Positions 1 through 64,000 of a stretch of 64,000 nucleotides of DNA are shown piece by piece. The notes below the pieces were generated by a model, which was not told the origin of the DNA, ran no database searches, and was given only the letters and a program-made list of their open reading frames with translations. A program made the position numbers and the translations under genes. The stretch comes from Longimicrobiales bacterium (GTDB lineage: Bacteria > Gemmatimonadota > Gemmatimonadetes > Longimicrobiales > Gaopeijiaceae). The stretch covers positions 256,001 to 320,000 of the forward strand of contig CBDFIQ010000001.1 in NCBI GenBank assembly GCA_965248195.1, given 5' to 3'. The first letter of the stretch is position 1. Every line of letters starts with the position of its first letter.

Positions 1-1999
1 GGAGCTCCAACGGGGCGTCGGGGAGAACCTGCGTGCCTCCGCTGCTGAGCGCCCTGGTCTGGACCAAAAGATCACCCATGACCATCTGGATCGATGAGCC
101 GGCTCCTCCCGTATTGGGAACGTCCACTCCCGCCAGAAGAGGGTGATTCCTGATCCGCTCAGGAGTCTGGCCGACCGGCAACGACCAGACCTGCCTGCCC
201 GTGTTCATCTGGAAGGCGGAGAGCTGGTTGTCGAGGGGCTTGTAGAGCCGCAGGCCCTCGATCGTCTCCAGCCGCCCCTCCCCTGTGCCACCCCCGGGTA
301 GCCACGCTGCCACCGTGGTGCCCGTGGTGGGAGTATAGTTGGGAGTGGCACCGCCCTCGTCAGGTACGGCGTACTCCGTGCGTTCTTCGTCCAACCCGTT
401 GGTGGGCGCCATGAACTGGCGGGCGCTGCAGGTCCGGCTGTGCGACGCGTACATCATTCCCGTGCTGGGATCCGCGACCGCGGGACGGGGGATGTTCAAC
501 CCCCCCTGGCAACCGACGTTGTTGACGAAGTCGTTGTCGTGGTCGAAGGGAAGCGGTGGCACGTAGAGGCCCCCGACCTGGAACTGACTCAGCATGATCT
601 GCGCCTGCGCATTCAGCTCCGGAGTGTAGTCGATGAGGTACTCTTCGGTCAGCCCGTCCACTACGATGGGGTCCAACGGTTCCGGCAGGGTCGGGTAGGG
701 CTGAGTGGCCGCAGTATAGTTGCCAGGGACTTGGGTCTGAATGACCGGGCGCTCCTCGATGGGCCAGATGGGCTCGCCGGTCGCCCGGTTGAACGCGAAG
801 ACGAGACCTTGCTTCGTGTTCTGGATCACCGCGGGAATCTGCTCACCGTCCACCGTCAGATCCATCAGAATGGGCGCCGCAGGAAGGTCATAATTCCATT
901 GGTCGCTGTGGTGGATCTGGAAGTGCCACCTCCGCTCGCCCGTCTGGACGTCCAACGCGAGGAGGCTGCCTCCGAACAGGTTGTGCCCCGGGCGATGGCC
1001 CGCGTACGTCTGGACCGTCGAAGCGTTCGTCACGAGGTACACGAGCCCCAGCTCCGGGTCGGCGGACGCGGGAGCCCACGACGACAGGTCCCCCGACCAC
1101 TGCCAAGCGTCATTCTCCCACGTTTCGTGCCCGAACTCGCCGGGCCGCGGGATCACGTGGAACTTCCAGAGCAACTCACCCGTTCTGGCATCGACCCCCA
1201 TGATGTCGCCCGGTACGTTCTGGATCCGGGTCTGGCCATAGCTGGGCTCGTGGCCCACGAGCACCACGACCACCCCGTTCACCACGATCGGCGGCGATGA
1301 ACTGGTGACCATGCCGAGCTCCCTCGGGACCCCATAATTGGCGTCGTACGGTCCTTCGTCCCAGCGCTCCCACTGGCCCCAGCCGTCTAGGAGGTCCGGC
1401 ACCATATCCCGGACACCGGTCTGTGAGAAACCGTCGAGCGGTACGGGCTCGCCCCAGCTCTCCAAGGGCCGGCCCGTCTTCGCGTCGAGCGCCCAGAGGA
1501 AGAAGGCAGGGCTAGTGAAATAGATCACTCCGCGCCCATCCACCTCGCCGTAGGCGACGCCTTTCCCGTAGGCCCGCCTGGGAGAGCGCAGAAACCTGAC
1601 GGTCTCGGGCTCGCGAAAGACCCAGAGCGTCTCGCCCGTGGCGGGATCGATCGCGACCACCTGCCGGCGCGGAGTGACCACCGTGTAGAGGATTCCGTCG
1701 ACGTAGATCGGGGTGGACCGGGCAAAGTAGTCGACGTTGGGGCCGAAGTTATCGCCCCTCCAGACCCACTGCTGCTCGAGATCCTCGAAGTTGGCGGCGT
1801 TGATTTGGGTCAGGGGCGAGGAGCGGGTGTGCCCGGCATCGCCGCCCAGATAGCGCCACTCGCCATTCTCTGTCCCTGGCAGGCGCTGAGCGAAGGCGGC
1901 CGCTGCCGTCGCCATGAAGAGTGCGAACGCGAGGCCGAGGCAAAACACGAGACTCTGCGCTCCAAAGGGTCGAAGCTCAACCTTTATCATCTTAGTCAT
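1..1999 (-). CDS. PQQ-dependent (quinoprotein glucose dehydrogenase-like) beta-propeller dehydrogenase, copy 1; 3' end runs off the window
   Basis: Absent from the ORF track because there is no stop in the window. Manual minus-strand translation from ATG 1999 (SD GGAGG upstream) gives MTKMIKVELRPFGAQSLVFCLGLAFALLMATAAAAFAQRLPGTENGEWRYLGGDAGHTRSSPL..., with a signal peptide and PQQ docking repeats (ALDAKTGRPL, ALDVQTGERRWHFQ). Colinear with 10073..12238. Confidence 0.85.
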   Translation of the reverse strand, partial: MTKMIKVELRPFGAQSLVFCLGLAFALFMATAAAAFAQRLPGTENGEWRYLGGDAGHTRSSPLTQINAANFEDLEQQWVWRGDNFGPNVDYFARSTPIYVDGILYTVVTPRRQVVAIDPATGETLWVFREPETVRFLRSPRRAYGKGVAYGEVDGRGVIYFTSPAFFLWALDAKTGRPLESWGEPVPLDGFSQTGVRDMVPDLLDGWGQWERWDEGPYDANYGVPRELGMVTSSSPPIVVNGVVVVLVGHEPSYGQTRIQNVPGDIMGVDARTGELLWKFHVIPRPGEFGHETWENDAWQWSGDLSSWAPASADPELGLVYLVTNASTVQTYAGHRPGHNLFGGSLLALDVQTGERRWHFQIHHSDQWNYDLPAAPILMDLTVDGEQIPAVIQNTKQGLVFAFNRATGEPIWPIEERPVIQTQVPGNYTAATQPYPTLPEPLDPIVVDGLTEEYLIDYTPELNAQAQIMLSQFQVGGLYVPPLPFDHDNDFVNNVGCQGGLNIPRPAVADPSTGMMYASHSRTCSARQFMAPTNGLDEERTEYAVPDEGGATPNYTPTTGTTVAAWLPGGGTGEGRLETIEGLRLYKPLDNQLSAFQMNTGRQVWSLPVGQTPERIRNHPLLAGVDVPNTGGAGSSIQMVMGDLLVQTRALSSGGTQVLPDAPLEL

Positions 2000-2029
2000 T
2001 TCTCATTCCTCCCTTGAAAGAGCAGAGTC

Positions 2030-2057
2030 GGTACCCCCTATAGTGGGTACCCCCTAT
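2030..2057. promoter_or_regulatory. Palindromic/direct-repeat operator-like site in a divergent promoter region
   Basis: GGTACCC-C-CTATAG-T-GGGTACC near-perfect palindrome (2030-2051); GGTACCCCCTAT occurs twice with a 16-bp period (2030, 2046). Confidence 0.5.
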
Positions 2058-2236
2058 GGAATTGCAACGCGATGGAACGTGGACGGTAGGTCGGGCACGA
2101 CATCGGCGCAACGCCCACTGGGCTTTGGTTTTTTCTACCGCCCCCTCCCACGAGAATCGCCGCCTTGACGGGTCTGGACCGCCCCTTCACGTTATCCCGA
2201 TCCACCAATGGGCCTTGGTTTTTCACCGGAGTCGAG

Positions 2237-4243
2237 ATGACCAACGTACGCGCCCTTCCAAACCTCATCGTGGCGCTGCCCGTCCTGGGTTTGCTCGCCG
2301 CCCCGGCCACCGCTCGTGCCCACGTTACGGACGTCGTAATTACCAGCTGTATCGACGTGCTGGAGGGTAAGTCCTTCGGAGAGACGGGACCTTATGAGAA
2401 ATGTGTGGGCAAGATCTACTTCGCCCTCGACCCCGAAAACCCGCGCAACCGCATCATCGTGGATCTGGACAAAGCGCGGCGGAATGCGCTGGGTGAGGTA
2501 GAGTTTTCTGCCGATCTCTTCGTGTTGAGGCCGAAGGACCCTTCGCGGGGGAACGGCGTGCTCTTCTTCGATGTGGTCAACCGGGGCAACAAGCTGCTGC
2601 TCGGGCGGTTCAATCTGGCCCGGGGGTCCACCGACCCAACGACCGAGGCGGACTTTGGGGACGGCTTTCTCATGAGGGAGGGTTACACACTCGTCGCATT
2701 GGGGTGGGAGGCCAGCCCGAACACTCCGGCGGTGTCCCTCTATCCTCCAACTGCCACCGAATCCGGCAGGCCGATTTACGGTCAGATCAGCAACTGGTTC
2801 GTTCCCCTCTCTCCAAGTCAGACCTTCGAGATTACCTCCTCCTATTGGACCGGATTTGAGGAGTATCCTCCGCTGGATCCGGCGGATCCCAGCTACCAGC
2901 TAACGGAGCGGCTCGGCTATCACGGCGAGCCACGTGAGGTTCCGAGGGAGAGCTGGGAGTTCGGGCAGATGGCGAACGGTGAGCTCGTTTACGATCCTCA
3001 AAACGTCTTCCTGTGGACAGGCTTCAGGCCCGGCTACACGTACGAGCTCACCTATGAAACGAAGGATCCACTCGTGATCGGAGTGGGTTTCGCGGCAATC
3101 CGTGATGTGGCGTCCTACTTCAAGTTCGATCCGGATGCCGAGGTGCAGGGTCGTTACGCGTATGCGTATGGTGTCTCTCAGACCGGGCGGTACCTACGGC
3201 AGATGATCTACGAAGGCTTCACCGTCGACGAACGTGGCGACCGCAAGGCTCTCGACGCGATCTTCGTCCACGCGGGAGGGGCGTCGTTGGGTCCTTTCAA
3301 TGAGCGCTTCGGACAGGCGAACGACGGCGGATTCCACTCCCAGACGAAGTTTCCCATCCTCTACCAAGAGACCCGGGATCCCGCTACGGGCAGGACCGAC
3401 GGCCTCGGAGCTCGAATCCCCGACGGCCTGCATCCGAAGGTCTTCCTCTACGAGACTTCGTCCGAGTACTGGGACCGGGGGCGCGTCGTCGGGCTCAACC
3501 ATACCTCTATCGACGGGCTCGAAGACGTCCCGCTCGCCGAAAACGTCCGCTTCTATCTGATGGGGTCGATACCCCACAGCAACGGATCCCTCCCTCCGGC
3601 GGATCGCTTCGCCCAGCAGCAGAAGGGGAATCCGATTGACGTGCGACCGTCGATGCGTGCGCTCTTGCTCGGGCTCGACCGTTGGGTTCGGGAAGACGAG
3701 CTGCCGCCGCCGAGCAGGCACCCCACGCTCTCAGAGCAAACCCTCATCGATCGGAGCGAGATCGAGTTTCCCGGGATTCCCGGTGTACAGTGGCCGTACG
3801 AGGTGCCCGGAGGATACAGGTCGGATCTCCCCGGCCGGCTGATCGACAATCCTCTACCCTTCCTGGTTCCTGCCGTGGACGCGGACGGGAACGAAACGAG
3901 CGGCGTACTCCTGCCCGAGGTCGCCGTGCCGCTGGGGACCTACACCGGCTGGGCCTTTCGCAGCGTGCAAGCCGGCGCGCCCAGTGAAATCCTGATGATG
4001 GCCGGAACCTACGTTCCGTTCGCGCGCACCCGCGCGGAGCGGCGGGAGTGGAACGATCCGCGGCCATCCGTGGAGGAGCGGTACCCTAGTCGGGCGGAAT
4101 ACCTGCGGCGCTCCGCCGAGGCCGCCCGGCTCTTGGTCGAGGAGGGCTATCTCCTGAGCGAAGATCTTCAGCGAGTCGTGGGCGGGGGAGCTGCGCTTTG
4201 GGACTGGCTGATGGAGCAGAGCTCCGAGGCGCTGCGTCCCTGA
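2237..4243 (+). CDS. Secreted alpha/beta-hydrolase domain protein (Abhydrolase_10-like)
   Basis: Signal peptide after ATG 2237; FDVVNRGN motif, GVSQTGRYLR nucleophile elbow, and C-terminal PAVDADGNE...EVAVPLGTYTGW...ERYPS typical of this family. Confidence 0.7.
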   Translation: MTNVRALPNLIVALPVLGLLAAPATARAHVTDVVITSCIDVLEGKSFGETGPYEKCVGKIYFALDPENPRNRIIVDLDKARRNALGEVEFSADLFVLRPKDPSRGNGVLFFDVVNRGNKLLLGRFNLARGSTDPTTEADFGDGFLMREGYTLVALGWEASPNTPAVSLYPPTATESGRPIYGQISNWFVPLSPSQTFEITSSYWTGFEEYPPLDPADPSYQLTERLGYHGEPREVPRESWEFGQMANGELVYDPQNVFLWTGFRPGYTYELTYETKDPLVIGVGFAAIRDVASYFKFDPDAEVQGRYAYAYGVSQTGRYLRQMIYEGFTVDERGDRKALDAIFVHAGGASLGPFNERFGQANDGGFHSQTKFPILYQETRDPATGRTDGLGARIPDGLHPKVFLYETSSEYWDRGRVVGLNHTSIDGLEDVPLAENVRFYLMGSIPHSNGSLPPADRFAQQQKGNPIDVRPSMRALLLGLDRWVREDELPPPSRHPTLSEQTLIDRSEIEFPGIPGVQWPYEVPGGYRSDLPGRLIDNPLPFLVPAVDADGNETSGVLLPEVAVPLGTYTGWAFRSVQAGAPSEILMMAGTYVPFARTRAERREWNDPRPSVEERYPSRAEYLRRSAEAARLLVEEGYLLSEDLQRVVGGGAALWDWLMEQSSEALRP

Positions 4244-4321
4244 AGTAAGCCGCCATGGCAAGCTCGTTAGACCGGCATGCGTAGGTTCTCAATTTCACTG
4301 CAACGATTCCAAGGAGATTTC

Positions 4322-5596
4322 ATGCACTTCGCTCTTGGAGGTTTCGCCCTTTTTGCCATTGCTGGAGGACTCGGCGCTCAAACGACCGTCCTGCATTGCG
4401 GCTCCTTGATCGATGCGGAAGCCCTCGCCATACGGGGCGAACGCACGATCGTCGTACAAGACGGACGAATCGCTAGCGTGAGCGAGGGGTTCGCTCCGTC
4501 GAATCCCAACTCAACCGTCGTCGATCTGCGCGACCAGACCTGTATGCCGGGTCTGATCGATCTTCATGTTCATCTTTCATCTGAACAGAGTCCGAACAGA
4601 ACCGTCGAGCGGTTCACATTGGATCCTGCAGACTACGCGTTTCGAAGTGTTGGAAACGCAGAAAGGACTTTGATCGCCGGGTTCACGACCGTTCGTGACC
4701 TGGGCAACGTGGTGGGCCGGGCATTACGCGACGCCATCAACGAGGGTCGAATCCCAGGCCCACGGATCTTCCAGGCGGGTCGCATTGCCTCGACCGGCTC
4801 TCATATGGATCCGACCAATGGCTGGCGGACCGACCTCATGAGTAATCCTGGCCCGATGGAGGGGATTATCAACAGCCCCGAGGAGGCACGGCAGGCGGTG
4901 CGGCAACGTTATAAGGAGGGCGCCGACCTCATCAAGATTCCCGCGACAGGAGGCGTGCTGAGCCTCGCTCCAAACGGCGACGGCCCCCAGATGACGGAAG
5001 AGGAAATCCGCGCAATCGTGCAGACCGCCAGCGACTACGGGTTCCATGTAGCGGCTCATGCACATGGCGCAGAGGGAATCAAGCGCGCAATCCGAGCAGG
5101 TGTCCGGACCATTGACCATGGCTCGCTCATGGACGAAGAAGGGATGGAGCTCATGAAGGAGTATGGAGCCTACCTCGTCCCCACGATCAGTGCCGGCAGG
5201 TTTGTGGCTGAACAAGCCGAAATCGAGGGCTTCTTTCCGGAGATGATTCGGGTGAAAGCCGCAGCGATCGGACCCATGCTCATGGGGACCGTCATACGGG
5301 CATACGCGGCAGGCGTCAAAATCGCGTTCGGAACGGACGCCGGGGTCCCCCCCCATGGCACCAATGGTCAGGAGTTTGGACTCATGGTTGAAGCAGGCAT
5401 TCCCGCTATCGAGACGATTCAGTCGGCGACGCTGACAGCAGCGGTCGTGCTCGGGATGGAAGATCAGCTCGGCTCGGTGGAACCTGGCAAGATCGCGGAT
5501 ATTGTCGCCGTACCAGGCGACCCCACCACCGACATCTCGGTTATGGAGCGAGTTGACTTCGTCATGAAGGAGGGTGTCGTCTACCGGTCCCCATAG
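4322..5596 (+). CDS. Secreted metal-dependent amidohydrolase (Xaa-Pro dipeptidase-like subgroup)
   Basis: SD AAGGAG before ATG 4322; PGLIDLHVH, GFTTVRDLG, DLIK, AAHAHG, IDHG, FGTDAG, GKIADIVAV motifs. Confidence 0.85.
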   Translation: MHFALGGFALFAIAGGLGAQTTVLHCGSLIDAEALAIRGERTIVVQDGRIASVSEGFAPSNPNSTVVDLRDQTCMPGLIDLHVHLSSEQSPNRTVERFTLDPADYAFRSVGNAERTLIAGFTTVRDLGNVVGRALRDAINEGRIPGPRIFQAGRIASTGSHMDPTNGWRTDLMSNPGPMEGIINSPEEARQAVRQRYKEGADLIKIPATGGVLSLAPNGDGPQMTEEEIRAIVQTASDYGFHVAAHAHGAEGIKRAIRAGVRTIDHGSLMDEEGMELMKEYGAYLVPTISAGRFVAEQAEIEGFFPEMIRVKAAAIGPMLMGTVIRAYAAGVKIAFGTDAGVPPHGTNGQEFGLMVEAGIPAIETIQSATLTAAVVLGMEDQLGSVEPGKIADIVAVPGDPTTDISVMERVDFVMKEGVVYRSP

Positions 5597-5726
5597 ACGG
5601 CCGTTTCAGACCCTGGTCCCTGCTTGCGCCCTCTTTCCCCCTCACGACAGATTGGGCCCGACCAACCTGGTCATGCTCCGAGAAAGTCGGGCCACTCAGG
5701 AATCGACCCAAAAACGAGGTGATCCC

Positions 5727-8312
5727 ATGTCCTGTTCATCCATCCGGCGGGCTGCCGCCAGGCTCGGCCGGCTCGCACCGGTCTCGGCTCTCAGTGTGGC
5801 GGCCTCTGCCGGCTTCGCACCCTCGGCCGTGGCACAGGAGAGCCCACTGCCCAGCATCGAAAACAAGACCCAGAACGCCGATCGCATGGAGGGGTTCTTC
5901 ACCCTCTACTGGGAGGATTCCAGCGGGTCTCTGTACTGGGAGATCGACGAGCTGGGTACCGAGTTCCTCTATCAGATCTCCATGGGGTCGGGACTTGGAA
6001 GCAATCCGGTCGGCATCGACAGGGGTCAGCTAAGGGGCACACACGTTCTGGAGCCGAGGCGCATCGGTCCCCGCGTACTCCTCATCGAGCCCAACTACCG
6101 GTTCCGCGCGCGCAGCGACAACCCGACGGAAGCTCAAGCGGTGCGAGATGCCTTCGCACCCTCGGTGCACTGGGGTTTCGACATCGTGGCCGAGACCGGG
6201 GACCGGGTTCTGGTGGATGCGACGGAGTTCTTCCTTCGTGACGCCCGTGGCGTCGTGGAGCAGATCGCGCAGCGGAACCAGGGTCGCTTTGAGCTCGATC
6301 CGTCCCGGAGCGCGCTCCACTTGCCCGCGACTCGATCTTTCCCGGAGAATACCGAGGTCGAGGCCATTCTCACCTTCACGAGCGCCGAGCCCGGTGGGTT
6401 GGTCCGGGGCGTAGCCGCGACCGGCGGAGCCATAACACTGCGGCAGCACCACTCCTTCATCCGGCTACCCGATGACGGCTACCGCACCCGCACCGCGGAC
6501 CCGAGGGTAGGGGTGAACGGTCCCACGGTGTACGACTACTCTACCGCCATCGACGAGGACACGCGCCTCAGATGGGCGGCGCGCCATCGCTTGGAGAAGC
6601 GCAATCCCGGGCCCGGGCCGTCCGAGCCCCTCGAGCCCATCGTCTACTACGTGGATCCGGGCACACCGGAGCCGATTCGCAGCGCGTTGATCGAAGGAGC
6701 GAGCTGGTGGAACGAGGCCTTCGAGGCCGCGGGATTCATCGACGCCTTCCAGGTCGAGGTGCTGCCCGTAGGCGTGGACCCGCAGGACATCCGCTACAAC
6801 ATGATCCACTGGACCCACCGCCGAACGCGTGGCTACTCCTACGGGAACACCGTGGCGGACCCGCGCACGGGTGAGATCGTGCGTGGGGTGGTGAACCTCG
6901 GGAGCCTTCGGCTCAGGCAGGACTACCTCCACGGCCAGGGTATGGTGGCCCCCTTCCCCGGAGGAATCTCCTCAGTGGATGGTGGCGGGTACTTCGATTT
7001 CGCTGTGGCCCGGGACGGACTAGGCGCCTACTACGAGACGGGCGATTTGGCAGGGGCGCCGAATTTCGAGTACCTGGCTCAGGTGGTGGACGAATCGGAG
7101 GCGGTAGAGATGGCACTGGCGCGAGTTCGTCAGCTCTCGGCCCACGAGGTCGGCCATACGCTCGGATTCCCTCACAACTATATTGCGAGCGCTTACGGAC
7201 GGGAGAGCGTGATGGACTATCCCGCGCCGCTAGTCGAGATCGATGAGGATGGCAACCTCGATCTGTCCAACGCCTACGTGCAGCGGATCGGAGAGTACGA
7301 CAAGCTCTCCGTGAACTGGCTCTATCGTGAATTCCCGACCGGCACGGATGAAGTCAATTCGTTGGCCCTGATCGCTCAGCGGGGGGTCGAGGAGGGCCTC
7401 ATCTACATGGGGCACACGAACAACAACTTCATCGGGGCAGGTCACCAGTATGCCGGCGTCTGGGACAACGGCGTCAACCTCGTCGACCACCTCAAGCTCG
7501 AGATCCGGGTGCGCGAGATCGGGCTCGAACGCTTCGGAGTCAATGCGATTCGGACGGGCGAGCCACTTTCCAATCTGGAGTACGTGCTGCTCCCTCTGTA
7601 CATGCATCACCGCTTTCAGCTCCGCTCGGCGGCCCAGAGCCTCGGGGGTGCAGACTACCGGAACGCGGTGAAGGGAGACGGCCAGACCCCCTTCACGATC
7701 GTTCCCGGCGAGGAGCAGCGCGACGCCCTAGAGACCATCCTGTCCACCCTTACGGTCGACTTCCTGGCGCTCCCGGAGGACATCGTGTCCTTGATCCCGC
7801 CACCGGCCTACCGGTATGGTGAAGGCGAGGCCTTCCCTGGTCATACCGAGCTTCTGTTCGATCCTCTGGGAGCCGCTGAAGCCGCGGCCAACTTCTCCGT
7901 CGGGGAAATCCTCCACCCGCAGCGCATGGCCAGGCTGGTGGTCTTCGGGAGCATGGGGGACTACCCCGACCTGGAGGAGGTCACCGATCGGCTGATCGAG
8001 GCTACGTGGAACTCGCCCCAGGCGGCGGACGAGTACCGGCAGCGCGTCATCCATGGCGTTCAGCGCTCGGTGGCCGATCGCATGATGCAAGAGGCGAGCA
8101 GTGCCGGTAACCCTGCCGAGGTCCGTGCGGTTCTGTCCGATCGTCTCGATAGGCTCGCCGCGGGCATCGAGAGCACGTCGGCGCCGTCACCGCACCAGCG
8201 GCTCGTGGCCGCGGACATTCGCCGCTGGCAGGCGCGCATCGAGAACACCGTGCCCGGACCGCAGCTGCAGATGCTCGCCGGCGATCCGATCGGAGGAAGC
8301 AACCGGAACTGA
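5727..8312 (+). CDS. Secreted zinc metalloprotease (DUF5117/DUF4953, EcxA-like)
   Basis: Signal peptide; HEVGHTLGFPHN zinc motif and SVMDY Met-turn; DPRVG, PIVYYVD, WNEAFEAAGF family motifs. Confidence 0.85.
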   Translation: MSCSSIRRAAARLGRLAPVSALSVAASAGFAPSAVAQESPLPSIENKTQNADRMEGFFTLYWEDSSGSLYWEIDELGTEFLYQISMGSGLGSNPVGIDRGQLRGTHVLEPRRIGPRVLLIEPNYRFRARSDNPTEAQAVRDAFAPSVHWGFDIVAETGDRVLVDATEFFLRDARGVVEQIAQRNQGRFELDPSRSALHLPATRSFPENTEVEAILTFTSAEPGGLVRGVAATGGAITLRQHHSFIRLPDDGYRTRTADPRVGVNGPTVYDYSTAIDEDTRLRWAARHRLEKRNPGPGPSEPLEPIVYYVDPGTPEPIRSALIEGASWWNEAFEAAGFIDAFQVEVLPVGVDPQDIRYNMIHWTHRRTRGYSYGNTVADPRTGEIVRGVVNLGSLRLRQDYLHGQGMVAPFPGGISSVDGGGYFDFAVARDGLGAYYETGDLAGAPNFEYLAQVVDESEAVEMALARVRQLSAHEVGHTLGFPHNYIASAYGRESVMDYPAPLVEIDEDGNLDLSNAYVQRIGEYDKLSVNWLYREFPTGTDEVNSLALIAQRGVEEGLIYMGHTNNNFIGAGHQYAGVWDNGVNLVDHLKLEIRVREIGLERFGVNAIRTGEPLSNLEYVLLPLYMHHRFQLRSAAQSLGGADYRNAVKGDGQTPFTIVPGEEQRDALETILSTLTVDFLALPEDIVSLIPPPAYRYGEGEAFPGHTELLFDPLGAAEAAANFSVGEILHPQRMARLVVFGSMGDYPDLEEVTDRLIEATWNSPQAADEYRQRVIHGVQRSVADRMMQEASSAGNPAEVRAVLSDRLDRLAAGIESTSAPSPHQRLVAADIRRWQARIENTVPGPQLQMLAGDPIGGSNRN

Positions 8313-8439
8313 GATGGGCGGTGTGCGTGGCCGGGTGGGCGGCCTCTCCAGACCGTGGCGATCGGTTCCGCCGCGGCACATGGAGGAGCCGTCCCTTTGG
8401 GGTCGAGAGAAGCTGCCCATTTGGGTCGAAAAGTTCGGG

Positions 8440-9577
8440 TCAGATCCTCAGAAAGGTCTTCTTCCGGTACAAGAAGTACAGGAAGGCCCACTCGACAAGG
8501 ACGAAGCCGATCCACCACAGCACGCGCTGGGCCGGCTCGCCGAACGATGACAGCAAGCCCTCGAAGAAGAAGTTCGTGGTGTAGGCGATGTCGATGAAGC
8601 CGCCGGCCATGTAGATAAGAATCGAGTTCATGCCGATGACCACGAAGAAGAACGCCCACCTGGTGTATCCCCATACGTCGATCACCAGGTAAAACAGGGC
8701 GAGCAACAGCAGGCTCCAACCACCGGCGAAGAGAACGAACGAGCTAGACCACAGGTTCTTGTTGATCGGAAAGGCGAAGCCCCAGAGATAGCCGAGCACC
8801 AGGCCGGCGACACCGGCTCCGGCGAGCAGGAGGGCTTTACGCTGGCGCGTCACCCCGGGGAGGTCGCGGCGCAACAAGCGTGCCGGCGAACACACCGAGC
8901 AGCGCGGTAGAGATGGCCGGTATCGTGGACAGCAGCCCCTCGGGGTCGTGCACACCGAGGTACAACCTGCCGGGCAACAGCATCCGGTCGACGTAGCCGG
9001 CCAAACTGCCGTCGAGGGTCAGTTGCCCCGCCCCGAAGCCGGGAACAGGAACCAGCTTCATCGCCGCCCAGTAGCCCACCAGCAGGCCGACGAACCACAT
9101 CACCTGGCCGCGCAACTTGGTGTTCACCACGATCAGCCCAGCGAACACGTAGGCGAGTCCGATGCGACCCAGCACGCTGGCGAAACGCGTCTCGGCGAAG
9201 CTCACCCGGAACAGGCCGTTGTTGTAGATGATGCCGAGAACCACCAGGATGAGGCCGCGCCGCACGACGTGCAGCATGAGCTTCTTCTTGTCCTCGCCCC
9301 GCTCCACGCGCCGCGTCAATGAGAACGGCATCGCCACCCCGGCGATGAACAGGAACAGCGGGAAGATCATGTCATAGAAGACGAATCCGTCCCACTCGAC
9401 GTGCACCAACTGGGTCGAGGCCCAGATCGCCACCGCCCAACCGGTGAGGTCGGCAAGCGAATGGACGATCCCTTCGCCGCCGACGATCCAGAACATGTCG
9501 AAGCCGCGCAGTGCGTCCAGCGACACGAGGCGGCGAGAAGGCGCCGAGGGTGGCGATGGCGGAAATTGATCGGACAG
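8440..9577 (-). pseudogene. DUF5009/HGSNAT-like (NagX-like) membrane acyltransferase, frameshifted near 8878
   Basis: N half RLVSLDALRGFDMFWI...DMIFPLFLFIAG...DPEGLLSTIPAI (8837..9526) continues in another frame as LLRRDLP...PINKNLWSSSFVL...GMNSILIY (8440..8955). A net +1 shift at GGC ACG C TTG TTG restores one ORF. May be a sequencing error; start uncertain. Confidence 0.75.
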
Positions 9578-9712
9578 GGGCGCACTCCGGGCTCAGACCG
9601 AGGTCAACATCCGAGAGCGAGCCGGTACGCGCAAGCAGTCTCTTTGTCCTCCCTGGGAACCCGCCGAGGGCCGAGGTTACACGACCCCTGGCGACGGTTT
9701 GAGCTCTAGCGG

Positions 9713-10040
9713 TCAGGGAATGGGAGCTACAGGAACAGGTGTGAGTTCGTTGGTCATGGAGCCGTTGCCCAGTTGCCCATTCCCCCCCTCTCCCCAGCAG
9801 AACCCAGCGCCGCTGGTTGTCACACCGCAAGCATGCAGGTCTCCCGTACTGATCGACGGCCGTCGCGTCCGGGTCGATGGTTACACTCGGAGGGTCGACG
9901 GTCACCGAGGCCACTTGTAACGAAGCGACCGTCGAGGACTCGCACCCCCCGTGTAAAACGAGGGCGGCCGCTCCGATTAGCCAGATGATTCCCGGAAACC
10001 GACGGTGGACCTCTCGAACGAAGCGCTTGGCGGTCGTCAC
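9713..10040 (-). pseudogene. Relic of an Ig-like (Big_2) + RCC1-repeat lipoprotein with a large internal deletion
   Basis: Lipoprotein-like signal (..LVLHGGC) and the start of an Ig fold (QVASVTVDPPSVTI) are joined out of frame to SISTGDLHACGVTTSGAGFCWGEGGNGQLGNGSMTNELTPVPVAPIP*, a typical terminal RCC1 repeat. Confidence 0.7.
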
Positions 10041-10072
10041 AAGGCCGGATCCAACGGTTGCTCAGTCTGGAA

Positions 10073-12238
10073 TCACGGCAGCGCCAGCGCCACCAGCGAG
10101 CCCGGAAAGTCCGTCCGGAAGCTACCGATCTGCACCACGATGTACTGCTTGCCTTCGTGCATATAGGTCATCATCCCGTACTGGCCGGGGGCCGGAAGCG
10201 GGACGCTCCCCAGGATCTCGCCCGTCCGCTTGTCGCGGGCGTGGAGCTCCAGTAGGGCGTCGGGGTCATACTGCGCTTCGCCTTGACTGAGCGACCTGGT
10301 CTGGACCAAGAGATCACCCGCGACCATCTGGATCGACCAACCGATTCCTCCAGTATTGGGAACCTCCACACCCGCCAGAAGAGGGTGGTTTCTGATCCGC
10401 TCGGGAGTCTCACCGACCGGCAACGACCAGATCCGCCTGCCCGTGTTCATCTGGAAGGCAGTGAGCTGGTTGTCCATGGGCTTGTAGAGCCGCAGGCCCT
10501 CGATTGTCGGCAGCCCCCCACCGCTGCCGGGTAACCACGCTGCCACCGTGGTGCCCGTGGTTGGAGTATAGTTGGGGGTAGCACCGCCGTCGGCGTTAGG
10601 CACGGCAAACTCCTGGTGGTCCAGGTCCTCTCCGCCCGTGGGCTCCATGAACCCCGGGGCGTTGCAGCCCCGTCTGTGCGACGTGTACATCATTCCCGTG
10701 CTGGGATCCGCGACCGGGGGATGGGGAATGACGTTCCCCCCCCCGATGCAGCCGACGTTGTTGACGAAGTCGTTGTCGTGCCCGAAGGGAAGCGGCGGCA
10801 CGTAGAGACCCCCGATCTGGTACTGACTCAGCATGATCTGCGCCTGCGCATTCAGATCCGGTGTGTAGTCGATGACGAACTCTTCGGTCAGCCCGCTCAA
10901 TACGATGGGGTCGACCGGTTCCGGCAGCGTCGGGTAGGGCTGCGTGGCCGCCGTGTAGTTGCCGGGGACCTGCGTCTGGATGACCGGGCGCTCCTCGATG
11001 GGCCAGATGGGCTCACCGGTCTCCCGGTTGAACGCGAAGACAAGGCCCTGCTTCGTGTTCTGGATCACCGCAGGAATCTGCTGTCCGTCCACCGTGAGAT
11101 CCATCAGAATGGGCGCCGCGGGAAGGTCGTAGTTCCACTGGTCGCTGTGGTGGATCTGGAAGTGCCACCTCCGCTCGCCCGTCTGGACGTCCAAAGCGAG
11201 AAGGCTGCCGCCGAAGAGGTTGTGGCCCGGCCGATGACCCGCGTACGACTGGACCGTCGAGGCGTTCGTCACGAGGTACACGAGCCCCAGCTCCGGGTCG
11301 GCGGACGCGGGAGCCCACGACGACAGGTCCCCCGACCACTGCCAGGCGTCGTTCTCCCACGTCTCGTGGCCGAACTCGCCGGGCCGCGGGATGACGTGGA
11401 ACTTCCAGAGGAACTCTCCCGTTCTGGCGTCGAACCCCATGATGTCACCGGGGACGTTCTCGATCCGGGTCTGGCCGTAGCTGGCCTGGTGACCCACGAG
11501 CACCACAACCACGCCGTTCACCACGATCGGTGGTGACGAGCTGGTGACCATACCGAGCTCCCTCGGGATCCCGTAATCAGCTTCGTAGGGTCCTTCATCC
11601 CAGCGCTCCCACGGGCCCCAGCCCTCAAGCAGCTGCGGGACCAGATCGACGACCCCCGTCTGTTCGAAATCATCGAGCGGTACGGGCGCACCCCAGCCCT
11701 CCAGGGGCCGGCCCGTCTTGGCGTCGAGCGCCCAAAGGAAGAAAGCGGGCGACGTGATATAGATCACTCCGCGCCCGTCCACCTCGCCGTAGGCGACCCC
11801 TTTCCCATAGGACCGCCTCGGAGAGCGCAGGTACCTGACGGTCTCGGGCTCGCGAAAGACCCAGAGCGTCTCGCCCGTGGCGGGGTCGATCGCCACCACC
11901 TGCCGGCGCGGAGTGGCCACCGTGTAGAGTATCCCGTCGACGTAGATCGGGGTGGACCGGGAAAAGTAGTCGACGTTGGGGCCGAAGTTGTCGCCCCTCC
12001 AAATCCACTGCGTCTCGAGGTCCTCGAAGTTGCCGGCGTTGATTTGGTTCAGGGGCGAGGAGCGCGTGTGCCCGGCATCACCGCCCAGATAACGCCACTC
12101 GCCGTTCTCGGTCCCTGGCAGGCGCTGAGCGAAGGCGGTCGCTGCCGTCGTCATCAAGAGCGCGGAGGCGAGGCCGAGGCAAAACACGAGAGTCCGCGTT
12201 CCAAAGGGTCGAAGCTCAAGTTTCATCATCTTCGTCAT
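10073..12238 (-). CDS. PQQ-dependent (quinoprotein glucose dehydrogenase-like) beta-propeller dehydrogenase, copy 2
   Basis: ATG 12238 after GAGG; signal peptide; PQQ repeats; C-terminal GMMTYMHEGKQYIVV motif; highly similar to 1..1999. Confidence 0.88.
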   Translation of the reverse strand: MTKMMKLELRPFGTRTLVFCLGLASALLMTTAATAFAQRLPGTENGEWRYLGGDAGHTRSSPLNQINAGNFEDLETQWIWRGDNFGPNVDYFSRSTPIYVDGILYTVATPRRQVVAIDPATGETLWVFREPETVRYLRSPRRSYGKGVAYGEVDGRGVIYITSPAFFLWALDAKTGRPLEGWGAPVPLDDFEQTGVVDLVPQLLEGWGPWERWDEGPYEADYGIPRELGMVTSSSPPIVVNGVVVVLVGHQASYGQTRIENVPGDIMGFDARTGEFLWKFHVIPRPGEFGHETWENDAWQWSGDLSSWAPASADPELGLVYLVTNASTVQSYAGHRPGHNLFGGSLLALDVQTGERRWHFQIHHSDQWNYDLPAAPILMDLTVDGQQIPAVIQNTKQGLVFAFNRETGEPIWPIEERPVIQTQVPGNYTAATQPYPTLPEPVDPIVLSGLTEEFVIDYTPDLNAQAQIMLSQYQIGGLYVPPLPFGHDNDFVNNVGCIGGGNVIPHPPVADPSTGMMYTSHRRGCNAPGFMEPTGGEDLDHQEFAVPNADGGATPNYTPTTGTTVAAWLPGSGGGLPTIEGLRLYKPMDNQLTAFQMNTGRRIWSLPVGETPERIRNHPLLAGVEVPNTGGIGWSIQMVAGDLLVQTRSLSQGEAQYDPDALLELHARDKRTGEILGSVPLPAPGQYGMMTYMHEGKQYIVVQIGSFRTDFPGSLVALALP

Positions 12239-12427
12239 TTCTCGTTCCTCGCCTTGATGGATCGGGCAGGAGCGCCTCAAAGCCACGGGAGCGTGGCTGT
12301 CATGATACGACATCGCGGGCCTTCGCGCACAAGGTGATGGGCTTGTGCGGTAGTTGAGAAAGCGGCTTCCGACTAGAGGGGCGGGCGAAAGAATACGTGA
12401 AGATCCATGGGGTCTGGCAAGATCATC

Positions 12428-12502
12428 TGATGTTCGCCAAGATAGCGAACGAGCACGCACCACAATGATGTTCGCCAAGGTAGCGAACCAGCACATTCCA
12501 CA
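12428..12502. repeat. Tandem 37-bp imperfect direct repeat (38-bp period), each unit containing a GTTCGC-N7-GCGAAC inverted repeat
   Basis: tgatgttcgccaagatagcgaacgagcacgcaccaca (12428) vs tgatgttcgccaaggtagcgaaccagcacattccaca (12466). Confidence 0.85.
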
Positions 12503-12543
12503 GTTCTTGTTGAATGCTCCGTAGTTGGCATGAAGGTCCAACC

Positions 12544-13881
12544 ATGTTAGTCAGATCCGTTCTCCTACTCCTACTCCTGATACCCGCTCCCCTTGAAGGA
12601 CAGGGGACGAATATCCAGGCGTTCTTCGACCTCCTTCGCGCGGATCCCGAGCAGGCTGAGGTCGCAGAGCAAGCGATTCTGGACGGGTGGGACGATTCCC
12701 ATGCCGCCATGCTCGTCGAGCTCCACCGCTTCGCCCAGAGGAGCGATCGGCTTCGCCTCTCGGCGTTGCTGGAGCGCGCCACCGGACAGTCCTTCCGGCA
12801 AGACATGGATCGGTGGTGGGATTGGATTTGGGCAACGAATCCCGGTACACATCCCGACTACTCGATGTTCAAGGCGCTGCTGTACGGGCTTACCGACCCG
12901 AGCTTCCGCGACTACTTCGACGACGGCCTCGCGGCGAAAATCCGTCTCGATGAAATCCGGTGGGGAGGCGTGGTGCGCGACGGGATTCCACCGCTTGACC
13001 TGCCTGGCCTCACCAACGCCCGTCGGGCCCGGTACTTGGACGATGACAACATCGTGTTCGGCATTGCAATCAACGGGGATGAACGTGCATACCCCAAGCG
13101 CATCCTGGCCTGGCATGAGATGTTCAAGGACACCATCGGTGGCGAGCACTTCACGGGCGTGTACTGCACCCTGTGCGGTTCGATGATCCTCTACCGATCG
13201 ACGATTGACGGGGAACACCACGAACTCGGCACCAGCGGATTCCTCTACCGTTCCAACAAGTTGATGTACGACCATGCCACTCGGTCGCTTTGGTCCACAC
13301 TGTCCGGGGGGCCAGTCGTGGGCCCTCTCGCGCAGCGGGACATCGAGTTGGAGCCTCTCTTCGTCGTCACCACGACATGGGGGGAGTGGCGGCGGCGCCA
13401 TCCACGCACGAAGGTGCTGTCGATCGATACCGGGTATGAGCGTGACTACAGCGAGGGGGCGGCGTACCGCGACTACTTCAGTACCGACGAGCTCATGTTC
13501 ACCGTGCCCGAATTAGACACCCGGCTCAAGAACAAGGACGAGGTTCTCGCGCTGCGGTTCCCCGAAGTTCCTACGGAGCAGCTGGCCATCGCAGTCGAAT
13601 TCCTTGCAGGCCAGACCGTGTATCACGATTCGCTCGGCGCCGTTGATTTCATCGTGTTGACCGACCAGAGCGGTGCGAGCCGCGTGTACGAAACGCGTGG
13701 CCGGCGGTTTTCCCGTTGGGACGGTCAAGACGGAGTCCGGGACGAATCAGGCGAGTATTGGACGCTGACCGAAGCGGCCCTCACCAGCCCCGATCAGACA
13801 TCCTTACGACGGTTACCCTCGCACCGTGCGTTCTGGTTCGGATGGTACGCACAGTATCCTGAAACGCGCCTCGTCCGCTGA
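12544..13881 (+). CDS. Secreted DUF3179-domain protein
   Basis: Signal peptide; IRWGGVVRDGIPPL, RAYPKRILAWHEM, YCTLCGS (CxxC), GTSGFLYRSNKLMYD, AFWFGWYAQYPET. Confidence 0.85.
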   Translation: MLVRSVLLLLLLIPAPLEGQGTNIQAFFDLLRADPEQAEVAEQAILDGWDDSHAAMLVELHRFAQRSDRLRLSALLERATGQSFRQDMDRWWDWIWATNPGTHPDYSMFKALLYGLTDPSFRDYFDDGLAAKIRLDEIRWGGVVRDGIPPLDLPGLTNARRARYLDDDNIVFGIAINGDERAYPKRILAWHEMFKDTIGGEHFTGVYCTLCGSMILYRSTIDGEHHELGTSGFLYRSNKLMYDHATRSLWSTLSGGPVVGPLAQRDIELEPLFVVTTTWGEWRRRHPRTKVLSIDTGYERDYSEGAAYRDYFSTDELMFTVPELDTRLKNKDEVLALRFPEVPTEQLAIAVEFLAGQTVYHDSLGAVDFIVLTDQSGASRVYETRGRRFSRWDGQDGVRDESGEYWTLTEAALTSPDQTSLRRLPSHRAFWFGWYAQYPETRLVR

Positions 13882-14156
13882 AGCGCGGACCCTCTGGACG
13901 GAGGCACGCCCTTAGGGACGGTGAAAGACGCCTCTGCCAGGCCACGGACTGAAGCCCTCGCTCCACGGGGAAACGTCACTTGTTCAAAGAACTCACCGAG
14001 ATCAAGTTTCTTGGGGAAGTAGTGTTCATGGGGACAAGCTTTGGTGCAGGACCATCCTATCAACGATGGCTCCGACGTGCTCGACGTATTAAGCGATATC
14101 GTTTGCGCAAACGGCTCCTTGGCAGCGCCAAGGGCGTTGCGACACCGGACGGGCCG

Positions 14157-15248
14157 ATGAGGGTCTTGACGGCCTCCGCAGTGAGGCACGTCGCGGGTCG
14201 GCTTCCCCGACGCCTCACTCTGGCCTTTCTCGTCGCCAGCCTCACTCCCGCTGGCTGTACTCGGTACGTGGAGGTCGACAGCGACCTGGGGCCGCAGGCT
14301 TACTACCGGACGGGGTTTCCAGTCCGCGACGTATCAGAGGTGCTGGAGCACGTCACGGCCTCGGTCGTGCAGATCCTCGTACAGCGCTCGTACGAGACCT
14401 ATCTGTTCGCTGAGGACAACGCTCCTACGACGGTCCACCTCCAAAGCCCGGGAAGCGATGTTCGCGTTCTTGCCGTGGACACCGTCTCGTCACGCGAAAC
14501 CACGGCGTCGACGGGAGTCGTGATTGCTTCAATACCGAGGAAGCTCACAATCCTCACCACTGATCACGCAACTCACTTCCCTGATACGATTGTCCACTAC
14601 TTCGGAGCCGAAGGGAGGGGCGCGGGTCTGGAGCTGGACCAGCGAGCCATCGAGCGCATCTCGATCAAAACTCAGCAGGCGAATACGGTCAGCGGCCAGC
14701 GGTATCTCGACCCCTTTGAGATCCTGGCCCGGAACCAGGCCGAAGACCTAGCCCTGATCGGCGTGACGTTCACCTACGAAGTCGGATCCAGGGATCGTCC
14801 TCCCTCCAGGCTGGCCGCCGGGGATCCGCGCAGGCTGTCCTTGGGATCCCTCGTGTTCGCTATCGGCCATCCCGCCGGCTTCCAGATGGTGACTCATGGG
14901 ATCGTGAGCAACCGAGGCCCGAACGCATCGTTCCTAATCGACGGGCTCTGGAACGAAGGGATGAGCGGCGCTCCGATCCTGGCCGTACGGGGGGAGGGAG
15001 GCGGGGTGGAGTGGGTCGGTATCGCACGGGCCGCATCGGCTCGCACAGAGTTCCGGTTGCTGCCAGAAGAACGGGCGGAGCGGACCCAGGACCCACGACG
15101 ACCCTACGAAGGTCCCATCTACCTCCAGCCAGTCCAGGAGATCAGGTACGGTATCACCTTCTCGGTCCCCATGACCGTGATCCGCCGGTTCCTCGACGAG
15201 CACCAGTCTCTGATGAGGGACCGAGGATATCCGCTTCCCTCCTTCTAA
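14157..15248 (+). CDS. Trypsin-like serine protease, probable lipoprotein (start uncertain)
   Basis: Lipobox-like TPAGC; triad motifs LTTDHA, DLALI, NEGMSGAP; AIGHPAG. Confidence 0.7.
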   Translation: MRVLTASAVRHVAGRLPRRLTLAFLVASLTPAGCTRYVEVDSDLGPQAYYRTGFPVRDVSEVLEHVTASVVQILVQRSYETYLFAEDNAPTTVHLQSPGSDVRVLAVDTVSSRETTASTGVVIASIPRKLTILTTDHATHFPDTIVHYFGAEGRGAGLELDQRAIERISIKTQQANTVSGQRYLDPFEILARNQAEDLALIGVTFTYEVGSRDRPPSRLAAGDPRRLSLGSLVFAIGHPAGFQMVTHGIVSNRGPNASFLIDGLWNEGMSGAPILAVRGEGGGVEWVGIARAASARTEFRLLPEERAERTQDPRRPYEGPIYLQPVQEIRYGITFSVPMTVIRRFLDEHQSLMRDRGYPLPSF

Positions 15249-15289
15249 TCGGCCTTTGTCCAAGAGCGCCAAAACACGGTGTCAGCTGC

Positions 15290-15982
15290 TCAGAGCAGCA
15301 CGGAGTCGTTTTCGCGGAGCCGCCTGATGAGCCTCAGCGCACGCTCCACCAGACCGTCCACCTCGAGCAGCTCCTGTCGGTGGGCGGGCTCGAGCGGGAG
15401 AACTTGGGAGAGACCGTCGACGACCTCCTCGTCGGAGAGATCCGAGGGCGGCAGCTGCATTCCGGGCGAGATGGAGAGGAGGGTTTCTTCGAGCTGTCGG
15501 CGTCTCTCGGCGAGTAGCGGGCGGTCGGTCACCTCGACCGCCTCCGGGAGCGCCTCCACCTCCGCGAGCCGGTAGGGGCGGCTCGTATCCTCGCTCAGGA
15601 CACGAAACTTCACGAGCCCATCCAGGACGATGTTGTACCGCCCGTCGGGCAGCTCCTCGGCCGCGATGATGACGCCGGCGCAGCCGATAGCATAGACGGG
15701 CGGTCGTCCTTCGTACTCCGCTTCGTGGCCCGGTTGCAGCAATACCATGCCGATGATGCTGTCGCCCTCGAGTGCGTCGGCCACCATCGCACGGTAGCGC
15801 GGCTCGAAGATGTGCAACGGCCGGGCGCTGTTCGGAAACAGCACGACATCCTGGAGCGGAAAGATCGGAATCGTCGCCGGCAACGTCTTGGCTGCCGCCG
15901 ATCCGGATTGGGCCGCGCCGGAGCCCGGGGTACACAGGACAGCGATGAGCGCGATCGCCCACCCCAGCATCATGGGTCTCAT
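15290..15982 (-). CDS. Stand-alone Lon substrate-binding (LON N) domain protein with an N-terminal signal peptide
   Basis: IPIFPL..VVLFP...PLHIFEPRYRAMV...IGMVLL...GCAG...LPDGRYNIVL; no AAA+ or protease domain; SD before ATG 15982. Confidence 0.85.
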   Translation of the reverse strand: MRPMMLGWAIALIAVLCTPGSGAAQSGSAAAKTLPATIPIFPLQDVVLFPNSARPLHIFEPRYRAMVADALEGDSIIGMVLLQPGHEAEYEGRPPVYAIGCAGVIIAAEELPDGRYNIVLDGLVKFRVLSEDTSRPYRLAEVEALPEAVEVTDRPLLAERRRQLEETLLSISPGMQLPPSDLSDEEVVDGLSQVLPLEPAHRQELLEVDGLVERALRLIRRLRENDSVLL

Positions 15983-16188
15983 GTGCCGCCTTTCAATCTG
16001 GAGACGGGATCGGACACGGCGGACAAGATGGTTCCAGGGCGTGTGTGGCGGCAAGCGGCAAGCGTCGGAAATCCCTTTCCTCCTGGCAACCTGACAGGAC
16101 CTACCTGGCATCGGCTTCCCGGTTGGTTACGATGCCAAAGGCTTGCCGATCGCCCTCTTGAGCAGCTTACCAGGAGCAGGAGGAAGTT

Positions 16189-17847
16189 ATGGCAGAAAAA
16201 ACCGATGTGATTATCGTCGGCGCAGGCCTGGCGGGACTGGTTGCCGCCGCTGAATTGGGCGACGCCGGGAAGCGGGTCATCATCGTCGAACAGGAGGGCG
16301 AGAACTCGCTGGGCGGCCAGGCTTTCTGGTCCCTGGGTGGTCTGTTCCTCGTAGACAGTCCGGAACAGCGCCGCATGGGTATCAAGGACAGCCGTGAGCT
16401 GGCCTTACAGGATTGGCTTGGCTCGGCACAATTCGACCGACCGGAAGATCATTGGCCGCGCCGGGTCGCCGAAGCTTTTGTTGATTTCGCCACGGGGGAG
16501 ATGCGACCCTGGCTTTACGCCCGAGGGATGCGCTGGTTTCCCATCGTCGGCTGGGCTGAGCGCGGAGGGGGGCAGGCGGATGGGCACGGCAACTCTGTAC
16601 CGCGCTTTCACGTCACCTGGGGTACCGGGCCGGGAATCGTAGCTCCCTTCGAGCGGCGCGTCCGCGAGCATGTGGACGAGGAAGTGATCGTGTTGAAGTG
16701 CCGCCACCAGGTCAGCCACATTGTCAAGACGGACGGCCGAGTTACCGGTGTTGCCGGAGAGGTACTGGAAGCTTCGACCGATCAGCGCGGGCAACGGTCT
16801 ACCCGCAACGTCATCGGCGACTTCGAGTTCAGTGCCGCGGCCGTTCTCGTCACCTCCGGCGGCATCGGCGGGAACCGCGATCTCGTCCGTCAGAACTGGC
16901 CGGTTGAGCGCCTTGGTCCCGTCCCCAAGAGCATGGTCACGGGTGTGCCCCACCATGTAGACGGCCGTATGCTCGGCATCACCCAAGAGGCGGGCGGCGC
17001 CGTTATCAACAGCGACCGCATGTGGCACTACACCGAGGGCATCAAGAACTGGTCGCCCGTCTGGCCCGATCACGGTGTCCGCATCCTCCCTGGCCCCTCA
17101 TCCATGTGGTTCGACGCACGAGGCGAGCGCCTGCCTGCACCCTTCCTCCCCGGCTTCGACACGCTGGGCACGCTCAAACACATCCTGTCAACGGGCTACG
17201 ATTACTCTTGGTTCGTCCTTACACAAACCATCATTGAAAAAGAGTTCGCCCTGTCTGGTTCCGAGCAGAACCCCGATCTGACCTCCCAGAAATGGCTCTC
17301 GGTTATCCGCAGCAGGCTGGGAGCGGGCGCACCCGCTCCCGTTGAGGCGTTCAAACGCCATGGCCGGGATTTTGTCGTCCGTGACACCCTGCGCGACCTG
17401 GTAGCTGGCATGAACGCTTTGACAGGTGAGGACCTCATCGACCACGGCCGTCTGCAGCAGCAAATCGTTGCCTGCGACCGAGAGATGGACAATCCCTTCG
17501 CCAAAGACGCACAAATTATCGCCATTCATGGCACACGAAAATACCGCGGCGACAGGCTGGTACGCACCGCCAAACCGCACAAAATCCTCGATCCTGCCCA
17601 TGGTCCCCTGATCGCCGTACACCTCAACGTGCTGACCCGCAAGACGTTGGGCGGTCTTCATACGAACTTGGATTCACAGGTGCTAGACGAGAAGGGCGAA
17701 CCGATTCCGGGCCTTTATGCAGCTGGCGAAGTGGCCGGTTTCGGAGGCGGTGGCTACCACGGCTATAATGCGCTCGAAGGCACCTTCCTCGGCGGCTGCA
17801 TCTTCACTGCCCGGCACGCCGGGCGGCACGCTGGCACTCTCGTTTAG
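16189..17847 (+). CDS. FAD-binding dehydrogenase (KsdD-like, uncharacterised subfamily)
   Basis: DVIIVGAGLAGL Rossmann motif; GGQAFWSLGGLFLVDSPEQRR, VPRFHVTWGTG, RKTLGGL, GLYAAGE, ALEGTFLGGC. Confidence 0.85.
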   Translation: MAEKTDVIIVGAGLAGLVAAAELGDAGKRVIIVEQEGENSLGGQAFWSLGGLFLVDSPEQRRMGIKDSRELALQDWLGSAQFDRPEDHWPRRVAEAFVDFATGEMRPWLYARGMRWFPIVGWAERGGGQADGHGNSVPRFHVTWGTGPGIVAPFERRVREHVDEEVIVLKCRHQVSHIVKTDGRVTGVAGEVLEASTDQRGQRSTRNVIGDFEFSAAAVLVTSGGIGGNRDLVRQNWPVERLGPVPKSMVTGVPHHVDGRMLGITQEAGGAVINSDRMWHYTEGIKNWSPVWPDHGVRILPGPSSMWFDARGERLPAPFLPGFDTLGTLKHILSTGYDYSWFVLTQTIIEKEFALSGSEQNPDLTSQKWLSVIRSRLGAGAPAPVEAFKRHGRDFVVRDTLRDLVAGMNALTGEDLIDHGRLQQQIVACDREMDNPFAKDAQIIAIHGTRKYRGDRLVRTAKPHKILDPAHGPLIAVHLNVLTRKTLGGLHTNLDSQVLDEKGEPIPGLYAAGEVAGFGGGGYHGYNALEGTFLGGCIFTARHAGRHAGTLV

Positions 17848-17967
17848 GTTGCAGCAGCGGCCACTCCCCCGCCCCATCCGTCTCCACCTCGAACTTCTCG
17901 TGCGCACCATCATGCCCAGGAACCAGTCGTGCGCGTCACGGGCCGTGTGGATGCCTTAACGAAACGG

Positions 17968-18022
17968 GAAACATCTTCATCAAACGAGCGATTTAAGAAA
18001 CATCTTCATGAAACGAGCGATT
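17968..18022 (+). repeat. AT-rich 26-bp direct repeat (29-bp period) upstream of tonB
   Basis: gaaacatcttcatcaaacgagcgatt (17968) and gaaacatcttcatgaaacgagcgatt (17997), one mismatch. Confidence 0.85.
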
Positions 18023-18060
18023 CCATAGGATGGATAGCAACGCATGACACCGGAGAGGTG

Positions 18061-18759
18061 ATGAACGTAAAAGCTCTTCCTGCTAGGGTGCAGATTGACA
18101 ATTCCGAGACGGAGAACGACCGATTCAAGCGGTCCTTCGGATCGTGGTTGTGGGGCTCGATGATCGCAGCGACGGTTCTCCACTTCATGCTGTTTCAGCT
18201 GTGGCCGACTCTCAGGGTGCAGGACGTTTCCTTCACCGCCGAGGAGTTGAAGATCATCGAGCTTCCGCCGGAAATCGAGATCCCGCCGCCGCCCGAGGCG
18301 ATTTCGCGACCCGCAACTCCGGTGATAGCTACCGCGGAGATTGACGACGATATCACGATCGCCCTGACTACGTTCTCGGATAGTCCGATAGACGACCCGC
18401 CGCCGCCGCCCACCCAAAAGGGGCCGGATATGTCCGTGGCTCCGGCGTTCACCCCGATGACCGTCAGACCCGAGATCAGAAACCGAGCTGAGATCCAGCA
18501 AGCGTTGATGACGCAGTATCCAGCCATGCTTCGGAATGCCGGAATCGGCGGGACGGTGGAAGTTTGGTTTTTTATCTCGGAAGAGGGCAGAGTCTTGGAC
18601 AGGAGAGTCTTCAAGAGCTCCGGTTACGTGCAGCTGGACGAGGCGGCCCTCAAGGTCGCGGACGTCTTCCGGTTCACGCCTGCTTTGAACCGGGACCAGA
18701 TCGTCCAGGTGTGGATTCGGTTTCCGATTGAATTCCAGGTCGGGTCGTACGCCCCGTGA
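18061..18759 (+). CDS. tonB: Energy transducer TonB
   Basis: N-terminal TM helix with S..H motif (GSMIAATVLHF), proline-rich linker, TonB_C domain (YPAMLRNAGIGGTVEV..SSG...LDEAAL...FTPA). Confidence 0.85.
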   Translation: MNVKALPARVQIDNSETENDRFKRSFGSWLWGSMIAATVLHFMLFQLWPTLRVQDVSFTAEELKIIELPPEIEIPPPPEAISRPATPVIATAEIDDDITIALTTFSDSPIDDPPPPPTQKGPDMSVAPAFTPMTVRPEIRNRAEIQQALMTQYPAMLRNAGIGGTVEVWFFISEEGRVLDRRVFKSSGYVQLDEAALKVADVFRFTPALNRDQIVQVWIRFPIEFQVGSYAP

Positions 18760-18878
18760 CAGGCCGAAGTTGACCAGTTTGGTGCTGCCCCTCACGTTAT
18801 CCCAACCCGTGAAGGGGCTTTAACTTTTGGTGTGGCTATCCCTAGTAGAATCCAGCAGAACGCTCGGAGGACAACCCG

Positions 18879-20321
18879 ATGGCCTCGATAGGGCAACTCG
18901 TGCGATACGACGGCCGGGCGGCGGCGATGCTCTGCGCCCTCCTGGCGGTGGTTCCTTTCGCAGCGGACGCACAAGACCGTTATCCCGTAGATTGGGAGCC
19001 CGTCGCTGCGGAATCGATGGAGTATTTCCTGGACCTGCTGCGCACCGATACCAGCAATCCGCCCGGTAACGAATCGGAAGCCGCAAGGTACCTTCAACGA
19101 GTGCTCCAACAGGAGGGCATCGAGGCCGAACTGTTCGCACTCGACCCGACGCGCGCGAATCTGGTCGCGCGGCTTCGTGGTAACGGCACCAAGCAGCCGA
19201 TTCTGATCATGGGCCACACCGACGTCGTCGGCGTGCAGCCCGAAAATTGGTCCGTCGATCCGTTTGGTGCAGTGGCCAAGGATGGATACATCTACGGTCG
19301 CGGAGCGCTTGACGATAAGGACAACGTTACGGCGGCGTTGATGCTGATGTTGTTGCTGCGGCGCGCCGAGGTCGAGCTCGACCGGGATGTGATTTTTCTT
19401 GCCGAGGCGGGCGAAGAGGGGACGACGAGATTCGGCATCGACTACATGATCGAGCAGCATTGGGACCAGATTGCGGCTGAGTTTTGTCTCGCCGAGGGCG
19501 GAGAGACGGTGATGCGCGACGGCGTGGTAGACCACGTCAAGATCGCGACCACCGAGAAGTTTCCGATGCGGGCTCGGCTGGTTGCCCGGGGGACGGCAGG
19601 CCACGGGTCGATCCCGAGACTCGACAACGCGGTCTCGGCACTGGCGAGAGCCGTGGGGCGACTCGCCGCGTGGCAGTCGCCGCTTCGTCTGAATGAGACG
19701 ACACAAGCCTATTTTTACCGCCTGGGTGAAATCAGCGCGCCGGAGGAAGCCGCCCGTTACCAGGGCGTGCTCGACCCCGAGCAGCAGCCACGAATCGATC
19801 GCTATTTCGCCGAGCACGAGCCGCAACACTATTCCCTGTTGCGCACATCCGTCGTGCCGACGATGCTGAGTGCTGGCTTTCGCCGGAACGTGATTCCATC
19901 CGAAGCCGAGGCCACGCTCGACATCCGCGGATTGCCCGACGAGAATCCGGAGGAGTTCTTTCGTGACCTCGCGGGCGTGATCAATGATCCGAATGTCGAG
20001 ATCATCCCGGCAGAGATCAACCGGCCGGCGAGCCCGCCTTCCAGTCTCGAGACGGAGATGTTTCAGGCCTTGGAGGGTGTCACCACCCGCCTCTTTCCGA
20101 ATGCCGCGACACTGCCTGCAATGCTCAACGGAGCCACGGACATGGCACAGGTCCGCGCGCAGGGAACGCAGTGCTACGGCTTCGGCGCGGTTCGGACCGA
20201 GGAAGACATTGTTGGGGGTGGCGGGGCGCATGGTGACGACGAACGCCTCATGGAGGGCTCATTGCTGAGCCTTATTCAGTTTCTGTGGTACGCCGTCGTC
20301 GAAGTGGCCGCCAGCGAATGA
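18879..20321 (+). CDS. Secreted M20/M25/M40 family metallo-hydrolase
   Basis: NPPGNE, GHTDVV, YGRGALDDK, AGEEG, GHGS, GATD, AHGDDE motifs; signal-like N-terminus. Confidence 0.88.
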   Translation: MASIGQLVRYDGRAAAMLCALLAVVPFAADAQDRYPVDWEPVAAESMEYFLDLLRTDTSNPPGNESEAARYLQRVLQQEGIEAELFALDPTRANLVARLRGNGTKQPILIMGHTDVVGVQPENWSVDPFGAVAKDGYIYGRGALDDKDNVTAALMLMLLLRRAEVELDRDVIFLAEAGEEGTTRFGIDYMIEQHWDQIAAEFCLAEGGETVMRDGVVDHVKIATTEKFPMRARLVARGTAGHGSIPRLDNAVSALARAVGRLAAWQSPLRLNETTQAYFYRLGEISAPEEAARYQGVLDPEQQPRIDRYFAEHEPQHYSLLRTSVVPTMLSAGFRRNVIPSEAEATLDIRGLPDENPEEFFRDLAGVINDPNVEIIPAEINRPASPPSSLETEMFQALEGVTTRLFPNAATLPAMLNGATDMAQVRAQGTQCYGFGAVRTEEDIVGGGGAHGDDERLMEGSLLSLIQFLWYAVVEVAASE

Positions 20322-21706
20322 AGCGACGAGCTCCCATCGGATTGGATCGCCGAGAAGCCCTCAAGCTGGGCGCCGCCGGCCTCGGCCTTGCTGCTGTAGG
20401 AACGTCAGCCGGACGCACCATCGAGTCCCATGCGGGGACCTCCGGCCCGTCGCCGGATCTGGGCCAGGCGCCGGTGGAGCTCTTCTCGGCTCCCCCGATG
20501 GACCAGGTCCGCATCGGATTCGTGGGCGTGGGCCTCCAGGGAAGCGCGCACGTCAGGAACCTGCTAGAGATCGAGGGCTGCGTCATCCAGGCCGTGTGCG
20601 ACATCGTTCCCGAGAAGGTCGAGCGCCTCCAGGATCGGGTCGAGGAGGCCGGCTTCCCACGTCCGACAGGGTACACCCGGGGTGAGCGGGACTTCGAGCG
20701 GCTCTGCCAGGAGGAGGAGCTGGACTTGGTGTACAACGCGACTCCCTGGGAGTGGCACGTGCCCATCTGCACGTCCGCCATGGAGAATGGCAAGCATGCG
20801 GCCACGGAGGTTCCGGCGGCCTACACGCTTGAGGACTGCTGGAAGCTCGTCGAGTACGCGGAGAAGTACGAGAAGCACTGCTCCATGATGGAAAACGTCA
20901 ACTACGGACGGATGGAGATGTTTGCCTTCAACCTCGTCCGGCAGGGTTTGCTGGGCGAGATCCTGCACGCGGAGGGCGGCTACCTGCACGATCTGCGGGC
21001 CATCAAGTTCGAGGACCAGGATGAGGGGCTCTGGCGGCGGGCTCACGCCATGCAGCGGAACGGCAATCTCTACCCGACGCACGGGCTCGGCCCCATCGCC
21101 AACTGCATGGACATCAACCGAGGCGATCGGTTCGCCACCCTGGTCTCGATGAGCAGCCCCTCCAGGGGCCTCCAGGAGTGGGCGGAGACGCACTACCCGG
21201 CGGATCATCCGAAGCGGCAGGAGGCCTACGTCCTCGGCGACGTGAGCACGACCATGATCAAAACGGCGCTGGGACGCACGCTCTACGTGGGCCACGACAC
21301 CAACCTTCCCCGGCCGTACAGCCGCATCCATCAGATCCAGGGGACCAAGGGCATCTTCCAGGGATATCCGGACCGCGTCTACGTGGAGGGGGTGAGCGAA
21401 CCCCACGCTTGGGACGAGGCCGAGAAGTGGCTCGAGGAGTACGAGCATCCGCTCTGGAGAGAGATGGAAGAGCGCTCGCAGGGCGCAGGACACGGCGGCA
21501 TGGACTTCATGGAGAACTACCGCCTCATCAAGTGTCTGCGTGAGGGACTCCCCACGGACATGAACGTCTACGATGCCGTAGCGCTCAGTGCCGTGACGCC
21601 CCTGTCCGAGTGGTCCGTGGCGAACGGGAGCCGGCCCGTGGAGTTTCCGGACTTCACGCGTGGGCGGTGGCAGTCCTGGCCGGAGCTGGGTCTGGTAACG
21701 GCGTAG
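20318..21706 (+). CDS. Tat-exported GH109 (Gfo/Idh/MocA-fold, NAD+-dependent) alpha-N-acetylgalactosaminidase-like glycosidase
   Basis: ATGA overlap with the upstream gene; Tat motif DRREALK; ATPWEWH, ATEVPAA, MMENVNY, YLHDLR, GNLYPTHGLGP, PRPYSR, GHGGMDF, DFTRGRW. Confidence 0.88.
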   Translation: MKRRAPIGLDRREALKLGAAGLGLAAVGTSAGRTIESHAGTSGPSPDLGQAPVELFSAPPMDQVRIGFVGVGLQGSAHVRNLLEIEGCVIQAVCDIVPEKVERLQDRVEEAGFPRPTGYTRGERDFERLCQEEELDLVYNATPWEWHVPICTSAMENGKHAATEVPAAYTLEDCWKLVEYAEKYEKHCSMMENVNYGRMEMFAFNLVRQGLLGEILHAEGGYLHDLRAIKFEDQDEGLWRRAHAMQRNGNLYPTHGLGPIANCMDINRGDRFATLVSMSSPSRGLQEWAETHYPADHPKRQEAYVLGDVSTTMIKTALGRTLYVGHDTNLPRPYSRIHQIQGTKGIFQGYPDRVYVEGVSEPHAWDEAEKWLEEYEHPLWREMEERSQGAGHGGMDFMENYRLIKCLREGLPTDMNVYDAVALSAVTPLSEWSVANGSRPVEFPDFTRGRWQSWPELGLVTA

Positions 21707-21722
21707 CTGCGGAGACGTAGCC

Positions 21723-22940
21723 TTGGGCGAACATTCCCACGGAGCTCCGTCGGGGCTTTTCGAGGACCGGTTCGGCCACCCCGGGGCCTTCGTCGTACAA
21801 GCCCCCGGTCGTGTGAACCTCATCGGCGAGCACATCGATTACGCCCTGCTCCCTGTCCTTCCCATGGCTATCCAGCTCCGCACTACGCTGACGGTGCGGC
21901 CCCGGGAGGATCGTCACGTGCGACTGACCAACGCCGATCCATCGTACACCGACGTCGAGCTGGCACTGTCGGCGGACCTAGAGCCGGGTACGCCCCATGA
22001 CTGGGGCGACTATGCACGTGGTGTCGCACATGCACTGGTTCGCGAGTACGGGATCAGCGCCGGCGCCGATATCGCAGTGGAGTCCGACCTGCCGGTCGCC
22101 GCCGGCCTCAGCTCCTCCTCGGCCCTCTCGTGCGGCGTGGCCCTGGCGCTCCTCGCGGCGAACGGTCGCGGCATCGACCGGGTGGAGTTGGCGGAGGTCG
22201 TGGCCCGGGCAGAGCGGTATACGGGCACCCAGGGTGGCGGAATGGACCAGGCGGCCATCCTCTGCGCTCAAGCTGGGCATGCCCTCGGCGTGAGCTTCGC
22301 TCCCCTGCACATCCGTCCGTTGTCCATGCCGGAGGATTGGGTTTTCCTCGTCGCCCAAAGCGGCAGCGTGGCGGAGAAGTCCGGCCCGGCGCAGGCCACA
22401 TACAATGCCCGGACGCGCGAGTGTCGAGAGGCGCTCGTGACGGTGTGGGCCGCACTTGGGAAGGGTGAGCCGCTGGAGAGGGACTACCGCCCGCTTCTGG
22501 AGGCTGCGGATCCGGAACACCTGCTGCGAGTGGGAGGGGATGCGCTCGGGCCAATCCTTCTGGCACGATTTCGCCATACACTTTCCGAAGCGCTGCGCGT
22601 ATCGGAGGCCGAGGAGGCGTTGAGCGTGAGCGACCTGGGCACATTCGGTCGCGCCATGGACGCCTCTCACGAGAGCCTTCGGGATGATTACCAGGTCAGC
22701 ACGCCGGAGCTCGACCGCATCGTCGACCTCGCACGGGAGGCGGGCGCGGCGGGGGCGCGTCTCACCGGAGCAGGACTCGGCGGCTCGGCTCTCATCCTGT
22801 GTACGGAGGCTGCGGAGTCGGCGGTTCGGGAAGCCCTCGAAGCTGGGTACTCCAGGCAAAGGGGAGACCCATCGGGAGAAGCGGCGGTCTTCAGAGCAGC
22901 TCCCTCGGGGGGAGCCACGGTGGGGACCGCAGTGGTTTGA
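21723..22940 (+). CDS. galK: GHMP-family galactokinase-type sugar-1-kinase, GALK2 (GalNAc kinase)-like
   Basis: APGRVNLIGEHIDY, PVAAGLSSSSAL, AERYTGTQGGGMDQ, SHESLRDDYQVSTPELD, GARLTGAGLGG; TTG start. Confidence 0.85.
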   Translation: MGEHSHGAPSGLFEDRFGHPGAFVVQAPGRVNLIGEHIDYALLPVLPMAIQLRTTLTVRPREDRHVRLTNADPSYTDVELALSADLEPGTPHDWGDYARGVAHALVREYGISAGADIAVESDLPVAAGLSSSSALSCGVALALLAANGRGIDRVELAEVVARAERYTGTQGGGMDQAAILCAQAGHALGVSFAPLHIRPLSMPEDWVFLVAQSGSVAEKSGPAQATYNARTRECREALVTVWAALGKGEPLERDYRPLLEAADPEHLLRVGGDALGPILLARFRHTLSEALRVSEAEEALSVSDLGTFGRAMDASHESLRDDYQVSTPELDRIVDLAREAGAAGARLTGAGLGGSALILCTEAAESAVREALEAGYSRQRGDPSGEAAVFRAAPSGGATVGTAVV

Positions 22941-23073
22941 CGACTCCGTCGATCCGTCCAATCCGTGCACGGAGGGTTTGCGCCGGGGAGCCCCGAGAGC
23001 AAGTGGCCCGAGGCTCCAGATGTCGTATGATGAGGGAAGATACAGACCCTCACTCGCCCCTCGGGAGCGTCCA

Positions 23074-25719
23074 ATGAATCCGAAGCGCCTTTGCGTCCGA
23101 CTCACGCTCCTTCTGCTAGCATCAGTCATCGCCGGATCGGCGTTGGTCCCCACGCACGCCACGGGACAGCAGATCCCCTCCCCCGTGACCTTCTTCGGCT
23201 TCGAGATGGGTGCCGACCGCAAGCTCGCCCGGTGGGACAAGCTCGTGGAGTACTACAACCTCCTGGGGGAGCAGAGTCCACGCCTCGAGGTTGTCAACAT
23301 GGGGCCCACGACCATGGGTCACCCGTTCCTGGCCCTCTACCTGTCTTCTCCCGAGAACCTGGCTCGCCTCGACGAGCTCAAGCAGATCAACGCCACGCTC
23401 AGCGACCCCAGGGGAGTGCCGCAGTCGGAAATCGACCGTGCCATCTCAGAGGGGAAGGCGGTGGTGGTCCAGTCCATGTGCCTCCACTCCACCGAGGTGG
23501 CATCGGGACAGATGACCGCGGAGCTCATGTACGATCTCGTGACGCGCACCGACGAAGAGGTCATGCGCATCCTGGACAACACCATCGGCATCATGATTCC
23601 GTGCTTCAATCCCGATGGTGAGGTGATGGTCGTCGACTGGTATAACGAGACCGTCGGCACCGAGTACGAGGGAGTGGGCCCCCCGCGGCTGTACCACAAG
23701 TACATCGGCCACGACAACAATCGGGACGCGTTCATGGCCAACACGGTGGAGTCCCAGTACGGGGCCGAGATCATTTTCCGTGAGTGGGTGCCCCAAGCCT
23801 ACGTCGACCACCACCAGATGGGCGCGTATGGAGCCCGGATCTACGTACCGCCCTACGCCGAGCCGGTCCGTCCCTCGGCGGATCCCCTGGTGTGGAGGGA
23901 GATGAGTTGGTACGGAGCCCACATCGCCTATAAGGAAGAGGAGGCCGGCCGGGCTGGTGTGGTGAACGCCGCCATTTACTCCGGGTGGGGCCATTTCGGG
24001 TTCCACTGGATCACGCCCTTCCACAACATCGCGGGGATGCTCACGGAGTCGGCCAGTGCCCGTCTGGCGACACCGCTCTTCCTGCATCCCGATCAGCTCC
24101 AGGGGTCGCAGAGGGGCCTACCCGAATACGAGGAGCAGACTTCGTTCCCCAACCCCTGGCCGGGGGGCTGGTGGCGCGTGCGCGACATCGTGGAGCAGCA
24201 GAAGATCGCGGCCATCGCCACGCTGGACATCGCGGCGCGGCATCGTGAGACGGTCCTCACGAACGCGTACCTGAAGGCCACGCGGCAGACGGAGCGGGGG
24301 GCGGCGGGGAAACCGGCTGCGTTCGTGATCCCCGTCGACCAACACGACCCCCTCACTGCACAGAAGATGGTCAACAAGCTTCTAGGGCAGGGGATCGACG
24401 TGCAGCGGGCTGGCCGGGATTTCACGCACGAGGGCCGCGTATACGGAGCCGGCACCTTCGTGGTGTCCATGGCGCAGCCCAAGATGGGCGTCATCCGCTG
24501 GCTTCTGGGACGCACCTTCTATCCCGACAACTCCTACACGCGCAATCGAGACGGCAGCCCCATCCAACCCTACGACATGTCTACGGACAACATGGCGGAA
24601 TTTATGGGTGTGCGCGTGGATGCGGTCGACGAGGCCGTAGAGGCGAGGCTCACCAAGGTGTCCGCCGTCATCGAGCCCGCCGGCCGGGTAGCCGTGGGTC
24701 GGTTCGGATACGTGCTCGATGGACGACTGAACGACAGCTTCGAGGCGGTGAACTTGTTGCTCGCGGCCAACGTGGGGGTGCGGCGCGTGGATCGACCGGC
24801 GGACGAGAGCCTTCGTCCCGGTGACTTTCTGGTGGAGGCCGGTGCGCCGGCTGCGACCGTGGCCGACGTGGCCCGCCAGACGGGCGTGGACTTCGTGGCG
24901 CTCGATACCGAGGCGACGTCCGATAGCCGACCCCTGACGCAGCTCCGGATCGGGATGTACCAGCGTTACTACGGGGGCAACATGGACGAGGGATGGACGC
25001 GCTGGCTGCTGGAGGACTTCAGCTTCCCGTACGCCACCCTCATGGACGCCGAGATCATGGATGGGGACCTGCACGACGACTACGACGTGATCATCCTTCC
25101 GGCCGACGGCGTGGCGCGGATGACGGGTGAGCAGAGCGCACAGGGCGGACCTGGAGGCGGGGTTCAGACCTACCCGGAGGAGTACCGCAGCGGCTTCGGG
25201 CAGGACGGGGTGGACGCCCTGGAGGCCTTCGTGGAGAATGGCGGTACGCTGGTTACGTTTGCGGAGGCGGGAGCGCTTCCCATCGAGAAATTCGGGCTCC
25301 CCGTTCGGAACGTGAGGGAGGGGCTGTCCTCCACTGAGTTCTGGTCACCGGGCTCGACGCTGAGGGTGAACATCGACAACACGCACCCCCTGGCCTACGG
25401 CATGCCCGACCAGGGCCTGGCCACATTCCTGGGCAACAACCACGTGTACCAAATCGTCGCGACGCCACGAAACGAACGGGCCGACCGGATCGTGACGTTC
25501 GTGGATCGCGACGTCTTGCAGAGCGGGTGGCTGCTCGGGGAGGAGGTCATCACAAACAAGGCGGCCATGGTCTCAGTGGAGCACGGCCAAGGGAGGGTCG
25601 TTCTCATCGGCTTCCGTGCGCAGCACCGAGCGCAGACGCACGGGACGTTCAAGTTGCTGTTCAACACGCTCGTGGGCGACCCGGACGGGGGGGCCGATCT
25701 CGCCTTGGACGGAGGATGA
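23074..25719 (+). CDS. Secreted M14 zinc carboxypeptidase with a C-terminal glutamine-amidotransferase-like domain
   Basis: Signal peptide; LHSTE (HxxE), NPDG, HDNNRD, DHHQMG; C-terminal MDEGWTRW, DVIILP, GFRAQHRAQ. Confidence 0.85.
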   Translation: MNPKRLCVRLTLLLLASVIAGSALVPTHATGQQIPSPVTFFGFEMGADRKLARWDKLVEYYNLLGEQSPRLEVVNMGPTTMGHPFLALYLSSPENLARLDELKQINATLSDPRGVPQSEIDRAISEGKAVVVQSMCLHSTEVASGQMTAELMYDLVTRTDEEVMRILDNTIGIMIPCFNPDGEVMVVDWYNETVGTEYEGVGPPRLYHKYIGHDNNRDAFMANTVESQYGAEIIFREWVPQAYVDHHQMGAYGARIYVPPYAEPVRPSADPLVWREMSWYGAHIAYKEEEAGRAGVVNAAIYSGWGHFGFHWITPFHNIAGMLTESASARLATPLFLHPDQLQGSQRGLPEYEEQTSFPNPWPGGWWRVRDIVEQQKIAAIATLDIAARHRETVLTNAYLKATRQTERGAAGKPAAFVIPVDQHDPLTAQKMVNKLLGQGIDVQRAGRDFTHEGRVYGAGTFVVSMAQPKMGVIRWLLGRTFYPDNSYTRNRDGSPIQPYDMSTDNMAEFMGVRVDAVDEAVEARLTKVSAVIEPAGRVAVGRFGYVLDGRLNDSFEAVNLLLAANVGVRRVDRPADESLRPGDFLVEAGAPAATVADVARQTGVDFVALDTEATSDSRPLTQLRIGMYQRYYGGNMDEGWTRWLLEDFSFPYATLMDAEIMDGDLHDDYDVIILPADGVARMTGEQSAQGGPGGGVQTYPEEYRSGFGQDGVDALEAFVENGGTLVTFAEAGALPIEKFGLPVRNVREGLSSTEFWSPGSTLRVNIDNTHPLAYGMPDQGLATFLGNNHVYQIVATPRNERADRIVTFVDRDVLQSGWLLGEEVITNKAAMVSVEHGQGRVVLIGFRAQHRAQTHGTFKLLFNTLVGDPDGGADLALDGG

Positions 25720-25864
25720 CCCTCATGAGCCACACTACTTGGGGTTTTCCGTCGGTCGGGTCAGGGGTCAGGACGGGGGAATAGGTTCCGCGCTTGACGG
25801 GTGGCCCGCTCCGGGTCTACGGTGGCCATCCGAAGCCGCTAGCGGCCACTCACCGGAGGCCCGT

Positions 25865-25928
25865 ATGACGTGGGTCTCCTCCGCAGCCGCGATGGGTTCT
25901 GCTTTCGAGGGTGCCCGTCTGGGCGAGT
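25865..25928 (+). repeat. ~65-bp direct-repeat copy of the 5' part of the amidase gene (partner at 39650..39715)
   Basis: atgacgtgggtctcctccgcagccgcgatgggtt--ctgctttcgagggtgcccgtctgggcgagt vs atggcgtgggcctcctccgcagccgcgatgggttccctgctttcgagggtgcccgtctgggcgagt: two substitutions and a 2-bp indel. Confidence 0.9.
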
Positions 25929-26035
25929 TCCAACGTGAGACCCGCGACCACCACACTTTGAGATCAGCTTGCCGGGGTCAAGCGCCGCCTCCCATCCCAA
26001 GACGAAGATCGCAAACGCATAAACGCAATGATGAG

Positions 26036-27492
26036 GATGGTGTCCCGCTGACAGTTGAAGGTGGTGGCTCCGGAGAGTCTCCTTGTTAGCCTGCCTTTCT
26101 CATTTCGGCAACCGGTTCATGGTCGTCGAGGTGGGCCCTGAGCATCCAGAGCTGGTCGTAGCCGATGATCCTCCGGTAGCTCTTCTCGGTCTCCACGAAC
26201 GAGGCCGCAGCCCAGCGCAAGGCCATCGCTCCGTTCTTCCAGTTGGTCACCCTGCGGGTCTTCTGTCTTACGCCCGAGTGGGTGCTGTCGATCAGGTTGG
26301 TCGAGCCCAGGCACTTCCTCAGCCGCGGCGGGAGGCCGAGCCGGTTGATCGTGAACATCTCGCTGAGGCCTTCGCGTAGGCTGGCCGAGGCCGAGGGGTG
26401 GTCGCGCTCGAGCCATCGGGCGAGCTGCTCGAGCTTCTGCTCGCCCTGCTTCGCGTCCAGCTTCATCGCCGCCCGGAACGCCGCCTTCACCTGAGGATGC
26501 TGATCCTTCGGCAGATGACCCAGCACGTTGCGGAGCTTGTGGTTGCGGCAGCGCTGGATGGGGTGACGTTGGCCGAACACCTTCTCGATCGCCTTCCTGA
26601 GCGCTTTCGAGCCATCGATCACGAACAGCCGCCGCCTGCCCGGGTCCAGGCCGCGCTCGACCAGATCCTCTAGGAGCGCGCTGGTCACCTCGGCGTTCTC
26701 ACTCGCTCCTTCCCTCACGCCCAGCACGTGCTTCTTTCCGTCTGAGTCCACGCCTACCGCAGCAAGCACGTGGTGCGAGCCCATCTGGATCCCGTCCAGG
26801 TAGATCACCAGGAGGTCCCACGCATCCAGCCGGCGCTCCATCAGCTCCTTCAGCACGCGCTCCGAGGCCTCGACCGTCTCACGGCTCACCGCCGACTTGC
26901 TCACCCCGACCGTGTCGGCCATCTCACCGATCACACGGCCGTACTTCCGCGTGCTCACCCCCGCCATCAGGACCTCGAGCATCCGATCCGCCACGGCGCC
27001 CGGTCTCCGCATCGCTGCGTACGCCGGCACCTCGACCTCGCCACCCTCCCCGGCGCCCCGGCGCCTGAGCCGTGGCCGCTCCACACGCACCTTCCGGTCC
27101 GACAGGTAAACCACACCACCCTGCCGGCCATACCACACCGTGTCGTCTTCCGCTCGTGACCGACCTGCCTGCTTCACGCCTGCCACACCCTCGGCGCTCA
27201 TCTCCAGCACCGCTTCGATCGTCGCTCGTCCCATCACCTGGATGACTTCGTCGATCGCGACCTCCGTCTGCTCCACGAGCTCAAGCATCGGAAGCAGAAA
27301 CTGCCCCTCCCGCTTCAGGAACTCCCTGATCGCGCGCTTGTCCGCCCGATCCCTTACCTCGTACGTTCTCTTCATCGTGGTGGCTCCGTGTTGGGGTTTT
27401 TGCCTACCCGAGCCTATCGGCCCGGGACCCCCGGAGCCACCACTTCTCTTTCTCCCCTATCAGGAACCTTCAACTACGGTTGGGACAGCTTC
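26036..27492 (-). mobile_element. IS256-family insertion sequence A (1457 bp)
   Basis: Imperfect terminal inverted repeats GATGGTGTCCCGCTGACAGTTGAAGGT / GAAGCTGTCCCAACCGTAGTTGAAGGT; 8-bp target duplication ATGATGAG at 26028-26035 and 27493-27500. Confidence 0.92.
26086..27375 (-). CDS. IS256-family (Mutator-type DDE) transposase
   Basis: GVSTRK, SKSAVSR, YLDG, GKKHVLG..G.SEN, VIDGSKAL, QRCRNHK.RN, STNLID. Confidence 0.92.
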   Translation of the reverse strand: MKRTYEVRDRADKRAIREFLKREGQFLLPMLELVEQTEVAIDEVIQVMGRATIEAVLEMSAEGVAGVKQAGRSRAEDDTVWYGRQGGVVYLSDRKVRVERPRLRRRGAGEGGEVEVPAYAAMRRPGAVADRMLEVLMAGVSTRKYGRVIGEMADTVGVSKSAVSRETVEASERVLKELMERRLDAWDLLVIYLDGIQMGSHHVLAAVGVDSDGKKHVLGVREGASENAEVTSALLEDLVERGLDPGRRRLFVIDGSKALRKAIEKVFGQRHPIQRCRNHKLRNVLGHLPKDQHPQVKAAFRAAMKLDAKQGEQKLEQLARWLERDHPSASASLREGLSEMFTINRLGLPPRLRKCLGSTNLIDSTHSGVRQKTRRVTNWKNGAMALRWAAASFVETEKSYRRIIGYDQLWMLRAHLDDHEPVAEMRKAG

Positions 27493-27949
27493 ATGATGAG
27501 AGCGAGTAGCCCTGTGACCGCGACTAGCCAGACTACCCTCCCCAGCCTAACCAGGTCGAAAGGCCATGCCACTCGCTCCACGCTCGCTGCCGTCGCCCGC
27601 TCGAGGAGTTCCTGATAGTGAGCGTCCGCCTCCTCCACGCGCGGCCGGAGGTCCGCCTGCTGCCGCTCCCACTCCTCCTGCATGAGGCCGAGCGTCTCCC
27701 ATGGCTCCAAGTCCCCGACCGGATCGACCGGTTCCGTCATGAATTCGCGTAGCCTCGTCCGTTGGAGGCCGACGAGGTCGGCCAGCGCTTCCTGTTTCAC
27801 GATGGGCTCGCCGTCGACCACCACGTAGATTGGCGCGGAGTGCGCGATCGTCATGTCTCTATTCGCCTGCTTCGCACCCCACGCCCGAATAGCTAGCCAC
27901 TGGCTTCGATCGGCAGGGATCTCAGTCCGCAACGTGATCCGATTCCGCC

Positions 27950-29325
27950 GGTAGTGTCCCTAGATTTGTGTAAAAGCGGATAAGCTGGACAGGAGGGAAA
28001 GAAAAACGGAAGCTCCTCTGTTGTTGTTCACTGTCACATGAACCCGGGAGTCCGGGTCTGCAGAGCAGGCTCGGAACCGGAGAGGAGCTTCCGATGCAAG
28101 AGATTGTGGAGATCGGTCGGGCCACGCAAGACGAGCTACGCGATGATTTGCGCGAGCTGTTTCAAGGCGCGATCCGGCTGACGCTCGAGATGGTGCTGGA
28201 AGAGGAGCTGAAGGCCATGGTAGGTGCACGCCGCTTCGAGCGGGTGGGAAGCCGGAAGGACCATAGGAACGGCACATACCTGAGGCGGCTGCTGACGAGC
28301 CTGGGGCAGATCGAGGTCGCCATGCCCCGGAGCCGGGACAACGGTTCGCCGGCCGACGTGATCGGCCGCTACCAGCGCAGGAGCCCCGAGCTCGACGAGA
28401 TGATGGTCGAGGCGTATGTGAGCGGCGTGTCACAGCGCAAGATGGGCGACGTCACCGAGGCGCTGATGGGCGAGCGTGTTGGGCGCTCGACGGTGAGTCG
28501 TGTGGCAAAACGGCTCGACGAGGCCGTGGAAGGGCTGCGCCGTGCGCCGATCGAGGGGCCTCACCCCTATCTGTACCTGGACGCCACGTTCTTGGACGCC
28601 CGCTGGGCCCGCAAAGTCGAGAACGTGAGTGCGCTCGTGGCGTATGCAGTGGGCCCTGAGGGTCACCGACGGCTCCTGGCCGTCACGCTGGGCGCTGAGG
28701 AGTCGCAGCAGAGCTGGTCGGAGCTCCTCGAGCAACTCCAGGACCGCGGCCTCGGCGGTGTCGAGCTCGTGATCGCCGATGAGCACGCAGGCCTGGCAGC
28801 TGCGGTCCGCCGCTTCCTGCCCGAGGCACGCCGTCAGAGGTGTACGGTCCATCTGCAGCGTAATGTGGGGGCGAGGGTCCCCCACCGCCTACGCAAGCGC
28901 GTGGCGCGTGAGGTCTCGGTGATCTTCCAGACATCCGGACTCGCCGAGGCGAAGAAGCTCCTGGGCGAGTTCGGCGCACGCTGGAAGAAGGAGCTGCCCG
29001 AGGCCGTGGAGGTCCTGGAGCGGGGCTTCGGGGCAGCGACGCAGTTCTACGCGTTCCCCGAGGCGCACTGGCCCCGGCTGCGTACCACCAACAGCCTCGA
29101 GCGGCTGCACGGCGAGATCAAACGCAGGATCAAGGCCGCCGGCGCCTTCCCGGACCGGGCCAGCGCCCTCAGGCTCATCACGGCCGTCGCACTCAGGACC
29201 ACACACGTCTGGGGCGACCGGCGTTACCTCGACCTCTCACTCCTCCAGAAACAGGAGGTCGCCCAAGCAGCCTAGCCGAAGGCGAGGAGCTTCCTCCGCT
29301 TTTACACACAAATCGGGACTTGACC
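27950..29325 (+). mobile_element. IS256-family insertion sequence B (1376 bp)
   Basis: Terminal inverted repeats GGTAGTGTCCCTAGATTTGTGTAAAAGCGGA / GGTCAAGTCCCGATTTGTGTGTAAAAGCGGA; 8-bp target duplication ATTCCGCC at 27942-27949 and 29326-29333. Confidence 0.93.
28094..29275 (+). CDS. IS256-family transposase
   Basis: HRNG, MPRSR, YLYLDA, VIADEHAGL, QRCTVHLQRN, RTTNSLERLHGEIKRR, FPDRAS. Confidence 0.95.
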   Translation: MQEIVEIGRATQDELRDDLRELFQGAIRLTLEMVLEEELKAMVGARRFERVGSRKDHRNGTYLRRLLTSLGQIEVAMPRSRDNGSPADVIGRYQRRSPELDEMMVEAYVSGVSQRKMGDVTEALMGERVGRSTVSRVAKRLDEAVEGLRRAPIEGPHPYLYLDATFLDARWARKVENVSALVAYAVGPEGHRRLLAVTLGAEESQQSWSELLEQLQDRGLGGVELVIADEHAGLAAAVRRFLPEARRQRCTVHLQRNVGARVPHRLRKRVAREVSVIFQTSGLAEAKKLLGEFGARWKKELPEAVEVLERGFGAATQFYAFPEAHWPRLRTTNSLERLHGEIKRRIKAAGAFPDRASALRLITAVALRTTHVWGDRRYLDLSLLQKQEVAQAA

Positions 29326-31097
29326 ATTCCGCCCATTTGCCGCCTCTGTCGCCATGACGTCGCCGAGGACGACGATCTCCAGGCGATCCAGGGAATCGAC
29401 TTCAGGATTCAGTTCGACTTCCGCGACGATCTCGAGCCGGCCACCTCTGGTGATCCGGATCTCCGAGCCCATGGGCTGCCCATTCACGCTCAACTCGAGA
29501 AACGGCCCGTTCGTCACGTACACGTTCCCCCTGCTGTACGCGTCGAACCAGGCATCGACACTGAATGGTCCGTCTATCTTGGCGTAGTTACGAACAACTC
29601 CCGGCAGATCCATGAACGGGAAGTCCGATCCGGCCATCGGAAGGATCTTGTAACCAAGGTTGAGGAAGTCGTACCAGGGCTCGAAAGCGAGCCGCCCGTT
29701 CTGGAGGACTTCAATGAAGTCGACGATCCCAAAGGGCACGTCGAGGGCCAAGCCGCGTCTCCCGTTGAATAGCTGCCCGTGATGGGCGTATCCCGATATG
29801 CCCCCCTGACGACTCACCTGCTCAAACGCTTCGTGATACGCGAAGTAATCGTCTGTCGGAAGGTGGACGGGCGCCACCAGGTTGTAGTGCAGCGTGTGGC
29901 CGTGCTGGACGGTACGCGGATCTTCTTGCGAGGATACGATCACGTAGCCGTCCCGTTCGAACTGTCCTTCGCCGCCCCACGCAGGTTGCCTGAAATGTGT
30001 TCGCGACAGATTTCCCATTTGGGTCAAATTCATCAGACGCACGTCCTCCGCGGCCCCATATGCCCAAACGTCGTCGTCTTGAACGACATCCCGACCGATG
30101 TGCACGTGCCCGTCGCTCGAATACCACCCTCGTCCGGCCAAGTCGGCGTAGCGCTCGAGCGCAACATCAATGTTTGTGGTTTGGTCGGGTGTGATTTCGA
30201 CCCGGCTCCGATACGCCTGGTACTCGTAACCCCGTGTTACGACGATCTCATACGAGCCAGTGGGCACCTCCGCCTCATACTCGCCGTTGACGTAGAATGC
30301 CTGACGGTTCTCGGATGGCCAGAAAGCATGTTCGTTGACCCGAAGGCGTCGCACCTGGTCCCCGAATCGAGTGACGAGCACTGCCTGATCAGAAGGAAGC
30401 GGCAGCCGTCCGGTAGAATCGTAAAGTCCGACGCGGGCTGGTATCGAGCTGCCGGACTCGGCATCTCTGAGCCGCAAGCGGATTCGGCCCATGCGCGCGG
30501 GCGGCGAGGTGGTTCCGCTGCGAGTCAACTCGATGCCGCAGAGCGCCACTCCCCCGCGGCTGGACACGGCGATGTCAATTCCTCTGCTACCTTGTCCGGC
30601 GAACCGAGCTCGTTCCAGGGTGACAGTTACCTGCCGCAGTGCGGAACCCGGCTGGACCTGAACTTCCTGGCTGCCTACACCTTCCCCTCCGTTCGCATCC
30701 CAGTAGACCGTGAACGGCGCAGTGTAGGTCGGTGCGTAGGTGAGTGTGAGTGTCACGGACTCGTCGATGTCGAACGCATAGTCGTCGTCGACATCAAAGC
30801 CGAGCGCACCGCCGATTGCGCAAAGTCGGTTCCCTACCGAGCGCATCATCAACGTTGACCGGAACGCGCCGGATCCCAGCTCGGGGTAGCTAAGGGCGTA
30901 ACTCTGGGCTATCCGTGGCATGGTCCACTGAATAACCTCAACGTAGATGGGGTCATGGCCGTAGAGCGGGACGGGGGCAGCACTAGCAGGCAAGTAACCG
31001 CTAAGCGCCAGTAGAATGGACCGCATGACCACAGCCACTGGAGGCAGGCGAACTCTACGCATCGCGTTTGATCTCCGACTTTAGGTATTTTCGCACA

Positions 31098-31126
31098 CGA
31101 AAAGGCGATTTCAGCCGGAAATCGCC
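31098..31126 (-). terminator. Probable intrinsic terminator/attenuator hairpin
   Basis: 9-bp stem GGCGATTTC/GAAATCGCC with a 5-nt loop, followed by TTTT on the minus strand, ~35 bp upstream of the 31062 start. Confidence 0.4.
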
Positions 31127-31230
31127 GGAATCACCCCCCAAAACAACCGAATACAACCGCTTTCAGAGATGCATTTGGGATGCAATGCTCACCGCGCTTC
31201 AGCAACACCAACGGCAGCCCCGCCACCAAG

Positions 31231-31326
31231 GCTCCACCTAACCACCTGGCCACGGTTGTTGATGCCGCGGGCCTCACTTACTCCGTCTCCGTCCAGCGTG
31301 CCGAGGTCGGTCAGAGAACCACCTCC
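31231..31326 (-). pseudogene. Isolated fragment of an HAF-family extracellular repeat protein
   Basis: GGGSLTDLGTLDGDGVSEARGINNRGQVVRWS matches the DLGTLGG..S.A.GIN..GQVVG.S repeat; no intact gene surrounds it. Confidence 0.65.
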
Positions 31327-31388
31327 GAGGACCTGTAACGGAGGCCACGGCGTGCCTCGAGACCGATCCTCATAGGCGACGACGAACG

Positions 31389-33461
31389 TCAGACGGCATG
31401 ACGCCGCTGCCGATCCCACTGCGGCGACAACACTTCGAGGGTTGCCCAGGCTTCGAGGTCTCCCATCGGATCGACGGGCTCGGACAGGAGATCCTGCAGC
31501 ATCTGACGCTGCTCCTGCACAAGGCTTGGCACGTCTTCCGTCTTCCAGAACGGCTGGCCATCAACCACGACGTAGATAGGCGCGCTGTGCGCCAGCGCGA
31601 CGTACGGACGCTGCTGTCCCTGGCCCGGCTGCGCCTCGTCCTGCTCACCGACCACGCGGATCGCAACCCACATGCTGCGTTCGGCCACCAGCTCCGTCTG
31701 CAACTCGAGACGCTCCTGACCGTTCCCTTCGGCCGTCGCGACCACGTTTCCGTGCACCACCAACTCCAGCTGTCCCATCGCCTGAAAGTCCGGATTTAGC
31801 CGGGCGATGGCGGCGACGTCGAGCGTCGTGCCGCGTGCCACTCGGAGCTCTCTACCCATGCTCTCCCCGTTGATCGTGAAGTCCAGAAGCGGACCATTCG
31901 TCACGAACGCGTGTCCCGCACGGAACGATCGATACCACTCGTCTGCATCGAAGGCTCCGTCCAGTTGGACGTAGTAGCGCTCAACCCCGGGGAGCGACGG
32001 GCCGAAGTACGGGTAGTCCGACCCGGCCGATGGGGTCACCTTGAAGCCCAGATTGAGAAACGGATACCAGTTCTCGACCCTCAGCCGGCCCCCTTGCAGC
32101 ACCTCGATGAAGTCGACCAAGTCGAACGGCACGTCGAGCGCCAACCCTCGCGGGCCGTTGAATAACGCCCCGTAGTGTGCGTAGCCGGACACGCCTCCCT
32201 GGCTGTGCGACTCCTCGAACACTCTGTTGTAGGAAAAGTACTGATCGGCGGATAAATCGATCCACTCTGGGTTGTTAAGGTGGATGGTATGGCCCCGCTG
32301 GGTGGTCCGTGGCCCCTCCTGTCCTGAAACGATCATGTGCCCGTCGCGCAGGAACCTGCCGGCCTCACCCCACGCAGGCTGCCGATAATACGTTGTCACG
32401 ATGTTGCCCATCTCGAGAAGATTGCCGACGTGGATATCCTCTGCGGCGACCATCCCCCAAACGTTCATGTCGTTCACTTGATCCCGCGCGAGGTGTAGGT
32501 GATCGTCGCCCGAGTACCAGCCCCGCTCCGGCTGGTTCGCGTACCGCTGCATGGATATCGTGACCGTTGTCGTCTGATTCGGAACGATATCGACGCTGCT
32601 CTGGTGGAGGCGGTACTCCAATCCCTTGCTGGCCACGAGCTCGTACGATCCAGCAGGCACGTCTGCTTCGTAGCTCCCATCAACGTAGAAAATCTGACGG
32701 TTCGCTGATGGCCACATAATGCGACCTGATACCCACAACAGGCGGGTCTCATCCGAATAACGATGCATGAGAAGCGATTCGCTCGATGGCAGCGGCGTCC
32801 GACCCGTCGCATCGTAGAGGCCCAGCCGCGCCGGGACCGGCGCACCCGTCTGCCCGTCCACTACGGTGATTCTGATCGTGCCGCTCTGAGACGGAGGCGG
32901 CGTCGTGCCGCTGCGTGTCACGCTCAGGTCGCATAGGGTGATCCCTCCACGTGCACCGATGGCAAGATCCGTGTCGAGAATGCCGAGTCCGGCGAACCGC
33001 GTGCGGTCCAAAGAAACAGTGACCTCTCGGAGCGTCGCGCCAGGCTCCGGAGTGATGGCCGTCCCGCCGTATCCCTCTCCACTGTTACGGTCCCACGCGA
33101 CCCTGAAGGGCTGTGTGAACGCCGGCGCATAGGTAACCGTCACCTCGACCGGTTCATCGATGTCGAAGGCGTAGTCGTCGTCCACATCGAACGCGAACAG
33201 ATCGCCGAACAGGCACGACATTCCGTCGACGGTGGTCAGAGCCGTCGCAACCTTACTGCCGTTCAGACCGAGCTCAGACCTGTTGACCCCCAGGACACGC
33301 GTGATATTCTGTTTCGGCCACGACAGGACCTCCACCCGCCGCGCCTCCTCACCATGCGCGAGCAGACCCCCCGCCACCATCATTCCGCTCATCGCTACCA
33401 CGACAAGAGTCGCCCAGATACGGCCCCGACCGTACCGGTTCACTAATCCGATCGATCTCAT
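31389..33461 (-). CDS. Secreted CehA/McbA-family (PHP-like) metallohydrolase, paralog of 25964..31062; C-terminus probably truncated
   Basis: Signal peptide; shared N-domain FDVDDDYAFDIDE; WYSGDDHLH, GYAH, GSDYP, VTNGPLL, AHSAPIYV; stops shortly after DPMGDLEAW whereas the paralog continues. Confidence 0.8.
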   Translation of the reverse strand: MRSIGLVNRYGRGRIWATLVVVAMSGMMVAGGLLAHGEEARRVEVLSWPKQNITRVLGVNRSELGLNGSKVATALTTVDGMSCLFGDLFAFDVDDDYAFDIDEPVEVTVTYAPAFTQPFRVAWDRNSGEGYGGTAITPEPGATLREVTVSLDRTRFAGLGILDTDLAIGARGGITLCDLSVTRSGTTPPPSQSGTIRITVVDGQTGAPVPARLGLYDATGRTPLPSSESLLMHRYSDETRLLWVSGRIMWPSANRQIFYVDGSYEADVPAGSYELVASKGLEYRLHQSSVDIVPNQTTTVTISMQRYANQPERGWYSGDDHLHLARDQVNDMNVWGMVAAEDIHVGNLLEMGNIVTTYYRQPAWGEAGRFLRDGHMIVSGQEGPRTTQRGHTIHLNNPEWIDLSADQYFSYNRVFEESHSQGGVSGYAHYGALFNGPRGLALDVPFDLVDFIEVLQGGRLRVENWYPFLNLGFKVTPSAGSDYPYFGPSLPGVERYYVQLDGAFDADEWYRSFRAGHAFVTNGPLLDFTINGESMGRELRVARGTTLDVAAIARLNPDFQAMGQLELVVHGNVVATAEGNGQERLELQTELVAERSMWVAIRVVGEQDEAQPGQGQQRPYVALAHSAPIYVVVDGQPFWKTEDVPSLVQEQRQMLQDLLSEPVDPMGDLEAWATLEVLSPQWDRQRRHAV

Positions 33462-33726
33462 CGAACTCTCCCCTCAGCCAGAGTGATCCCACCTTACTCG
33501 ACCACGCAACTCAGCGAGTAACCGCTCGCCAACGTGGGTACTCGAACCCCTCCGGCTCGACTGGGATTGATCCGTGACCCAGGACGGCGACGCCCGTCGC
33601 GTGCTGCCCCTCGCGTGCTGCCAGGAGAGTCACAGTGAATCGAACTGAGTCGCGAGGTTGGTATGAACTCCCACCTGGTGTCCGGAGCTAGGTCCCGGTG
33701 CCGATGAGATGCATCGGCCGTCGCAT

Positions 33727-33756
33727 CCCCGACCGGCTCCTCCGAGCCGGTCGGGG
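33727..33756. terminator. Strong GC hairpin downstream of the susD-like gene
   Basis: 13-bp perfect stem CCCCGACCGGCTC/GAGCCGGTCGGGG with a 4-nt loop; no clear U-tract. Confidence 0.45.
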
Positions 33757-33803
33757 GGTATCAAAACACGACAGTGACTGAGCCGCCACGGGCCGCCATC
33801 CCT

Positions 33804-35450
33804 CTACAAATGCGGAACCTGGTCACCGGGATTGCCCCCGAGCGAGCCGAGCCCGGTGCAACCGCTCGCTTGCGCATTTTCCCCACCACGGGCCCCCCAG
33901 AACGTGTTTCCTTGGTATTCAGTACCGTCCCACAGCTGGCGCACCCCACCCCGAAGCTGATAGCCTTGCAGCCGCGTTATTCCTTGCTGCCTGGGGAACC
34001 ACAGGACATCGGTGTTCTGGATCTTCGTCGACCAGTATCGTCCCCCCAGGTTGAAGAATTGTCTGCGACGCTCTTCGAGCGTCATCGCGCGAGTGGCGTC
34101 GGCGTCGCCCAAGAGCGTTGCCAGATACGCGCCCGAGATCTGCGGTAAGCCGCTATCGGCCCGTAGCACGTTGACCAAGTCGATAACACCCTGGAGGTTA
34201 CCCATTTCGTGCAACTCGTAGTCGGCCCGGATTAGCGTCAGCTCCTGCCAGCTCATATATGGGATGTCAGCGTCGTCCCCCGTGTACGTGTTGGGAACCT
34301 CGCCCGGCTCCGGGCCCGCAATCGTTGCCTTGAAGTGCTTGACCCTAGTGTCCTCGACGGCGGTGCTGCCAGGAATCGGCGTTGGGGGGGCACCAAGGTC
34401 CCGGAACTCCTCCGCCCAGCGCACTGGCAGGTTGCCGGCCTCGAGCGTCCGCCCGTCCGGTTCAATGCCGAGAAATATCCATCCCGTGAACGGTATTGGC
34501 GAAGTCCACTGCAGACCCGTGGCTGGGTTTGGATCAAAAAACGCCGGGTTCCACCACGTGATCATACCGTTCAGCGCGGACCAGCGTCGAATCGTACCGG
34601 TGATGTGGATCTTGTTCCTCCGCGTCGGCCCGGTGTCCCGTGTCACCCAGGCAGTGAAGTCGGGATCCGCATTCAACACGGCGAGGGCGGCGGCGTTTGC
34701 ACCCGTCAGATCGTCGCTCGCCCATAGGATCCTAGCACGGATGGCCTCCGCCATGTTTTGGGCGCTCGAGGCGGCGCCGAACGGCATCGCGAAGTCGCCA
34801 CCTGCCCCGGCGATGTGCGTGGTCGCCCTGTTTAGCCAGGCGCCAGCAACATCCATCACCTCAGGTGGCGTCATGAGGTCGCTCCCGTCGATCCCCACCT
34901 CGCAGAAGAACTCCCCGAGATGGGCCAGGGAAGCCGCAATGTAAATCGCGCTGATCGCGGAGAGCCTCTCGCCCTCCACCCCAAGCGACCACTCGTTCTG
35001 GATCCGGTCGTACACGCCTTGCGCCGCTCCTTCCGACGTTACCGTCTTCCCAGACGGGGTCATCAGGGCCGGGTCGTTCGACAGCAACGCACGCGCACCC
35101 GTGATTTGGTCGAAGAAGGACGTGTCAAGATCGCTCGCGTCGCAGTCGCCAGTGCTGGGCGATTCGTTATAGAGGGCGTACGTGCGGAAATTCCCGGCCT
35201 GCGGATCCCACATGTCCTCGAAGCCTCCTGCGGACTGCCCCCACGCCGAGTACCCACACTCGAAGAGCGCGATGCCCGAGTTGACCTGAAGCTCGGCCGT
35301 GCCGGGGTCGCCGATCGCCGCATCGGTCAGGAGGTGGGGTAACTCGACTTCGAGCAGGTCCTCGCAAGCGGCCAATGCCCCCAGCAACGCCGCCAAGAAC
35401 ACCACGTGACCGCATCGAGCCACCAATCTAACTCGCATAGTCTGTCGCAT
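33804..35450 (-). CDS. SusD/RagB-like outer-membrane lipoprotein
   Basis: Lipobox LAAC-EDLLEV; C-terminal ELTLIRAD...VNVLR...LEERRRQFFNLGGRY pattern; directly follows the SusC-like gene. Confidence 0.75.
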   Translation of the reverse strand: MRQTMRVRLVARCGHVVFLAALLGALAACEDLLEVELPHLLTDAAIGDPGTAELQVNSGIALFECGYSAWGQSAGGFEDMWDPQAGNFRTYALYNESPSTGDCDASDLDTSFFDQITGARALLSNDPALMTPSGKTVTSEGAAQGVYDRIQNEWSLGVEGERLSAISAIYIAASLAHLGEFFCEVGIDGSDLMTPPEVMDVAGAWLNRATTHIAGAGGDFAMPFGAASSAQNMAEAIRARILWASDDLTGANAAALAVLNADPDFTAWVTRDTGPTRRNKIHITGTIRRWSALNGMITWWNPAFFDPNPATGLQWTSPIPFTGWIFLGIEPDGRTLEAGNLPVRWAEEFRDLGAPPTPIPGSTAVEDTRVKHFKATIAGPEPGEVPNTYTGDDADIPYMSWQELTLIRADYELHEMGNLQGVIDLVNVLRADSGLPQISGAYLATLLGDADATRAMTLEERRRQFFNLGGRYWSTKIQNTDVLWFPRQQGITRLQGYQLRGGVRQLWDGTEYQGNTFWGARGGENAQASGCTGLGSLGGNPGDQVPHL

Positions 35451-35473
35451 GATTTTCACCCTCGCCGGATCCA

Positions 35474-38400
35474 TTAGAACGTCATCCGAAGCGTGAGGTT
35501 CACGCTGGACAGTGGCGGCATCTCCCACCAGCCGCCAGATCCGCTGAGATCCCTTGGGCTGCCGAATTCAGGGTCCGTGATCTTGACGCCGTAGATGTGG
35601 GTTTGCGCCCGCCAGATCGTCCACAGGTTGCGGGCGGACAGCGACAGACTGGCTCGCGACACGCCCCGAAGCCACGACTCTGGAAGCTCATAGCGCGCGC
35701 CGACCTCGCGGAGCTTCCAGAAGTCCGCTTTGAACAGAGTCTTCTCGTGACTTGAGCTCGTGGAGTTGAGAGCGAAGGAGGAAGCCCAGAGCGGGTCGTC
35801 TTCGGTCAGGGCGACTTGGGTTTCTGTGTCGATGTGGGCCCACGCCTTGCCATCCTCTCTGCCCCATCGGCCGTATTGGCCCTCGGCCAACGCGAAGATC
35901 TGAAGCGTGTTGTCGAGCAAGCTGATACGCGGCGCCAGGCTAAACGAGTATGGTGCAAACGCCCTGCCTGACCAGATGTACTGCCGTCCACCGCAGGGAG
36001 CCACCTCCCCGCCCTCCAAATTGCCGTACTTGCTGTTCTCCAAAATCTGCTCTTGCGTCAGGTTCGGGTCGTCCCGGTCAAAGGGGCCCAGGAAGATTCC
36101 CATGTCACACATCGCACTCATATTCCGACCGTACACGTTCGTGAGCGACCCCGCGGGATCGAACTCCGCGCTCACCACCTTGGCCCTCACGACATTACTC
36201 GGAAACGGCAAGCCGATCTGGCGGCCGTTGCTCTAGCGGGCCACGGCCGGGTCATCCAGCTCTTTGATCTCGTTGTTCGTGTAGTCGGCCATCACGTCCA
36301 AGTCGATGGAGATCGCAGAGCTCGTGTAGAGCCGGGCGTGGAGCTGTGCTTCCCAGCCCCAGTTGTCCAATCGGCCGAAGTTCCGTTGGACCGAACCGGG
36401 AATCCCGAAGCTTCCAAGGACCGGCACGCTTAGCAGTAGATTTTCATCCTTGCGCCAGTAGTGCGTAAACTCCGTTGCCAGCCGATCGTCGAAGAACGCC
36501 GCATCGAACCCCATCTCGAGCTCTGTGCTCACTTCCGGCTCCACGCCCGAGTTGCCAGGGCTCTCCGGCTGGATCGCCGAGACCCCACGCGGGCCCGGAA
36601 TCGCGGAAAAGGTGTTGAATCCGGCGATCGCGGTAGGTTGGCGACCCGCTCGGCCCCAGGCACCGCGAACGCGCAGGGAGTTCATAAAATCGAAAGCCCA
36701 GAAGTCCTCCTCCGACACCACCCAGGTGCCCGAGACCTTCGGATACGTACGGGCCGGCGCGTCCGCTCCGAAAGTCGAGTTGTCGTCGAAGCGTAGCGCG
36801 CCCGTCACAAAGATTCGGTCATTCCATCCCACCTCTTCCTGGACATAGAACCCCAGTGATTTGTCCTCGACGTTCTCATAAATCGTCGCGAGGGTCGCCG
36901 GCGCGACTTGGTTGATCGTGGTGGACACGGGCGAGGCAAAATCCCGGCCCTCCAACTCGATCTTGTCCAGACGGTTCACATAGTACTGCGCACCGAACGA
37001 TGAGTTGGACGACCAGCTGTCGCTCAAGGTGAGCCTGGCTGTAAGCGAGTAGTCGAAGGTCTCGGCGGTCGTGACCGGCCGTTGGTAGTTCAGTTTGCCC
37101 GTGGTCGTCGCGCCGAAGGTGGGCAGCCACTCGTCCGTGAACTCCTTAAGGTGATCCGGGACCACGTTCTGATGGACCCGGAACAGCGAGTTGTTGATGT
37201 CCCAGCCCTTGTCGATGCCGATGATCAGTCGGGACGAAATGGTCCCCGTCACGTCCATGGGCAGAGAAAACGAGCCCGACTGAAAGTTCGCCGTCGCCGA
37301 GCCCGTGAAGCGGGTATAGTCACGCGTTAGCTCGATGTTCTCGTGGTCTGTTGGAAGACGCTCCTGGAAGCCGCCCAAACGCGGGTTCGAGCCCGGCGTG
37401 CCGAACGGGCGGTTGGTGTCCAAGAAATAGCCATGGGACCAGATCATATCCTGCCAGATCCCGCGCTCACGTTCCACGGCATCCCCGAACCGTGTAAAGC
37501 CGTCCGTAAAGCCTGTCGAAAAGCCCACCGTGAAGAACTCACCAAGGTTCACGCCCAAGTTAGCTCGGATTTGGTACTTTTCGTCCCGGTTGAATTGGGT
37601 GAAACCTTGGTCGTCGGTGTAGCCCGCAGACGCGAAGTATCGGATCGTCTCGCCCCCGCCCCGAATGTCCGCCTGGTACTCCCGGGAAGAACCGTTCGAG
37701 TAGAGGTTCTCGGTCGGCCACGGGAAGTAGCCCTCACGAATGTAGCGAGTCCCCTCGTCGTACATGTTGTACGCCTTAAGGTCGTTGCGGTCAGTACAGC
37801 CGTACGTTGGAAAAGCCGGACAATAGTAGAGGTCGCCAAGCCGGCCAGCAGGGTCAGACATGTAGTTCGTGCCCTCGCGCACAGAGAGGCTGAACTCTGG
37901 CGCACCCTCTCGACCCTTCTTCGTAATGATCTGGATCACCCCTGCTGACGCCTCCGTGCCGTACAGGCTCGCCGCTGCAGGACCTTTGATGATCTCGATA
38001 CTCTCGATATCAGAAGGATTGAAGTCGTTGAGCACGTTCACCTGTGCGCCGCGGCTGAGCTCCGGACCGGCGTGGGTTTCGTTGTTGACCCGGATGCCGT
38101 CCACGTAGATGAGCGGCTGGCTGCGATCAAGGTCGAAGCTGCCCGTGCCACGCAAGCTCATCGGTGAGCCGGTCCCCACGTTCCCAGCCAAGCGCGAGAA
38201 CCTCACCCCACCCCCAGCACGGCCCGACAGCAGATCCTGAAAGTTTCTGACCGGAACCTGCTGCGCGATGTCGCCCACGTCCACCGTCATAACCGAGTTT
38301 CCAAGCGTGCGTCGCTGGGTACCGCCGGGGGTGCCCGTGACGATGATCTCGTCGAGCTGCAGCGCTTCTTCAGTCATAGCGAAATTCTGCTCGACGGTTT

Positions 38401-38705
38401 GACCGCCACCGACCGAAACCTGCGCCTCTGTCGTCCGGTACCCGATGCGGCCCGCGCTGAGTGTGTGGATGCCCGCGGGCACGTTTTGGAGACAGGTAGC
38501 GGCCGTTCTGTTGCGTCAGGCCGCCCAAGTCCAATGCGGAGATGAAGACCTGGACTGCCGCCAACGGCTGCCCGGTCTGCGAGTCCAGTACCCGACCAGT
38601 GACCGTACCGCCCTGCTGCGCGCCGATACTCGGCACTACGAGGAGGAAGGCCGTCACCAGGACGCCGAACCCACTCAGCACTCTCGAACCCAATCCTGTT
38701 TTCAT
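35474..38705 (-). pseudogene. SusC/RagA-like TonB-dependent receptor with a +1 frameshift (~38492) and an in-frame TAG (36233-36235)
   Basis: Signal + carboxypeptidase-regulatory-like domain (MKTGLG..GTVTGRVLDSQTGQPL); plug PLIYVDG..DIESIEIIKGPAAASLYGTEASAGVIQIITK; barrel ending LRMTF. Removing one base gives GRYLLQNVPAG; frames 36233..38482 and 35474..36211 are the same phase (..PAVAR*SNGRQIGLPFP..). Confidence 0.85.
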
Positions 38706-38851
38706 AACTCCCCCTTTGGTTGAACCACTCACACGCAACGGTCCGGGAGTGGGCCTCCTCATCCTCGCTGCCACCGCTCGTGTACCAAGCCAAGCAAGCA
38801 AGCAAAAAAATCGCCGTGATGATGCGCAGCGCAAGTCAGCACCGCAAGCCT

Positions 38852-39075
38852 GAACGCTGTTAAGAAATCGTAGCCACAGCTGGAGCACCGGGCGCGAGCG
38901 AAGCCGTGCGCCAAAATACCGCAGCGGAGATAGGCCCGGAAGTCGCGCTCGACCCACGAAGGGACGCTGTCTCCCATGCGATCCGCCTCGGTGGCTTGCG
39001 CGAGGAAAGTCTCGAGGTGATGTTGGACCAGCGGGTAGAGCGGTGTCTGGGTAGGGCGGCGGCGGTAGACGGGCC
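38852..39075 (-). mobile_element. IS91-family transposase remnant (N-terminal zinc-binding domain only)
   Basis: VYRRRPTQTPLYPLVQHHLETF...VPSWVERDFRAYLRCGILAHGFARARCSSCGYDFLTAF; breaks off before the expected SCK.RGFCPSC. Confidence 0.8.
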
Positions 39076-39308
39076 CAGGGCTCGGCGCCGTGGGCGGATG
39101 GGGTGGGTGTGATCGAGGGCTGACTCGTACACGGCGTGAGGTGGAGTGAATCCCGGACGGTGAGGCGGGTCCCGTGGCATCAACATAGCTGGACGGGACG
39201 ATGGCTCTGCGGCCCCAGGGATCGCCTCCCTTCGCCGCGCCGGGAAGAAAACCGCTTTAGCGCACACGCGGGGGGCAACTCCCAAAAGCCCAATTTGCGG
39301 AGGTCCGC

Positions 39309-39581
39309 ATGCAGCAAGTTCCCACCCGCCCGGATCCGCCGACCGACGAGGAGCTGAACGCGTACATTCTCACGCGCTATGCGCTTCTTGGGATCGACAT
39401 CTCCGTACTGCCCGAGTCGGATGAAGACGCGCCGATGGATCAGGAGCGCCTTCTCCGAAACGCCAGATCGATTCTTCGCCAGGACGTCACGGCTGCCGAC
39501 TTCGACATCGATCCGCAATTCCACCTGCCCGTGCCGTATCCCGCTCCCCTCACGGCGTGGACGGAGGAGGAATCACGATGA
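39309..39581 (+). CDS. Small acidic hypothetical protein coupled to the amidase (possible GatC/AtzG-like subunit)
   Basis: SD GGAGG; 90 aa; ATGA stop/start overlap with the amidase. Confidence 0.65.
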   Translation: MQQVPTRPDPPTDEELNAYILTRYALLGIDISVLPESDEDAPMDQERLLRNARSILRQDVTAADFDIDPQFHLPVPYPAPLTAWTEEESR

Positions 39582-41146
39582 GTGATGCGACTTCACGGGT
39601 CGACGTTCCCCAGGACGAGAGGGTTTCGCGTCGCTGGTTCGTCAATCGCATGGCGTGGGCCTCCTCCGCAGCCGCGATGGGTTCCCTGCTTTCGAGGGTG
39701 CCCGTCTGGGCGAGTGCCAGGGGTCCCGTTGTAACCGCGGAGGCGTTCGCGACGGACGTGCGTCTTCAGTCTGTCAGTGATCTCACCAGGCTCACGATGT
39801 CCGAGTCGATGAGCCTGATGCGTGCCGGGACCCTCGCGCCCGCGGATCTGGTCAACGCTTACGTGGACCGGATCGAGGCGTTCGACGGCATCTACGAGGC
39901 CTACGCGGACCGACCTGATCGGGAGGACCTGCTGGCCCAGCTGGACGGAACGCCTGACGGCGAGCAGCGCTCGCCACTCAGGGGGATGTGCCTGGCCCCG
40001 AAGGACAACTTCTACACGTCCGATCTGCTCACTGAAGGAGGGTCGCTCGTCTTCGAAGGCTTCCAACCCGACTACGACGCCACCGCGGTCGCCCTCATGC
40101 GGGCCGCAGGCGGTCTCATCGTCGGGAAGGGGCAGATGGGGAACCTGGCCGGAGGTCGCGCCCGAGTGTACGGCACCACGACACCCACCACGCGCAACGC
40201 GTGGAGTCCGGATGACGGGCGCTACAGCCCTGGCGGCTCGTCCTCGGGGCCTGCAACGGCAGTTGCGGCCAGGCTCGCGGTGGCGGGCCTCGGCACCGAG
40301 ACGGGTGGCTCGGTGATGGGGCCCGGCAACGCACAAGGACTCACCTGCATCAAGCCGACGTTCGGACGCATCTCCCTGCACGGCGTGATCCCTCTGAGCT
40401 ACACACGGGATCACGTCGGGGTAATGGCCCGTGACGCGAAGGATGCGGCGATTCTTTTGCAGGTCCTGGCTCAGCCCGACGCTAGCGACGCAAGGAGTCT
40501 CGGACTCCCTGCCGCGCCAAACTACGCACTGGCGGCCACGGCTTTCGGAGGGGATCGCCCGCGGGTTCGGTGGCCCACTCGCGTAGGCATCTGGCCCGAG
40601 TATCTGTCGGGCGACAACGAGCGCGTAAACGAGCTGCGTGGGGCCTTCATCAGCGAGCTCGAACGGAACCCCTCGGTGCAAATCGTGCCGGCGGTGACGC
40701 TCCCGGATCAGTGGGAGGAGCTGACGGAGGAGCCCCTTGGCGGGTCGCATGGCGACCCGACGGCGTTCTTCATCGAGCACCTGCGAAAGGACGTCCGGAA
40801 CTTCGCCGACCGGCTTCCTCGCTTCCTCAACGGGATGCTACAGAGCGCGGACACCTACGTGAAGGTGCAACAAGCGCGCAATCTGCTGCTGAGCAGGATG
40901 CTGACGCAGCTCTTCAACCAGTGTGATGTGGTCCTGACCACCGAGACTGGGGCTTTCGACGGTACGGGAATTCCGTTGATGTGCATGCCGATCGGTTTCG
41001 ATACCGACACCGATACGGGGAAAACCGTGCCCCGCGGCGTCGTCATGGCCGCACCGCCGTTCGGAGAAGAACGCTTGTTCGCAGTCGCCGCCGCATACCA
41101 GGCGATCACCGATTTCCACCAAACCTACGCGGCCGATCCCCCCTAG
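39578..41146 (+). CDS. Amidase-signature family enzyme with a Tat-like leader
   Basis: SRRWFV leader; LAPKDN (Lys), SPGGSSSG, LGTETGGSV, IKPTFGRIS..GVIPLS. Confidence 0.85.
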   Translation: MSDATSRVDVPQDERVSRRWFVNRMAWASSAAAMGSLLSRVPVWASARGPVVTAEAFATDVRLQSVSDLTRLTMSESMSLMRAGTLAPADLVNAYVDRIEAFDGIYEAYADRPDREDLLAQLDGTPDGEQRSPLRGMCLAPKDNFYTSDLLTEGGSLVFEGFQPDYDATAVALMRAAGGLIVGKGQMGNLAGGRARVYGTTTPTTRNAWSPDDGRYSPGGSSSGPATAVAARLAVAGLGTETGGSVMGPGNAQGLTCIKPTFGRISLHGVIPLSYTRDHVGVMARDAKDAAILLQVLAQPDASDARSLGLPAAPNYALAATAFGGDRPRVRWPTRVGIWPEYLSGDNERVNELRGAFISELERNPSVQIVPAVTLPDQWEELTEEPLGGSHGDPTAFFIEHLRKDVRNFADRLPRFLNGMLQSADTYVKVQQARNLLLSRMLTQLFNQCDVVLTTETGAFDGTGIPLMCMPIGFDTDTDTGKTVPRGVVMAAPPFGEERLFAVAAAYQAITDFHQTYAADPP

Positions 41147-41149
41147 GTT

Positions 41150-42106
41150 CTAGCCTTCGAACGCCGGGACCCGTACGAGCACGTAGGTAATGTGCCCGCC
41201 ATCCGGCACCAGATAGGCGTGAGGGGTTCTGGCCGGAATGTGGAGCACATCGCCGGCAGCCACGGGATATCGCGACCCCCCGTTAATTGAGGAGCCAGGG
41301 GCGTTCGACCGGCCGATCATCTCCCCGCCCACCAGCATGGTCCCCTCCCCGCTTTGTACAAACACGACATCGATAATGTCGTCGTGGAGCTCGGGCCTTC
41401 CGTCCCCATCCCGACGAATGAATCGAAAACGATGCGACGCGCCCCCCCGGCCGTAATCGGCCAGAGTCTCCCGGGCGGAATCGTCCGGACCCACCCTGGT
41501 CGCAAGGGTCGCATTCCGCCGTACCAGTTCCCTAGGCGTCCACATGCCGAATCCTGGCGGGTTTAGCCGAGGTGCCGCCCCGTCGGGATCAGCCACTACT
41601 TCGCCAACGAATACCGGGTTTCGCACCAGCACATACGTAACGTGTCCGCCATCCGGCACCAGATAGGCGTGAGGAGTCCCGGCCGGAATTCGGAGTATGT
41701 CGCCGGCAGTCACGGGATACCGATAGCCACCGTTGATCGCCGTGCCAACATCGCCCGTGCGGCCAAGCATTTCGCCGCCCACCCGCAGGGTCCCCGCCCC
41801 GCTCTGTATGTATACGACGTCGTCGATGTTGTCATGCAGCTCCGGCCTTCCGTCTCCATCTCGACGAATGAACCGGAAGCGATGTGATCCGGACGGGGTT
41901 ACGTAGTCGGCAAGAGTCTCCCGGGCGGAATCATCCCGCCCCACCCTGGTCCCGAGAGCGGAATTCCGCTCTTCCAGCTCCGAGGTGTCCCACATGATGA
42001 ATCCAGGCGGATCGGCCTGAAGGTTCGGCGCGAGAACAAGAGCAACCGCCAAGAAGGCAGGTGGCACCATGATGAGGGCACTCCTTATCAAGTTTTGGCC
42101 ATGCAT
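41150..42106 (-). CDS. Secreted tandem (bi-)cupin protein
   Basis: Signal peptide; two highly similar domains, each with PELHD..DVV..QSG.G and AGD.L.IPA.TPH. Confidence 0.8.
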   Translation of the reverse strand: MHGQNLIRSALIMVPPAFLAVALVLAPNLQADPPGFIMWDTSELEERNSALGTRVGRDDSARETLADYVTPSGSHRFRFIRRDGDGRPELHDNIDDVVYIQSGAGTLRVGGEMLGRTGDVGTAINGGYRYPVTAGDILRIPAGTPHAYLVPDGGHVTYVLVRNPVFVGEVVADPDGAAPRLNPPGFGMWTPRELVRRNATLATRVGPDDSARETLADYGRGGASHRFRFIRRDGDGRPELHDDIIDVVFVQSGEGTMLVGGEMIGRSNAPGSSINGGSRYPVAAGDVLHIPARTPHAYLVPDGGHITYVLVRVPAFEG

Positions 42107-42275
42107 CTTGCAGCGTCGCCGATAGTAGTCCGCGTGCAGAGGGCTCGCAATGTATACCACCGCCCTCGTCCCCCGAGGGCACCGACCAACATCCTTGCTT
42201 GGGCGAACGGCCAGGGCGTACGTTGGCCCCGCATTATCTCGTGAGGCGATCGTCCCCGGTCCATATGGAAAACGC

Positions 42276-42992
42276 ATGAGGGTTTCACACAGCCGATGGA
42301 CGATCGCCACGCTGCTCACCGTGGTCGCCAGCTCGGCCTGTGGTGGCGCCAGATCGGGAGTGGAGACGCCCCCGTCTCCGGCTGCGGTTTCGACCGCCGA
42401 GCTCGAGGCGCTTTACCTCGCCCGCTCCGACAGCGCCCGCATGCGATTCACCGAGGCGGACGTCGATTTCATGACCGGCATGATCAGCCATCACGCCCAG
42501 GCGCTCGAGATGGCGGGTCTCGCTCCCACGCGTGGGGCCAGCCCCTCGGTGCAGATCCTGACAGCCCGCACCATCAACGCTCAGCGAGACGAGATCACCT
42601 TGATGCAGCAGTGGCTCCGGGATCGCGGGCAGGCCGTTCCCGAGGTTTACACCGAGGGAGTCGACTCGACGGTGCGGGTGCCAGATGACGGGATGTTCAT
42701 GCCGGGGATGCTGACGGGTCAGCAGATGGGGGAGCTCGACGCAGCGAGGGGGCCGGACTTCGACCGCCTCTTCCTTACTTATATGATTCAACACCACGGA
42801 GGGGCCGTGATCATGGTTCACGACCTCTTCGCCACCGACGGCGCGGCGCTCGACGAGGCGGTCTTCAAGATCGCTTCCGACATCCAAGTGGATCAGACTA
42901 CCGAGATCGTGCGGATGGAGCGCATGCTGACCGAGATCGCTCGAATGGAGCGCAATCCAGGGGCGTTGCCCGCCAAGGGTCGGCTCCCTTGA
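42276..42992 (+). CDS. DUF305 (ferritin-like) lipoprotein
   Basis: Lipobox SSAC; ADVDFMTGMISHHAQALEM, MPGML, FDRLFLTYMIQHHGGA, DQTTEI..M. Confidence 0.88.
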   Translation: MRVSHSRWTIATLLTVVASSACGGARSGVETPPSPAAVSTAELEALYLARSDSARMRFTEADVDFMTGMISHHAQALEMAGLAPTRGASPSVQILTARTINAQRDEITLMQQWLRDRGQAVPEVYTEGVDSTVRVPDDGMFMPGMLTGQQMGELDAARGPDFDRLFLTYMIQHHGGAVIMVHDLFATDGAALDEAVFKIASDIQVDQTTEIVRMERMLTEIARMERNPGALPAKGRLP

Positions 42993-43027
42993 CTCACAGA
43001 CAGCCACTCTTTTTCCAGGACGTCCTC

Positions 43028-45043
43028 ATGACCTGCAAGCTTCCCGCGCACCAGCGCACCCCGTGGACAGTTGCTTACCACTTCTTGGCACTCCCGCTCG
43101 CTGCGGGCGTGCTTGGTCTGGCCGGCTGCGCCTCTGGCTCTGCCCCTTCGGGGACAGCCTCCGTGGCGCCCTCAGTGACGCTCGCCCGCACGGCAGCAGA
43201 GACTGCGCCGAGCCCCGACCCCCGTGTCGGCCTCGAGGCGGGGCTCTTCGATGCCGAAGAGGCGATATGGAACTTGAGCTTGATGTCGGCAACGCCACCC
43301 CCGCAGGACTTCGTGGGCATGACGAACTCCGACCTGGCCTTCAAGGATGACTACGCCATTCAGGGCAACTACAACGGCATCCAGGTGTGGAGCATCGAGG
43401 ATCCCCGACAGCCGTTGCTGGTGACGGGCTTTGTCTGCCCGGCGTCGCAAAGCGACGTCTCGGTCTACGGCGACCTTCTGTTCGTGTCCGGTGAGGGACT
43501 CGGCGGCCGGCTCGACTGTGGCACCGAGGGAGTCGACGAGTCCGTGAGCCCGGACCGCCTTCGTGGCATCCGGATCTTCGACATCAGCGACATCCGCAAC
43601 CCCGAGTACATCGCCAACGTGCAGACCTGCCGCGGGTCGCACACGCACACGGTGCTCAAGGACCCGAACGACGACCAGAACGTGTACGTCTACGTCTCCG
43701 GATCCTCGATGGTGCGTCCTGCCGAGGAGCTGGCCGGATGCTCCGGCGCTCCGTTGGACGAGGACCCCAATTCCGCGCTCTTTCGGATTGAGGTCATCAG
43801 AGTGCCGCTCGCCAATCCCGAGCAAGCTGCCATCGTGAGCTCGCCCCGGATCTTCACCGGCCTCGTCGCGCCCCCGGTCCATGGCCTGGCGCCTGACGAC
43901 CTCGCCGCCCTCGAGGAGGCGCGGGCGCGGGGTGCTTTCATCGCCGAATTCCCCGATGAACCGCAGATATTGCCGGACCCGCAGGTCGCGAACCTCCTAG
44001 CACAAGTCGTGGCCCGGCGCGGGGGCAGCGGCGCCGCGACGGCGGCGGACACCGTCGCCCTCCGCGCTTTCCTCGACGAGATAGTCGCTCAGCAGGCCGA
44101 CGCCGGTCCCGGCGCCGGTCCTACGCAGTGCCACGACATCACGGTGTACCCGGCGATTGGAGTGGCCGGCGGCGCTTGCGGCGGCTACGGGTTCCTCATC
44201 GACATCAGCGATCCCATCAACCCGGAGCGTATCGGGGCCGTCAGCGACGAGAACTTCGCCTACTGGCACTCGGCGACGTTCAACAACGACGGCACCAAAG
44301 TTCTCTTCACGGACGAGTGGGGAGGCGGAGGCGGGCCGAAGTGCCGCGCTAGCGATCCCACAGAGTGGGGTGCCGACGCGATCTTCACACTCGAAAACGG
44401 GCAGATGGAGTTCCAGAGTTACTACAAACTGCCCGCCCCGCAGACGCCAGAGGAGAACTGCGTGGCGCACAACGGCTCGCTGATCCCCATCCCGGGCCGC
44501 GACGTGATGGTACAGGGGTGGTACCAAGGAGGCATCTCGGTCTTCGACTGGACCGATCCAGGGAACCCGGTCGAGATCGCGTTCCACGACCGTGGGCCGC
44601 TGGACGCGACCCGCATGAGAATGGGCGGGAGCTGGTCGGTCTACTGGTACAACGGCGTGATCGTGAGCTCGGAGATCGCCCGTGGACTCGACATCTTCGA
44701 GCTCACGCCGAGCGCTCTCCTGTCGCAGAATGAGATCGACGCCGCCAAGTCGGTCAGGCTCGACTACCTGAACGCGCAGGGCCAGCCCCAGTTCGTCTGG
44801 CCGGCCACCTTCGCCCTCGCGGGAGCGTACCTGGACCAGCTCGAGCGGTCCGAAGGGCTGCCGGCGTCGCGGATCGAGTCCACGCGGCGGGAGCTCGCTG
44901 CTGCCGAGAGCGCCTCGGGGGCCGCGCGGCGGGGGGCGCTCGCCAGGATGGCCGACGAGCTGTCGGGTGAGGCCAGTGAGTCGCGCGACTCCGCCAGGGT
45001 GCGGATGCTGTCGGCGACCCTGCGGGAATTGGGGTCTCCGTGA
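43028..45043 (+). CDS. LVIVD-repeat beta-propeller lipoprotein
   Basis: Lipobox LAGC; NSDLAF, GIRIFDIS, QTCRGSHTHT, QCHDIT, YWHSATFNNDGTKV, ENCVAHNG, WYQGGISV. Confidence 0.8.
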   Translation: MTCKLPAHQRTPWTVAYHFLALPLAAGVLGLAGCASGSAPSGTASVAPSVTLARTAAETAPSPDPRVGLEAGLFDAEEAIWNLSLMSATPPPQDFVGMTNSDLAFKDDYAIQGNYNGIQVWSIEDPRQPLLVTGFVCPASQSDVSVYGDLLFVSGEGLGGRLDCGTEGVDESVSPDRLRGIRIFDISDIRNPEYIANVQTCRGSHTHTVLKDPNDDQNVYVYVSGSSMVRPAEELAGCSGAPLDEDPNSALFRIEVIRVPLANPEQAAIVSSPRIFTGLVAPPVHGLAPDDLAALEEARARGAFIAEFPDEPQILPDPQVANLLAQVVARRGGSGAATAADTVALRAFLDEIVAQQADAGPGAGPTQCHDITVYPAIGVAGGACGGYGFLIDISDPINPERIGAVSDENFAYWHSATFNNDGTKVLFTDEWGGGGGPKCRASDPTEWGADAIFTLENGQMEFQSYYKLPAPQTPEENCVAHNGSLIPIPGRDVMVQGWYQGGISVFDWTDPGNPVEIAFHDRGPLDATRMRMGGSWSVYWYNGVIVSSEIARGLDIFELTPSALLSQNEIDAAKSVRLDYLNAQGQPQFVWPATFALAGAYLDQLERSEGLPASRIESTRRELAAAESASGAARRGALARMADELSGEASESRDSARVRMLSATLRELGSP

Positions 45044-45996
45044 ACATCGGTTTTCATCTCAGGAGTAGCCAACTCTTGGGTCCAACGGGCCGCCTGTTCG
45101 CCGTGAGTCTTGGAGTGATGCCATGGATTGCGGCCTGCGCTGGCGGCAACGCCGCTAAGAAGGTCCTCGTCATCGGACTCGACGGCATACGTGTCGACAT
45201 TCTCGCTGAGACTACCACACCCAACATCGACAGACTGATTGCCGAGGGTTTCTTCGACGACCAGGCCCGCACCAATGTGCGGACCGTGAGCGGCCCCGGG
45301 TGGTCGAGCATGCTCATCGGGGCACGCACCGACAAACACCTTGTGAGCAGCAACAACTTCACCGGGAACGACTACGCAACCTACCCCGATTTCCTCACCC
45401 GACTCGAGCAGGTGGATTCGAGCTTCAACACGTTCGCGGTCGTCGATTGGGCGCCACTGGGCACGACCGCATCAGGCGGTCCGTTGTTCGGCGACGCCAT
45501 CGACGAGCTGCTCTTCTTCAACGCTGGTGCAGAGGGATACGCCCGGGCGGATTCGCTGTCGGTCGATGCCGCCGTGGTGCGGCTTGAGACTGGGGATATC
45601 GACGCGGCGTTCGTCTATATCGGTGACACCGATCAAGTGGCACATGCCACCAGTACGTACGCGCCGGAATACAAGACCGCCATCGAGGTGGCAGACGTGC
45701 TCGTCGGTCGGCTCGTTGCCGCGATCCAAGCCCGGCCTACCTACGCTGACGAAGACTGGCTCATTCTAATGTGTACCGACCACGGGCGAACCGACGAGGG
45801 GGGACACGGCGGAGACTCGGACAAAGAGCGGACAATTTTCTTCCTCGCGCACGGTCCTTCGGTTGTTCGAGAACCGATCGAGACTACACCCAACATTGTC
45901 GACATTGCCGTGACCGCATTGACACACCTTGGAGTGGAGATCGATCCAGCGTGGAATCTGGATGGAAGGTCAGTCGCCTTGGGAGGTGAGAGGTGA
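45040..45996 (+). CDS. Alkaline-phosphatase superfamily (type I phosphodiesterase/nucleotide pyrophosphatase-like) lipoprotein
   Basis: VIGLDG.R.D, TVSGPGWSS, DQVAH, TDHG, GHGG, LDGRS; GTGA overlap with the upstream gene. Confidence 0.85.
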   Translation: MNIGFHLRSSQLLGPTGRLFAVSLGVMPWIAACAGGNAAKKVLVIGLDGIRVDILAETTTPNIDRLIAEGFFDDQARTNVRTVSGPGWSSMLIGARTDKHLVSSNNFTGNDYATYPDFLTRLEQVDSSFNTFAVVDWAPLGTTASGGPLFGDAIDELLFFNAGAEGYARADSLSVDAAVVRLETGDIDAAFVYIGDTDQVAHATSTYAPEYKTAIEVADVLVGRLVAAIQARPTYADEDWLILMCTDHGRTDEGGHGGDSDKERTIFFLAHGPSVVREPIETTPNIVDIAVTALTHLGVEIDPAWNLDGRSVALGGER

Positions 45997-46026
45997 GGGG
46001 TGAGGGGTGAGGGGTGAGAGGGTGAG
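45985..46026 (+). repeat. Heptamer tandem repeat (GGTGAGR)n, about 6 units
   Basis: ggtgaga ggtgagg ggtgagg ggtgagg ggtgaga g ggtgag spanning the phosphodiesterase stop codon. Confidence 0.9.
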
Positions 46027-46048
46027 CCTCCAGCCACCAGGAGGAATC

Positions 46049-46456
46049 ATGAGAGCGTTCAGCTCAAGCATTGCACTCGTCGCGCTACTGGTGTCGGCGC
46101 CCACGGACGGAGCGGCACAGGCGGACCTCGCGGGAGACTGGGTCATCGAGATAACGAGCGAGGCCGGCGAGCCCCAGGTTCGCTTGCGGGTCGAAATCGC
46201 CATGCTGCAGGACGGTCGATTGCTGGGGGGGACAGGCCTCGCAGGCCCCAACGAACTCCCCGAGATGACGGGCTCGATCGAGGGGTCAACTGTCCAGCTT
46301 TTCTGGGCCACCGACTTTGAGGGGACGCCCGTCGACTTCCACTTCACCGGCACCGCCACGGAGGATGGCATGTCCGGATCAGTTGTCGTCGATTTTGGAG
46401 AGGGCGGCGTCTCCCAGAGCAACTGGACCGCAACAAGAGCCGGACCTTTGGCATAG
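46049..46456 (+). CDS. Small secreted beta-rich hypothetical protein
   Basis: SD AGGAGG; signal peptide; DLAGDW...WTATR pattern. Confidence 0.65.
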   Translation: MRAFSSSIALVALLVSAPTDGAAQADLAGDWVIEITSEAGEPQVRLRVEIAMLQDGRLLGGTGLAGPNELPEMTGSIEGSTVQLFWATDFEGTPVDFHFTGTATEDGMSGSVVVDFGEGGVSQSNWTATRAGPLA

Positions 46457-46471
46457 GGTACGCCCTCGACA

Positions 46472-46963
46472 TCACGTACCCCCGTTCTGCATGAGACCCA
46501 AGCTGAACAGCAGTGCGGCGACCATCGCGGCGGCCGTCCGAACGTGGTTCCACATTGTCCACCGGCCCAGGTAGTGCTCCCACACGTCACGGGCGGCGGG
46601 GTCGGTGGCGGACACAGCGGCCAACTGGTCGTTCAGGGGAACGTTCCCGAGCACGGTGACGAGGAAGGTGCCCACGAGGTAGAAAAGCGCCCCGCCCAAG
46701 AAGAAGACCGCGGAGGGACGACCCCAGCCTGCCAAGGCGAGCCCACCCGCGCCGAGCGACACCACGGCCGTTCCCATGAACGCACCCAGAAACGAAGGGT
46801 TGAGCACGACGACGTTGATCGACTGCATCGCGCCGATGCCCTCAGCAGGGGGCACGCGCGCCAAGGCCTTCATCACGAAGCTCGAGAACGCAAAGAAGAT
46901 CCCGCCCACCAGGGCGGAGCCTAGCAGGGCCGTCGTCCCGACGACCGGTATGAGCTGGTCCAT
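46472..46963 (-). CDS. DUF1772/anthrone oxygenase-family membrane protein
   Basis: GIFFAFSSFVMKAL, AMQSINVVV, GNVPLND.LA, WTMWNHVRT; SD AAGGAGG. Confidence 0.88.
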   Translation of the reverse strand: MDQLIPVVGTTALLGSALVGGIFFAFSSFVMKALARVPPAEGIGAMQSINVVVLNPSFLGAFMGTAVVSLGAGGLALAGWGRPSAVFFLGGALFYLVGTFLVTVLGNVPLNDQLAAVSATDPAARDVWEHYLGRWTMWNHVRTAAAMVAALLFSLGLMQNGGT

Positions 46964-46983
46964 TCCCCAACCTCCTTTCGAAG

Positions 46984-47829
46984 TCATGACGGTACGTCCC
47001 ACACGCCCGCAGCGGCGGTCTGGCGTGCAAACTCGGCGAAGTCCCGCGGCTCGCGACTCAGCGCTCGACGGACGCCGTCGGCCAGGTAAGCGTTCCGACC
47101 GTCGAGGACGGTGGCAAACAGATAGTTCAGCAGCCACAAGATGTCCTCTGGAAGGCCCGCCTCGGCCACGCCAGCCGCGAACGCCTCGGGCGGTATCTGG
47201 ATATATCGAATCGTGCGTCCGGTGGCCTGAGCGATCTCGTCCACCGCTTCAGCGAACGTGAGGAGTCGGGGCCCGGTGAGTTCGTAGATCTGGCCCGCGT
47301 GGCCGTCTTCGGTCAGCGCGGCGACGGCGACATCGGCGATGTCGTCCACGTCGACGAACGGCTCCGGGACGTCACCGGCGGGAAGCGTGATCTCGCCCGC
47401 GAGCACCATGTCGAGGAACTCTCCTTCGGAGAAGTTCTGGCAGAACCAGCTGGCGCGAACGACGGTCCACGCGACCTCCGGACGCTGGATGATCAGCTCG
47501 CACAGCTGCGCCTCTTCCTCCCCTCGACCCGACAGGAGGACCAGCCGCCGGACGCCGCGCTCGACGGCTCGCTCGACGAAGGCGCGGATGGCGTCGGTCG
47601 CTCCGGGGATGGCGAGGTCGGGGGCGTAGCTGATGTAAGCCGCGGTAACTCCATCGAGCGCGGCTTCCCACGTGCTCTCGTCCCCCCAGTCGAAGCGCGG
47701 ATCGCCGCCCCTCGACGCGACGCGCGTAGGCACGCTACGGTTCGCCAGCCGCTCCACGACGCGCCGGCCAGTCTTGCCGGTCCCGCCCAGAACGAGCGTG
47801 AGTCCTTCGGACCGTGTGGTGCTGTTCAT
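46984..47829 (-). CDS. NmrA-like NAD(P)H-binding protein
   Basis: VLGGTGKTGRRV, FDW.D..TW, LLSGRGE, WFCQNFSE, FVDVDDIADV, YELTGPRLLTF. Confidence 0.9.
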   Translation of the reverse strand: MNSTTRSEGLTLVLGGTGKTGRRVVERLANRSVPTRVASRGGDPRFDWGDESTWEAALDGVTAAYISYAPDLAIPGATDAIRAFVERAVERGVRRLVLLSGRGEEEAQLCELIIQRPEVAWTVVRASWFCQNFSEGEFLDMVLAGEITLPAGDVPEPFVDVDDIADVAVAALTEDGHAGQIYELTGPRLLTFAEAVDEIAQATGRTIRYIQIPPEAFAAGVAEAGLPEDILWLLNYLFATVLDGRNAYLADGVRRALSREPRDFAEFARQTAAAGVWDVPS

Positions 47830-47900
47830 GTCGTTCGACCTCCTCTGATACCGCTGACACCGCGTGATCGGGGTCCACTCGGAAAAGACCTTTGAAATCC

Positions 47901-48144
47901 TTATCCCTTGTCAGCGCTGAACTCCGATCTGGGCAGAAGCAGCTCCCGGGTGGGGAGGCGCGCGCTGGCAGCGAAACCCATCTTGTCTATTAGATGAGTG
48001 AAGCGTTCGTCGCTCCTTATCAGGCCCAGAAAACCAAAGGACGGAACAGAAATGAGTAGCGCCGAGTGCCTGCATGAGAGCCGTGTACCCGACCCCATCC
48101 GTGAACATCGCGGCTGAAAGACGACGTGGCTGTTCCTCGGTCAT
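47901..48144 (-). pseudogene. Head-and-tail relic of a class III adenylate/guanylate cyclase-TolB/TPR protein
   Basis: MTEEQPRRLSAAMFTDGVGYTALMQ (cyclase N-terminal motif) joined out of frame near 48068 to ..LIRSDERFTHLIDKMGF, the typical LRSDPRF..L...MG. C-terminal tail. Confidence 0.7.
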
Positions 48145-48301
48145 GCGGGGAACATGCGTCTAAGGCGTATTGAGCGGCAAGCGTGTCGCACGCTACCCGG
48201 ATCGTACCCAACGGGCTACGATGCCATCAACAGCGGTACGAATCCTGCGGCAGGTGTCATGGACGATGGTAACACTCACTCGGGGTGGAGGCTCGACGAC
48301 C

Positions 48302-48892
48302 GTGTTTGACAAGACGATCAAAGACCGGGAAGTCACAGGACGGGAGCGGAACACCGCTGACACAGGGGGGAGCGTCTCACTAATCTCGAAGGAGATGCAC
48401 ATCAAGGGGCACTGTGAGACAGACGGCCAGTTGCGAATAGAGGGGAAGATCTCGGGCAACGTCACCGCACACGGCATCGAGTTGGCGGCGTCGGGCTCGG
48501 TAAAAGGAGACGTCATCGCAGCCGAAAAGGCCAAGTCGGACCAGGTCTTCATTATCAGCGGTCTGGTCACCGGCGCCGTCCACGCGCCTCAGGTCGAAGT
48601 GCTACAGGGTGGCAAGGTGCACGGCGGAATCGTCGCGGACGAGGCCGTCATCCACGGGCAGGTGCGCGGCGGAGTTCTAGCGCGGAGCCGGCTAGCCCTC
48701 GAGGAGACGGCCGAGGTCGAGGGCGATGTCCACGCCCGTCGTCTGGCGCTCAAAGACGGGGGACAGGTGAACGGCAACATCCACATGGGAGATCGCGCGG
48801 ACGTCGGGTCCTCGGGTAAAGAGCCTGCGCCCGTCGCAGACCCGGTCGAAGCTGAGGACGAGGGCCTGGTTTCGGCGAAACCCGTCACTTAG
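48302..48892 (+). CDS. Bactofilin (polymer-forming cytoskeletal protein) with an extended/double beta-helix
   Basis: SLISKEMHIKG...LRIEGKISGNV...IHGQVRGGV...EVEGDV...GQVNGNIHM; GTG start after GGAGG. Confidence 0.8.
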   Translation: MFDKTIKDREVTGRERNTADTGGSVSLISKEMHIKGHCETDGQLRIEGKISGNVTAHGIELAASGSVKGDVIAAEKAKSDQVFIISGLVTGAVHAPQVEVLQGGKVHGGIVADEAVIHGQVRGGVLARSRLALEETAEVEGDVHARRLALKDGGQVNGNIHMGDRADVGSSGKEPAPVADPVEAEDEGLVSAKPVT

Positions 48893-48936
48893 GCCACGGC
48901 GGGGCCTGGCGATCCGGAGTCGGATGTAGCTACGTC

Positions 48937-50139
48937 ATGACCGAGCCCAACCCGATCGACGCAACCACTCTCGCTGAGCACTATACACGCTTTCGCGTCG
49001 CGGAGCGCCTGCTGATCACAGGTCACTCGCACCAAGCGTGGCCCGACGTCTCCTTTGAGGCTCAGCAACAGGCATGGCTCGACGCCGCACGGCATGTGGA
49101 TCGGAAATGGGCCTTCGCCGAGGTAAAGGCCGAGCGGTATCGAGAGACCCTCGCCGCGCTGCTCGACGACCAAGCCGGTTTCGTGGCCCTCGGACGAAGC
49201 ACGCACGAGCTCGTCACCCGCGTCCTTTCCGCCCTCCCCCTGGCCGCAAGACCGCGTCTGGTCACGACGAACGGTGAGTTTCACAGTATCCGACGCCAGC
49301 TCGATCGTTTGTCCGAGGAGATGGTCGAGGTCGTCAAGGTCGCGGCTCTTCCGGCCTCCACGCTGGCCGAGCGGCTGATCGTCGAAGTGAACGATCGCAC
49401 GGCCGCGGTGCTCGTATCGCACGTGCTCTTCCAGAACGCCCATATCGTTCCGGGGCTGGGTGGCGTCCTGGAGGCCTGTGAGAGGGTCGGCGCCGAGCTG
49501 CTGGTGGACGCATATCACTCCACCAACGTGGCCCCTCTCTCATTGCCCGAGGAGGGGCTCGATGGCGCCTTCGTCGTTGGGGGTGGCTACAAGTACATGC
49601 AAATGGGCGAGGGGAACTGCTGGCTGAGATTCCCGCGGGACTGTCGGCTCCGACCGGTCCTCACGGGCTGGTTCAGCGAGTTCGCTACACTGGCTGACGA
49701 CAAGACGGCGAGTGGGAGGTCGGACCGGGAGAGCCGCGTCACATACGGCGAGGGTCCCACCCGCTTCGCCGGCGCGACATACGACCCCACCAGTCACTAT
49801 CGAGCCGCCGCGGTTTCGGATTTCTTCGCAGAGCAGGGCCTCACCCAAGACCGCCTGCGCGCCTGCAGCCAGTACCAGATTGGACTCCTCGCTGCCGAGA
49901 TCGACACGCTCGATCTCGATCCGGCTGTGGTGGACCGAGACCGTTCGGTGCCTTTGGAATCGCTCGGCGGATTCCTCGCTTTGAGTTCTCCGGAGGCTCC
50001 CCGTATCACGGCCGCCTTGGCGGAGCGTGGCGTACACGTCGACCGCCGAGGTAATGTTCTCCGGCTCGGTCCGGCACCCTATCTGACGGATGAGCAGTTG
50101 CAGGAGGCCGTGAGTACGCTGGGGGAAGTGTTGGCCTGA
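48937..50139 (+). CDS. kynU: Kynureninase-like PLP enzyme (aminotransferase class V)
   Basis: TGHSHQAWPD, VSHVLF, VDAYH, GGGYKY (PLP Lys), P.LTGWF, GATYDP, DRRG..LRLGPAPY. Confidence 0.75.
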   Translation: MTEPNPIDATTLAEHYTRFRVAERLLITGHSHQAWPDVSFEAQQQAWLDAARHVDRKWAFAEVKAERYRETLAALLDDQAGFVALGRSTHELVTRVLSALPLAARPRLVTTNGEFHSIRRQLDRLSEEMVEVVKVAALPASTLAERLIVEVNDRTAAVLVSHVLFQNAHIVPGLGGVLEACERVGAELLVDAYHSTNVAPLSLPEEGLDGAFVVGGGYKYMQMGEGNCWLRFPRDCRLRPVLTGWFSEFATLADDKTASGRSDRESRVTYGEGPTRFAGATYDPTSHYRAAAVSDFFAEQGLTQDRLRACSQYQIGLLAAEIDTLDLDPAVVDRDRSVPLESLGGFLALSSPEAPRITAALAERGVHVDRRGNVLRLGPAPYLTDEQLQEAVSTLGEVLA

Positions 50140-50264
50140 GGCACCGCGCAGCGTCAGAGCGGTAGACGGTCCCGTTTGCGTTGTGTGCCTATCGTGTGCC
50201 GCGTATGCTATCCGTTCAAATGATGACTCCACTTCGGGTAACTTTCATGAAGGACGGTATCCGT

Positions 50265-52295
50265 ATGTTGAGGATGACCTGCGTGCTGATGCTTCTCACC
50301 GTGGCTCCGGCCCTGGCCCAAGATTATACGATTGTCGCAGTCAGCCACACCGACAACAAAGTGTCAGAGGTCGATCCGCGCACGGGGGAGATCCTCAGGG
50401 AGTTCGTGGTACCGGGTGAGTGGTTTGGAGAGACCCATGAGGGCGCCGTCAGTCCGGATGGCAGGACAATTTACGTGTCGGTGCCCTACGCGAAGCAGGT
50501 CATCATTCTGGACTTGGATACCTTCGCGGAAAAAGGGGCGATCGAATCCGAATACTTTTCGCGGCCTTCACAAGTACGAGGGTTTGCGCGAATAGGGCGG
50601 CGCGAATCGACTTCCAGCGACCCTCATGGTGTGGCGCTCAACAGCGACGGGAGCAAGCTGTACATCACGGTCGAGCATGCGGAAGTGCCCGGTGTAGTGG
50701 TCTACGACGTCGAGGCCGGGACCGTCAAGAAGATCGACACGGTGATCGCGGGCAACTATCTGTGGGTCCATCCGCGCACTGACAAACTCTACTTTCCGAC
50801 TCGTAATGACCGCGTAGTCGTCATCGATACGAAGACTGACCGGATTCTCAAGGTCATCCGGCTCCACGAAGGTAGCCGTCCTAACGGGGTCGACTTCGGA
50901 GGCCCGAACGACGAAGTGTGGGTCAATGGGGATGGAGACGGCTCGGTAACCGTCATTGACTCGACCACCGACGAGGTGATCATGGTAATCCAACCCCGCA
51001 TCGCGGGGGCAGGACGCGTCGCCGTCTCACCAGACGGCCGGTTCGCGGCCGCGACACACGGTCCAGAGGTGTCCATCATCGACACGCGGACGAAAGAGAT
51101 CGTGGCCAACCTGAAGATCAGTCCGAATGACAGAGGGCATGGCTTCCCACTGTTCTCACCCGATAGCAATACGCTGCACGTGATGAACGAACTCTCGGAC
51201 GATATGGTGACGTTCGATATGGAGACGATGAGGCAGGTTGGCGCCCGCACCCCGATCGGTGGTGCGGTCTTCGGTGGTGGTATTCGCCTAGCTCCGGCCG
51301 CCGCCCAGTCCAATCCGTATCGGCAGGTCGAGGCACCGATGCCCCCGGCGCACCTGAATGGAGGAGAATGGGGGGAGATGATTCAGGTGCGTGTGGGTCC
51401 CGAGGGCAACGTCTTCGTTCTGCATCGATGTTTCAAGGTCGTGCTGGGAGATCCTGGAGTGGCTCCGGGGCACTCCGACGGCCTGAGCGCCGATTGTTTT
51501 GGGAGGTGGGCCCCTCATCCGCCGATCTTGAAATTCGCCCCGTCAGGCGAGTTCCTGGCGGGCTTCGGCGTCGGATTGTTGGGCAGACCTCACGGCTTCG
51601 CTGTGGACCACGAGGGAAACATGTGGGTCACCGATGTCGGTCTTGTCCCAAACCAGATGGGCGCTGTCGTTGTGAAGCTCAGTCCGGGCGGGGAAGTCCT
51701 GATGACGCTCGGCACCCCCGGTGTCACTGGGCAAGGTCCCGACACGTTTAATCGGCCAAGCGGGGTCGCTGTGGCCCCAAACGGCGAGATCTTCGTCACG
51801 GATGGGGAAGGCCCCAACAACCGGGTGGTGAAGTTCACTAGTGAAGGTCGCTTCATAAAGGCATGGGGCTCGACGGGATCGGAGCCCGGTAACTTCAGCA
51901 GCCCCCACGACCTCGCGATCGATTCCCGCGGGCGAGTGTTCGTTGCCGACCGGGGAAACAGTCGAGTCCAGATCTTCGACCAGGACGGAAACTTCCTCGA
52001 CCAGTGGAGAAATTTTGGCCGTCCCAGCGGGATCTTTATCAACAGAGAGACGGACGTGCTCTATACGACCGACTCACAATCGAACTCCAGGAACAATCCG
52101 GGTGTCCGCAGGGGAATCTACATTGGGAGCGCCATAACCGGTGAGGTCACGTATTTCATTCCGGATCCCGACCTCGCCATCGCTGACCGGACCCGAATCT
52201 CCGGCGCTTCGGGCGTGGCGGCAGACGCCACGGACACCGTCGTGTATGGGGCGGACGTGGCCCCATGGCAGTTGCGAAAATATATCAGGCCTTAG
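50265..52295 (+). CDS. Secreted fusion of a YVTN-type beta-propeller and an NHL-repeat (PAL-like) beta-propeller
   Basis: Signal peptide; N half HEGAVSPDGRTIYV, PHGVALNSDGSKLY; C half PHGFAVD..GNMWVTD, FNRPSGVAVAPNGEIFVTDG, FSSPHDLAIDSRGRVFVADRGNSRVQIF. Confidence 0.8.
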   Translation: MLRMTCVLMLLTVAPALAQDYTIVAVSHTDNKVSEVDPRTGEILREFVVPGEWFGETHEGAVSPDGRTIYVSVPYAKQVIILDLDTFAEKGAIESEYFSRPSQVRGFARIGRRESTSSDPHGVALNSDGSKLYITVEHAEVPGVVVYDVEAGTVKKIDTVIAGNYLWVHPRTDKLYFPTRNDRVVVIDTKTDRILKVIRLHEGSRPNGVDFGGPNDEVWVNGDGDGSVTVIDSTTDEVIMVIQPRIAGAGRVAVSPDGRFAAATHGPEVSIIDTRTKEIVANLKISPNDRGHGFPLFSPDSNTLHVMNELSDDMVTFDMETMRQVGARTPIGGAVFGGGIRLAPAAAQSNPYRQVEAPMPPAHLNGGEWGEMIQVRVGPEGNVFVLHRCFKVVLGDPGVAPGHSDGLSADCFGRWAPHPPILKFAPSGEFLAGFGVGLLGRPHGFAVDHEGNMWVTDVGLVPNQMGAVVVKLSPGGEVLMTLGTPGVTGQGPDTFNRPSGVAVAPNGEIFVTDGEGPNNRVVKFTSEGRFIKAWGSTGSEPGNFSSPHDLAIDSRGRVFVADRGNSRVQIFDQDGNFLDQWRNFGRPSGIFINRETDVLYTTDSQSNSRNNPGVRRGIYIGSAITGEVTYFIPDPDLAIADRTRISGASGVAADATDTVVYGADVAPWQLRKYIRP

Positions 52296-52301
52296 CGCCG
52301 G

Positions 52302-53156
52302 CTAATTGCCCCTCGTTGCTGTCATGGCCTCCCGGATCGCCCTGACCGTGACGTCGGTTCGGAACTCGATGAGGCGGCGGCCGTGCTCGATCGTCTTTTC
52401 GGCGGGCAGAATGCTGATTCCGTTGATCGATGCCTTGCCGGCCTTGATTCGCTGCTCCAGCCGGACATGCCGCGGATCGTCGTTCATGATGATCGACGTG
52501 ATGTAATAGTCGTCGTGGAGTCCTTCGAGGCGAGGATCCTCGTCGACACCCAGGACATCCCGTTGGTAGGTCACCACGTCGTCGTAGTTGTAATACTCGG
52601 GGATGTGGTAGATTCCGGTGGAACCGCCCCGCCACGCTGTGGAAAGTGCGTCGGCCACCGCTGCCATCGGCCCCCGATTACCCCCGCTGTCGCCCATGAG
52701 TATGATGTTTCGGAAGCCCTGAGACTTCAGGCTGGTGGCCATGTCGGTCAGCATGGCCTGGTACGTCGCCCGAGACAGCACAACGGTCCCCGGAGAGCGG
52801 CTGCTGCCTGGATTGCCCGGCTCGAGGGTCACAATGGGCGCGATCAACGCGTCACCGAGCCTCCTCGCTATCGACTCGCCCATGACGCTCAGCACGTGAT
52901 TGTGCTTCCCGGTGGTGAGGTACGGGCCGTTCTCCTCGATGCCGCCCGTCAGGATCAAGGCGGTCGTTTTCCCTTCCGCTAATGCGTCTCGGACTTCCAT
53001 CATGGTGAGCTCTTCGATCCAAACGTTGTCGAGAGCTTCGATGGGGCGCGGCATGTTCATTACGTCGAGCAGACCCGGCTCTTGGGCTGTTGCGGTGGTC
53101 GCTCCACCACTGAACGCGAGAATCAACAGCGGCGCCACACAGGACGATCTCTTCAC
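52302..53156 (-). CDS. Secreted creatininase-family amidohydrolase
   Basis: Signal peptide; EELTMMEVRD, TGGIEENGPYLTTGKHN, PGTVVL, GDSGGN, GLHDD. Confidence 0.8.
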   Translation of the reverse strand: MKRSSCVAPLLILAFSGGATTATAQEPGLLDVMNMPRPIEALDNVWIEELTMMEVRDALAEGKTTALILTGGIEENGPYLTTGKHNHVLSVMGESIARRLGDALIAPIVTLEPGNPGSSRSPGTVVLSRATYQAMLTDMATSLKSQGFRNIILMGDSGGNRGPMAAVADALSTAWRGGSTGIYHIPEYYNYDDVVTYQRDVLGVDEDPRLEGLHDDYYITSIIMNDDPRHVRLEQRIKAGKASINGISILPAEKTIEHGRRLIEFRTDVTVRAIREAMTATRGN

Positions 53157-53539
53157 GGAACCCCTCCTCGATCTTTACGGAAGCGACTTTCCTGCAATCT
53201 GACTCATCAGTTTCGTGGCCACAAGCTCACCTCTAGCCCCTCTCGTGCCGACCGGACCGCCTTCTGGTCGACCCGTACCGCCCTCTTGCCGACCCGCTTC
53301 GAGGAAAGGTCGGAATCCCGTGCGTTTTTGGCGGTGAACGGTGGCGACTTCCACAAGGTATCGGGCCACACCTGGCGAAACCGGCGCCTTCGTGGCATCA
53401 TTTGACACTGAACGCCTCGACCTGGATTTTGGAAGGGTCGGTACGGCGGTTGAAAAGCGGTCGGAAAGGCAAGCGGTTGGGACGTCTGCAGCTTGAAGAC
53501 GAGCGCGGACCTCAGCATGTGACGGAGGGCCATACAAGA

Positions 53540-56134
53540 ATGAAGAGACTCAGTGCCGCTGTGGTCGTTGTCCTGCTCGTTCTCGCGGGTCGCACCCCGG
53601 TCCTCGGCTCCACGCTGAGCCAGCAGGGAGTGATCGGGCCGTCCGCCATCCGCGAAGCGACCGACACCTCCCCTTCCAACGCCTTGGACGGAGCAGTCGA
53701 GGCGTATTTGGCGGGTTTCTCTAGTCGGGAAGTGGTGTTGGCTGCCGCCCCCCCGAGGACAGGCGGCACGGTGGGCGGGGAGCTCCGAGGTCGCGGGGCG
53801 GAGGTGCGCTCAGGGCTGGAGATTTCGGCCGTTACCCTGACCGATGTGGTACGTCAATACTGCGTGGTATGCCACAACGACGGGATGTTGACGGGGAACC
53901 TGACGCTGTCGGATTTCGACGTGGAGCGGGCGGCGGAGCGGGCGGAGACGGCGGAAAAGATGATCGTGAAGCTTCGGGCCGGGATGATGCCTTCTCCTGG
54001 GGCGCCCCGGCCGAGTCCGGACACGCTGCTGGCGCTGGTGGAGACTCTGGAGAGCGTGATCGACGCGGCGGCGGCTCTGGATCCGAATCCGGGGCGGCGA
54101 ACGTTCCAGCGGTTGAATCGTGCGGAGTATTCGCGCTCGGTGGAGGATCTGTTGGGGCTGAAGGTGGATGCGGGGGATTACCTGCCGCTGGATACGAAGA
54201 GCGCGAACTTCGACAACATCGCGGACGTTCAGATGTTGTCACCGACGCTGATGGCGGCCCACTTGACGGCTGCTGCCCAGATCAGCCGCCTGGCTGTTGG
54301 CGACGCCAATGCTCCGGTCGGCTCGAGGACGTACACGAATCCCGGGTACGTCACGCAGTGGGATCGCGTGGAGGGTGCGCCGCGGGGGACCCGTGGTGGA
54401 ATCTCCGTTGTCCACAACTTCTGGGCTGACGGTGACTACATCTTCAAGCTCGCCTTCGAGCACACGACGACGGGGGAGTTCTACGGAATGACAACGGACT
54501 CCGGCGAGCAGATCGAGGTCTCCGTCGATGGTGAGCGAGTGGCGCTTTTGGAAGTCGATAAATGGATGCATACCCGGGACCCCAACGGGGTCAACATGGA
54601 GACCGAGGCCATTTTCGTACGGGCGGGGCCGCATAGGGTGACCGCGGCATTTGTACGGAACTTCGAGGGGCTCATGGAGGACTTGATGTCGCCTCACGAT
54701 TGGTCCCTCGCCGACCGGCAGATCGGCGTCCGAGGCTATGGCGTAACGGCTCTGGCGCACTTGAAGGATCTCGTCATCAACGGCCCCCATAACCCCACGG
54801 GTGTTTCGGAGACACCGAGCCGGCGCAAGATCTTCACCTGTCGCCCCACGTCGTCGGCCGAAGCCAGGCCGTGCGCCGAGGAGATCATCGGCCGCCTTGG
54901 CGCGCAAGCATTCCGGAGGGCCCTCACACCGGGCGAGCTCGACAACTTGATGATGTTTTTCGAGGAGGGAGGGGAGCCCGGGGGCTTCGAGATGGGTATC
55001 AGAACGGCCCTGCAAGCCATTTTGGCGAGTCCGGACTTCGTGTTCCGGTTCGAGGAGCGCCCGAGTGACGTCGAGCCGGGAGAGAGCTACCGGATCGACG
55101 ATCGCGATCTCGCCTCGCGCCTCTCGTTCTTCCTCTGGAGCAGGCCGCCGGACAGCGAGCTGATGTCCGTGGCCGAACGGGGGGAGCTCTCCGATCCCGA
55201 AGTGCTGGAGCGACAGGTCCGCCGGATGTTGGAGGACCCACGTTCGGAAGCGTTGGGTCCTAGATTCGCCGGCCAGTGGCTCCGACTCGAAGACCTCGAC
55301 AAGGTTCATCCAGACCGGCTCTTGTACCCCGACTTCCACCAGCAGCTCGCGGATGGCATGCGGCTGGAGACGGAGATGTTCTTCAACAGCCTGGTCCGGG
55401 AAGACCGGAGCATGCTCGATCTCTTCAACGCCGACTACACGTTTCTCAACGAGCCTCTCGCCAGACACTACGGAATTTCTGGCGTGACCGGGGAAGAGTT
55501 CCGGCGTGTGACGTACCCGGACGACAAGCGAAGGGGCCTATTTGGGCATGGAAGCGTGCTCACGCTGACTTCGCACGCGAACAGGACGTCGCCCGTACTC
55601 CGCGGTAAATGGGTCATGGAGGTTCTGCTCGGCACCCCGCCGCCGCCACCACCACCCGGCGTGCCGGATCTGGACCAGACGGAAGTCATAAGCGACGGCC
55701 GAATGCTCACGACGCGCGAGCGTATGGAGATGCACCGCACCAACGTGGTGTGCAGCTCCTGTCACAAGTTCATGGATCCCATCGGGCTGGCACTCGACAA
55801 CTTCGACGTCACGGGACGATGGCGGATCAGAGAGAACGGGGTGCCGCTGGACACGCAGGGGGAGCTCTACGACGGGACCCCCGTGACGAGCCCCGAGGAT
55901 CTACGTCAGGCGCTCCTGCGGCGGCCGATCCCGCTGGTCCGAACATTTACGGAAAACCTGATGGCTTATGCCCTCGGCCGTCGAATCGAGTATTATGACA
56001 AGCCCACGATTCGAGCGATCACGGCCCAGGCCGAGGCCGACGACTACCGCATGTCTTCCTTCATTTTGGGGGTGGTCAAGAGCGGTGCATTCCAGATGAG
56101 CAGGGTCGAGACGACGGTGCAGACGAGTCCGTAG
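53540..56134 (+). CDS. DUF1592/1595/1588/1587/1585 planctomycete-type cytochrome c protein, copy 1
   Basis: Signal peptide; two CxxCH motifs (CVVCH, CSSCH); RLNRAEY, FDNIAD, AFRR, LASRLSFFLW, FAGQWL, TSPVLRGKW, PPPPPP.V. Confidence 0.9.
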   Translation: MKRLSAAVVVVLLVLAGRTPVLGSTLSQQGVIGPSAIREATDTSPSNALDGAVEAYLAGFSSREVVLAAAPPRTGGTVGGELRGRGAEVRSGLEISAVTLTDVVRQYCVVCHNDGMLTGNLTLSDFDVERAAERAETAEKMIVKLRAGMMPSPGAPRPSPDTLLALVETLESVIDAAAALDPNPGRRTFQRLNRAEYSRSVEDLLGLKVDAGDYLPLDTKSANFDNIADVQMLSPTLMAAHLTAAAQISRLAVGDANAPVGSRTYTNPGYVTQWDRVEGAPRGTRGGISVVHNFWADGDYIFKLAFEHTTTGEFYGMTTDSGEQIEVSVDGERVALLEVDKWMHTRDPNGVNMETEAIFVRAGPHRVTAAFVRNFEGLMEDLMSPHDWSLADRQIGVRGYGVTALAHLKDLVINGPHNPTGVSETPSRRKIFTCRPTSSAEARPCAEEIIGRLGAQAFRRALTPGELDNLMMFFEEGGEPGGFEMGIRTALQAILASPDFVFRFEERPSDVEPGESYRIDDRDLASRLSFFLWSRPPDSELMSVAERGELSDPEVLERQVRRMLEDPRSEALGPRFAGQWLRLEDLDKVHPDRLLYPDFHQQLADGMRLETEMFFNSLVREDRSMLDLFNADYTFLNEPLARHYGISGVTGEEFRRVTYPDDKRRGLFGHGSVLTLTSHANRTSPVLRGKWVMEVLLGTPPPPPPPGVPDLDQTEVISDGRMLTTRERMEMHRTNVVCSSCHKFMDPIGLALDNFDVTGRWRIRENGVPLDTQGELYDGTPVTSPEDLRQALLRRPIPLVRTFTENLMAYALGRRIEYYDKPTIRAITAQAEADDYRMSSFILGVVKSGAFQMSRVETTVQTSP

Positions 56135-56181
56135 GGACGGTAACGCGAACTGAGCTAAGACAGCACACGAGGAGGCAGAAG

Positions 56182-57576
56182 ATGGATTTTATTACGGGCA
56201 GGCACATTTCCCGCCGCGAGGTCCTTCGCGGTCTAGGCGCTACGGTGGCACTCCCCTTCCTCGACGCGATGGTTCCTGCGGGGATACGTGGTGCGACGGC
56301 CCGTGCCGCGGTCGCTACCGATCAAACCCGCCTGGTCGCCATCGAGATGGTGCACGGCGCGGCCGGGAGCAACCAATACGGTGCCTCCAAGCACCTGTGG
56401 GGCCCCGCGAAGGTCGGCCGTGACTTCGATCTGACGCAGGGTTCCTTGAGCTCGCTCGAGCCCTACCGGGACTATCTCACGATCATCAGCAACACGGATG
56501 TCGAGGGGGCGGAAGCGATCACGGCACCCGAGATCGGCGGCGACCACTTCCGTTCGAGCTCCGTATTCTTGACGCAAGCCCATCCCAAGCAGACCGAAGG
56601 CTCGGACGTCCTTGCCGGAACGTCGCTCGACCAGTTTTACGCCAAGCGATTCGGTCAGGATACGCCCATCCCTTCGATGCAACTGTGTATCGAGAACATC
56701 AACCAATCGGGTGGTTGTGCGTATGGATACACCTGCGTGTACACGGACTCGATCAGCTGGTCGTCGCCCACCGAGCCGCTTCCCGTGATCCGTGATCCCA
56801 GGGTCGTATTCGAGCAGCTTTTCGGAGCCGGCGGCACGTCCGAAGAGCGTTCTCTTCGGAGAAGGACCGACCGAAGCATCCTCGATTGGATCACCGGCAG
56901 GGTCGGGCAGCTCAGGCGGAACTTGGGGCCCGCCGACCGGGAGCGGTTGGAGGGGTACCTGGATGACATCCGTGAGATCGAAAGGCGGATCGAGCGCATC
57001 GAGGAGTACAACGCCAGTGGTGAGGTGAGGGAGATACCCGAGGCGCCGGCCGGTGTCCCGGATTCCTTCGAGGAGCACGTCAAGCTGATGTTCGACATGC
57101 AGGTGCTGGCCTTCGAGTCCGACCTGACTCGTGTCTTCTCCCTAAAAATGGGACGCGATTCCTCGGCCCGGGTCTTTGCGGAGAGTGGGGTCGACACGCC
57201 GTTCCACCCCGCGTCGCACCATGGCGGGAACGAACAAGCGATCGAGGAATTCGCTCTCATCAATCGCTACCACGTGAGCATGATCCCGTACTTCCTCGAC
57301 AAGCTGAAGAACACGATGGACGGCGACACCAACTTGTTGGACAAGTCGATGATCATCTATGGATCGCCGATGGGCGACCCCAACCTCCACAACCACAAGC
57401 GTTGTCCGCTCTTCGTGGTCGGCGGTGCCAACGGGAAGCTCGACGGTAACCTGCACCTCAAGGCGCCCGACGGTACGCCCATGGCGAACGTAATGCTCTC
57501 CATGTTGCAAAAGCTGGGGTTAGAAGACATGGAACGCTTCGGCAACAGCACCGGGGAGTACTCTTTGACCATCTGA
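56182..57576 (+). CDS. DUF1552 (HxxSHH) Tat-exported protein, copy 1
   Basis: SRREVLRGLG..VALPFLDAM; MVHG, GGDH, SLDQ, DPR..F..LF, SILD, DLTRV, HPASHH. Confidence 0.9.
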   Translation: MDFITGRHISRREVLRGLGATVALPFLDAMVPAGIRGATARAAVATDQTRLVAIEMVHGAAGSNQYGASKHLWGPAKVGRDFDLTQGSLSSLEPYRDYLTIISNTDVEGAEAITAPEIGGDHFRSSSVFLTQAHPKQTEGSDVLAGTSLDQFYAKRFGQDTPIPSMQLCIENINQSGGCAYGYTCVYTDSISWSSPTEPLPVIRDPRVVFEQLFGAGGTSEERSLRRRTDRSILDWITGRVGQLRRNLGPADRERLEGYLDDIREIERRIERIEEYNASGEVREIPEAPAGVPDSFEEHVKLMFDMQVLAFESDLTRVFSLKMGRDSSARVFAESGVDTPFHPASHHGGNEQAIEEFALINRYHVSMIPYFLDKLKNTMDGDTNLLDKSMIIYGSPMGDPNLHNHKRCPLFVVGGANGKLDGNLHLKAPDGTPMANVMLSMLQKLGLEDMERFGNSTGEYSLTI

Positions 57577-57622
57577 CGGGGCTGTTCAGAAACTCAGCCA
57601 CCCAATTGAGAGGCACGAGCCC

Positions 57623-59449
57623 ATGCGGCAGGAACAAGACAGACGTGGCGCACGCTTGAGCGTGATGGGGACGCTGCTGGTCAGCGTGCTGTTTTTCGGT
57701 GCGACCCCCCCGGACTCACCGGTGGCCGACGCGGCGATGAGAGGCGACGTCGCGGCTGTTCGGGCGCTGCTCCAGGACGGCGCCGACGTGAACGCGGCCC
57801 AAGGCGACGGGATGACCGCCCTACATTGGGCGGCGGAGGCGGGTGATTTGGAGATGGTGGGGATGTTGCTCTACGCCGGGGCCAACGTACAGGGGGTGAC
57901 GCGGCTCGGTGACTACACTCCACTGCATCTGGCCAGCAAGGCGGGTAATGAAAGGGTCGTTGCCGGTCTTCTCGAGGCGGGGGCTGATCCGAGTGCCTAC
58001 ACGACCACGGGTGAAGTCACGCCACTTCATTTCGCCGCAGTATCGGGCAGTGCGGCCTCGGTCGAGGTACTCCTCGGTCATGGCGCAGCCGTGAATGTAA
58101 GAGAGTCCGTTCGAGGGCAGACGCCCCTGATGCTGGCCGCGGGGCTCAACCGGGTCGAAGCCGTTCGGGTGCTTCTCGAGAACGGGGCGGACCCTTCGCT
58201 CCGCACGGAGGCCATCGATATTCCGGCACGCGATCGTGCGGACCGGGAGAGCTCGGCGCGGCGTGACGAGGTCATCGCAGCGTTCAAGGAGGAACAGGCC
58301 CCGGGCGATCTGGGTTGGCAACCCGACTCCAGGCAAGTGCAGGCCGCGGTTAGTGCGGCCTGGGCGATAGGTGGGGCCGAGCTCGTGGAGGATGATCCTC
58401 CAGAGAATGCCGAAGAGGCGGAGGATGATCGACCGGACTATGACCGCCAAGCCGAGGCCAGATACGCTTCTTACAGTGACAATGTGGGGGGTCTAGGTGG
58501 GTTCACGGCGTTGATCCACGCCACCCGAGAAGGCCACGTGGAATCCGCGATGGCCCTTCTGGACGCCGGCGCGGACATCGACCAACCGAGCGAGGGAGAT
58601 CACTCGAGCCCGCTCCTGATCGCCGTGATCAACGGCCACTTCGATCTGGCGGTGCTTCTGTTGGATCGGGGTGCGGACCCCAACCTGGCCAGTGACCTCG
58701 GCGCAACGCCTCTTTTTTCAGCCTTGAACGTGCAGTGGGCTCCGAAAGCCCGATATCCTCAACAGAACGCTTACAAGCAGCAGCAGGCGGTCTATCTCGA
58801 CGTCATGGAAGCCCTGCTCAAGGCGGGAGCCGACCCTGACGTGCGCCTTTCGAAGCATCTTTGGTATATGAGTTACACGTTCGATCAATTGAACGTGAAC
58901 ACGACGGGAGCGACGCCTTTCTGGAGAGCCGCCTACGCCACCGACGTGCCGGCCATGCGCCTTCTGATGGACCACGGTGCGGATCCGAACGTTCCGACCC
59001 AGATGGTGCCGTCGCGAAGGCGCCGTCCGGATCAGCTAGAGGACCTCTCAGGGTTGCTGCCTGTTCCGCTAGGGGGCGCGGCTGTGTACGCGATCCATGC
59101 GGCTACGGGGGTGGGCTACGGCGAGGGCTTCGCCGGGAACGCCCATCGGCACGTGCCGGATGCCTGGCTTCCGGCTGCGAGGTACCTCATCGAGGAGCTC
59201 GGTGCGGATGTGAACGCACGGGATCTAAACGGATACGCGCCGCTTCACCATGCCGCCGCGCGGGGGGATAATGAGTTGATTCGCTACCTCGTTGAGCAAG
59301 GTGCCGACGTGATGCTCGTGAGTAGGAAGGGGCAGACGACCGTAGACATGGCCAACGGTCCCTGGCAGCGGATCCAGCCGTTTCCCGAGACCATGGCGTT
59401 GCTCGAAAGCCTCGGCGCCGTCAACAACCACAACTGTGTGTCCTGTTGA
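57623..59449 (+). CDS. Exported ankyrin-repeat protein, copy 1
   Basis: Signal-like N-terminus; many ANK repeats (GMTALHWAA, TPLHLAS, TPLMLAA, APLHHAA); ends NNHNCVSC*. Confidence 0.9.
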   Translation: MRQEQDRRGARLSVMGTLLVSVLFFGATPPDSPVADAAMRGDVAAVRALLQDGADVNAAQGDGMTALHWAAEAGDLEMVGMLLYAGANVQGVTRLGDYTPLHLASKAGNERVVAGLLEAGADPSAYTTTGEVTPLHFAAVSGSAASVEVLLGHGAAVNVRESVRGQTPLMLAAGLNRVEAVRVLLENGADPSLRTEAIDIPARDRADRESSARRDEVIAAFKEEQAPGDLGWQPDSRQVQAAVSAAWAIGGAELVEDDPPENAEEAEDDRPDYDRQAEARYASYSDNVGGLGGFTALIHATREGHVESAMALLDAGADIDQPSEGDHSSPLLIAVINGHFDLAVLLLDRGADPNLASDLGATPLFSALNVQWAPKARYPQQNAYKQQQAVYLDVMEALLKAGADPDVRLSKHLWYMSYTFDQLNVNTTGATPFWRAAYATDVPAMRLLMDHGADPNVPTQMVPSRRRRPDQLEDLSGLLPVPLGGAAVYAIHAATGVGYGEGFAGNAHRHVPDAWLPAARYLIEELGADVNARDLNGYAPLHHAAARGDNELIRYLVEQGADVMLVSRKGQTTVDMANGPWQRIQPFPETMALLESLGAVNNHNCVSC

Positions 59450-59491
59450 GTCCTAGTCACAGCTGGTTGTGAAGGCCGGAGGCCGAGCATC

Positions 59492-62062
59492 ATGAAGACA
59501 CTGAGTGCTGCGCTGATCGGGATCGCGCTTCTTCTGGTAGGTGGAACGGCCGACACCGGTTGGGCTCGACAGGAGCCGGGAGTGCGTGGCGCTCTCGTGA
59601 CGGCCGGCTCTGCCCAGGGTGTGGCCACCCCTCCCCAGTCATCCGCAGTGATGGTCGAGCAGTATTTGGCGACTCGGGCGGGTGAGGGTCTTCGTGGGGT
59701 CGCGCCGGCCGGAGTCGCTCCGCTCGTCATCCCCCCCGAGGACCTCAACGGAGTCCTTCGGCAGTACTGCGTGGTTTGCCACAATGACGTGATGCTGACG
59801 GGGAACCTCACCCTGTCTGAGTTCGACGTGGCAGACACTCCACGGCTGGCGCAGACGGCCGAGAAGATGATCGTGAAGTTGAGGGCGGAGATGATGCCCC
59901 TCCCGGGCGCCCCGCGGCCGAGCTCGGACACGCTCCTGGCGCTTGTCGAGACGCTGGAGACGTTGATCGACGAAGCGGCGGAGGCCTATCCGAATCCGGG
60001 AATCCGGACCTTTCAGAGGCTGAATCGGGCCGAATATGAGAGCTCGATCCAGGATCTCCTGGGGCTCGACATCGACGCGGCGGATTACCTGCCGCTAGAC
60101 ACGAAGAGCGCCAACTTCGACAACATCGCGGACGTGCAACTGCTCTCCCCGACGTTGCTGAACTCCTATCTGGCCGCTGCTGGCGAGGTGAGCCGCTTGG
60201 CGCTCGGTTCTGCAGACGCCTCGGCGAGCGAGGCGACCTACACGGTTTCCCGATTGGCTTCGCAGAGAGAGCAGGTGGAGGGGGCGCCACGTGGCACCCG
60301 AGGTGGCCTCTCTCTGGTGCACAACTTCCCGGCAGACGGTGAGTATCTCTTCCGGGTTTCGTTCCACCACGAGACCACCGGCACCCTCTTCGGCAACGGT
60401 AGGGCGGCGCTCCATACGGCCGAGGCTCCCGAGCAGCTCGAGATCTCCATCAACGGGGAGCGCGTAGCCCTGCTCGAGGTCGGTCGCTGGATGCAGGCGT
60501 CGGATCCCGACGGCGTAAACCTGCGTACCGGCCCCATCCACGTGCGTGCGGGTCCGCAGCGGGTTTCGGCCGCATTCATCCAGAGATTCGAGGGACCTCT
60601 CCAAGATCTGCTGTCTCCGCACGATTGGTCCTTGGTGAGCACGAGCATCGCCGACTCATACGGGTTTCAGAGCTTGCCCCACCTACGGGATCTGGCCATC
60701 AACGGTCCCCACAACCCTACGGGCGTCTCGGAGACGACCAGCCGCCGAAAGATTTTCACCTGTCGTCCGACGGCGCCCGACGAGGCGAAGCCCTGCGCCG
60801 AAGAGATCATCTCAAGCCTGGGCGGTCGGGCTTTCCGGAGACCCCTCACCGACGACGAGCTCGGTGACCTGATGGGCTTCTACGAGATCGGCGGGGAGGA
60901 CGGGGGCTTCGAGTCGGGCATCAGGCAGGCGCTGGAAGCTATCCTGGCGAGTCCCCGTTTCGTGTTCCGCTTCGAGGAGCAACCCGCCGATGTCGAGGCG
61001 GGTGAGAACTACCGGATCAGTGACCTGGCCCTGGCCTCGCGCCTGTCGTTCTTCCTTTGGGGCACGCCCCCGGGTGAGCACCTCAGGGCGCTCGCCCTTG
61101 AAGGCCGACTCTCCGATCAGGTCGTTCTCGAGGAGCAGGTCCACCGAATGCTGGCGGACCACCGGTCGGAGGCCCTGGGCTCGAGGTTTGCAGCGCAGTG
61201 GCTCCGCTTGTCGGATCTGGAGAAGATGAATCCGGACGTGCGAGAGTACCCCGACTTCGACGAGTCCCTCAAGGCCTCGTTGTTTCGCGAGACGGAGCTG
61301 TTCTTCAACAGCATTGTCCGCGAAGACCGGAGCGTGTTGGACCTGTACACCGCAGACTACACGTACGTCAACGAGCGTCTTGCCAAACATTACGGCATGT
61401 CCGACGTCACGGGGCCGCACTTTCGTCGAACGCAGTACGCTGACGACCAGCGCAGGGGTTTGCTGGGACATGGGAGCATTCTGATGCTGACCTCCCACGC
61501 GGGCAGGACCTCACCGGTGCTTCGTGGCAAGTGGGTCATGGAGGTGCTTCTAGGCACGCCGCCCCCACCGCCCCCGCCGGGTGTGCCGGACCTGGAGGAG
61601 ACCGACGACGTGGAGGATGGCCGGTTGATCACGACGCGCGCACGGATGGAAGAGCATCGCGCGAACCCCGTGTGCAGCTCCTGTCACAAGTTCATGGATC
61701 CCATTGGGCTGTCACTCGACAACTTCGATGCCACTGGCAGGTTTCGCATCAAGGAAAACGGTGTTCCCCTCGACACCCGCGGCGAGATGTACGACGGAAC
61801 TCCTTTGACGAGTCCTGAGGATCTACGACAGGCGCTGCTGGCGCGCCCGATTCCATTGGTCCGGACGTTCACGGAGAATCTCATGGCCTACGCCCTCGGC
61901 CGGCGGGTCGAGTACTACGACCAGCCGACGATCAGGGCGATCGCCGAGCAGGCGGGAGCCAACGGCAATCGCATCTCGTCCTTCATCTTGGGAGTCGTGA
62001 ACAGTCCGGCGTTCCAGATGAGCAGGGGAGAGGCCGAGTTTGCGGAAGAAAGCGGAGGATGA
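59492..62062 (+). CDS. DUF1592-type cytochrome c protein, copy 2
   Basis: Same motifs as copy 1, including CVVCH and CSSCH. Confidence 0.9.
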   Translation: MKTLSAALIGIALLLVGGTADTGWARQEPGVRGALVTAGSAQGVATPPQSSAVMVEQYLATRAGEGLRGVAPAGVAPLVIPPEDLNGVLRQYCVVCHNDVMLTGNLTLSEFDVADTPRLAQTAEKMIVKLRAEMMPLPGAPRPSSDTLLALVETLETLIDEAAEAYPNPGIRTFQRLNRAEYESSIQDLLGLDIDAADYLPLDTKSANFDNIADVQLLSPTLLNSYLAAAGEVSRLALGSADASASEATYTVSRLASQREQVEGAPRGTRGGLSLVHNFPADGEYLFRVSFHHETTGTLFGNGRAALHTAEAPEQLEISINGERVALLEVGRWMQASDPDGVNLRTGPIHVRAGPQRVSAAFIQRFEGPLQDLLSPHDWSLVSTSIADSYGFQSLPHLRDLAINGPHNPTGVSETTSRRKIFTCRPTAPDEAKPCAEEIISSLGGRAFRRPLTDDELGDLMGFYEIGGEDGGFESGIRQALEAILASPRFVFRFEEQPADVEAGENYRISDLALASRLSFFLWGTPPGEHLRALALEGRLSDQVVLEEQVHRMLADHRSEALGSRFAAQWLRLSDLEKMNPDVREYPDFDESLKASLFRETELFFNSIVREDRSVLDLYTADYTYVNERLAKHYGMSDVTGPHFRRTQYADDQRRGLLGHGSILMLTSHAGRTSPVLRGKWVMEVLLGTPPPPPPPGVPDLEETDDVEDGRLITTRARMEEHRANPVCSSCHKFMDPIGLSLDNFDATGRFRIKENGVPLDTRGEMYDGTPLTSPEDLRQALLARPIPLVRTFTENLMAYALGRRVEYYDQPTIRAIAEQAGANGNRISSFILGVVNSPAFQMSRGEAEFAEESGG

Positions 62063-62128
62063 TGATGCAGGGGTGCACGGCGTTCGAGTCTGCATGACCG
62101 TAGAGGAGGAACAGAGGAGGCGTTGACA

Positions 62129-63523
62129 ATGGAGTTCATCACAGGAAAGCACATCTCCCGCCGCGAGGTTCTGCGCGGTCTAGGCGTGACGGTTGCGTTG
62201 CCGTTCCTGGACGCGATGATACCCGCGGGGAGGTTGTGGGCTAAATCAGGTATGGCCGCTGCGGCCGACCCCACGCGCCTGGTGTGCATCGAGATGGTGC
62301 ACGGTGCAGCCGGATGCAACGAATGGGGAGCTACCCAGAACCTGTGGTCACCGGCCAACGTGGGCCGTGACTTCGACCTCTCGCCCACGAGCATCGCACC
62401 GCTCGAGCCGTTCCGGGACTATCTGACCATCATCAGCAATACGGACGTGCAGGGAGCCGAGGCCGAGATACCCAAAGAGATCGGCGGGGATCACTTCCGC
62501 TCGAGTGCCGTGTTCCTTACGCAGGCCCATCCCAAACAAACCGAGAGCTCGGACGTCGAGGCAGGTGCCTCGCTGGACCAGCTCTATGCAAACCGGTTCG
62601 GCCAGGACACGCCCATTCCGTCCATGCAGCTCTGTATCGAGACCGTGGATCAAGCAGGTGGATGCGCTTACGGGTACTCCTGCGTGTATACGGATACGAT
62701 CAGTTGGGCGGCGCCCGACGAGCCTCTTCCAATGATTCGGGATCCTCGGATCGCCTTCGACCAGCTTTTCGGCGCCGGGGGCAGTGCGGAGCAGCGAGCC
62801 GCACGCCGGCGGAGCAGCAGTAGCATTCTCGACTGGATCACGGATGACGTGGCTCAGCTGAAGAGGGGCCTGAGGCCGAGCGACAGGCGGCGCATGGACC
62901 AGTATCTGGAGAACATCCGCGAGATCGAGCGACGGATCCAGGGGATCGAAGCGTACAACGCGAGCGGTGAAGTGCGGGAGTTGCCAGAGGCGCCTGCCGG
63001 CGTGCCGGATTCGTTCGATGAGCACGTCCGGCTGATGTTCGACTTGCAGGCTCTGGCGTTCGAAGCGGATATGACACGCGTCTTCTCGTTCAAGATGGGG
63101 CGCGATGCTTCGTCGCGGGTTTACCCGGAAAGTGGCTCCGACAAGCCGTTCCACCCCGCGTCCCATCACGGAGGCAATCCCGAGGCGGTCCTCGAGTTCG
63201 CCCAGATCAACCAATACCACGTCGGCTTGGTGCCGTACTTCCTCGAGAAGCTGCAGAACACGATGGAGGGGGACGGCACGCTACTCGACAAGACCATGAT
63301 CATCTACGGGTCTCCCATGGCTGACGGGAACCTTCACAATCACAAGCGTTGTCCGCTCTTCGTGGTGGGAGGTGCGAACGGCCAACTCGAAGGCAACATG
63401 CACCTCTCGGCTCCGGCCGGAACGCCGATGGCGAATGTAATGCTGAGCCTCATGCACAACCTGGGCCTCGACGACATGCAAAGCTTTGGTGATAGCACGG
63501 GCGAGTTCCCGTTGACGATCTGA
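62129..63523 (+). CDS. DUF1552 Tat-exported protein, copy 2
   Basis: MEFITGKHISRREVLRG; same motifs as copy 1; SD GAGGAGG. Confidence 0.9.
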   Translation: MEFITGKHISRREVLRGLGVTVALPFLDAMIPAGRLWAKSGMAAAADPTRLVCIEMVHGAAGCNEWGATQNLWSPANVGRDFDLSPTSIAPLEPFRDYLTIISNTDVQGAEAEIPKEIGGDHFRSSAVFLTQAHPKQTESSDVEAGASLDQLYANRFGQDTPIPSMQLCIETVDQAGGCAYGYSCVYTDTISWAAPDEPLPMIRDPRIAFDQLFGAGGSAEQRAARRRSSSSILDWITDDVAQLKRGLRPSDRRRMDQYLENIREIERRIQGIEAYNASGEVRELPEAPAGVPDSFDEHVRLMFDLQALAFEADMTRVFSFKMGRDASSRVYPESGSDKPFHPASHHGGNPEAVLEFAQINQYHVGLVPYFLEKLQNTMEGDGTLLDKTMIIYGSPMADGNLHNHKRCPLFVVGGANGQLEGNMHLSAPAGTPMANVMLSLMHNLGLDDMQSFGDSTGEFPLTI

Positions 63524-63576
63524 CCGGGACGTCGCCCAGAAGACCTTCGGAGGAACACGGGAGGGGCACACGCTAT

Positions 63577-64000
63577 ATGTCGGACGGAAAAGCGAGAAGC
63601 GGACTACACGTTCACGTGATCGGGGCCCTGTGCCTCACCACCTTGCTCTGGACAGCGCACGCGGAGACGCCCGTCGCCGATGCCGCCATGCGTGGCGAAA
63701 TCGAAGTGGTGAGGGCGTTGCTGAAGCAGGGTGCGGATGTGAACGCCGCACAGGGGGACGGCATGACGGCGCTCCACTGGGCGGCGGAGAACGGGGATGT
63801 CGAGATCACGGCGATGCTCATCTTTGCCGGAGCCAACCTGGAAGGGGGGACCCGCCTGGGTGACTACACACCGCTGCACCTGGCCAGTAAAGCCGGGCAG
63901 GGGCCGGTGGTCGAGACGTTGTTGGGGGCCGGTGCCGACCCGAATGCCAGGACGTCGACAGGTGCCGCGACGCCCCTCCATTTCGCCGCCGCCGCCGGCA
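63577..64000 (+). CDS. Exported ankyrin-repeat protein, copy 2 (truncated by the window edge)
   Basis: Manual translation MSDGKARSGLHVHVIGALCLTTLLWTAHAETPVADAAMRGEIEVVRALLKQGADVNAAQGDGMTALHWAA..., colinear with copy 1. Confidence 0.88.
   Translation, partial: MSDGKARSGLHVHVIGALCLTTLLWTAHAETPVADAAMRGEIEVVRALLKQGADVNAAQGDGMTALHWAAENGDVEITAMLIFAGANLEGGTRLGDYTPLHLASKAGQGPVVETLLGAGADPNARTSTGAATPLHFAAAAG

Follow-up and report, generated by a model that had tools for sequence, protein, structure and literature searches.

Does the pairing of a glycosidase gene with a sugar kinase gene in a Longimicrobiales genome encode the salvage of N-acetylgalactosamine (GalNAc) through phosphorylation at carbon 1, and if so, to what end? 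The pair lies within a 64,000-nucleotide stretch of DNA, the whole of which is referred to here as the window. The GH109 protein and the GALK2-clade kinase probably supply the release and phosphorylation steps of GalNAc salvage via GalNAc-1-phosphate, and the features on which this reading draws are these:

18879..20321, + strand: M20 peptidase (PF01546), its stop overlapping the GH109 start (ATGA); a local neighbour outside the conserved unit
20318..21706, + strand: predicted GH109 NAD+-dependent N-acetylgalactosaminidase, 462 aa (PF21252 at 214 bits, PF01408, PDB matches)
20318..20434 (end approximate), + strand: likely Tat signal peptide (DRREALK and a hydrophobic stretch; TIGR01409 at 15.6 bits)
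21491..21493, + strand: His392 in the GAGHGG loop of GH109, the likely catalytic acid/base, invariant in 8/8 aligned rows
21723..22940, + strand: GALK2-clade GHMP sugar-1-kinase, 405 aa, TTG start (PF10509, PF00288, PF08544)
22233..22250, + strand: GGGMDQ motif of the kinase with Gly171 and Asp175, invariant in 37/37 aligned rows
23074..25719, + strand: M14 carboxypeptidase (PF00246), a local neighbour outside the conserved unit

The glycosidase is encoded by the only full-length GH109 gene of the genome, its PF21252 score standing against a cut-off of 27 and a Rossmann NAD-binding domain being recognised through PF01408. Its PDB matches are 6t2b (377 bits) and 2ixa (309 bits), the latter with an identical GAGHGG loop, in which we take His392 to be the catalytic acid/base after Teze et al. 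2020. GalNAcase activity is predicted, and a twin-arginine (Tat) export signal is likely as well, the DRREALK motif and hydrophobic stretch having been spotted by eye, though TIGR01409 falls just under its cut-off of 16.7.

The kinase, the sole GalK-like gene of the genome, was confirmed to lie 16 bp after GH109, and its translation contains all four of the motifs previously named, EHIDY, LTNADPSY, GLSSSSAL and RVELAEVVARAERYTGTQGGGMDQ. Human GALK2 is its best solved match by sequence (2a2c at 208 bits, the remaining galactokinases reaching 152 or less), by profile and by fold, with agreement from the reversed control and with only a small margin over GALK1 in the fold comparison; together with the tree, these results uphold the assignment to the GALK2 clade. 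The galactokinase equivalog model TIGR00131 is barely passed (238.1, cut-off 226.65), and the scores against all four PRK galactokinase models lie far under cut-off. An intact galactose-binding signature (PF10509, 72 bits) points to a substrate of galacto configuration. The protein is short because it lacks the helical insertion seen in GALK2 and Gal1, its alignment to 2a2c omitting chain residues 272-347; the insertion, between the two lobes, is found in long bacterial forms.

The motifs that had been read as pointing to GALK2 are present but not equally telling. EHIDY is not diagnostic on comparison of the sequences, being found in 28 of 80 related loci (EHTDY in 35, EHVDY in 6, DHTDY in 6, DHIDY in 2, no match in 3) and also in plant GALK and yeast Gal1, as an earlier caveat on yeast Gal1 had anticipated. 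The informative motif is GGGMD, in which Gly171 is the likely specificity position and Asp175 the likely catalytic residue. This glycine, four residues ahead of the catalytic aspartate, is found in 80/80 related loci and in 50/50 animal GALK2 sequences, the names of the latter being annotations, whereas the equivalent residue is Cys in GALK1, Asn in Gal1/Gal3 and Ser in 14/14 plant GALK. Gly171 presumably gives space for the N-acetyl group of GalNAc, and an S206G variant of plant GALK reportedly acquires GalNAc activity. Among the papers found there was no assay for the clade of the window kinase. GalNAc kinase is already the name that automatic annotation gives to some of the bacterial homologues.

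Eukaryote-like, the word applied earlier to the kinase, should not be understood as a statement of eukaryotic origin. In a tree that lacked S. cerevisiae Gal1 and both human enzymes, GALK1 and GALK2, and with bootstraps not yet settled, the kinase falls outside canonical GalK (branch 100/100) and is placed in a Gemmatimonadota/Acidobacteriota subclade (98/97); the phylogenetic check suggested earlier separates it from canonical GalK in the tree, but an AU test in which it was constrained to join that group did not reject the constraint (p 0.083). The eukaryotic enzymes form a clade of their own (100/99) to which the kinase does not belong, and it hence does not lie within the animal GALK2 orthologues. 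With canonical GalK as the root, the eukaryotic enzymes are nested within the broad bacterial clade that holds the kinase, and likeness to them need not mean acquisition from eukaryotes.

In relatives, the kinase has as neighbours GH109 together with genes for an SSS symporter and for a nucleotidyltransferase, with fusions in some cases, and the symporter and nucleotidyltransferase, which had not been named earlier, are tighter-linked partners than tonB, M20 or M14. TonB_C, M20 and M14 domains do flank the pair in the window and had been thought to fit glycopeptide or mucin-type substrates, a suggestion that is not sustained, as none of the three was found near the kinase in 80 genome loci, nor M20 or tonB in 80 metagenome loci, where M14 occurred in 2/80. 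The proposed check on co-occurrence supported a genome-level link with GH109 (55/61 genomes versus 59/179); the genomes being kin, counts here and below overstate independence. Kinase types of the module occur in 159 of the 251 Gemmatimonadota-phylum genomes sampled, being the window type, NahK and a third GHMP family with the motif GKHTDY...TxGGSxDH; no two of the three were found in the same genome, and 120 of the 125 GH109-bearing genomes have one of them. NahK homologues take the same slot in other Gemmatimonadota, 0/24 genomes having both NahK and the window type, and GH109 is present in just 11/24 NahK genomes. In related bacteria, the GalNAc 1-kinase job appears to fall to any one of three kinase families that can stand in for each other, and the mutual exclusion with NahK makes the suggested GalNAc-1-kinase role likely for the window enzyme.

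In the pathway that we infer, the GH109 enzyme, with its predicted Tat export, would act in the periplasm to split GalNAc off glycans, the SSS symporter would likely take it up, the kinase would likely convert it to GalNAc-1-phosphate, and a nucleotidyltransferase would likely convert this to UDP-GalNAc. In this genome the pair occupies another site than in its closest relatives, the kinase of loci L001 and L002 lying between acnA and the SSS gene, whereas here those flanks abut on contig C2 without the pair, and the SSS orthologue is on another contig than the pair. This symporter may transport another cargo, because it is retained in 11/11 same-genus genomes of which only 2 have the kinase. 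The usual 3PNN-type nucleotidyltransferase was not found in the genome (91.8% complete), and the last step would therefore need another enzyme or an unassembled gene. A likely substitute is an RmlA-long/archaeal-GlmU-like protein at C1:1312188, a general sugar-1-phosphate nucleotidyltransferase, a similar gene to which lies directly upstream of GH109 in L230 and L231. The earlier statement that neither galT nor galE is adjacent extends to the genome, at the same completeness: galT was not found (its control matched in 6/14) and nothing scored over cut-off for galE. Searches of the genome also found no nagA or nagB, no match to a NahK query, and no PF01704 (UDPGP family), for which the control likewise matched nowhere. 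Because nagA, nagB and galT were not found, biosynthetic reuse of GalNAc is more likely than catabolism in this genome.

A comparable route is known from the B. thetaiotaomicron PUL BT4240-50, where operon BT4240-43 combines GH109 with a NahK-fold kinase (Ndeh et al. 2025, PMC11992087). As in the window, a GH109 GalNAcase is tied to a cytoplasmic kinase acting on the released sugar, with O1 phosphorylation by BT4240 shown for GlcNAc and inferred for GalNAc. BT4240 is of APH/NahK fold, however, whereas the window kinase is a GHMP enzyme; the transporter is MFS there and SSS in the module here; and the B. thetaiotaomicron genes form a SusC/D-M60 mucin locus that supports growth on GalNAc, whereas the M20/M14/tonB flanks here are not conserved. 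The accessible account of the operon mentions no nucleotidyltransferase, while the module in relatives here has one. The fold of Bifidobacterium NahK (PDB 4ocu, 4wh1), an N-acetylhexosamine 1-kinase by PDB name, likewise differs from that of the window kinase. Human GalNAc salvage proceeds through GALK2 (PDB 2a2c/2a2d) and then UAP1 (PMC5487050). The clade, fold and GGGMDQ of human GALK2 are shared by the bacterial, 405-aa window kinase that has no helical insertion, as is the inferred order from sugar to 1-phosphate to UDP-sugar, but the transferases that accompany the bacterial kinase are of the 3PNN or NTP_transferase type rather than of the UDPGP family. Yeast Gal1/Gal3 and plant GALK, galactose enzymes by annotation, have the large clade, EHIDY, an LxNAD motif and GGMDQ in common with the window kinase, and differ in having Asn, Thr or Ser in place of Gly. 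Canonical bacterial GalK and human GALK1 share the GHMP fold and galactose-binding signature, and stand apart through their separate clade in the tree, CGIMDQ-type motif and linkage to galT and galE.

That galactose enzymes also sit within the GALK2 clade gives some weight to an unlikely reading, in which the kinase acts chiefly as a galactokinase, or accepts both Gal and GalNAc, and a linked pyrophosphorylase makes UDP-Gal directly in a GalT-independent salvage. LacZ-type beta-galactosidase genes near the kinase (7/80 genome loci, with GH109 absent from 4 of the 7, and 10/80 metagenome loci), the passing of TIGR00131 by the only GalK-like gene of the genome, and a plant-like Ser in 19/150 clade representatives would all fit, yet the window kinase has Gly rather than Ser, Asn or Cys, and some genomes (e.g. 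G104, G164, G260) have the kinase alongside a lower-scoring, canonical-range GalK match. The kinase also excludes NahK, whose relative BT4240 was active on GalNAc and GlcNAc only, among the sugars tested (PMC11992087). An ordinary Leloir GalK set beside GH109 by chance can hardly be credited: the narrow TIGR00131 pass, the AU result and the 'galactokinase' label of homologues in sources are outweighed by the reciprocal profile test, the tree, the lack of galT and of any galE over cut-off, and the co-occurrence pattern.

A different 2-substituted hexose as the true substrate, for instance GalN, GlcNAc or some modified form of GalNAc that bacterial or animal glycans supply, is highly improbable in view of the intact galactose-binding signature and of the two solved GH109 relatives, both GalNAcases, even though NPP/phosphodiesterase-family genes (12/80) and NagB-deacetylase fusions (5/80) recur as neighbours and BT4240 phosphorylates GlcNAc too, the B. 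longum enzyme being equal on both sugars (PMC11992087). It is improbable, too, that the enzymes are as described but form a partial or relic pathway ending at GalNAc-1-phosphate in a lineage where the module is disintegrating. The joined acnA-SSS flanks, the transferase that was not found, the absence of both genes from 9/11 same-genus genomes, and the loci of L001 (without transferase) and L002 (without GH109) would suit such decay, but neither ORF is disrupted and every conserved residue is in place, near-identical kinases (95% and 91%) occur in other assemblies, the general nucleotidyltransferase is present, and the genome is 91.8% complete.

GalNAc salvage through GALK2-clade phosphorylation, then, remains the preferred reading, and a wider one can be put forward tentatively. 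Bacterial salvage of GalNAc to UDP-GalNAc might rest on one shared chassis of GH109, SSS and nucleotidyltransferase, completed by one of three 1-kinases that exclude each other, namely NahK, the GALK2-clade enzyme and the undescribed GHMP family; the structural-genomics family of PDB 3PNN might be the missing bacterial GalNAc-1-phosphate uridylyltransferase; and this bacterial GalNAc-kinase clade might be ancestral to GALK2 of animals, GALK of plants and Gal1 of yeast, in which case the plant and yeast enzymes would have become specific for galactose later, by losing one glycine. A route from GH109 to C1 phosphorylation is already known from B. thetaiotaomicron (PMC11992087), and with chemistry and pathway logic thus established the surprise is moderate. 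If true, these proposals would nonetheless identify as GalNAc-1-kinases the members of a large bacterial clade that currently carries the galactokinase label, suggest what two orphan families (the 3PNN-type transferase and the third GHMP kinase) may do, and change the prediction of GalNAc use from environmental genomes. They would also provide soluble kinases, or kinases fused to a transferase, as candidates for making UDP-GalNAc, and would point to bacteria as a source of the eukaryotic GALK2/Gal1 lineage.

The pairing of GH109 with a GHMP kinase in the window is real, and the route it points to has already been published in bacteria with another kinase. The two genes lie as follows:

20318-21706, GH109, 462 aa
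21723-22940, GHMP kinase, 405 aa, starting 16 bp beyond GH109

The GAGHGG loop of GH109, with His392, is identical to that of PDB 2ixa, and the Tat signal scores slightly below the cut-off (TIGR01409, 15.6 vs 16.7). All the kinase motifs named in the initial annotation are found in the window protein, although EHIDY, taken there as a GALK2-type marker, proved not to be diagnostic when motifs were compared. The nearest named kinase loci, from Longimicrobiales and Gemmatimonadota MAGs, share 69-76% identity, and the genome (4.86 Mb, 91.8% complete) has no second GalK-like gene. The bacterial precedent for the window's route, according to the available part of Ndeh et al. 2025 (PMC11992087), combines GH109 with an APH-family kinase that phosphorylates at O1 and prefers GalNAc ~275-fold over GlcNAc; other partly available texts list the PTS and AgaK routes (a 2025 review, PMC12118421) and human GALK2/UAP1 salvage (PMC5487050). 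The bacterial clade member P0287 carries the JGI name N-acetylgalactosamine kinase, and GALK2 is among the gene names in the accessible part of an anammox phylogenomics paper (PMC9387917), so the label already exists in automatic annotation. Akkermansia Amuc_0969 is treated as a galactokinase in the available parts of PMC13313206 and PMC7459334. The accessible portions of PMC9875253, PMC3938481 and PMC12269599 add no assay of a GALK2-clade kinase, and the literature covered, in part and mostly outside subscription journals and supplements, contains neither an assayed bacterial kinase of the GALK2 clade nor an account of a module of GH109, symporter (SSS), nucleotidyltransferase (transferase) and kinase.

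Near the kinase in 80 genome loci are SSS (45), transferase (42), GH109 (22), an NPP-family gene (12), LacZ (7) and a NagB-deacetylase fusion (5). M20, M14 or tonB genes occur there in 0 of 80; the peptidase context initially proposed is thus lost, while the kinase reading mostly stands. Where the locus extends 3 kb or more upstream and 5 kb or more downstream (47 loci), the counts are transferase 35, SSS 33 and GH109 12, and 80 metagenome loci, which partly repeat the genome loci, give SSS 31, GH109 28, transferase 26, LacZ 10 and M14 2. In 9 of the 22 loci with both genes, GH109 immediately precedes the kinase on the same strand. The main transferase has NTP_transferase matches and scores 270 bits to PDB 3pnn ('conserved domain protein'). 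Transferase-kinase fusions of two types occur in 3 of 150 clade representatives, and in genus g76 both matches fall within one open frame. An HTH domain precedes the kinase in P0147, another representative. Phosphofructokinase neighbours the kinase in L062, L070, L071 and L074, which together with the NagB-deacetylase fusions suggests a catabolic branch in some relatives.

P0143, P0154, P0172 and L234:8244-10391, nucleotidyltransferase-kinase fusions, two transferase types
L031, L032, L053, L073 and L076, NagB-deacetylase fusion adjoining the kinase (PRK02122, 790 bits in L053)

Among 61 near relatives, 15 have the GALK2-clade kinase (2 as partial matches), with GH109 in 13 of them and the transferase in 14, the source genome being the one without. 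Across the phylum (251 genomes, completeness at least 90%, which are kin and not independent), 61 have a full match of at least 398 bits; with 109 weaker matches outside those listed, some partial copies may have escaped the count. Excluding 11 split or partial cases, the predicted co-occurrence is borne out, GH109 being present in 55 of 61 kinase genomes vs 59 of 179 others, and the transferase in 51 and 30. Genomes with GH109 or transferase that lack this kinase contain two substitutes: a NahK homologue adjoining the same transferase and SSS families, and an undescribed, divergent GHMP family (at most 70 bits to any PDB entry) accompanied by its own transferase, by GH109 and often by SSS.

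L093:11120-12406, L094:5117-6418, L095:8306-9664, L230-L233 and L240-L242, third GHMP kinase family (GKHTDY, TxGGSxDH)
L237:6888-7958, L239:9380-10459, L243:8113-9168 and L225:8944-10005, NahK-like kinases adjoining a 3PNN-type transferase, Gemmatimonadota family f4

The GALK2-clade, NahK and third types occur in 73 (including 12 split copies assigned from scores, G193 alone inspected), 24 and 62 of the 251 genomes (the last including the unpublished G208, on which alone no claim depends), with 0 overlaps where 7.0, 18.0 and 5.9 were expected. Family f4 (114 genomes) contains all three (17, 24 and 21; ~11 overlaps expected). One kinase type is present in 120 of 125 GH109 genomes, GH109 in 5 of 92 genomes without any type, and the 3PNN-type transferase in 24/24 NahK genomes.

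An ordinary GalK is a rival reading on which the phylogeny bears. A tree of 76 of 117 prepared rows (LG+G4; bootstraps had not settled), whose sampling leaves out human GALK1, human GALK2 and S. cerevisiae Gal1, separates 13 canonical GalK rows from all others at 100/100 and places the window kinase in a 17-row subclade (98/97) with named members from Gemmatimonadota and Acidobacteriota. Constraining the window protein and L001, a related locus, with canonical GalK costs 39 log-likelihood units and is not rejected (AU test, p 0.083); we nonetheless consider an ordinary GalK scarcely credible. The eukaryotic part of the tree, 20 rows that comprise plant GALK, amoebozoans, Pachysolen Gal1, proteins named as animal GALK2 and some unnamed rows, groups as a single clade (100/99); with canonical GalK as the root, this clade is nested in longer bacterial forms (100/96). 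In the Pachysolen galactokinase record P0216 the N-terminal part is duplicated, probably through an error of annotation or assembly. That the kinase acts on galactose first, or on both sugars, is a rather unlikely alternative. Strong galT matches occur in 6 of the 61 near relatives, each with canonical GalK, and the 15 kinase-bearing ones show one weak 48-bit match. The residue four positions ahead of the catalytic Asp is Gly in 50/50 named animal GALK2, Ser in 14/14 named plant GALK, Asn in Gal1/Gal3, Cys in GALK1 and Thr in B. infantis GalK; it is Gly in the window kinase and 80/80 related loci, and among 150 clade representatives 127 have Gly, 19 Ser, 2 Thr and 1 Ala, with 1 unmatched. Gly here is reported to admit the N-acetyl group and plant S206G reportedly gains GalNAc activity (Thoden and Holden 2005; Yang et al. 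2009). Another amino sugar as substrate is very improbable.

That the pathway is a relic in this lineage appears improbable, and the state of the source genome bears on it. The kinase of L001 and L002 is flanked by acnA on one side and the SSS gene on the other; in the source genome these flanks are joined (C2:1247697-1255641) and the GH109-kinase pair is on contig C1 between two peptidases, which makes a relocation of the pair likely. The SSS orthologue of the source genome shares 83% identity with the L004 protein, and in same-genus genomes SSS is present in 11/11 and the kinase in 2, which weakens the assignment of SSS to GalNAc. The 3PNN-type transferase, galT, nagA, nagB and NahK were not found in this 91.8% complete genome, nor was galE above cut-off (179 and 167 bits, below it, for two GalE-like SDR proteins) or canonical GlmU (best TIGR01173 85 bits vs cut-off 367); one ROK kinase is present. 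The likeliest stand-in for the 3PNN-type transferase is the RmlA-long/archaeal-GlmU-like protein at C1:1312188, which may also be a source of UDP-HexNAc; a similar gene lies directly upstream of GH109 in L230 and L231.

C1:1312188-1313183, transferase with hexapeptide repeats (rmlA_long 195, Arch_glmU 190 bits, both below cut-off)
Window 26086-27375 (-) and 28094-29275 (+), two transposase-like ORFs, resembling IS256 by eye, within a few kb on the downstream side of the pair
C2:1256865-1258342, IS3-like element (by eye) close to the SSS gene
Window 29302-31062 (-) and 31389-33461 (-), two similar adjoining ORFs, metallohydrolase-like DGH/DHLH motif by eye
Window 45040-45996, NPP/phosphodiesterase-like gene 22 kb off, 58% identical to the kinase-neighbour family (12/80 loci)
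C1:1071378-1073597, 17 tRNA genes in a 2.2-kb array, outside the window

The GALK2-clade kinase probably belongs to a GalNAc salvage route, each substrate of which is inferred. GH109 would free GalNAc outside the cytoplasm, the SSS protein would import it and the window kinase would convert it to GalNAc-1-P, from which a pyrophosphorylase would make UDP-GalNAc, feeding glycan synthesis or epimerisation.
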